A DNA stretch of 55,698 bases, counting the filler, from Platydemus manokwari (taxonomy: Eukaryota), in the NCBI GenBank assembly GCA_037951405.1. It is 5 parts of 5 records of this genome, joined end to end, with 100 filler letters (N's around TTAATTAATTAA, not from the genome) between each part and the next. Parts side by side here need not be neighbours in the genome. Positions count along the whole stretch, not along the records: positions 10,386 to 20,481 come from JBBMOY011170100.1; 4 more parts are not named here. One strand, written 5' to 3'. The notes beneath the pieces were generated by a model that saw only the letters and a list, made by a program, of their open reading frames with translations, had not been told where the DNA came from and made no database searches. A program made the position numbers and the translations under genes. Below are positions 1 to 55,698 of the stretch, in pieces (the stretch's first letter is position 1; the number at the start of each line of letters is the position of its first letter).

Positions 1-99
1 TAATTGCTGTAATAGATTATAATCTATTACAGCAATTACTGGGTTAACTATATTCTTACTCTACTTTGAAAAATTTTATAATTATAAAAGGATTTTTTG

Positions 100-660
100 A
101 TAAATAGACCATAATAATAAACGAAATACTGGGGAGATTTTTCAAAAGTCGATATTGCCGGGTTGTTATTAAAATCCGAAGTTGAGTAATCCGATGATAA
201 ATAAAATGAATGACATATTTTTTTTCGTTTTCTGTGGTTTTTGATACTTACCATGGCTTTGGAATCGATGAATAATTAAATGACAAAAATTTTTGATCAT
301 GAGTTGAGGTTTCTCTCCTAGGGCAGACCGGAACCCGAAGTCATGGATAATAATTGAAATATACCGAGATAATAATAGAGAAATAGACCGATAAGTAATG
401 CTCGTCTGTCCAATCTTCCCCCAGAGAGTCATCGAGTGATGATACTGAATTGAAATTTCATGTAAAAAGTTATAGAGATATTTACGTCGAGATAGTCCGA
501 GCGACTCTCCCCGGGGTCGGACCAGAGCCAAGACACTTGAGAGAAATTGATAATAATAATAGACCATAATAGAGAGAATAGACCGAATAAAGGCTCGTTT
601 TTGACCAGTCCTTCCCCCGAGAGTCCTCGAAATGCTAATTCTAAATAAAAACGCAAAGTA
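100..660. repeat. LTR/UTR-like retroelement sequence with recurrent AATAGACC motifs
   Basis: Higher GC than flanks; the AATAGACC(G/A) motif recurs at ~103, 381, 557 and 576; it abuts a Gypsy pol fragment; no credible ORF. Confidence 0.3.
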
Positions 661-699
661 AAATTATACAAAGGTATTTTACGACAGGTATGCATTGCG

Positions 700-1833
700 T
701 GAAATCCAAATGCAATGATACGTACATTCCTTTGGTTATCTGCGCCTGTTGTGTAGAAATTTGCATCAGTATTTAGGATGAACCCTTTAATTTAATCCTA
801 GAACGACAAGATTGGTGCTTCTCTCAGAGATTCTTTAATTTCTTCGGATGCCATACTTCATACGTAATTTCATATCAGTTTTTGTTCTTTTTCCCACATG
901 ATTCCATAAGTGATCTTTATTTCTTCGAGTTTTCCTTTATAAATATTCTGTAATATCTGCAAATTTCAATAAAGCTTCTTAGGTTCTTTATACATTTTTG
1001 TTTTTCATATTTTTTTATTGGTTCCTTCTTACTTGGGTCTTTCTTAATATCTTCTTTATTTACAATATCCCCTAGGAACTTGATTTCTTTTTTAGGTCTT
1101 TTACATTTTTCTGTATTAATGCGTAGTCCTGCATCTCCTATTTTTATTACTTTTTAAAGTTTTTCCTATTGCTGCTGCGATCATAGAAGGCATACGTGTG
1201 AAACAATATTGCTTTTGTTTCGTTGTAACGCATTTTTCCTTGTGATTCTTTGTTAAGCAACACCTGATGATAAGCGTTTCCCAAATATACCGACCTGAAG
1301 TACTTAGACCCGTGAAGTGTGTTTAATAGTTCTTCAATGTTGGGCATGGGAAACGTTGGTCTCTCTGATATAAAGTTTAGTTGTCGAAAACCAGGCACAA
1401 TCTGATATCCTTTCTACCTTTTTCCATATAAAAACATATGGAATATTCCACGATGAATTGCACCTTCTTATAATGTTGTTTCCCTTAAATTCGTGATTAC
1501 TTCTTCTATCTTTTCTTCTATATTTAGTGGTTGTCTTCGTGGGATGAGGTTTTTTTATTTATCCGTTTGTTACAACCGTATGTTTCACTAACATTGTACA
1601 ACCAATATCCCAATGATTTACTTTGAATACATTACTATTCGTTTTTATTATTTTCCATAAACGAGATCCTTCTTTCAAAGAAAGACATTCTTTTGTCTCG
1701 TTGAATGTATTTTCACCTGTTATACTTCTAACAAATCTTGGTGTTATCTACCAGATGGTGCTGTTTAGTTTTGTATATTTGTGTTCATGGTTCTTTTTCC
1801 ATTGTAAATCTAATCTTTGATTTCATGTGCTCA
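700..1833 (-). mobile_element. Decayed Ty3/Gypsy pol fragment (protease-RT linker, RT, start of tether)
   Basis: ORF 1147-1398 reads FRQLNFISERPTFPMPNIEELLNTLHGSKYF..LGNAYHQV, the RT N-terminal motifs. The NHWDIGCTMLVKH segment at ~1580-1620 is shared with the element at 30147-30545. Many frameshifts. Confidence 0.88.
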
Positions 1834-1923
1834 GCTATTATGAATGATATCACATTGGGTTCACCATCACCTTGATTTTTATTAAAAAATTACCTATTTT
1901 AACTATTAACTATTACCTAACAA

Positions 1924-3560
1924 ATGACTAACAAAGTAACTACCTTTAGGTTAACTAACCACCATTTTTCTAGGGCTAGTCAACACGGTCAACGGCATAT
2001 GGCACTCTCGAGGACGAAAATGGAACGGTTGACTATGCCCTCTGGACTAAGTCTCACTTTAGAGAGGAATTTCTGCAAATCCGGAATTACCTCTACCATT
2101 TACAGCAAAAAATGTTGCACCTGGAAAGCAACTTTCAGACCATTTTTGATGGATTATTGATCACTCTGACCAGAATGGATTGAATCAATTTGGATTCTAT
2201 ACCGGGGGATTCTCTCACAAACCTCGAGCTAATGGAGAGTCGGCCAAACCCAACTATGGTTTTGACCAATCTCACTTAACAAAAAATTATAAAACACAAG
2301 AAATGACCGATGCGGTCCTCCTCGATGGACAACACCAAAAAAAGCTACTGGACCAAAACATTTCGCTTTGGCAATGAAATAACGGAACAAAATAACGATA
2401 TGCAAACACGATTACATCACAATGTCCAAGCAGAACTAACTTTTATCGAGGACCCCAAAAATGTGTCCAAATTTTACAAAAAATCAATCGATGCTCCTCT
2501 GCAACGGATTTTAATGGAAATCAAGCTAGACCATCTAAATCTTCGTATTCTAACAACATTGAATCAAGTAATACCTACTACTGGGCACCCGAAAATACAC
2601 CATCTGCTCAAAATTGGAAAAATCAACAAACAAAAATTCTAAAATCAAAATCTTCTCAAACAAGCTTTACCAACAAATGGACATCACTGGCTGATCCACC
2701 GCAAGACGCATCCAGCAAGAAACTTAACTTCAGGAATAAAAACACAACGGAATAACTCATCAACAAACCAAACTATATCTTACTCGACCAGTCAAACTCA
2801 ACAACGAAAACAGGCTGTAATGTGGTCAACGATAAAAAAGTGGAAGTAACCTCTCATATTTCTCCGAACTTCTCAACTTTATCGGGTCAATTACCTGTCA
2901 GTGTGAAACATGCCAAAAATTTGAGAATGATTACAAAAACAAATTCTCATCAGAACTGATTACCTCCAAAGGCAAAAACTGTTCTAAAGAACGAAGGACC
3001 TACAAGAAACACAAAAAGATAAACTCAATGCTGAATAACCTCAACTGTAAATGTAACCATTGCCTCATCAATTACAAGAAAATATTCCAGAATCTGAAAT
3101 GTTTCAAGAAACCGAATAACGAAAAAATTTGCAAAAACAACAAAAAGCACAGCCCGGAAAATCGAATAGCATACAATTCAATAGCATACAATACATCAGA
3201 TTGGAATGTGAAGATTGTACAAACTCTTTCAAAACAGATGTATGCCCAATAATAACCATTGTTACACTCAGCAAACTACCAAAAAATGAATTCATATAAG
3301 AAAACCCAACTTCGAAAGAAGCGACAGAACAAATTTCCAAAATTAAATTAGAACCAGCAATAGAAGATCTTCCACATCAACTTATGCACATCTACTGGTA
3401 TGCTCCTGCAAACACTGCTACCAGACTGCGATGGGCAAAATCAAAGATGTATCACATACCATTTCAATGTTTATAATCGGAGAAAGCTATCAGACTTACT
3501 ACATGATTCCATTGCCATGCACTTTTACATGAATGAGCGAAAATAAAGAAACAAGGAAGA
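1924..3560 (+). pseudogene. Fragmented ORF of unknown function, probably retroelement-borne
   Basis: Chain of broken + strand ORFs with A/C-rich coding-like composition; Cys clusters CKCNHC (~3046) and CSCKHC (~3400); lies between retroelement pieces. Confidence 0.35.
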
Positions 3561-3719
3561 TTAGTTCACTGCTTCTCAGCCAGCCATCCTTCGCAGAAAC
3601 CGCTCAAAAATTTCCACCGGAGGTTTAAATTTTTGCATTACAAACCAGAAACAATTTTCTTCTGCTCAATTACAGCCCATATTTCATGCCGAGGACTTTG
3701 TGTAAGCCCATTATTTTAC

Positions 3720-4061
3720 TGTAACCACTAGCTCGTAGTGCGTTTGCCGATAATTATTCAAAGTCATTGCTAGAAGATTGCTCGGCAACAGTATATGCAT
3801 TTGCCATTACCAAGTAGTAAGTTCGATTGTTATATAAAAAACTGATTAGTATCTATAGTAGTTATCGTTTTTTATTCGACTATGGAGCTGTGCTCACAAA
3901 ACACTCTGAAGAAAGGTAACCTGGTTTTACTCCAAGAGTTGGATGTATTAAGTCTCTTTTTGGTCTGGAATTGTAGGCCAGCCTTAAACCAATTTTTATT
4001 AGTTGTATAGTGTAGTGTTAAATTGTATTTTGTTGTTATTTAATAAACGTTTAGCGTAACA
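3720..4061 (+). repeat. LTR-like segment
   Basis: Starts TGTAAC, has TATATAAA at ~3831 and AATAAA at ~4042, ends GTAACA; no target-site duplication found. Confidence 0.4.
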
Positions 4062-4114
4062 GGAGTTAAGTTATTGATCAAGGATTGTATAATTTTCGAT
4101 AAATTTTCGATAAA

Positions 4115-6480
4115 TTGAATAGAGCAAAATATTACACTAAATTAGATCTGAATAAGGGATTTAATCAAGTTAAAATGAAAGAAGATAACATAGAAAAAAC
4201 AGCGTTTTGTCTTGGAAAAGGATTATACGAGTATGTAAAAATGCCTTTTGGCTTAACAGGAGCTCCGCCAACATTTCAACATTTAACGAATACAGTTTTG
4301 ACAGACTTACCAAATACAATGGTTTACATATATGACATATTAGTGTATTCGCTAACATTCGAAGAACATTTAATAGATATAGGAAGAGTGTTTTTTCGAT
4401 TAAAGAAAGCAGGATTAAAAATTAAACCCACTAAATGTGAATGGGTTTGGCCCGAGGTAGCGTTTCTAGGACATATAATATCATCAAGGGGAATATCACC
4501 TGATCCAACTAAAATTGAGAAAGTAGAAAATTTTCCAGCACCAACAACGATAAATGAAGCTGAAACATTCTTAAGAATGGCGGGTTATTATAGGAGATTT
4601 CAAGAAAAATATGCACAAACAGCAATGCCAATATAATGCTATACAAAAAGCAACAGCTGAATATAAGAAAAAATATGGACAACAACATAAGTTAGATAAA
4701 ACACCTGGTAGAGGAAAAAGAATTAAAGGAGAGAGTAATATGAAGTTAGAATTGGAAGAGAAACAACAAGAAGCTTTCGAAGAATTAAAATATAATCTGA
4801 CACGTGCGTCAATATTAAAATATCCTGACATGTCTAAACCATTTATAGTAATGACAGATGCAAGCAATGAGACATTAAGAGCAGTATTGGGACAACAACA
4901 GTAAGGTCAATCTGATCATGTGATAGCATACGGTAACAGATCATTGAAAGGAGCTGAGAAAAATTACTTCACCATAGAAAAAAATGTTTAGCAATAATAT
5001 TCGCGCTAAAAGAGTTTCGAGAATATATTTACGGAACTGAGATCATACTTAAAACACATCATAAGCCATTAGAGAGTTTAATGAAACACCGTGATACCAG
5101 CAGCAGATTAATTAAATGGACACTAAAATTACAAGATCATAATATCAAAACAATATATAGTACTGGAAAATTTAATGCAAATGCAGATACAATGTCTAGA
5201 ATACCTGAAAAATCTGAAGGGAAATTATTAGAAATCAATACCATAAACACATTTGTAAGAACAATTAATGTTAAAACATACATACAAGAAATAGAAAGAG
5301 AACAAAAGGAAGATAGTGAGATAAGAAAAATAAAATAATTAATAGAGAGTAAAGGGAATTAAGTTGAATAAGGAAAGCATATTGACTTATAGTGAAGAAA
5401 ATTTCATTGTAGTATCCAAAACTCCAAGGGGACCATTATTAATTTCATATCATTATGGAGCTTTAGGAGGTCAAAAGAAAGACATATAGCAAATTAAAAG
5501 GCAAATATTATTGGAAAGATATGAAAAATGATGAAAATAAGTGATGTAAACAGTGTTCATTATGCCAAACTAGGACAAATACAGGGAAACTAAGAAAAGC
5601 ACCATTAAAACCACTACCACCGGTAGGAAGACCTATGGAAGTGTGTGCAATGGACGTAATTGGACCTTTACCAGAAACAGAAAAAGGAAACAAGTACATA
5701 ATAGTATTCTGCGATTACTTCACCTGAATGTCATTAGCGTTTCCGACCAAAAATCATAAAAGTGAAACAATAGCCAAATTAATAGTGAAAAAAATAATAT
5801 TTCAATATGCAGTACCTAGTAAATTACTAATAAATATAGGATAAGACTTTCTAAGTAACGTCATAAAAGAGGTCACTGAGTTGTTTAAAATAAAAAAAAA
5901 TCAATACATCCCTATATAGACCGCAAACAGATTGATTAGTTGAGCTATACAATCAGACACTCCAGAATATGTTGTCAAACTTTATTAATAAAAAGCAAAC
6001 TCATTGGGACGAGTATATTAAACTATGTACGTTCGCATATAATACAGCCATAAATGAAACAACGGAATATTCACCGTTTCACCTAATGTATATGAGAGAT
6101 ACGTATTTGCCAATAGACTTAGAATTCTTGCCACAAACATCATAATTAATGGATGAGATGTAACAACAATTAAAGAAAGATTAGGAGAGACTTACCAACA
6201 TGCTCAATTAAACTTAAAATTTAAGCAAGAACAATATAATGATTATCATGAGAAGAAAGCATATAATCATGGATTTAAGATAGGAGATAAGGTTAAAATA
6301 TATGCACCTGAAGTTAAAAAAGGAATTTTACCAAAGTTGCAAAGACCATATAAAGGACCCTATGAGGTAGTAATAGTAACAGATACAAATGTATTCATAA
6401 GAATGAAAAAGAATATAGACCCGTCAGTAGTACATGTAAATAGATATAAGAAAGCTGAAGAAGAACAGCCGTTAACTAGA
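4115..6480 (+). pseudogene. pol: Gypsy pol (RT, RNase H, integrase), frameshifted with stops
   Basis: ORFs 4115-4636, 4611-4904, 5081-5338 and 6337-6825 plus interrupted integrase-core frames. Confidence 0.92.
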
Positions 6481-6573
6481 AAAGAAATTTTAAGGAAACA
6501 ACCGACCCAAACTCAGAAATACGTGTTGAATATCAGCACTATAAGGAAAAGTGAAATTAAACAGGAACGTAAA

Positions 6574-8040
6574 ATGAAGTCACCTAAGAGAATAGAAAAA
6601 ATAATAATAGTTTCTCTAATAATCAGTTTAATGATTAAACCAGCTAAATGTTCCAATAAGACCGATAAAGCTAATAGCTCTGAGCCAGTTAATGAAGTAA
6701 AAATAACAGGAACTCCTAAAATCACATTACCAATCATAGTGGAAAGTATTACCACATCAAAAAGTATTCATAGTACACCAATATCAATTATGAAAGAAAG
6801 TATAAAATCCGTATGTGAAATATAAAGAGAATTCATTTTACCATACTTCATAACAATAGAAAATAATAGAGCCTTGATAAATTACCAACAAAAATGTACT
6901 TGAAGAAAATTAAGGAATTTAAAGCAAGTACAAGTTAAGAACGAAATAAATAGGATAAAATTTGCAATCAAGTGTCATCAAGGATATGGTGAGAAATGTA
7001 ACAAAGAGAAATTAGAAGAAATAAAAATAATAGAAAAATGGGAAGAGTTAATAAATTAAGAATGGAGAATTAATTTCATATTAATGATACAGTTAGTAAG
7101 TAGTAAACAAAAGACAATTGAAGTCTTAGGACATCTTAGAGTAATGATAAAAGATTCAAAGTCAGATAGAAATGAATGTAAATTTAAAGCACCAAAAGCA
7201 AAAAAAGGAAATAATATGAATATCATGGAAACCGCATACCAATAAGTTAACATATCATGTCACAGTATTAATGGAAATAGTGGCAAAAATAGGGATAAAC
7301 GGAGAAAAAGACATTAAATTAAACAACATTGTACCATCTAAAGCAATCATATCACCAACAATAGGAATTCATAATATATTGTTCACAGAATGTTACACCG
7401 ACCTATATACATCAAAATGTAATTGTTAAAAAAGCTTCAGATCTTGTACGACCAATAAGGATGAGTTAATAATTAACATCCAGGAATAGAAATCAACTAA
7501 GATAATAAATGACGAAAGTGAAATAGGAAATAGAAAGATGAAAGAAATAATGCATTATAGATAAAAAGTAGCAGAATGGAAAAGAAAAGATGAGAAAAGA
7601 CAACATCTGAAAATAAAAGGAAAAGCGATTCAGTGGAAAAATGAATTATAACTGATAAGAATAGAAAGAGATAAAATGATAAAAGACAGAATTAAATTAA
7701 TAGGAATTATCAAATAATGTGAACAACATATTAAGAACCTAAAATTAGCGTTAATAACCAGTCTATCCATAACACTCGTAGCAATGACAATAGCCATAAT
7801 AATAATGTATGTTAGAATAAGAAGAAATAATGATACTACAACACTAATAATATATAAAATGAGGATCTAGGGATAAGAGACTTAAAAGGTGCAATCACCG
7901 TCGAAGAAAAGATGAATATAAATCGTCATTTTCTAAGTAAAGACCTAAAAGAAATATATGCGGCAATTATAGAAAAAGAATGCAATTTGGCAATAGAAGT
8001 GATGAAATTGATGCCGTGGTCGACTTATATAAAAAATAGG
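6574..8040 (+). pseudogene. Decayed env-like membrane glycoprotein ORF
   Basis: Signal-peptide-like MKSPKRIEKIIIVSLIISLMIKPAKC at 6574; N-glycosylation sequons NKT and NSS; scattered Cys; TM helix KLALITSLSITLVAMTIAIIIMYVRIRR at 7742-7825; lies between integrase and PPT. Confidence 0.6.
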
Positions 8041-10285
8041 GATGAACTGGCGAGATAGAGAAGATGATAACGAGGAAACAAGATGGAAGAGAAAAATTCA
8101 GATAGAAGAACAAGGCATGCAATGGAGGAATGTTAATAATAATTATCACTAAAATCAAAGCGACATCCGCTAAGATAACTATAAAAGCGAGATCTTTGGA
8201 TACTGAAATACTTATAAATTTTTATGTTAAATACGATCGTTGAACAAGCTACAACACATGCTAACTTATTGTGATTTTTATTATTGTTACACTCTTCCGT
8301 ATCGGTTGTTGCTATTTTTAACAAATAAAATCTTTTCAAAAACTAAATATTCCAAGAAATGTTTACGGACACACCACTGAATGCTAAGAAAACTTAGTAT
8401 AAATCAAAAGCCTAAATGGAGATTCTTACCTATACGGTCTAGAACAATAATATAGTAAGAATTATGTTTATGATTTTAATTTTATGCAACTCCACATTTT
8501 TGAAGAAACCGTTAAGAGTTTATTACGTTCGAGTCTTATTGATTTTATCATTTTAATCAGTCTCTATGAGCTCTTGATTAAGGCCATAGATGTAATCTGC
8601 ATACTTAGTTTAATCTCACCTGGCACAACCTAATAGCGTAAGGAAAATAAGTGTGGCAACAGTGATATATCTCAACTATCATTCTCAATTAATGCAAGCT
8701 TTTTTAAATTCCTAATTATGCCAACACCAATGATAATGAGCAAGGATTTATGATCCCTATTTAATCAATAACCAATTACCAAAAGCAATTTGAGACATAG
8801 CACAATAATAAGATAAAGAAATTTTTTATAATAAATATCGGTAGTTTATACAAATGTATCTTACAGTTGGGTCTTCCAATAAAATACTGGCCACATAGGG
8901 AATGCTGATCTTTGACATTGGATGGTCTTTTCCCGAGCTGTTCTTGAATGCAAAGTAATGTCCCCTATTCTCAGATATAACAATCAATCTAACGTGTAAC
9001 AGTATCTTCAATAATATGTTAAAATGGCATTGATAATAGTGACTGATGCCTTATATAGGCAGTGATAAGTCATTCGCAGATATTCTCTACGATTAAATTT
9101 AATGCCAATACGTTTATTGTTGTCAGGTTAGAATTTATTTATCGTCGAGTAAAATATACTCTCTGATTAAATTTAATAGACTGAATATTTTATACAGTGC
9201 ATATATTTACTGTGTGCGAGAATAAGTCATGAGTTGTTATTTTATGATTTATTTTATTATTTAGGGAATTTTAATGGACTTGTTCTAGGTGGTTTAATTG
9301 ATATTTGATATCTAAGATTTTTGTAATTATTTTATAAAAAAGTGACTTCAAAATTACTGAGAAGTGCCAGGAAGAAGGTACTTGTGTTTTCTCTCAAAAT
9401 AAGTATATTAATATCTACTTAAAAGATTGGATACATAGATCCCAAACCTGTCGATGTTGTAATGAAATGAAGATTTGATTCAAATCAAATAAATCGTACA
9501 GGTGAAGGTGCCACAAATAAATAAGTTTCGGAATTCAAATAGTGACTTGGTTCAACAATTCAGCCTTGTCCCTTTTCGACATTCTGAATAAAGTATTTTT
9601 GGTGCAAGAGGCTCACACAAAAATATTATATTTACAAAATAATATCCATTAGTAAACTAACAATCAACAAATATTGACAATTTATATTAAAATAAAACCA
9701 ACAATTTAAAATTCTTTATTGAGATACAAAATTTGTAGATTTCTCGCCAATGAAGAAATATTTTGGCACAGCAATATAATTGAAGGCCTAAACATCGACG
9801 CAGGAATTGTGGAGGAATTTTTTGAAAGTGCCAAATATAGTAGCGGGCATAGAAGACATGGTTTTTGATTGTTAGAGTTGATTTTTATGTAAATTGAATT
9901 TTATGTAAAAATTTCATTTAAATATGATTACGAATAAATTTTAATATCAAATAACTCACGAAAAAACATTACTTTAAAATTCCGTCAATGGACACTTTTC
10001 TTAACTTAAGCCTATTATTTTAGATATTTATAGATAATAATTATTATAAATACCAATAAATTATTTTATAAATACTATTTTAAACTGATTTCAATCAAGT
10101 GAAATGTCAAGACATAAAAAATAAACATAAATATTATAAATAAAATACAATTTAATGTTTTAACTAATCAACATTTTTAACAAAATTATAATCAATAAAT
10201 TAGACATTTGTCATTTTTATCTATCATGGTTCAGTGAATTTTTATCTCAAGTGGTTAACCAAGTAATCAAGAACTAATTAGGTAA

Positions 10286-10385
10286 NNNNNNNNNNNNNNN
10301 NNNNNNNNNNNNNNNNNNNNNNNNNNNNNTTAATTAATTAANNNNNNNNNNNNNNNNNNNNNNNNNNNNNNNNNNNNNNNNNNNN
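10286..10385. other. Assembly gap with artificial TTAATTAATTAA linker
   Basis: 44 N + TTAATTAATTAA (stops in all six frames) + 44 N; identical at all four gaps. Confidence 0.98.
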
Positions 10386-10474
10386 TGCAGTAGTTTAATG
10401 CGAATATTTTTCGCATCAGTAATTTTTGAACATTCTCTGGGACTTATATATCTCCGCAGTATAGAAAGGGTTAA
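10386..10474. mobile_element. Possible piggyBac-type element end
   Basis: Ends ...GCAGTATAGAAAGGG followed by TTAA, the piggyBac terminus and target motif; the rest is lost in the gap. Confidence 0.4.
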
Positions 10475-10483
10475 TATTTGTAA

Positions 10484-11308
10484 TGTCATGAGAGAAATGG
10501 ATTCATTAGTCTGCTGTTGAATCTACAGAAAGTGCTTTGAGAATATACCAACATAATATTTTGGAACCCTAAAAGATCAATGACAGCCTTCAGTAAACTT
10601 TTGATTCTTCATTTTGTAAAAAAAAATAACGAATGAGCTCCCTTAAGCTGTCAGCCAAGGTTTCCCTGGTGCCTGTGATGGGCAGCCAGAGCGTATAAAC
10701 TTTTCTTTTGTTATTTAAATCTTATTTATGTGCTTGTATTACATTGTTCATATAATCTATTTTAAACATTAATTTTTGCTTGTGTTGAGTGAGACTAAAT
10801 CTTGCAAAAGAAAATCGGATTTGCATCTCGGAACTCTTGTTTAAGCACTTTAAACATTTGCATGCCTACGCGATCATACAAGGATAACACTCAACCAATT
10901 ACAGCGGAGTCAGATGGAAAAAGACAAGTGGAAAAAGGGATTGACCAATCTCACACATGCAAGAACCAATAAGTCCAACAGAAACAGAAAAGTAAAGATC
11001 GAATCAAAATGTGATACAAACTTGACTCAAATAATTACATACATATTTCGAGTACAAATACCGATGTAAAGATCGCCAACTACCATTTGGAAGCGAATTT
11101 TTGGTTACGTGTCGAGACATTGTATAGAACGCATGTAGTTTGAAGTGAAGTTTCTATTGTAAATGTGTAATACCTTTGATTTCTGGAGTCAGTAATAATT
11201 GGGTTATTCAGAATCAGATCCCAGCACTTGTTTGGACCTTGTGTTTCCGATCAAACTTTCGAGAAAATAATACATCTAATAAAAATACGTTTTAAGGTTA
11301 CCATGACA
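10484..11308. repeat. LTR-like segment
   Basis: Bounded by inverted TGTCATG...CATGACA; repeated CCAAT boxes at ~10895-10970; higher GC; no clear TSD. Confidence 0.35.
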
Positions 11309-11843
11309 ACATTTGCACTGTTGCTTCATGAATTGGATTCCAAATTTTTAATAGAGAGCATTTTGTTTTTCATATACAAATTTTAAAATGTGATGTATAA
11401 ATTTTTTGAAACAAAATCAACAATTCAGTTCTTTATGAGATTACTTATAATTATAACATCTCATACTTTGATCATCTATCCAGAAATTTTCAACTATTAA
11501 TTGCACATCTTTTTATAAAAAGTTAATAAACCTTTTCATCGTTAGTATGTAAATTAATATCAAACGAATACAAATTTCTTAAACCTTTCTACTTTAGAAA
11601 ATGAAAATTTCGATTGATTTCATACAAACGCGAAATTTGATTCTAAAACACCATAGCAACTAGATTATTGTAACATTCTTAAGTCTAATATTTTTATGTG
11701 CAAGTTGATCGTTTATTCTGATATTCATTAATCATTGCCTTGACTCATTTCCTAATTGGCTCTATTGGCAGTATTTTTGGAAAATATAAAACGATTGTCT
11801 TTCAGTATCAGTTGACTAAAAATAAATTCAAAATTCTATTTCG

Positions 11844-13682
11844 ATGGCTTGGAAGATTCTAGGTTGTCTGATTTATATTGGATTTCAGTCAATTATGTTG
11901 TGTGAAACCAAACGAAGTAAATGTTATGATTGTCATAGCATTTGTTATGAAGCAACAAAGGGAATAGCTATTAACACAGCCAAAGCAATGAATTCCAGTT
12001 GTTTTGCCGATTGTTTGAATTTTCCATTTACACGTGACAATATGACATTGGCAATGGTTGATTGCTCGAAGCCTGGTGAAAAATGTTTTACATCCCATGC
12101 ATTAATGAAATTCAAGGTGAGTGGAATTTATTGATATTTCTTAAAAATTGAATCCTTAATCGTTAATAATAACATCACCATTTGTTTTATTCTAACCCAC
12201 TTTACGAGCTCAAATTTTTTCGCTACTCCTAGGGACCAAAATAAAAATAATAAAGCAAATGTTTTTAATAAATTTTTTTGTTTAACATCAAAACATTGAA
12301 ATATATTTGTATATTCTTGCATAAAGCATAACATCTTGAATCTATTTCGCTGATGGGTGGTCTCAGTGCTAATTCTAGACCTTAAAAATTTGATCGATAT
12401 TTTGTCTTAATATAGGGCAGTGTCGAAACTGATTTTTCACACAAATAAATAAAGGCAAAAGGAAAAAGAGAAAGTATGGTTAGTTCCGATAATAGTGGAT
12501 GTTTTGTTTTTAATCAATATGGTATCAAATAATTAGAATCTGAATAAAGTAGAATTCGATTTTATTATCTGCAGGGTATGCTGAATTTAACAAAAATCCA
12601 TTTTGATTGTCAGAGGCTATTGTATTTTAGAGAAATGTATAAGTTTAAGGAAAATGGATGGCTCCTATTTATTACATTAATTTGAGTTACAAAGACCAGG
12701 ATGCCATTAGAGCCATTATAAAATTTATCATAATTTCTTCGATAATAAATTATAAAGAAAAATACAAATGTTAATATAAATGTTAGTCGGAAGAAAATGT
12801 GAATTAAATTTGGAGTTTCATTTACTATCATAGATACTTGAGAAATTAGATATATTTGTTTAAATGCTGTAGAACTTTACACCAAATAACGAAGACTTGT
12901 TAATATTTCTTTGACCACTAATGATAATCCGGAAAACAGTAAATCGGATGCATGGTCTTCTCTTTTAATCAAGTATCACTTTATAAAAGCTCTTCAAACT
13001 AAAGCAAATTATATAAGCTATTAGCAATTAAATATACGATTTGTCATGTGATTTAATAGATGAAGTTTGAATTATGCTATTTTTATCCGTTTTGGCACAT
13101 ATCTTCAATTTTACTATTGGAATGCAGCTTTTTATACTTGATCCATTTAATACAATGGTTTTGATATGTATCTATTGCATAAAAAACAACTTAGCCTATG
13201 CAAAGTCATACAATGCATGTACGTCTTTCTGATATCTTTTTATTTATAAAACCTATTAACCACCAATTGTACCGCCCACAAAGTATCACAATCATTTTCA
13301 ATCAAAACAAATACCAAACATGGAGAACATTAATAATATGCGATTTAACATGAACAATTTTCTTTAATTCTAGATCTTGACAGATGGAAGTTTTATTACT
13401 ATGAGATATATATTACGAGGTTGTACACCGAACTGTCCGATTCAGGTTTGTGATTTTTCAAAATTACGATCATGCAAATTTGCACCGGAAGTGGTAAATT
13501 TCTTGGAGAAAAAGATTTTGGCGGAGAAAGAGCAACTCGAAAAGCGAATTTACAGGAATGTGTTACAAGAAAATTTGATAGATTATGGGATGGGTGGAGA
13601 AATGAAGTGCTGTAAGACAGATGGTTGTAACACTGATAGAGATACAACATATGCCCATAAGTATATTCGAGATGAACTTTGA
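11844..13682 (+). CDS. Ly6/uPAR (three-finger, LU-domain)-like secretory protein, 193 aa, with C-terminal RDEL; exons 11844-12116 and 13374-13682
   Basis: Signal peptide MAWKILGCLIYIGFQSIMLC; KCYDC near the N-terminus, LRGC, and the terminal CCKTDGCN LU signature. Phase-0 intron from GTGAGT (12117) to TTCTAG (13373) joins the two ORFs in frame; AATAAA at ~13713. Confidence 0.85.
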
Positions 13683-15302
13683 TGTCAAATTGTAAAAAAA
13701 TTTTACATCACTAATAAAATAAATTTAATCCGGTTATTTGTTTTTTGTATATTTCTCAGCTATTAATGATCTAACTTGATTGGAAAATTAATTTTATAAT
13801 CAGCGTTGTATTTAAAAATATTAGTTAATGTGTAATTTAAACATTATGATATAACGATGGACGTCATTTGAAAACAAATAGAGATTTACAGTTATTTTGT
13901 CTTCAGGTGTATTATTTAACTAGATATTTATTTATTTATCTTAAATAAAATTACTCTTATTCGAATAAAACTCAGAAGTAGGATTACTTGCGAGTATATT
14001 TGTTTTAAGTGTACTTCCAGTACATCTCTTTTCATAAGCCAGAGATGTTTAGAATGAGATGTATGATAATGACAGCTGTAGAACCAAAAAAAGTACACAA
14101 AATCAAAACCTTTAAATATTACAAATAAAAATCCTAAGCTGAAAAACCGAAAACAAATAATTTCATTTTGTTTCAAAACGAAAATTATAAAACAAATAAT
14201 AAAGCAAGACAAATTATATTTTTGAATTACTTAAATGAAAACAATTGTAAAAATTATGAGAAGAGAAATTATTCTAAATCGATAATTTCAAATCGTTATC
14301 TTGATGTCGTCCATATTGGGCAGGACAAGCAATTGCTACAAAATAAAATAAAACTATTTCGCACATTTGACGGAATATTATTTTATTGTTAACCTGCAAT
14401 TCTGACATCACTTTTTTCTGGATCCAATCCGTTATTTTAGAAAAATTCAGTTGGCGATCGCCAATTTTTGGAATTGTCGATATTCGTACAGTTGGCATCG
14501 GTCTCAATCCATACCAGATTCGATCAGATGGTGGTCGGGGAAAATGAATGACCAGAATTCCATCAAAATGATGAATGTCTAACTAATTTATATAAATCAA
14601 GGCGATTATTATAATAACTATAGAAGTATAAAATAAAAGTATAACATAAAACGTAGCAATATTATAAAATTTAAATATCAATAAAGCCTTCAGTAAGATA
14701 ATGAACGTACATAATAATCAATCAGTATTAATGTTATTATTTGATATGAACAGACAATAATAACAACGGTTGTAAGGGAGATACGTAAATGAGATTAGTG
14801 ATTGCGCAACTATCAGTTGCTACTAACCATTTAACCTCCCATGATCTGATTACATCATCAGAAATGTGATGATATATAACGTTCTAATTGTTCTAAATAA
14901 ATGTTCCCTTATTAGAAAGTCTTATGATTAACAATATTCATCACGAATATTTATAGATTTTACTGCTAATGAATAATGAGTGTTGCCTATGATTAAAAGC
15001 CTAGAGTTCGGTTGGTTAAACGTGTTATGAACAAAATATAAATAGTTCTTGCTAGCTACCGCTATTTCATAAATTATGAATCGAGAACGAGTCCTAGAAA
15101 TTCATATGGTAAAGCTTATTTAATCAAAATAGTCAAATTAAATTGACCATTTATCTATTTTAATATCGATATAGTTTCTATTTAAGATGATCATTTCAAT
15201 GTTAAGTGATTTCAAAATCTTCGCAGTACTAAAAGTTTCATTTAAAATATTATCAAATCAATGATAAATCAATAAATAAAAATTGTGTTATTTAACTTTT
15301 AG

Positions 15303-17762
15303 GTCGCTCAATCTATTCATCTGATCAAAACCCGAGAAAGTAAATTGTCTTTCGAGACAGCAAAAGGATTATTTGGTTCAAAGGTAATTGAAAAAGACCC
15401 ATTTCTTCAAGGTGAGTAAAATTAAAATTGCTTAATTGTTCTTTTTTGAAGAACTTTTTTGCTTAATATATAGAATTATTTTTCTGGAAATATATTTAAA
15501 ATATATTTATAATGTTCGGACTACGTTTGATGGTTAATTTAATCATATATGATCCTTCATTAAAGTAGTTCATTGTTTAGATAATCTACATATACACCAA
15601 AGTCACTGTAAACAACTTAACATCGATTTGATTATCAAAAACAATTATCAGCTCTTGTAATTTTATTCAAATTTTTCATTTCCACTAATATTGTTTTCGA
15701 AATATCTTACTACTGTGACCAAATATTATCGGGACTTATCAATTTAAAACTTACTGGTTTATCGATTCGTCTTAATTTTTTTTAGATTGGCAATACTGTA
15801 TTACATCAATGTCAAATTTAATTGGCTAAAAAGTTACATTAGTCAATATCAAAGCAACTTTATTTTCGATTTTTACGATGTTTGATTTTGTTTAGTAGAA
15901 GTTGCATTAAATTTTGTTTGGAGAATAAAATTTTTATGTCTATGACCCAGAAACAACCAATCGAGCGAATTTAGTATCAAAAGAAATTTAACGTCGAAAA
16001 AATCATATTAATTTCGTGTTAACAGTTTTCCTCGATTATGGCGCTGTTGTGCATTATGAATTTCTTCTATCTACCAAAACTCTTAACAGGGAACTTTATT
16101 TTGACCTTATGCGTCATTACTTGAGGATATTTGCCTCAAGAATCCGGGTTTAAGAGCAGATAACCCTTGGTTTTTACGTTACTATAATATACCGGCTCAC
16201 AATGCATTGGTTCTTTGAGACATTTTCATCATAACTTAATTCTTTTGGTTCCATAACTACCATATTCCGCTGGTTTGCACCGTTTGACTTCTGTTTATTC
16301 AATAAACTACAAAATGATCCGAGGCACAGTTTGACAAGACTGAGGATATGAAAACCGAATTGAAGAAGATATCAGAGGTCATTCAAAAAATAAACTTTAT
16401 AATTTTTTCGAGAACACGAATAAACGTTGGCACAAATAAATTGGGTTGGAGGATGATTAATTTGAAGACCCTTAAAATTGATTCTGAAGAATTAATAAAG
16501 ATTTTTCATTTATTACAAAATTCTTGGCCATATTTGATCATAGAGGTATATAATCAATTTTATTTAAGTTCATCAAAAATATCGTTAATGTTTCTTGAGA
16601 TTTTCCTTATAAAATCTTTTGTTATGATTGGAATGTACATAAAAACTAGAATTATTTTTCTGCTAACTTCCATTTTTGATCATCTCGTTATTGGAAAATG
16701 TGCAATATGCCGTTAAGGTTAATCAATTCAAATTATCTTCTATAGATTGTTATTTTGTTTGGAAGACATTGTTATGTTATGATGGTTTCTTGCTTGAACC
16801 ATTAAAAATATTTTTTAATTTTACTTTTCACTACAATATAAGATTTTAAGCTTGTCATTTAAAAATTCATTCATTCGTGGATTTTAACTCACTATCATTT
16901 CATGGAATTGAATTATCTTTTATCATAGAACAGGTAGTTATGTTAAGGGTATATATTGGAATATATTTGACAGATAATCGTTATGTTGTGACGTAAAAAA
17001 TCGGGTGAATATTTAATTAAATTCAAAGCAATCTTAAAGTCGATGATTGAAAGATTATCTCATCAACAAAAAAAGTAAATTTTGCACATGCTCATTGACT
17101 TAAAATTACCCTCATTTATATTCGCCTTTCTGTTATTTATAAAAATCAAAATGATATATTTTTCTATGCTAAATATTTTTATCAGGAAGTTTTTTAATCC
17201 ATAAACGAAAATCCATAGAAATATTTTTTCTTTCGTACTTTTCAATGTTTATGATTTCTTAATTGTATTTACATCTTGTCAACGTTTGTAGAGGAATAAA
17301 GAATAATGAATTACCAGCCTAATGGATATATTTTATCTACTTTAAAAATAATACTGTCTCTATTCATTAAGTACACCATATAAATAATCCCAATGGGCCC
17401 CGAGCCGCCAGTTTTGGACTATCTAGTGATTATTCATTGATTTAGAGACTGCTTGATAATGGAAATTACTGATATGGTTTCTTATCTCAAATATATCTTT
17501 AATAAATAGTTTTAGTTTCGATTTTAATTTGTATCTATAATAATAATATTTTAAGCTATTTTAATAATATTTAGGACCAATCATAAGTTTGGAATATTTT
17601 GGATCTTCACAAATCAATGATTTCGTTGATACATTCATTACAAATCACTTTCCTGGTGGAAATTCGAAACATTTGATTTACGTATCACCCGATATTGAAA
17701 CATGTAAAAGTCAAATCGATTTAATAAACAACATAACAAATATGGGAATGAACACATCTTGA
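15303..17762 (+). CDS. RP2: RP2/XRP2 (ARL3 GAP) orthologue, last two exons (NDK-like C-terminal domain); exons 15303-15411 and 17575-17762
   Basis: Spliced translation VAQSIHLIKTRESKLSFETAKGLFGSKVIEKDPFLQ-GPIISLEYFG...LIYVSPDIETCKSQIDLINNITNMGMNTS* resembles the RP2 C-terminus as recalled (FLVQTKEVSM..DAQRVF..GPVIALEFNG..MFVSES..DVDSFYNFADIQMGI). Canonical splice sites with matching phase 1. Not captured by the ORF track. Confidence 0.82.
15900..16550 (+). mobile_element. Decayed mariner transposase fragment with 3' end, inside the RP2 intron
   Basis: Broken motifs YDPET, TVFLDYGAVVHYEFL, YNIPAH (HDNAPAH-like), PYSAGL..FDFCLFNKL (YSPDLAP-like) and KRWHK; ends TTTGATCATAGAGG-TA. Confidence 0.85.
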
Positions 17763-18772
17763 TAGAATATATCCAAAACTGTAATCTATGTTCATTGTTA
17801 GTTTATAGAAGTGGTTTGTTGTGTTATTTTCATTTTTTTTTATAAATTTATCAATGTTTGTAAAACAGAATCGTCCGTCTTGTGATTTACTTTAATTGAT
17901 TTATTCTATTTATTTAAAACCGTTATTGTTTGAAAGCATTGAAAAGTTGTCAATGATGAATAGTAATCTTATGAATACATTGACTACTGATTACAAAAGG
18001 CTTTCTGGTCAAATGTGGACAGAGTTGTTTAAAATAAGAATTTAAAGTTATTTGAGATATAAAATTAGAATATAAAAATTCATTGATTATGGACACACTA
18101 ATCGTACGAATGTATCAATTAAATGCACATGGTTAGCATTTGGAAATCTTGTTACCACATATTGTGTTATATAAAATTATCTGAAGTTGTAATTATTTGG
18201 TTCTTACGATGATTCAACAGCTTGAATTCGATGAAAAACTTATCTTTTATTATTATCAACATTTTGATTATTAAAATTTACAATATCAGCATCGTAACTA
18301 CTTTTATTACCAATAAACGTATTTGAAAATTGTAATAATCTCAAAATAATAATAAATTATATTAATAATTTTATAATATTAACAAATTCCTTAAAAACAA
18401 TCATTTAAATATTTAGCTTGAGGTTTGTTTTAATGGTTCGCGGAACAGATATTAAAATCTGTAAAATATAACACATGTTGTGAGATTAATTAATGTTATA
18501 ATCTGATTTAAGCAATATAGGTTTATTATGAAAGTATTTGAAAGATATCATCTGGTTAACGCATAACAAACTTTTTTATGTCATAACGTAATGAATAAAC
18601 TAACTTTCTTGCGCACTAGATCATATAAAAATGGCAGCGCATTATTATTTTTAGTTATTTGTCGATTGTTTAAAATCTACTGAAGAATTGTTTGACAGTA
18701 AATTAAATAATCTTATAAAAATATTTATTTTCGTTAGAGAGATGGGATCCTAGGAGAAGAGTTTCTTATCAA

Positions 18773-19317
18773 TGTTGGGTAGATTATAAATGAATCAAAA
18801 GGGTTACATCAACCAAGGAAATAACCCTGAAAAGAGTCGACACACAGAGATCCGATAAGCACATTGACCGTCAGCCAATCAGATTCGTTTTAATATTAAT
18901 CCATATTTAGAAGATAAGTATCTTTAGGTACATAGCTACAAATGACAGATAATTCAAATATTTGCCAATAAATAGCATAAGAGATACGAAGAAAATTTCA
19001 AGGAAACCGATCTACGAACAAATTCAGCAAATAGATAACGAAAATCCGTGACATCAGGCAGGTCTATAAAAGAGATTGAGTTCCATGAATAACTGTAAAT
19101 ATTTTTGGTCGGTAACTTGGGTATTAATCTTAATTTTGTGTGATTTTCAGTAACAAGTCTTTTTGATTACTTTCTATTCTGTTTTTGACTTTTGGGTGCT
19201 GACCCAACTTGTGTGATAAACTATCTTTGATTATAAAGCGATTTAATTGTAGTTTTCGTGATTGTAATATTTTGGATAATATAATTTTCATACCTAATTG
19301 TTGATTGATACCCAACA
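18773..19317 (+). repeat. Solo LTR (545 bp)
   Basis: Perfect 9-bp terminal inverted repeat TGTTGGGTA...TACCCAACA; internal CCAAT (~18875), TATAAAA (~19064) and T-rich U5-like tail; flanks TCAA/ACAA match a 4-bp TSD with one mismatch. Confidence 0.75.
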
Positions 19318-20408
19318 ACAATCATAGATCAGTGACAATTTTAATTATAAACCATGATTTTTCTGTAAAAAGTTATAGCATTGTTATTTTAATTTTTGTA
19401 AAAAGTTTTTTGTTATTTTCAATGTATATTGTTATTTTATTAAGAAATTCAGGTAATACATTTTATTTTTATCCTGCGTTAATTTTATTGGATAAGTGTT
19501 TTCATCAAATGGAATATATATTATTTTATTGAAAGCCCCTTTGGAATGAAATGATGGATTTTAATTAATAATTTTAATATTAATCCCAGACCTATTAAAT
19601 TCCCTATTAAATAATCAAACCGATATGTATGTCAACAATTTAGAAGAATGCATGAACAACAAGTACAAACGAATAAATATAGAATAATTTCAACAATATT
19701 TTTGACAACCAATTTAATAAATGAGATTAATACTAAGTAAAGTCAAGGAATTTTCAGAAAATGAAATCGATATTTATCAAATGCAATCAAATAAAATTTA
19801 ATGTTTAAAGGTTCTTGCAACACAATATACACATTTATAAACAAATCAAGACTTAGTTCGGAAAACACTACTACTATTCACCAGCATGATTTTTCAATTT
19901 TAATTGTGCCAATTGTCGTTATTTGTAAAACTGGCGTATTTCAATAAAATGCCTCGTTTGACAATGAAAGTTGCTATCATTGTCTCACCAGCTATAGTTA
20001 ATTCGGGTAACCAGCGAGTCCAGTAAATCTTTCATGCAAACCTTTAATTTTCAAACTTTCTATATTCCATATTTATTCGAGTCTTCGCATCATCAATTCA
20101 ACCCAAATAAAAAGGAAGACAGTACAAGTCTTAATCTTTTTGGAATTTAATTTCGTGATATGAATTGCGAAGGAATTGTCAATTATCAATTAACATAACA
20201 AAGCTTGTACAGAATATTTGACATCTTTCTAATTTTAATCTCTTCCACCCATCTTTTTTACTTCATAGTTAGGTGCCACTAGTTTAATATCTTTATTAAA
20301 TAACATCTTTATATGAAAAATCATCAACATTACACATTATTATTCCAATTTTTAATTGTTTTATTGTACAATTTGTTTCTCAAATTCATACAAGTTGAAT
20401 ATACTATA

Positions 20409-20481
20409 CCAGGTGTGTCGGTAATTCCTTTCCGGTTTTTTCGCTAAACAAAAAAAAACAAAACACAAACAAAACAAAATT
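20409..20481. mobile_element. Mariner-like TIR truncated by the gap
   Basis: TA followed by CCAGGTGTGTCGGTAATTCCTTTCCGGTTTTT, typical of mariner termini. Confidence 0.55.
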
Positions 20482-20581
20482 NNNNNNNNNNNNNNNNNNN
20501 NNNNNNNNNNNNNNNNNNNNNNNNNTTAATTAATTAANNNNNNNNNNNNNNNNNNNNNNNNNNNNNNNNNNNNNNNNNNNN
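20482..20581. other. Assembly gap with linker
   Basis: 44 N + TTAATTAATTAA + 44 N. Confidence 0.98.
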
Positions 20582-21150
20582 TATCAACCATTAATAATAT
20601 TCAAACAATCCAACAAAGTGGGTATTATTTTTTAGGTCTCACTGATTTATTTGAAGAATAAATGACTGATAAGAAACAATGATTAAATATCGATGGTTCT
20701 TTTACTATTCATGATAATTTATGGATTCCGAATGAGCCAAATAACGGTAGTTCGGGAGAAGATTGCACAACACTTTATTATAAAAGAATTATGGATTCAA
20801 TGTGCTCAACTAGTCTTGTATTCATATGTGTAAACGAGAACGTCACCACAGTCAATTCAAAGCAATTCGTGTTAAATAATTTGAATATATTTAATAATGA
20901 TAATGAGGTGGGCTGTTATGAAAATATGACTGCAAAAAGTAAAATTCATTGTGGAGTTCTGTAAATATTTTTATATTTGATTGAGAAATTATTATTATCG
21001 ATTTGTAGATGTCTTCAAAATATCAATTGCAAATCTTTCTATTATGAGGAAATTGGAAAGAAATGTGTGTTAGTGAAATATATTAAAAGCACATTACCAA
21101 AACTTTGGAAGAGCGGATCTGAGATTTGGCATGGATATCATTCAGCATAA
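20582..21150 (+). pseudogene. Pseudogenised paralogue of the C-type lectin-PAN gene (5' end in the gap)
   Basis: Colinear and highly similar to 28425-28994, including the 48-bp intron; premature TAA (20659) and TGA (20680) replace K and W; 3' flank homology runs to ~21375. Confidence 0.9.
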
Positions 21151-21939
21151 CCATGATTGATATTTGTTAAATAATTTATTAATCAACTTTTACTGACTGA
21201 TTGTAGCTTATGGTATTGATTTATTACAATAATTACTATTTCAGTTTTATGGTTGATGTTCTTACATTAAATTTCTAGATGTGAATATTTTGATAATATT
21301 TTATTTTGAATTTATTATTTTTAGATTTGAATTTCATTCATGTTCATCGGTGATTTTAAATAATAAAAAATGTTTAGCGCATTTCTTTATCACTTTTCGG
21401 CCCAATCGTACTTGCTGCGACGAATAATATATGCATATGTTTTTTCTGAATAATTTTATAAATTCATTAAATCAGCTACTTATTAAAACAAGTAGTATAT
21501 ATTATTATTATGAAAAAATCCAAATAAAACTGTACCAAATGCTTCATCGATAGTATAAAATAATGAATTTCAAAACAATTTTCAAAATCTTAGTCTTCAA
21601 CATACATGCTTCCTTGAAATTTTTTTTCATAACCGATCATGACCACATTTTTACCTATAAAATATAATATATTTAGTTTTGCTAAGTTTTATTTATTTTG
21701 TTCCAATTTTAGTGCTTATTTAGGGATGCACTTTGTATAAAACCTACTATTTAAATTTGAACTTAATAAATAAATTTAAAATCAATAAATAAGATTAAAA
21801 AATGTGATAAAAACTTTATAATGGTCAAATATCATGAAAAAATTTCAATCAATACAAATCAAAAATTATAATAAAATTTTATAATAGTATTTTATAATTG
21901 TATTATTAACCTTATTATTATTATCGTTATTATTTCGGT

Positions 21940-24900
21940 GTAACTATCAACGATTCGATACATTATTAAATTGTTTTAATTGTGATTTTTTTTACAACTA
22001 AATCCTTCTATTTCACCGTTTACTTCTCTTATTAATCATACTAGGTGCATTATTAATAATGCTTGCAATATTATTACAAAACCTCGCACGATATTCATTT
22101 TATGATTTGGCTTTTTCTTGGACAGTACTTGCGTAAATTTCTCTTGCTCAATTATTTTCTTTGTAAAGTTTTATAATTTGTTAAGTTTTTGATGGATCAC
22201 TGAGTATTTTTAGTCTTCATTCATAATATCAATTAACTCTTTACGCTCTCCTTATTAGATATTTTATTTCTTATTTGATTCGTTTTGTTCCTACTTCTAT
22301 CAATGCAATGCTATGTTGCCTGTATACGCATTCTTTCATTTTTATCTACTGCACTGGTTTCAACATTAAGTTCTTGTAAATAAATTTTCTCCTCCATTTT
22401 ATTTTGTTGATCGAGTTATTCTTGTTGACTTTGCATGTAATTCAATTTTTTTCTAATGTTTGTTCTTGTGTTTTTTGTTTAATTCTCCATTTTAGTTTTT
22501 CTTCTTGATCGGATTCATCTAGACCTTCCTCATGTCTTTCGTTGCTTTCACAATTAATCAAGTTTATCATCAACTGTTTTTTATATTTTATTTTTATTTC
22601 ACAAAGTTCTCCTTGGTTCATGATCACCTCCATTGTGTTTAGCTCATCTTGATTTAGTATGTATATTAATCTTTACTCTTCTATAATCAATCTCTGTTTA
22701 TAATAATGTGCGACCATTGTTGGTTTCCATTCTATTTTATGAACAAGTTGCTCTGTTATTTCCCTTATTAATATTTTCATTCTCATCTATTTATATGCTG
22801 TTTTATATTTTACTATGTTGTCTAAATTTGCTCAGATCATAATTCATTATTAAATATAAACCATACTCCATCCATTTCTTTTTCTCGATTATAATAGGTT
22901 TTCCTTGGATAATCTCTTGGCCTATTCTTCCACCTTACCACATATTTATCGGGAGATCTTCCGCATTATGAACTTGCTCAATCTCTAAATCATTGTACCG
23001 GGTTGTTTCCTTTTATCCGAAATAAAGACATTCGTTCTTTCCTAGTCCCATATTTCATCATTGCTACCTATTTTTTCTCCTATCTTTATTATTTTTCTCT
23101 TAAATGGCCATATCTTATTTATCTCACTTCTTAATGTTTCTGATGTAGTGTTTTCATTTGGTATCTTTAATTTCCCGTCCATTTTGGTCTATCAATTGTA
23201 CCTCTATTTCTATTTTGTCATTCTGACAATTCTGGACAATTCGGTTAATAATGCTCCCGAGAGGAGTAGAACCTATTACTCAAGATTGTTGGAATTAACC
23301 CAATAAATAGGAAGAATATACCTTTTTAGGCATAAATTAACGATGATTTTACAGGTGTTATATCTTACTCGTTCTTTGGATCCTGTCAATCAGATCGAAT
23401 ATCAATATTTAAATTGATATTCCAGTTCAACTGGACATATGATTGATACAAGGGAAATAGGCTTTGGATTTTCGGAAAACGAATTCGAATAATTAATTTT
23501 GAAGTTACGGGCACGCTATTCTAGTGGTTTCTGTTAGTTTCGGGGCCTCATTGTAACATGCAGTTCAAGGCTACTAGTTTTAATAGGCCTATTTATATGG
23601 GTCTTTATTGGGACTGAACTTTGGTTAAAATGCGGGTTCTTTTCAATTTATTTTAAATGAATTTTCATTTAATGCGGGTTGTCATTCTAATATGCCGATG
23701 GAAGATGATGTTCATTATTTTTTAACGAAGGGAATTTATTTCTATTGATGTTCATTTTAGTTGCTAGCCAAATTCTATTTTCTTTTAAATAGGGGTAATT
23801 TATTTTATAAGGGTATTTTGAATATTCAGATATTTTAAAATAGAGGCAATTTTAGTTGTTAGGTTTAAAATATGGGTTAATTTTCGGGTTTAATTATATA
23901 TTTTCAATTATCGGTTCTTTAATTATAACTTTAACATTACTTTTCAAAGTTATTTTTATTTTATTTTATTTTATTACATTAAGTGTTAACGAACTCTGTT
24001 CAAAAAAACAAGTAAAATAGAAAAATATTATTATTATTATAAAGTTCATGCACAGAAAAGAAAATTGATTCGGATTCATATCTCCTAAATAAGCAATGTC
24101 ATTATTCCATAAACCCAAAATCCTTTTTTATTTTTTATTTTTCCATTTTCCTGATGAAATTTTGCTAACTCAGTTAAGAAGTCTTCTAACTGTTTTCTAC
24201 CTATGACAAGCACATGTACACCGCTTTTACATTTTACATGAATTCGATTAGACACATGTTGTTCATCTTTATCTAATATTTTTTCCAATTGTAGCATCTT
24301 TAAACTTTGTTTTTCTTTATCTTATTCTCCCCAGATTTCTTTTTATGACAGTATCCTTCCGATTCTCATCTCTCTCTGTATGAATAATTTCTTTATTAAT
24401 TTTGCTTCTATATCTGTTCTCGTTATTATTTCTATTTTATTGTCTCCCTCACTACTATCTGCGAACTCATTATTGTCAATTAAATTATTTCCTGGAGATT
24501 CTATTAATCCAAATGATTTTTCTTCACCATTATTGGAACTTTCCTCATATTTAATTCCGTAGTCATTATCACTGAACCATTTTAACTCATAATTATCAGA
24601 ATTTGTTTCTTCATCAATATAACTCAAATTATTTTCATTTCCTAATTCCTCAACTATTAACTGTGATTTCAGTTCAAAAAGCTGATTTGCAATCAAGTTT
24701 CCCATATTTTCTTCTCTGAGTTTAATTCCGGTATTTCATCTTCCTTACTAACTACACATATTCCCCTATCTTCTACTTCATCCTTTTGTGTTTTCTTAAC
24801 TTGTTTTGTTTTCTTTTACGTCTTTTAATTGTACACAGATACTGTCTGATTCAGACTGTGAAAACCCTAAGTCAATTAAATATTCTTCATCCTTAGATTC

Positions 24901-27330
24901 TTTATTATGTATAATATTATTATTTCTGATGCTACTAGCCCGTAATTCACTCCTCACGGCTGTGCTATTTTTTCTTAATTCTCTTAATTATTGTGCATGC
25001 ACGTGTCGTAAAATTTATTTCATATTTCATTTCTCCATGGAATGCCCATACGTTTACTTTTAATGGTTTTAGTAATTCCTTATTATTCTTCCACATATTT
25101 TTATTGTTTTAAATTCTTTATCATTTATTTTTATGGTTTCTTTTGCATATTGTTGTACTTGTTGAATTATATTCTTGACTTTTCGAATTCATTTTCATTC
25201 ACATGCGCTTGTATCTTTTCAACTTTTTCTGTCAATGTTAATGATTTATTTTCTTCTGATTTTATGTCTTCTTTTTCATATGCTTCATTTTTTGTTTTAC
25301 CGATGCTTGTTTCATCATTGCAATTTCATTTGTCATTAGCTTCTTGTTATCAACTGTGATTTTGTTTTCTCGTCTTATTGAATGGTTCTCATCTTCCTTT
25401 TCTGTAGTCGGGTAGCATTTCATTAATGATCTTTGATTGTAATTCATATTCTTATTCTCTCTTTATTGATTAAATTGTGAATAATTTCTTTCAAAATGTC
25501 TTCTTGCTTGGAATTCTTCTATCTTTTTGATTAAATCTTCCTTTTCTTCTTCGAACTCCTCACTTCTCTTTGATATTCCATTTTAGATTCTTGAAATGAT
25601 TCTTTTGATTTCTTTAGTTTGTCTACTAGCATTATTTCTCTCAATATTTTCCTTGCTCTTTCTTTCTGTATTATTCGATCTTCTTCCTCCTGCCAAATTT
25701 GCCTTTGATTTTTATCTTCTTCTTCTTCTTTCTTTTTCTTTTCTCATTATTTCCTGATGTATTTGCTCTTGTATTTCAATTCTTCTTTTTAATTCCGCTC
25801 TATGTCTTGTAATTGTCGTGATTTGGCTTTCATATTGTTCTTTTTCACTTTACACGTTGATTATATTAAATTTCCAGTTCTTTTACAGTATTCACATTAT
25901 AAATCCATTGTGTAATTTTGTATTTGTATCCCGGTGTCATAGTTTCGAAAATTATCTCTTAATTAATTCTTTATTCTTGTCATATGGCACTATCCTTGTC
26001 TCATTCAAACTATTCCTATCTTTTCAACATATCTAACTCTTGGGCTGTCAAAATTCTATATTGCTTCTTCCTTACATTATTATTTTGATACACGTTTCTC
26101 TGATTTTGTAAATTATATTCCTTTCTTCCACATGGGCTTGTGCTTCTATCTTTCATTTCATCATAGCTATTATTTTTGTAATTATTATTCCCATCCTGAT
26201 GCTGTGTGTAATTTCTATTCTGATGCTGTGTGTATTTTTCTACTATTGATTTGATTTTCATTTTCTTGATTCTAGTTATTATTATTCCCATGCTCATAAT
26301 TATTGTAATTTTGTTGTTTATATTCCTTATTCATATCCCTATCATCATAATTGTTATTGTAGTTTTGTCTATTTCTATCATAATTTCTATTTTCGTACAC
26401 ATGATTTTGTTGATTATAATTATCATCTTTCTTTTGAAATTTTTCTAGCATTTTCTTCAACTCAGACCAAGTCACGTTCTCATCTTTTTTCTCATTTCTA
26501 TTTACTGATATCTTATTTATTGGTGATGATAAATTTCGGTTTCTATTATCCTTAAATACGACCGCATTGTCGCGCTATATCCTATATCATGATTTACTGA
26601 ATAATTTACTCCACAAATTGCCTCTATTCCCTTTAACTTTTGTATTAATTCTTTTATACTCAGCCAACGCTATTGGACTTTTAATGCAGATACAACTCCT
26701 CTGATCCATCACTATTTGATCTCTACCCTCAAGTGTCACATATTTAAGATCATAAACTTTTGCAGCCAATTGTCTAATGATAGACGTTGAGTCTTCTCTA
26801 CCTCGGTCCAGCCATATACATCTGTCATTCTATCAAACTTGTTAAAGAAATCATCGAAAGTTTCTTGCTTTCTACGTTCTTATTCAAAATTCATTCTTAA
26901 CATTGGTACCAAATTGAACACTCAATTATATTTCATCGACTCTACAAATTCAATTTCTGTTTTTCTTTCTATGAATTTTAATGTTAAAGTTTTCAGATAT
27001 TAATTTTATTTCTGTTATATTTATTTTTTATAATCATTGTAATCGTCGATTTACATAAGAAATCAGGTTTATGATTACTTAATTTAAAATTTATTCTAAT
27101 TTGAATTTATTTTCAAAATACTTTTTAATTTCTTCGATACTTTTTTCAAGATATTTCTTATTTTAGCATCAAAATCATTTTCTGGATCACCTAAGTTTGT
27201 TATTCTGTAATTGTTTCAATCCTAAATTAACCCTCATAAAATCATCTTTCTCATTAATATTTTCTATCAAAGTTGATAGATTGATCATTTCTAGAACATC
27301 TCTCATATTATTTATTGAAATATTATCACA
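21940..27330 (-). mobile_element. Decayed LTR-retroelement-like insertion: gag-like region plus unidentified ORFs, no pol detected
   Basis: Strong A-rich skew on the minus strand; gag-like ETFDDFFNKFDRMTDVYGWTEVEK..RL (~26780-26870); N/Y/Q-rich low complexity (26016-26475); charged coiled-coil stretches; many stops. Boundaries approximate. Confidence 0.6.
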
Positions 27331-27666
27331 TTTATGAACTCATGTTTAGAACAGATATAAAAGTTAGTTATTTTAAAATCCTGTCAATAGAAAAATGATT
27401 TTGGAAAAAGATATTTTGAAATATAATTGAAGACCTTTGCAAAATCCCAACTTCCATTATATCCATGTCCGGCTTAAGGGCAAGAGAGTCTATTAACCCA
27501 TTTGATCGTGTTCTTTAGCTGATAATATCATTCACTATAGAATCTTGTTTTAATCCGGAATTCATGACAGCTTCAACCAATCTGTGAACCTTATATCTCG
27601 AAGGTGGGGAACCATTTGAACATTTTAAAGTTGAACATATGCAATTTCGACAATCATATCCAAATA

Positions 27667-27809
27667 AATATTATTCGAATCATACGAAAACTTTCTCTAT
27701 TACAAATCTGATTTGGTAAAGCTTTTAGTAAATAATTAAAATATTTCAAATCTAAAGATAATATATTCAAAATAAAATATTATAATAATATTCACATTTG
27801 GAATCTAAT
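27667..27809 (-). repeat. Left arm of a ~143-bp inverted repeat bracketing the lectin gene (partner 29121-29263)
   Basis: The reverse complement aligns with 29121-29263, e.g. ATTAGATTCC..TTTAGATTTGAAATATTTTAATTA..CAAATCAGATTTGTAAT..GAAAGTT..CGTAT.ATTCGAAT. Confidence 0.85.
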
Positions 27810-28241
27810 AAATTTATTTATTATGAAATTTTGTTTGAAAATATTTTGTTTTAGATAATTATTTCTCGTCCATCAATATTTCTGATGCGTTGAAAAAAGA
27901 TATTTTATCATATCAATGTTACCAAAGCTAATGGCAATGGGAATGATGATCTATTTTTCTCGATGCAACCAATTTCAATTTATTATCCCATGAAAGCCAC
28001 ACTCGTGGCTTAGCATTTTGTCGTTAAAACTTCATTTAAGTATTCCCGTGGTATCATTTTGCGTGTTTAATTTAAATTTGAATATTAGATGTGAAAGTTT
28101 TAAATTACTAATTTATCGAAATTTCTCTTCTACAAACACGTATTCTTATCAAGTGAAGTAGAAATGTTTTATTTTATTTTGTCATTGGTTGATAATGTTT
28201 TCATATAACATAGAAGATACTTTACTTGTGTCATTTTAAAT

Positions 28242-28994
28242 ATGATCGGTCAAATTGTCATGATAATTATTGGGAATTTCACGTTTTCGTATTGTATTAT
28301 TTGCCCAAGTAATTACAAACTTTATAACAATTTATGTATTTACGTGTCCAATACAACCAAAAATATATGTGATGCATGTGAATATTGTTATCAAATTAGT
28401 GGAAGATTAGCTTTAGATAATGAAATATCAACCATTAATAATATTCAAACAATCCAACAAAGTGGGTATTATTTTTTAGGTCTCACTGATTTATTTGAAG
28501 AAAAATTGACTGATAAGAAACAATGGCTAAATATTGATGGTTCTTTTACTATCCATGACAAATTATGGAATCAAAATGAGCCAAATAACGGTGGTGTTGG
28601 AGAAGATTGTACATCCCTTAATTATAAAGGAATCGTTGATTCAAGGTGTTCATTTAGTCGCGTATTCATATGTGTATACGGGAATGTCACCACAGTCAAT
28701 TCAAAGCAATTCGTGTTAAATGATCTGAATATCTTTAATAATGATAATGACGTGGGCTGCTATGAAAATATGACTGCAAAAAGTAAAATGCATTGTGGAG
28801 TTCTGTATGTATTTTTATATTTGATTGAGAAATTATTATTATCGATTTGTAGATGCCTTCAAAATATCAATTGCAAATCTTTCTATTATGAGGAAATTGG
28901 ACAGAAATGTGTGTTAGTGAAATATATTAAAAGCACATTACCAAAAAGTTGGAATCGGAGATCCGAGATTTGGCATGGATATCATTCGATATAA
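28242..28994 (+). CDS. Secreted C-type lectin domain + C-terminal PAN/apple-like domain protein; intron 28805-28852
   Basis: CTLD motifs CPSNY..LC, ACEYC..GRLA, YFLGLTD, W..EPNN..EDC, DSRC..FIC. After splicing the 48-bp GTATGT..TTGTAG intron, the PAN-like SKMHCGVLCLQNINCKSFYY..KCVL is restored. Hydrophobic N-terminus; exact start codon uncertain. Confidence 0.9.
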   Translation: MIGQIVMIIIGNFTFSYCIICPSNYKLYNNLCIYVSNTTKNICDACEYCYQISGRLALDNEISTINNIQTIQQSGYYFLGLTDLFEEKLTDKKQWLNIDGSFTIHDKLWNQNEPNNGGVGEDCTSLNYKGIVDSRCSFSRVFICVYGNVTTVNSKQFVLNDLNIFNNDNDVGCYENMTAKSKMHCGVLYVFLYLIEKLLLSICRCLQNINCKSFYYEEIGQKCVLVKYIKSTLPKSWNRRSEIWHGYHSI

Positions 28995-29433
28995 ACATGA
29001 TTGATATTTCTTCAATAATTCTTTAATCAACCTTTACTGACCTCTTATTTAATGATTATAGCTAATGATATCGATTTATTAGAACGACTATTGTTTTCAT
29101 TTTACAGTTGATGTTCTTACATTAGATTCCTAGATGTGGATATTATAATAATATTTTATTTTGAATATATTTTTTTAGATTTGAAATATTTTAATTACTT
29201 CCTACAACTCTTATCAAATCAGATTTGTAATTAAGAAAGTTGTCGTATTATTCGAATCATCTTTAATCTTATAAAATAATAATTTTAATTCCAATCCCTA
29301 GATTGAGATCATCTTTAACACCTTCATCATTCCAATATGATGGTTCGAAGGTGGTTACTATAACAATATATGAAACTGCTTTTCACAAATTCATGTTCTT
29401 TGATGATTTTAATGAAGAAAAAATGTTTAACTA

Positions 29434-29579
29434 TTAGGTTGGTGCAAAAATAATGGCCGTTATCTAACAGCAACTTTAAAAGACTATAACTCGCTTAAAA
29501 ATTAAGTTTATTAATCAAAATAAAGCCCATTGGATTCGATACATTTCTGCCAACGAGACAAAAGTTTAGTAATTCCAGT
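29434..29579 (-). mobile_element. Mariner (Hsmar1/cecropia-like) 3' end, truncated by the gap
   Basis: TA + TIR TTAGGTTGGTGCAAAAATAATGGCCGTT; the minus strand encodes GITKLLSRWQKCIESNGLYFD*, a mariner transposase C-terminus. Confidence 0.92.
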
Positions 29580-29679
29580 NNNNNNNNNNNNNNNNNNNNN
29601 NNNNNNNNNNNNNNNNNNNNNNNTTAATTAATTAANNNNNNNNNNNNNNNNNNNNNNNNNNNNNNNNNNNNNNNNNNNN
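29580..29679. other. Assembly gap with linker
   Basis: 44 N + TTAATTAATTAA + 44 N. Confidence 0.98.
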
Positions 29680-31720
29680 TTCTGGATTAATACGCAATCC
29701 TGCATTTCCTATTCTTTTAATTACTTCTTCCAGTATTTTGTAGTGTTCTTCTATCGGCGTCCAAATATACCATGGCTCCTTTTCCTCTCACATCATATAG
29801 TATTTTTGTTATTAATTCTTGAAATGTTCCTGCTACTGCTGCGATTCCAAACGGCATCCGTGTAAAACATTATTACCCCTATTTCGTCGAGAATGCCGCT
29901 TTTCCTTGTGATTCTTTGTCAAGCTCTATCTGATAGTATGCATTTCCAAAGTCGACTGACGTGAAATACTTAGACCGCGTAGGGTGTCTAATAGTTCTTG
30001 TATATTTGACATGGGAAACGCTTGTCTCTTCGTTATTAATTTTAGTTATCGAAAATCAAGGCATAATCTTATATCCTTTCTATCATTTTGCCATATACAT
30101 ACAAGTAGCGTATTCCACGGTGAATTTCATTTTATTAAATTTTGTTTTATCTCAAATTTTTGATTACCTCTTCTATATTTCCTGCTAAATTTGCTGGTTG
30201 TCTCCGAGATTTGATATTTATGGGACTCCCATTTGTTACAATCTTATGTTTTACTAACATTGTACAACCAATATCCCAATGATTCGCCAATGCGTTACTA
30301 TTTGCTTTTAATATTTCCCGTATACTAGATCCTTCTTTCACCGCAAGACATTCTTTTGTTTTCTTGAATCTATCTTCATCGGTCATACTCCCACCAAATC
30401 TCGCTGTTATGTCACAAATGGAGGTGTCTAATTCTGTTTCTTTGTGCTGAGGGTTCTTTTTCCATTGTAAATCTAATCTAGATTCTCCTTGAAACTCTAT
30501 TCTGCCTATAATCTTTGGTTTCATGTGCTCATCTTGGACTGACAACCTGACTTGACTTTTATTCTTATTCTACCAAGAAACTCTAATCTACTGTAGTTGG
30601 CACATCTTAAACTTTCACTTGTATATTCGATTTCTACTTGTTCGAGTGCCTCTAAAATCGTCTTATCCATGAAATTTATTCTTGCACCAGTGTCTAACAA
30701 GCATTCAAATTCTTCATTTTCTATTTTTATAGCTACACTTGGTTTCGCTTGCATTTTATCATAAGAAATCTGGGGAAGCTTTAACTTTTTGATCGTCAAT
30801 ATTCTTACTTCTTTCTCATCTCTCTGTTCCTCCACCACATTGTCATTCATCTCCTTCTTTATAAAGTTTACAACTTTCCATTGTGCTCTCGTTCCTGATA
30901 CTATATCATTGTTTTTACCGGCTAAAATTTGTTTTTATACTTTACGATTTTTTATGTTCTGGACACTACCTTGCTTGTTTATTTTAGCTTTTATTTTGTT
31001 TATTTTATTTAATTTACTTATATTATAAATACCAATATGCCTATTTATATTCTCGGTATCTTGATCAGATTTAGATTTACTGTTCATTTTATTGTCCCGA
31101 CACACTCTCCGAGAGTCGGTGCGGTCTCTTTTGGGTGTTCTTCGTTGTATTCTGAATCCGATTCTTGTTCGACCGCCGCTACTTGTCTATTATTTGGGTT
31201 AACTATTTTGTAATTTTGTCTGTTGAAATTTTGTCTGTTTTCATTTATTGAACCTCTTCTTATGGTACTTTGTCTGTGATCAATCATAAGCTGGTTTATT
31301 GGTGTCTCTTACTGGTAATTGGACCTTTATTGTCTCTTTCTCTCTAGATTTGTATAACACTCACTCTCGTAATGTCGTCGATATTGACATCTGAGACACT
31401 TTATTGAATTTGGAGAAAGTCTCGCCATGCGGCCTACTCTGTGGCAGGCGTAGCATGTCACGACTTTCTCGCTTTTACAATTTCGTGCGATATACCATGG
31501 TTTTTGGCAATTAAATCTAGTCTTATCTTCCTTTCCGGAGATCTGGGTTTTGATTGCGCTCTGACTATTCTCCTGCTTCTATCGTGTTTACTTCTCTTTC
31601 TTTATTTCTTACTTCACTTGGGTTTTTAACGGTTTTTTGTTATTTGACCTGTTTTCTTATTGTCTCTCATCTTAATTTCCTTCTCTAATTCTACATCATC
31701 TGCACAAGAAACGCACTTAG
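29680..31720 (-). mobile_element. Decayed Ty3/Gypsy gag-protease-RT, same family as 700-1833
   Basis: Zinc knuckle CLRCQYRRHYESEC (~31355-31400); aspartic protease CLLDTGA (30521-30850); RT motifs VDFGNAYYQI and FTRMPFGIA; cut by the gap. Confidence 0.92.
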
Positions 31721-31959
31721 CTCCTCTTTAGTCACATTGTGAGAGAATTTGTCTTTCACCAGATTATCCATCTTTTTAATTTTCAGATGAGTTTGTCAGG
31801 AACTCATAGGACGCAGATAGGACGTCGTCTTGAAATTTTAGACACATATTGATTTTTTGGTCCACGTGACCCTTTGATTTTAAGGAATGTTAAGAGTGAC
31901 AGGGGCAAACTTTTTTGTTCTAGCGACTTCTTATAAAATGTCTAAGTTCATTCATATAT

Positions 31960-32483
31960 TGTCCAAAAAGGAATCCAAACAGGGCACTCAACGAGAAACT
32001 TGGTTGTTGGATTAAAGCAGGCGAATCAAATTGCGTTGTGGTGGTTTTCGGTTCCTTGAGATCCATTCTGTCTTTTAATCTGTCCAAATAAGCACGATAA
32101 AGGTTATGCACAATGAAATTTAACACCGGGTTTGTAAGATAATTCTCGTTGTGTAATATTTCGCTAGAGATCTTTATTTGCTTAAAACATTTCAATTTTG
32201 ACTTGGGACACTTAATTTAAACAAGCAATTTTTTTGGATAAAATATCTTCACTGGTGGAACAATGGGTTAATTAAATGCTTTCTTAAAAGAGCTAGTTAC
32301 AGACACATGGAATATCGTTAAAGTAGAACAACCAAATTGGTACAATTCAATTTGTCTTCATATACATGTTCGCGTTCTTTGCGTTCGCAAGTCTTTACTG
32401 TCGTGCTCTTGGTCTTGAACCATTCACTGAAATTTATTTGGATGTATTGACAAAGCCCAGTTGATTTCTTGAAAATTACCATG
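31960..32483 (-). pseudogene. Unidentified decayed coding fragment
   Basis: ORF 31920-32195 plus upstream broken frames with coding-like composition; no motif recognised. Confidence 0.25.
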
Positions 32484-34913
32484 AAAAACTTTTAACATTG
32501 ATTTAAATATTTTTATAAATGATTAAAGACCAATTAGAACTATGATTAAACAGAAAAGGCATAGCAACAAAATACTTACTTAAGTGGACTAATCAATCGT
32601 CATCATTATATTCACAAATTCTAATCAATTTTATCAACATGATTTGGATGAATTCCAAGCACACAGTAAAATACATAGCTTGATATTTTACAAACAGAAT
32701 CGGATGTGAGCAATTGTTGCGGCGAATTTATTATTAAATTTTCCTTTGTTATTAAGAAATGCTTAGTTTTCCTTTTATAATTATTGGATTTCACTGGACT
32801 CCCCTTTCTGAAATGATTATTAATTTTCTTATTAAATGTTATGAATGATAAAATGACTCCAAATTTATCAATTTTATAAGGTGTTCGAGAGTGCGAAGAA
32901 ATATTTAAATAAGACTAAGAATAAGACAATATTAAATAACTGAAAACAAAGTATTAAAATAATTTATGAAATAATCTAACAATTATGGAATAATTATTAA
33001 CGATTGTAAAATGTTTACTTTGGCGTACAAATTCAGAGCCTAGAAAAGCTTTTAAGGTGAGATCGACTAGAAGAATAAGATCTATTGATCGGGTACTAAT
33101 CTATCCAATAAAAATGCTTACTAAAATTATTCGGGAAAACGATGATTTTATTTTACTTCAAGTGTTGAACGAAGGTATGGCACAAGACTGGGTTATTTAA
33201 ATGAATAAAATTACTTCCGAAGAAGTCTGCTTTTAAATTCTACTAACGCGAAATAATAATTTAATATAACCACTCATTATATAAATTCTATTTTCAATTT
33301 ATGGTATTTGCAAACTACAATTTATAATTCAATTTAATCAGACCTGTGAGATTTTTAAATGGTTGTCAATTTCTCTTTTCCTTCGGCAATATATACCATT
33401 TAATTCCATGATTTTTTAAATTAGAATTCTTCTCGGTGATTTTTAATTCCTAATTAAAATCTTATTTAATTCTGGAAAAGAAAATTTCTATTTTAATTTA
33501 TTTCCTCGAGCTATTTATAGCAATATTATTTTCATCTTTAGTAATTCGAAGTTATTTTTGCATTTACATTTGATATACTTTTATTGATCTTTCATTCTTC
33601 TATTCAATGCCTTCCTTATGCTAAATATTATTATCATACTTTATCCTGACTCTGACCATATTTATAGTGAAACTAAACTTTATCATTTTTTCGATTCATA
33701 ACATCAGCATTTCTATTTTAAAAGCAATAATTCAAATTCTGATTGCGGAATTAAGAACGAAGTTATTATCGGACTGTTAGAACGATATTTTTATATTAAA
33801 TTATATGTAAAAACATCACATTTAACAAAATTTTATTTCTATGAATAAATACATGGTTTATCATTTCATTGCATACCTTGGAAGTACAGTGATTTCAAAA
33901 TTCTTTGTTGATGGAGGAAGTCAGTAACCAAGGAACTACAAAAATGGAAAGATTAGGAGAATAGAATCAAGACAATCAAGTCGACAACTCTATTACTTTA
34001 GGAAACAGTCATAGTTGCAATTTTAGAAACATGCAAATATTATTAATTTAAAGTTACAAATGACCTTTACTATTAATTTTACCAAGGTGATGTAATCCAG
34101 TTTGCAATAATGAGTACAAATTTTTATATAATCGAAAAACTTTGTTCTACCATTACTAAAGCATAACTTCACACTGAAAATATTTGTACAATAGAAATAA
34201 TTACTCAAAGATATTTGTGTTATTTCATTTCATGTCATTATTTAGAAAACAGTGAATACTAATAATAAACACTTAGAAACAAGGAATAAAAAAACATCGA
34301 GATAATTTAACTAAAACTAATCTTTGGAATAACGTTGTTTGATATTCATAATCACATTATTTTCTAAATTCGACAGAAAAAAACAACCAAATCTATTCAT
34401 ATGCCATGTTTGATCCCAATTTAGATATTTAAATTTTAAACAGCTCACTAATCGTCACAATAAAACGATGAAAACGGTGCCATCAAATATCAGAAAATCG
34501 ATATTCAACTAAATACCATACATGGTAATGTGTATTAGATATCATATTATTAGTAATAGATTATAAAATTCACAGCATAGTTAACGTTGAAAACGATAGC
34601 CTATCAATGTAAGACCAGCTTCAAAAATCAATATCGAAACGAAATGCAATAAAAAGCTACTACAATATATTTACACAAATCAATTGAGGTCACACAAGAG
34701 ATTGCAAAATCGAAAAATGATTTGCAACAATTGAGCAAGCTGTTTGGCCAAAACTTAAATACAACTAAATTTCGAGCGAACATGCAAGATTTCATATATA
34801 TATATGTGTGTGTATATAAACTGGAAAAGAACTTTACAATAACAAAATTTATAATTAATCCATATTCTGAAACAATTTATATAGTATAACTCGGGCAGTT
34901 GAGGATATCTCTC

Positions 34914-37900
34914 TCAATTTGGTCGTTTCAACGCTTCAAATCGCTGTTTAAGAGCTGCTAAATCATTCGCTGACATTTTACGCTTATTAATTTGACGTGG
35001 CTCTGGTACCGGTCCATCTCCAGAAGGAACGAGATTAGATATGACTGATATCTGAAAATAACGGAAACGTGTAAAATTATGAAGATAATAAATGTAAAAT
35101 TCCAAACCTCCATATCGTCTTTCACTGGAGAAACAATTTCTGGCTTTTCTGGGTGTGTTTTGTCTAGTCCTGCCTTTATTCGCAGTTGTTTCAAACGAAG
35201 AAGTAATGCCTCAGGATCCATGTTGCAATATGCCATGCTGTCTTTATCCAAGGATCCTGTAGCACCGTTATTGTTCAACTAAATTGTTCTCTAAATCCTT
35301 GTGAATGTGAAAATCGAAATATTACTTGATTAGCTCCCAATACTAACACTGGAGCTTGACCTCTCTCTTCTGCAATACTTTTCAGACCGGTTTCGATTGT
35401 CCTTTGAAAATAAGGTGTGGTTTGCGCCAAATACCTTGACAGATCAACATAGGGATATTTTAATTTGAAATCGTATAAATCGTTTAATCCCTACAATTTC
35501 ATCAAAATATATTCTCTTTAAATAACTGCTAGTTCAACTACTTGTTTATTTTTAGCGGGATTACCAATCTTTCCGAAAATATCTTTCAATTCATCCAGAT
35601 AAGGCCGTGCATTGGACTGAAAAGAAAAAAAATACGATAAAAAATCGTCACAGAATTCCTATTGGTTGACAAGCATATTTGTCGACTTATGCATAACAAA
35701 CACGGGAAGCCATTAAATGAAATTCGCTTCTTTTTAATATTATTAGCAAATTCCAAAATCATTAAGTGAAAAATCAATAATTTAGCGGATGAAAATTCTC
35801 ATCAAATCTAATGAAAATATTGCATCACAACACATTATTCAATACAAGCATTTCAATTTGCAAGTTTTTCAATTATTTATATTTAAAATTAATAATAATT
35901 TTCAGAGATATTCTAATCGAAATAAATTTCAAATAAATGTTTCTTACATTTTTAAAAGATTTTATCAACCATATATAATCGATAATATAACATGAAAATG
36001 TACCTGAACTGATAATTTCGATTTTTCCATACGCTGTGGTGGTTCAATGGTATTGGCGTTTTCACAAGGAGCCGGTAGAACGGTAGGGATGGGTACATTG
36101 AGTTTGGCATAAGATTTCCTGATGTAACTATCGAGATCTTTGTGAGGCTAAACAAATATCATGGACCCCATACATCAATAATTTGGAAAACAAACTGTAT
36201 TGGGTATTTGATATAGTGCTTCCAGTACTCCACCGTTCTTATTATTGATAATTGAATAGACCAAGGTTTTAACAGTTCGTAAAGGTACATCTCGACTGCC
36301 TTCTTTCGCTTCCCATACATGGGGCGGGAAATCCGTGTAAAAAACATGAATATCCTTAAGGATAACAACCAAATCGATCGAATTCACTAAATAATAATAT
36401 GATACAAGGGCAAACTGGAAATGGTGGATATAATTCATAAATACAAAATAAGGTGTTCAATCGATAATATTAGTGTTTCTCTGGTTTGATGGACATAAAA
36501 AGCTTATTTATATTTAAAATTCTTTATTAATAAACGCTTCAATCAAAATTTGTGAAACATTTAATAGAATCAATTAAAGATGCCAGATAAATGAAATTTG
36601 ATTAAACAGCTGATTATGTTGCAAGGGGTACACTAATTCATATATATTGTGCAAGATGTTTTCTATTTCGTTACCAATTATTATTTCTTTCAAGTCCCAT
36701 AAATCTTGAAAAATCTCGACCATTTTAGCATAAAATCAATTGAAACGATATCACAAATAGCATATTTTACAAATCAAATCACCATACCTGTATTGATTAA
36801 ATTTTTCGTCATTGACCAGATACATTTAAAAATGAGATTCAAATATTTGCTGCTCGTATCATTGTTCTTAAGGCAATCGCTCATCATTCTGAGAAGAGCA
36901 CTCAACATACGCGTTTGATTGGAAGATTCAAGAATTCGAACACTGAGAATATTGATACCTCTAATGATTGTACCACCTTCTGATAATGAGACCAATTGAT
37001 CATTGATCACAATTCGTAGAATCGATTGCATCAAATTCATGAGTCGATCTCGATTGAGTTCGCAAGCAAGCTCTTTGGCATTAAATATCTAAAATAATAC
37101 CCCAAAAAAATCGTAGAAATATTTATATCCCAGTGACTAACAGACACGAGAGTAGCTAGCATGCCTTTAAACATGTCTGTGATTTCGGATTCACTAAATT
37201 TTTCTTCTGACAATTTACCAAGAGTAGCTTTAAGTTGCATAGTAATGGACATGACTAAATTGTCCATATAATTAATCAATTGTGCTCGAACATCCTGATC
37301 TACAAACAGAAAAACAGAGAGAAGAATTATTGATTTTAAAGTCAATGTTAATCACTTCTGATCACTTCATCTATTTGGGCCATTGCTTGTATACTTGTTT
37401 GTACATCGGTTGAGTTGATAGCGTGAATAACAGAAGTGATAGCATCGTTGGAATTAACAGCTTGTGAAGCTCGCCCAGAATAGCTGTGATATGGATGTAA
37501 ATTATAAATCGTACCAAATGGAACAAAAGTGAAATAATGATAAACTGTAGCTGAGAAATGAAATCATTATAAATCATAAATTCATCGATATCAAACACAC
37601 AATATCATAATTATCACATTGTTTATAACCACATTAGCACAAAACAATATTAAGCGAAATGTAATACTATTATAATATTTTCAAAATCAATATATGCATT
37701 CATACCATCAGCACGTCGTCAATCAAACGAATCAATAACGTCTATGATTGACGTCAGAAAAATTTTATGGGATTAATAAAAAATTTTCTATTTTACTTTT
37801 TGAAAAATTAATTAGTCATGATCAATTATATCCTTTTGGTCATTAAATCGTCTTTCTCAAGCACGAATCATCTTGTTTGTGATTGATTATAAATAGAAAT

Positions 37901-50289: not shown

Positions 50290-53200
50290 TGATAAAGGAA
50301 TAGCAGAGTAGTATTAATATTTATTTATTTCAAAGTTACACCAATATCTAAGAGTATTTAAACAAAGACATACACACACTAAGATATATATTCCAAAAAG
50401 CCTGCGTCAAAGGAATTCAGGAATTTCGCTGGCTTCTAATGATGCTTTATTGCTTGTCAATACTTTTGATACTCGTATAATGTCCCTTCCTGCAACATCG
50501 TTTGCGATATTATCTTTATTTCTGATTTTCTTTACTTGATAATAGCTTCGTTCATTAATTTATTCATCTTTTGACTCTAAAGCTTATAAGCCGATCCATT
50601 TATTTTCTCTATAATCCTGATTGGGTCAAGAAATCTTTTACCAAAAAGTTTGTAAAACAGGTTTTAATATGGGTTTCAACTATCATTGTATCACTAACTG
50701 ATAATTCATGGAAATATTTCCCTCGGATATAGTATTTGGCTTGCGTCACAATCTTATCCTTATTTGTACTTCGTCAAAGATTTTCCCATGATAATTAATA
50801 AACTCTTCCATATTTTTCCTTTTATATGTACTTATTAATAAATAGCCGTGATTTTTTACCGAAAAGAATTTCAAATGTCGAATACTTCACTGATTTGTAA
50901 AGTGACATCTGTAATCCATATTAAACCTGTGTTATTACACCATTCCAGCATGAGCGATTCTTTAATGATGCTGTAAACACTGACTTAAAAGTTATCTCAA
51001 TTAGCTCATTTTAACTGCGCATAATATGGGGAAGATAATGTTTTCTTTGTAACTAAACTGACGCATAATCAATGTCTATTGAAAATTTTTTCCGTTGTCC
51101 CAGTGTATACATTCCGGATGTCCAAATCTCGGCCCACCTATCCCTTCCATAATGCCTTAGCTACATTTTCTAAAGTGATATGCCTTAATGAGATAAGAGA
51201 TACATATTTGGAAAATAATCTATAATATAAACCCTAGTATAAACACGTTACCTTCCTTTATTTCCGAGTATGGGCCTACAATATCGATAACAATAATTTA
51301 GAAATATTTCTAATTAATGATAGCGATTTAGCTCTATTTCTTTCATCAATTTCCTTAGCTGGTGGTAATTCAATATTCGAATACAGATATTTGTGAATAT
51401 ATTTTTTCCAGCTTGGCCAACAAAATTCTTTTTCAACAACTGCGTTCGTTTATCTACCCAGACATGTCCGAAATTTATAGATTATTTGAACACAAATTTT
51501 AATATCACAATGAGGGATTATATGCCGATAAATTCCATTTTTATAGGATAATGCGTCACCTCTAGCTCTCAAGTATTCCTTCTTTTTCCACATATATTGG
51601 AACATTCCATGCTGAATTAATTGGACCTATAATGTGTCGAGTCCAACATTCCATATATTAGATGTTTAACTTCTTTTTCTGACCCTATTGGAATTCTACA
51701 AGGTTTGGCATCTATTGGTTGATCAGTGGTTCTTTTATGTTTCACAATCTCATAAGTCTATTGAACCTGTGCTAAAATCGTTTCTGTGTAAGATTATTTT
51801 TATTCTCAGGATTCAGTTTATCATCTAAGTTCTGTTCAATGTTTTTTAATATTTCAACTAGTCTACTTTCTCTCTTTTGGAACATAATATTTACAACTCA
51901 ACTAAATTCCCAATGCCGTTCTTGTTTATTTCATTTATCTCTTCTACCCAACCTAAATTTATTCCAGTATAAATCTTCTTGTGCCATTCTCAATCTGCTT
52001 CGAAATTACCATATCACATCCATTATTTACTTTAAGCAACTTGACGGTTATTATCAAATCCTTATTCACTATATTTCTCTTTCTACTACAAAATAATACT
52101 CCAAAACACTATCCAATCTACTACTATTTCCGTCAACAACCATAGCTTTTACAAATTAATTATCATCTCCCAACAGTGCATCATTCGGTAATATTGCTCG
52201 TTTATTATTCTGAATACCCGCTTTTATTTCCGTTGCATTCGGACTCTTGAACTCGACCTCGAACCTCTTAAAGATTCTACCTAGGATTTAGAAACAAAAC
52301 TATCTCAATCACTTTTATATTAATTCAATCTTTACTCTGTACGACAGAAATTCCATCCGTCTTAATATAACGTATTCCAATAAAAAATTTTGGGAATAGT
52401 TCTGGCACTATATCAAAATATTGAAATAGTTCTTCTCGACCAATTTCAACTTTTAAAAAAGCCCGTCCTGAGTGTTTTATTATTGATCCATTTTCACATC
52501 TAATAATGATAGTATAATTCCTCATTTTTATTGAATCATCATTTTCATTAGTCTTTTCATTAGTCTAAATCTTCGCTTATTATAATGAGCTCAGCTTCGG
52601 TGTCAAACAGTTATCGACTTTCTTATCCTTATTCGTTATAACCGTATTTACTTTTGTCAAAATTCGGCTTGTTTTAGCGCCTTGCTTATTCACAAACTGA
52701 ATAATTGTCTTCGATCGAATTAAGTTGATTATGTCCGGAATTTCTTGACTTAGCTTGTGTCAGTCACACATATTCAATATCTTAAAATCTTTTTTAGAAA
52801 GTGTATCTAAGCTCAATATAGTGTCCTCTTTTGACGTGATTCTTCTTTCTTCAGTATTTAAATATTTGACATTCTTGACATTCTAACGACCACCACATTG
52901 AAAACATTCAACTGTTCTGCAGAACGACCATAATGTCCTTTTTGCTTACATTTGAAACCAACAACGTCATTCATTGATTTCTCTTGCAATTTCAACTTCT
53001 AAGAGTTTCGGCGCTCATTTAATCTGGCAGTGTTTTGCTTGAGCCTTAAATTTTCAGCCTTTAATCTTCCAATGATGTTCTTTTTTTCTGATTTCATGTG
53101 TTACAGGTTCTACCGCATATCCAAAATTAGAATTCTGGCTTTGAGATATATTTTTCTTCCTTGATAAGTCTAATGGTTTCATCTATAGTCTTGGAGTTTA

Positions 53201-53700
53201 GTTGCTTAGGCCTAAATTTATAATAATATTTAAGATGCACTTTAATGAATATCTTTTTCAAAACTTTTTTCTCCTTTTCACTATTGATTCTAACCACCGA
53301 AATTTTAACTCTTTTTGAAGATTATTGGATGGGCTCCGACGGTTGTTGATAAGATGTCTTGATCATCATATATGCTTTCATTGCTGATTTTTTGTCTTGT
53401 ACATATTGACAAGAATTATCTTGATTTAAGAAAAATCTCCTATATAACTATTCGGCTTTTAATTCCGACTTTATTCCAGAATCTACATAATTTAATATAA
53501 ACTTCTTTTTCGGATTATCCGGAATTTACATTGCTTCTCCATATTTTTCAACAGATAAAAGAAATTCTTCGACATTTTCACCATTAAAAATAGCTCGTTC
53601 CTTGAAAATAATCGAGCTATTTCTTATTCTGGTAGTGAAGTCATTTAATAAAGAAATAAAGTTAAATAAACTCATTTTTCATAATATAACATCTTTCAGA
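50290..53700 (-). mobile_element. Heavily decayed Ty3/Gypsy element (gag, protease, integrase; RT core and RNase H missing)
   Basis: Knuckle-like FKCKQKGHY (~52930-52960); protease LFDTEA (~52600) and IRCENGS; RT N-terminal PCRIP..SAWNVPI (~51590-51710); integrase-like IIVIDIVGPYSE, FGHPECIHWDNG and FEILFG segments. Confidence 0.75.
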
Positions 53701-54079
53701 TATCTTTGATACCGTTACAAATTCATATTGAACTCATCACAACTAGTTTTTTAAGGATTATTGTTGTGCATAATTGCTCAATCTTACAAACTTTATAAAT
53801 TATCTCATGGAACCTGACTTTATTGTTGATTAAATCTTCTTGATCTTGCAATCATTTTATTATTTGTCTTTTGCACAGAAAGTTTGGCCCAACTAATTAA
53901 ATTTTCAAGTACTCGTTTTTCAGGTTTGATTTTAATTCTTGAAAATTTAATCAACCTGAAGACTTAGTTCATCTAGGGAAAATATTCATGAAATATAAGT
54001 ATCCCTCTAGAGGATTTTTTAAACTTAGTATCATGTTCACAGATTGTTGTGTTCAATTATTTGGTACTAATACCACTTT

Positions 54080-54395
54080 TGGCTTAAAACTTTATTTATT
54101 CTAGTACTTCCATCTGTCTCCATTTACCGTTGAGTGAAACAGGCGTATCTGTCGTAACATCTTTTGCCTCTATATAGGAATTTTGCTCAAATCATCCAAC
54201 ACCCTTAAAAACTTTATCATAGCCCACTACAAACTTCTATATACACTGGCATATGTTGACGACACAGTTGTGCTTGCAAACTCAGTTGGAAACCTTAAAA
54301 ATATATTATATCACATTTATTACCTGGCTAATACTATTTTCTTAAATTCAATACCAATAAAACCCTTACCATCGAAAATGAATCTATTCTCATAG
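54080..54395 (+). mobile_element. Non-LTR retrotransposon RT fragment
   Basis: LYTLAYVDDTVVLANSVGNLKNIL resembles the LAYADDLVLLA.S...L motif of LINE-type RTs. Confidence 0.65.
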
Positions 54396-55429
54396 TCGAT
54401 AATGAAAACATTTATATGTATCTCAGAATACCTTTTTGGCCTTTCTAGACAGACTCCCATTCTTCAGAATATCTTGGATTACTTTTAAGGCAATTTAAAT
54501 TTATCCAAGAAATTCCAGGAATATAATATTTTTTTGATTCTAGTCCCCTTATATACTTCCGGATCCAACAAATGTAAATTCACTTAAATAGCTTTAAGCA
54601 CTTTAATTAATTGCGCTGGGAAATCCAAAATTCCGGTCTTTGATAAAAAATTTCGTTTCATTCACTTGAGATCTTACTCATGAATGGCTCCCAAGCCTCG
54701 AATATCATGCCTGAAATTCCCCCGCAAACTCCGGTGGTCTTGAAATCTTCCCAGCTTTACTTGAATTATATTTTCAAAGCATTGTTTACTAACTTTAATT
54801 TCTTACTAGTGTTGAACTTAATTTTCGTGACTTCAGAATCTCATACTTCATATACATTCTTAGGAAACGCCTTTACTCATCCTAAAAAATTGACGTACAC
54901 TTCGTTATCTCCTGAATTAGTGATAAGATCCTATTTTCCCAACACCAATTCTTTATCATCATATCAATGTATAATAACTAACCACTTCTATTTCCATTCT
55001 CAATCAATCCTTACAAGATCTCCTGCAGTGTATCACAATGTCTTCATTGTAAACAAATTTATTTTCCTGCCAGACAGCAATAACACTACATTTTCTGTGA
55101 AGCCTCAAAATTTTGTTGCTCCCGAAGATAAATGGCCGAAATATAGTGAAGCTCAAATTAAAAATTGAAATCAAAATAACCAGTCATCGTGAAGGACTTT
55201 CATACCTCATATTGAAGGCCATAATTATGTTAAATAAATATTAGTTTTGTTTCGTTTCAATTTCGCATTTCAATCATGTATTTCATTTCATGATTCCAAA
55301 TTGAAAATTTTCTAACATTTGGAATATTCTAAGTTTTATTTGTCTCCATGTTAATTACGAAATTTCGTACAGTTATAAACTAATTTTTTACAAAGTTGGA
55401 AAAAGCGGTCCTAAAATAAAATTTTTAAT

Positions 55430-55698
55430 TTGTAGGTTATAATACGTTTTGGGGTCACTCTCTTTTGTGATTTATTATCTTTTATTTTTATTGGTCGATT
55501 CTACGACTTAATCAGTGCTCAGAGTCCGTTATTGACCCTCAGGTAGTATTTTGACCTTATGATTTATTTTCTTGTTCGCCTCGACGATCACTTCTTGTAT
55601 GACGATAAGTGGATCGGCGTCGATATCGATGTTGGTATTTAAACGTTAACTTTATCCTACTAATTTTAATGCTATTCACTTTCACTCGGTCCTCACTC
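55430..55698. repeat. LTR-like sequence running off the window
   Basis: Composition and T/C-rich tail resemble the other LTR-like segments; no ORF. Confidence 0.25.

Follow-up and report, generated by a model that had tools for sequence, protein, structure and literature searches.

Proteins of the Ly6/uPAR (LU, or three-finger) group are known for their action at the cell surface, as GPI-anchored proteins, secreted proteins or receptor ectodomains. The CxxC motif of LU domains is structural, its two Cys residues being engaged in different disulfides, and a short helix is present in loop 3 of CD59. The disulfide connectivity of the three-finger fold is C1-C5, C2-C3, C4-C6, C7-C8 and C9-C10. 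Indirect evidence for LU proteins that act earlier comes from lynx1, in the assembly of nicotinic receptors in the ER, and from insect Ly6 proteins, in the assembly of septate junctions. LU domains comprise ~70–100 residues with 8–10 Cys at stereotyped positions (PMC4476152), and lynx1 has been shown to bind dimers of nAChR subunits inside the ER (PMC6502960). Residents of the ER lumen that are retrieved by the KDEL receptor include the PDI family, BiP, ERp44 (which carries RDEL), Canopy/Seele, MANF and AGR2, and the structure of the KDEL receptor has been solved with RDEL bound (PMC8248988). The literature searched yielded no naturally occurring LU protein that ends in a KDEL-type motif and no three-finger fold among the KDEL-bearing ER residents. 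ER retention by a KDEL-type signal is an unusual address for an LU-type protein.

The Platydemus manokwari protein described here can be compared with each of these groups. Like the Ly6/uPAR proteins CD59, Lynx1/Lynx2, PSCA, GPIHBP1 and TEX101, with which the insect proteins Boudin, Coiled, Crooked and Quiver are counted as the closest group, it has a CxxC motif a few residues after the signal peptide, ten Cys in stereotyped order and a CCxxxxCN end, and this group supplies its top structural matches, with weak scores. A loop 3 helix is also predicted in its family, and activity inside the secretory pathway would be shared with some members of the group, such as lynx1 in the ER (PMC6502960). 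In contrast to the Ly6/uPAR proteins, it has a conserved [KR]DEL end in place of a GPI signal or transmembrane segment, is larger (~150 residues instead of ~70–100, with two extra Cys pairs and predicted helical inserts in loops 1 and 3), and is unrecognised by the Pfam LU models. With the residents retrieved by the KDEL receptor it shares a signal peptide, a [KR]DEL end and the lack of a membrane segment, and its small size and many disulfides are reminiscent of the client-specific ER helpers Canopy and MANF. Unlike those residents, however, it has no sequence or predicted-fold similarity to the thioredoxin-like, saposin-like or Hsp70 families, and a saposin-like helper of the Canopy or MANF type was rejected. 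The ectodomains of the TGF-beta, activin and BMP receptors, which are larger three-finger variants with extra disulfides, resemble the protein in these respects and are weak structural matches, but they form the N-terminal part of transmembrane kinases and have neither the LU-type CCxxxxCN-plus-tail nor an xDEL.

The gene lies in a window of 55,698 nucleotides (filler included) assembled from five parts of P. manokwari genome assembly GCA_037951405.1, in the part that spans positions 10386–20481 (JBBMOY011170100.1). All features are on the plus strand. The preliminary description proposed a 193-residue spliced product, and this is indeed a real two-exon gene, with exons of 91 and 102 codons joined in phase 0 across the junction 12116/13374. 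Exon 1 (11844–12116) begins with the ATG at 11844 and codes for the predicted signal peptide followed by the first half of the Cys-rich domain, including Cys27, Cys30, Cys34, Cys53, Cys57, Cys74 and Cys81 and the sequons N50 and N66; its 3′ end and donor site read AAG|GTGAGT. The GT-AG intron (12117–13373; 1257 nt) runs from GTGAGT to TAG and ends in ttctttaattctAG. Exon 2 (13374–13682) encodes the end of loop 2, the RGCxxxC motif, an extra Cys pair, the helical insert, the CCxxxxCN motif and the tail, and closes with the TGA stop codon (13680–13682) immediately 3′ of RDEL. A putative TATA box (TATAAAA, 11785–11791) is located 53 nt 5′ of the ATG and a likely polyadenylation signal (AATAAA, 13713–13718) 31 nt 3′ of the stop. 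Both are readings of the sequence and would be consistent with a compact gene of which exon 2 is the last exon. The genome around the gene is AT-rich. No paralogues of the gene were found within this 10-kb piece, and no other genes, tRNAs, Rfam families or repeats were found at 10386–20481.

Relatives of the protein in other species were sought with exon 1 and exon 2 queried separately, and only three were recovered by exhaustive HMMER and word searches. The exhaustive HMMER search with exon 2 identified P0001 (61% identity, E 7.5e-34) and P0002 (43% identity, E 3.3e-15) as the only true relatives, while a word-index protein search with P0002 and alignment A1 as queries added P0005 and P0006, with only four family sequences in all. 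The word-index search with exon 2 itself gave no candidates within a length range of 56–178 residues, which excludes a 193-residue protein, and scans of JGI metagenome contigs gave nothing new beyond a duplicate of exon 1 of L003, the locus of P0001. The family is rare, with four sequences among billions. Exon 1 is 40% identical to L003 exon 1 and aligns to residues 1–85 of P0002 and P0005. The L003 gene has a 62-nt intron at the identical phase-0 position, and P0002 and P0005 (L001 and L002) are encoded by an uninterrupted ORF across the junction, with no intron there.

Comparison of the P. manokwari gene with L003 gives pS values of 0.72–0.82, at which synonymous sites are saturated, and pN values of 0.25–0.41, which shows long-term purifying selection. 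The two closest relatives, L001 and L002, have a dN/dS of ~0.9, close to neutrality, while keeping the Cys scaffold and the reading frame, and this ratio argues against a conserved housekeeping chaperone. The absence of the P. manokwari protein from the protein collections searched might suggest an erroneous gene model or a silent locus, i.e., a chance ORF or a pseudogene. This is scarcely credible given that L003 keeps both exons and the intron position, that pN is far below pS, that the ORF is intact in four species, that the splice sites match consensus and that TATA and AATAAA signals are present. Both the chance ORF and the pseudogene were rejected on the basis of the conserved exons and intron site, the pN and pS values and the intact ORF.

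The topology of the protein has been probed by hydropathy. The predicted signal peptide (11844–11909, approximately residues 1–22, with an approximate cleavage site) is the sole hydrophobic segment of the P. manokwari protein, as a 15-residue Kyte-Doolittle window reaches its maximum of 2.0 at residue 5 and nothing exceeds 0.7 elsewhere. The three relatives each have a hydrophobic N-terminus at the matching place, and across all four proteins this is the single such stretch, with no window above 1.1 in the remainder. By hydropathy, the protein is therefore predicted to be carried into the ER lumen by a cleavable signal peptide and to lack any membrane span. The last 20 residues are polar, with a mean Kyte-Doolittle value of -1.48, so the protein is without a GPI-type hydrophobic tail; no hydrophobic C-terminal tail was detected by hydropathy in any of the three relatives either. 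The GPI signal tail typical of LU proteins is thus lacking in the P. manokwari protein, although GPI attachment and secretion are common, and not defining, for LU proteins. These results agree with the signal peptide and the missing GPI signal of the preliminary description.

The polar tail instead ends in RDEL (13668–13679), an ER retrieval signal of the KDEL type that forms the very C-terminus and is read directly from the codons CGA GAT GAA CTT TGA at 13668–13682. P0001 (L003), P0002 and P0005 all end AHxYIKDEL-stop, with KDEL directly before the stop codon and AHxYI also invariant. Consequently, the RDEL end appears to be a genuine retrieval signal maintained by selection. Within the tail, conservation across saturated divergence is highest over the last nine residues, xDEL among them, which points to selection on the retrieval signal itself. 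The earlier proposal that RDEL serves as a KDEL-receptor motif was to be judged by whether orthologues keep a terminal xDEL, and it is supported by the YIKDEL-stop of all three relatives, together with the RDEL-bound receptor structure (PMC8248988).

The Cys frame CxxC...RGC...CCxxxxCN with extra Cys was likewise found where it had been placed, and it is conserved in all four sequences. The motifs of the P. manokwari protein are KCYDC (Cys27 and Cys30), RGCTPNC, KCCKTDGCN and YIRDEL-stop, and the Cys spacing is C27-x2-C30 ... C74-x6-C81 ... C108-x3-C112 ... C170-C171-x4-C176-N177. All 14 Cys of the mature protein are kept in the P. manokwari protein and its three relatives; ten of them can be assigned to canonical LU positions and the other four to two additional pairs, one each in loops 1 and 3. 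The sequence thus has the N-terminal CxxC after the signal peptide, the C-terminal CCxxxxCN and the stereotyped Cys positions of LU proteins. The CxxC motif is present in each of the four sequences (as CYDC, CFEC or CYKC), and in P0002 and P0005 the first Cys pair falls at approximately positions 3 and 6 of the mature protein (TxCYKC), assuming cleavage after Cys19. The C-terminal signature CCKTDGCN is encoded at 13608–13631, with the CC, C and N shared without change by the four sequences. Between the loop 3 Cys and the CC motif is a charged insert of ~35 residues (13479–13583), which is predicted to be helical in the low-confidence orthologue models (residues 121–146 of P0002 and 102–127 of mature P0005).

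Evidence for the fold is weak but points to LU/three-finger. A Pfam search with both exons and the orthologues gave no family above threshold, including UPAR_LY6, Toxin_TOLIP, QVR and Activin_recp. The sole signal was Toxin_cobra-type (E 0.064, scoring 13.9 bits where 25.3 is the cut-off), covering 11 residues around the CCxxxxCN motif, and the orthologues gave nothing better. LU sequence profiles are insensitive, and so the Pfam result lowers the LU claim without excluding membership. Sequence searches of the PDB with each exon and with a family profile returned only chance matches to ferritin, haemagglutinin and a viral polymerase.

Structural comparison made use of AlphaFold2 models of the orthologues, full-length P0002 and mature P0005, built from six-row alignments and of low confidence (pLDDT 42 and 49.5; pTM 0.30 and 0.36, respectively). 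A long β-hairpin predicted in these models corresponds to LU loop 2. When the better model (P0005:20-183) was compared with 48,161 PDB cluster representatives by VIA-align, 29 of the 50 matches listed were LU or three-finger folds, all with Z of 5.2 or less for an orthologue model of low confidence; every Z value is below the noise caution of the tool itself, and such values are possible without homology. TEX101 (Z 5.2) leads these matches, followed by CD177 (4.7 and 4.5) and by GPIHBP1 and PSCA (3.9), then by C4.4A, Lynx2, LYPD6B, snake three-finger toxins, Lynx1, Prod1, CD59 and uPAR; the listed matches also include activin, BMP and TGF-beta receptor ectodomains. The three-finger matches begin at residue 1 of the model and end at residues 144–164, and hence extend from the first Cys to the CCxxxxCN motif or slightly past it. 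Foldseek searches with the P0005 model gave weak matches in the same direction (E of at least 0.39) and none at E 0.001 or better. A shape search of the ESM Atlas with this model returned weak UPAR_LY6 and Activin_recp matches, and a feature search placed ecTbetaR2 among its leads, with all scores at or below 0.81. The weakness of all of these structural matches, with TM of at most 0.46, is attributed to the poor AlphaFold2 models. The LU assignment made initially is thus upheld in part: the Cys frame and the 29 of 50 listed matches favor it, while the lack of a Pfam family above threshold, the low-confidence models and the low Z values weaken it. The same is true of the AlphaFold and Foldseek comparison suggested at that time, which on the orthologues yielded pLDDT values of 42–50 and no convincing Foldseek E value, with LU/three-finger folds leading in VIA-align.

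The absence of Pfam and PDB sequence matches and the low-confidence models also speak for the idea that this is an ER-retained Cys-rich protein with a new disulfide-rich fold, part β and part helix, in which the LU motifs CxxC and CCxxxxCN are coincidental. Its ~150 residues, 14 Cys and two predicted helices would fit such a fold better than the ~70–100 residues and 8–10 Cys of LU domains (PMC4476152), and all structural scores are within the range that the tool regards as possibly meaningless. However, each of the ten canonical LU Cys can be located in the expected order at reasonable distances, the four additional Cys form two pairs inside loops, and a single fold class leads among 48,161 chains, which would not be expected for a random mixed fold. 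A new fold is consequently judged unlikely, if not negligibly so. The CxxC motif could alternatively be the active site of an ER redox protein, and not part of a binding module, as it is kept in all four sequences and is accompanied by an ER retrieval signal, as in the PDI-family oxidoreductases. This reading is very improbable: the Pfam searches detected no oxidoreductase family, thioredoxin-like or otherwise, with no thioredoxin-family match even at E values up to 10 for the exons and orthologues, and no thioredoxin-fold chain occurs among the structural matches listed by Foldseek and VIA-align. Furthermore, the CxxC lies 2–6 residues after the predicted signal cleavage, too few to accommodate the strand found ahead of the active site in a thioredoxin fold, and, as noted above, the LU-type CxxC is structural. 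A thioredoxin-like oxidoreductase was rejected on the Pfam and structural results.

Three-finger toxins, like reproductive and immune LU proteins, typically combine a high dN/dS with a fixed Cys scaffold. The dN/dS of ~0.9 between the two close species, with the Cys scaffold and frame kept, would thus suit a secreted or exported LU-like protein, such as a gland, reproductive or immune product, whose real function is located outside the ER and whose xDEL slows export or acts in some cells. Some KDEL-type proteins, AGR2 and PDIA1, can indeed reach the cell exterior (PMC10183570, PMC11342103). The conservation of the xDEL-containing last nine residues above the rest of the tail, which suggests selection on the retrieval signal, and the clear purifying selection between the P. 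manokwari gene and L003 argue against this reading, and export is considered improbable.

The explanation that is favored, with some confidence, is that the gene encodes a soluble, ER-lumenal LU-like protein that is retrieved by the KDEL receptor. A cleavable signal peptide would bring the protein into the ER lumen, where the ~150-residue domain would fold with seven disulfides. An enlarged Ly6/uPAR (LU, three-finger) domain with the ten canonical Cys is the most probable identity of this domain. One extra Cys pair would sit in loop 1, which would be expanded and partly helical, and another in loop 3, which would carry a long charged helix ahead of the CCxxxxCN motif. In the Golgi, the KDEL receptor would recognise the RDEL (KDEL in the relatives) and return the protein to the ER, and the protein would thus reside in the early secretory pathway. 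The gene structure, conservation, Cys frame, conserved xDEL terminus and lack of a GPI or transmembrane segment are direct observations; from these we infer an LU fold, for which structural support is weak, and actual ER residence. The likeliest activity would be client binding, in which the protein would engage the lumenal domain of a membrane or secreted protein while the latter folds or assembles, much as LU proteins engage their partners elsewhere. By analogy with lynx1, an LU protein that binds nAChR subunit dimers inside the ER (PMC6502960), the protein may be envisaged as a chaperone or a factor in assembly, e.g., of nicotinic receptors. Points against the favored explanation are the ~150-residue domain, about twice the usual LU length, the lack of a Pfam or PDB sequence match, the poor orthologue models with their weak structural matches and the dN/dS of ~0.9.

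More tentatively, this gene and the three relatives could be a natural class of soluble, KDEL-retrieved three-finger proteins serving a lineage-specific client, a proposal that is possible but somewhat doubtful. An LU domain from the cell surface would here have been relocated to the ER lumen, where it would bind the lumenal domain of its client (a receptor, channel subunit or secreted product) and control the assembly, retention or neutralisation of that client before export. The client would then be evolving fast, and the loops would keep pace with it by rapid change on an unchanging scaffold of 14 Cys. If true, an LU-like protein whose conserved KDEL-type signal holds it in the ER would give a clear example of a lumenal factor built on a three-finger module, and it would provide a direct handle on the partners that three-finger modules bind during biogenesis. 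The family would also show the extent to which an LU scaffold can be enlarged, with 14 Cys and helical inserts, and still escape every curated profile.

The gene lies on the plus strand of the piece at positions 10386–20481 (JBBMOY011170100.1). Exon 1 extends from the ATG at 11844 to 12116 (91 codons) and closes at the donor AAG/GTGAGT, while exon 2 follows the acceptor ttctttaattctAG at 13373 and consists of 102 codons ending in CGA GAT GAA CTT TGA (13668–13682). The exons join in phase 0 to give a product of 193 residues, in agreement with the preliminary description of this protein. Continuation of the exon 1 frame into the intron meets a stop after only five codons, and a stop codon lies directly 5′ of exon 2. 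On the same strand, the sequence reads TATAAAA 53 nt 5′ of the ATG and AATAAA 31 nt 3′ of the stop. The motifs previously named for the protein (KCYDC, RGCTPNC, KCCKTDGCN, and YIRDEL-stop) are all present. By hydropathy, the N-terminus is the sole hydrophobic segment and the C-terminal 20 residues are polar (mean Kyte-Doolittle hydropathy −1.48), confirming the absence of a hydrophobic GPI-signal tail. The piece is AT-rich (about 23–34% G+C in 500-nt windows), and searches of the rest of it found no further convincing ORF, no tRNA or Rfam family, and no paralogue or notable repeat. The gene stands alone within about 8 kb of flanks (10386–11800 and 13750–20481), where the longest stop-to-stop frame is a low-complexity, AT-rich stretch of 132 codons on the plus strand (16318–16713).

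Family scans and a word search with the window exons left the protein without an identification. Consequently, exon 2 was used as the query in an exhaustive HMMER search of 1.84 billion representatives, in which the only true relatives were P0001 (94 aa, 61% identity to exon 2, E = 7.5e-34) and P0002 (183 aa, 43% identity, E = 3.3e-15). Both remaining rows were spurious (each with E about 1e-4), one being an Ig-repeat protein and the other a protein of 1963 aa. A word search with P0002 (contig L001) added P0005 (contig L002; 79% identity to P0002), and a profile search added P0006. P0001 and P0006 are the products of two exons of a single gene on the metagenome contig L003, comprising exon 1 (1045–1320), a 62-nt intron GTACGT...TAG (1321–1382), and exon 2 (1383–1694). 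The single coding intron of the window gene (12117–13373, 1257 nt) and that of L003 share one phase-0 position. L001 and L002 lack it, and in these contigs the ORFs of P0002 and P0005 are uninterrupted and colinear across the window junction. The predicted splice model is supported by both the matching intron position and this colinearity. An acceptor-like ttctttccAG located just 5′ of the ATG in both L001 and L002 suggests that these contigs are genomic DNA with a 5′-UTR intron. Exon by exon, the window and L003 differ with pS values of 0.72 and 0.82 (saturated) and lower pN values of 0.41 and 0.25, which indicates long-term purifying selection.

The protein family is very rare and confined to a few species. 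No further member was recovered by a word search with the profile in a 5.8-billion-cluster collection or by two scans of JGI metagenome contigs, and the window's own protein was not found in that cluster collection at 100–320 aa. Three independent assemblies (ENA ERZ27256860, JGI 3300031718, and Logan SRR8558719; copies at L003:1045–1341 and, on two further contigs, L004:710–1006 and L005:604–900) carry an identical exon 1 product of the L003 species, and this species has therefore been sampled repeatedly in environmental or run data. All four loci are AT-rich (26–33% G+C).

The C-terminus is strongly conserved. The window protein ends in AHKYIRDEL-stop and the three relatives in AH(H/T)YIKDEL-stop; in a four-way alignment of the C-terminal half, all four tails share A, H, Y, I, D, E, and L and carry either K or R at −4. 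The stop codons themselves vary (TGA in the window and L001, TAA in L002, TAG in L003). Orthologues without a terminal xDEL had been named as the observation that would count against the preliminary description, and all three relatives end in KDEL-stop. No hydrophobic C-terminal stretch was detected by hydropathy in any of the four proteins. Both KDEL and RDEL are bona fide KDEL receptor ligands, and a structure of the RDEL-bound receptor has been published (PMC8248988). N-glycosylation sequons are conserved just before or after Cys53-Cys57 (N50 of the window protein, N51 in L003, N59/N60 in L001/L002), which fits a lumenal protein.

Following the signal peptide, 14 Cys are conserved in all four species, and their order and spacing fit the ten-Cys frame of the Ly6/uPAR (LU) three-finger domain, as had been proposed. 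The CxxC is only a few residues from the predicted signal peptide, with the third Cys three residues on. Assuming cleavage after Cys19, the mature end of P0002 and P0005 is T-x-C-Y-K-C, placing Cys at about positions 3 and 6; CD59 begins LQCYNC. Loop 2 is opened by C74-x6-C81, continues into a long predicted hairpin, and is closed by RGC-x3-C, and the frame terminates in CC-x4-CN. The four additional Cys form one pair in an enlarged loop 1 (Cys53, Cys57) and one pair where loop 3 begins (Cys117, Cys125); loop 3 also includes about 35 residues of charged, predicted helical sequence. In the L003 protein (1045–1320), loop 1 has a further two Cys (VCC..., ...ELC), which raises the mature total from 14 to 16, and this pair may form one more loop disulfide.

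The protein is not recognized by the sequence profiles of the LU superfamily. The sole Pfam signal from the window exons and orthologues was Toxin_cobra-type (E = 0.064) on the CCxxxxCN motif, and sequence and profile searches of the PDB gave chance matches only. AlphaFold2 models of full-length P0002 (pLDDT 42, pTM 0.30) and mature P0005 (pLDDT 49.5, pTM 0.36), built with six-row family alignments, were both poor. In the P0005 model, a strand, a helix, and a second strand precede a long hairpin, after which come two helices, another strand, and a short C-terminal helix formed by the tail. No match in a Foldseek comparison of this low-confidence model with the PDB had an E as low as 0.001, but among the 50 weak rows roughly ten belonged to three-finger proteins, including toxin alpha, GPIHBP1, candoxin, TEX101, C4.4A, and erabutoxin. 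An exhaustive structure-only comparison of the same low-confidence model with 48,161 PDB cluster representatives was more telling. It was led by TEX101 (Z 5.2, 90 residues), CD177 (4.7, 4.5), and GPIHBP1 and PSCA (3.9), next by an unrelated Streptococcus protein (3.8), and then by C4.4A, Lynx2, and LYPD6B, with snake toxins, Lynx1, Prod1, SLURP-1, SLURP-2, CD59, uPAR, and the activin/BMP/TGF-beta receptor ectodomains lower down. Three-finger folds account for 29 of the 50 matches listed, and these span model residue 1 to 144–164, from the first Cys to the CCxxxxCN or slightly past it. The ESM Atlas returned UPAR_LY6, Activin_recp, and ecTbetaR2 clusters with low scores. Its nearest neighbours include clusters of mollusc proteins (180, 144, and 223 aa; shape TM 0.46, features 0.77), which could be distant relatives of the family. 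Given that none of the structural scores reaches what the tools consider a safe level, and given the low confidence of the model, the LU fold is rated as probable rather than demonstrated. The structural and localisation claims for this protein are unusual for the LU family, and a search of an incomplete literature library found no account of a natural LU protein that ends in a KDEL-type signal.

The close species represented by L001 and L002 have flanking DNA that is 92% and 87% identical. Their coding regions (L001:391–942 vs L002:280–831) differ at 59 of 552 positions, distributed nearly evenly over the codon positions (18, 16, 25). With 13 synonymous and 45 non-synonymous differences, dN/dS is about 0.9 (small counts and a wide confidence interval), and the coding sequence therefore matches the flanks in its divergence. 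It nevertheless contains no indel or stop, compared with 20 gap openings in the flanks, and neither the Cys nor the AHHYIKDEL tail has changed. The protein combines a conserved scaffold with fast-evolving loops, a pattern typical of three-finger toxins as well as of LU proteins with reproductive or immune roles. It suggests a partner that evolves fast, or a relaxation of constraint in the L001/L002 lineage, rather than a conserved housekeeping chaperone.

The anatomy of the protein points to its itinerary. It would be translocated co-translationally, lose its signal peptide, fold oxidatively with seven disulfides, remain without membrane attachment, and, through the KDEL receptor, be brought back from the Golgi. 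LU domains are binding modules. In the ER, dimers of nicotinic receptor subunits are bound by the LU protein lynx1, which biases their assembly (PMC6502960), and septate-junction organisation is described as dependent on Boudin, Coiled, and Crooked, which are Ly6 proteins of insects (PMC3058042, PMC5627947). By analogy with these proteins, lumenal client binding is the most economical guess at the activity, and the present evidence holds no pointer to nicotinic receptors as the particular client. As far as can be told, the protein acts in the manner of a lumenal resident that is retrieved through its KDEL-type signal and consists of an LU-like binding module.
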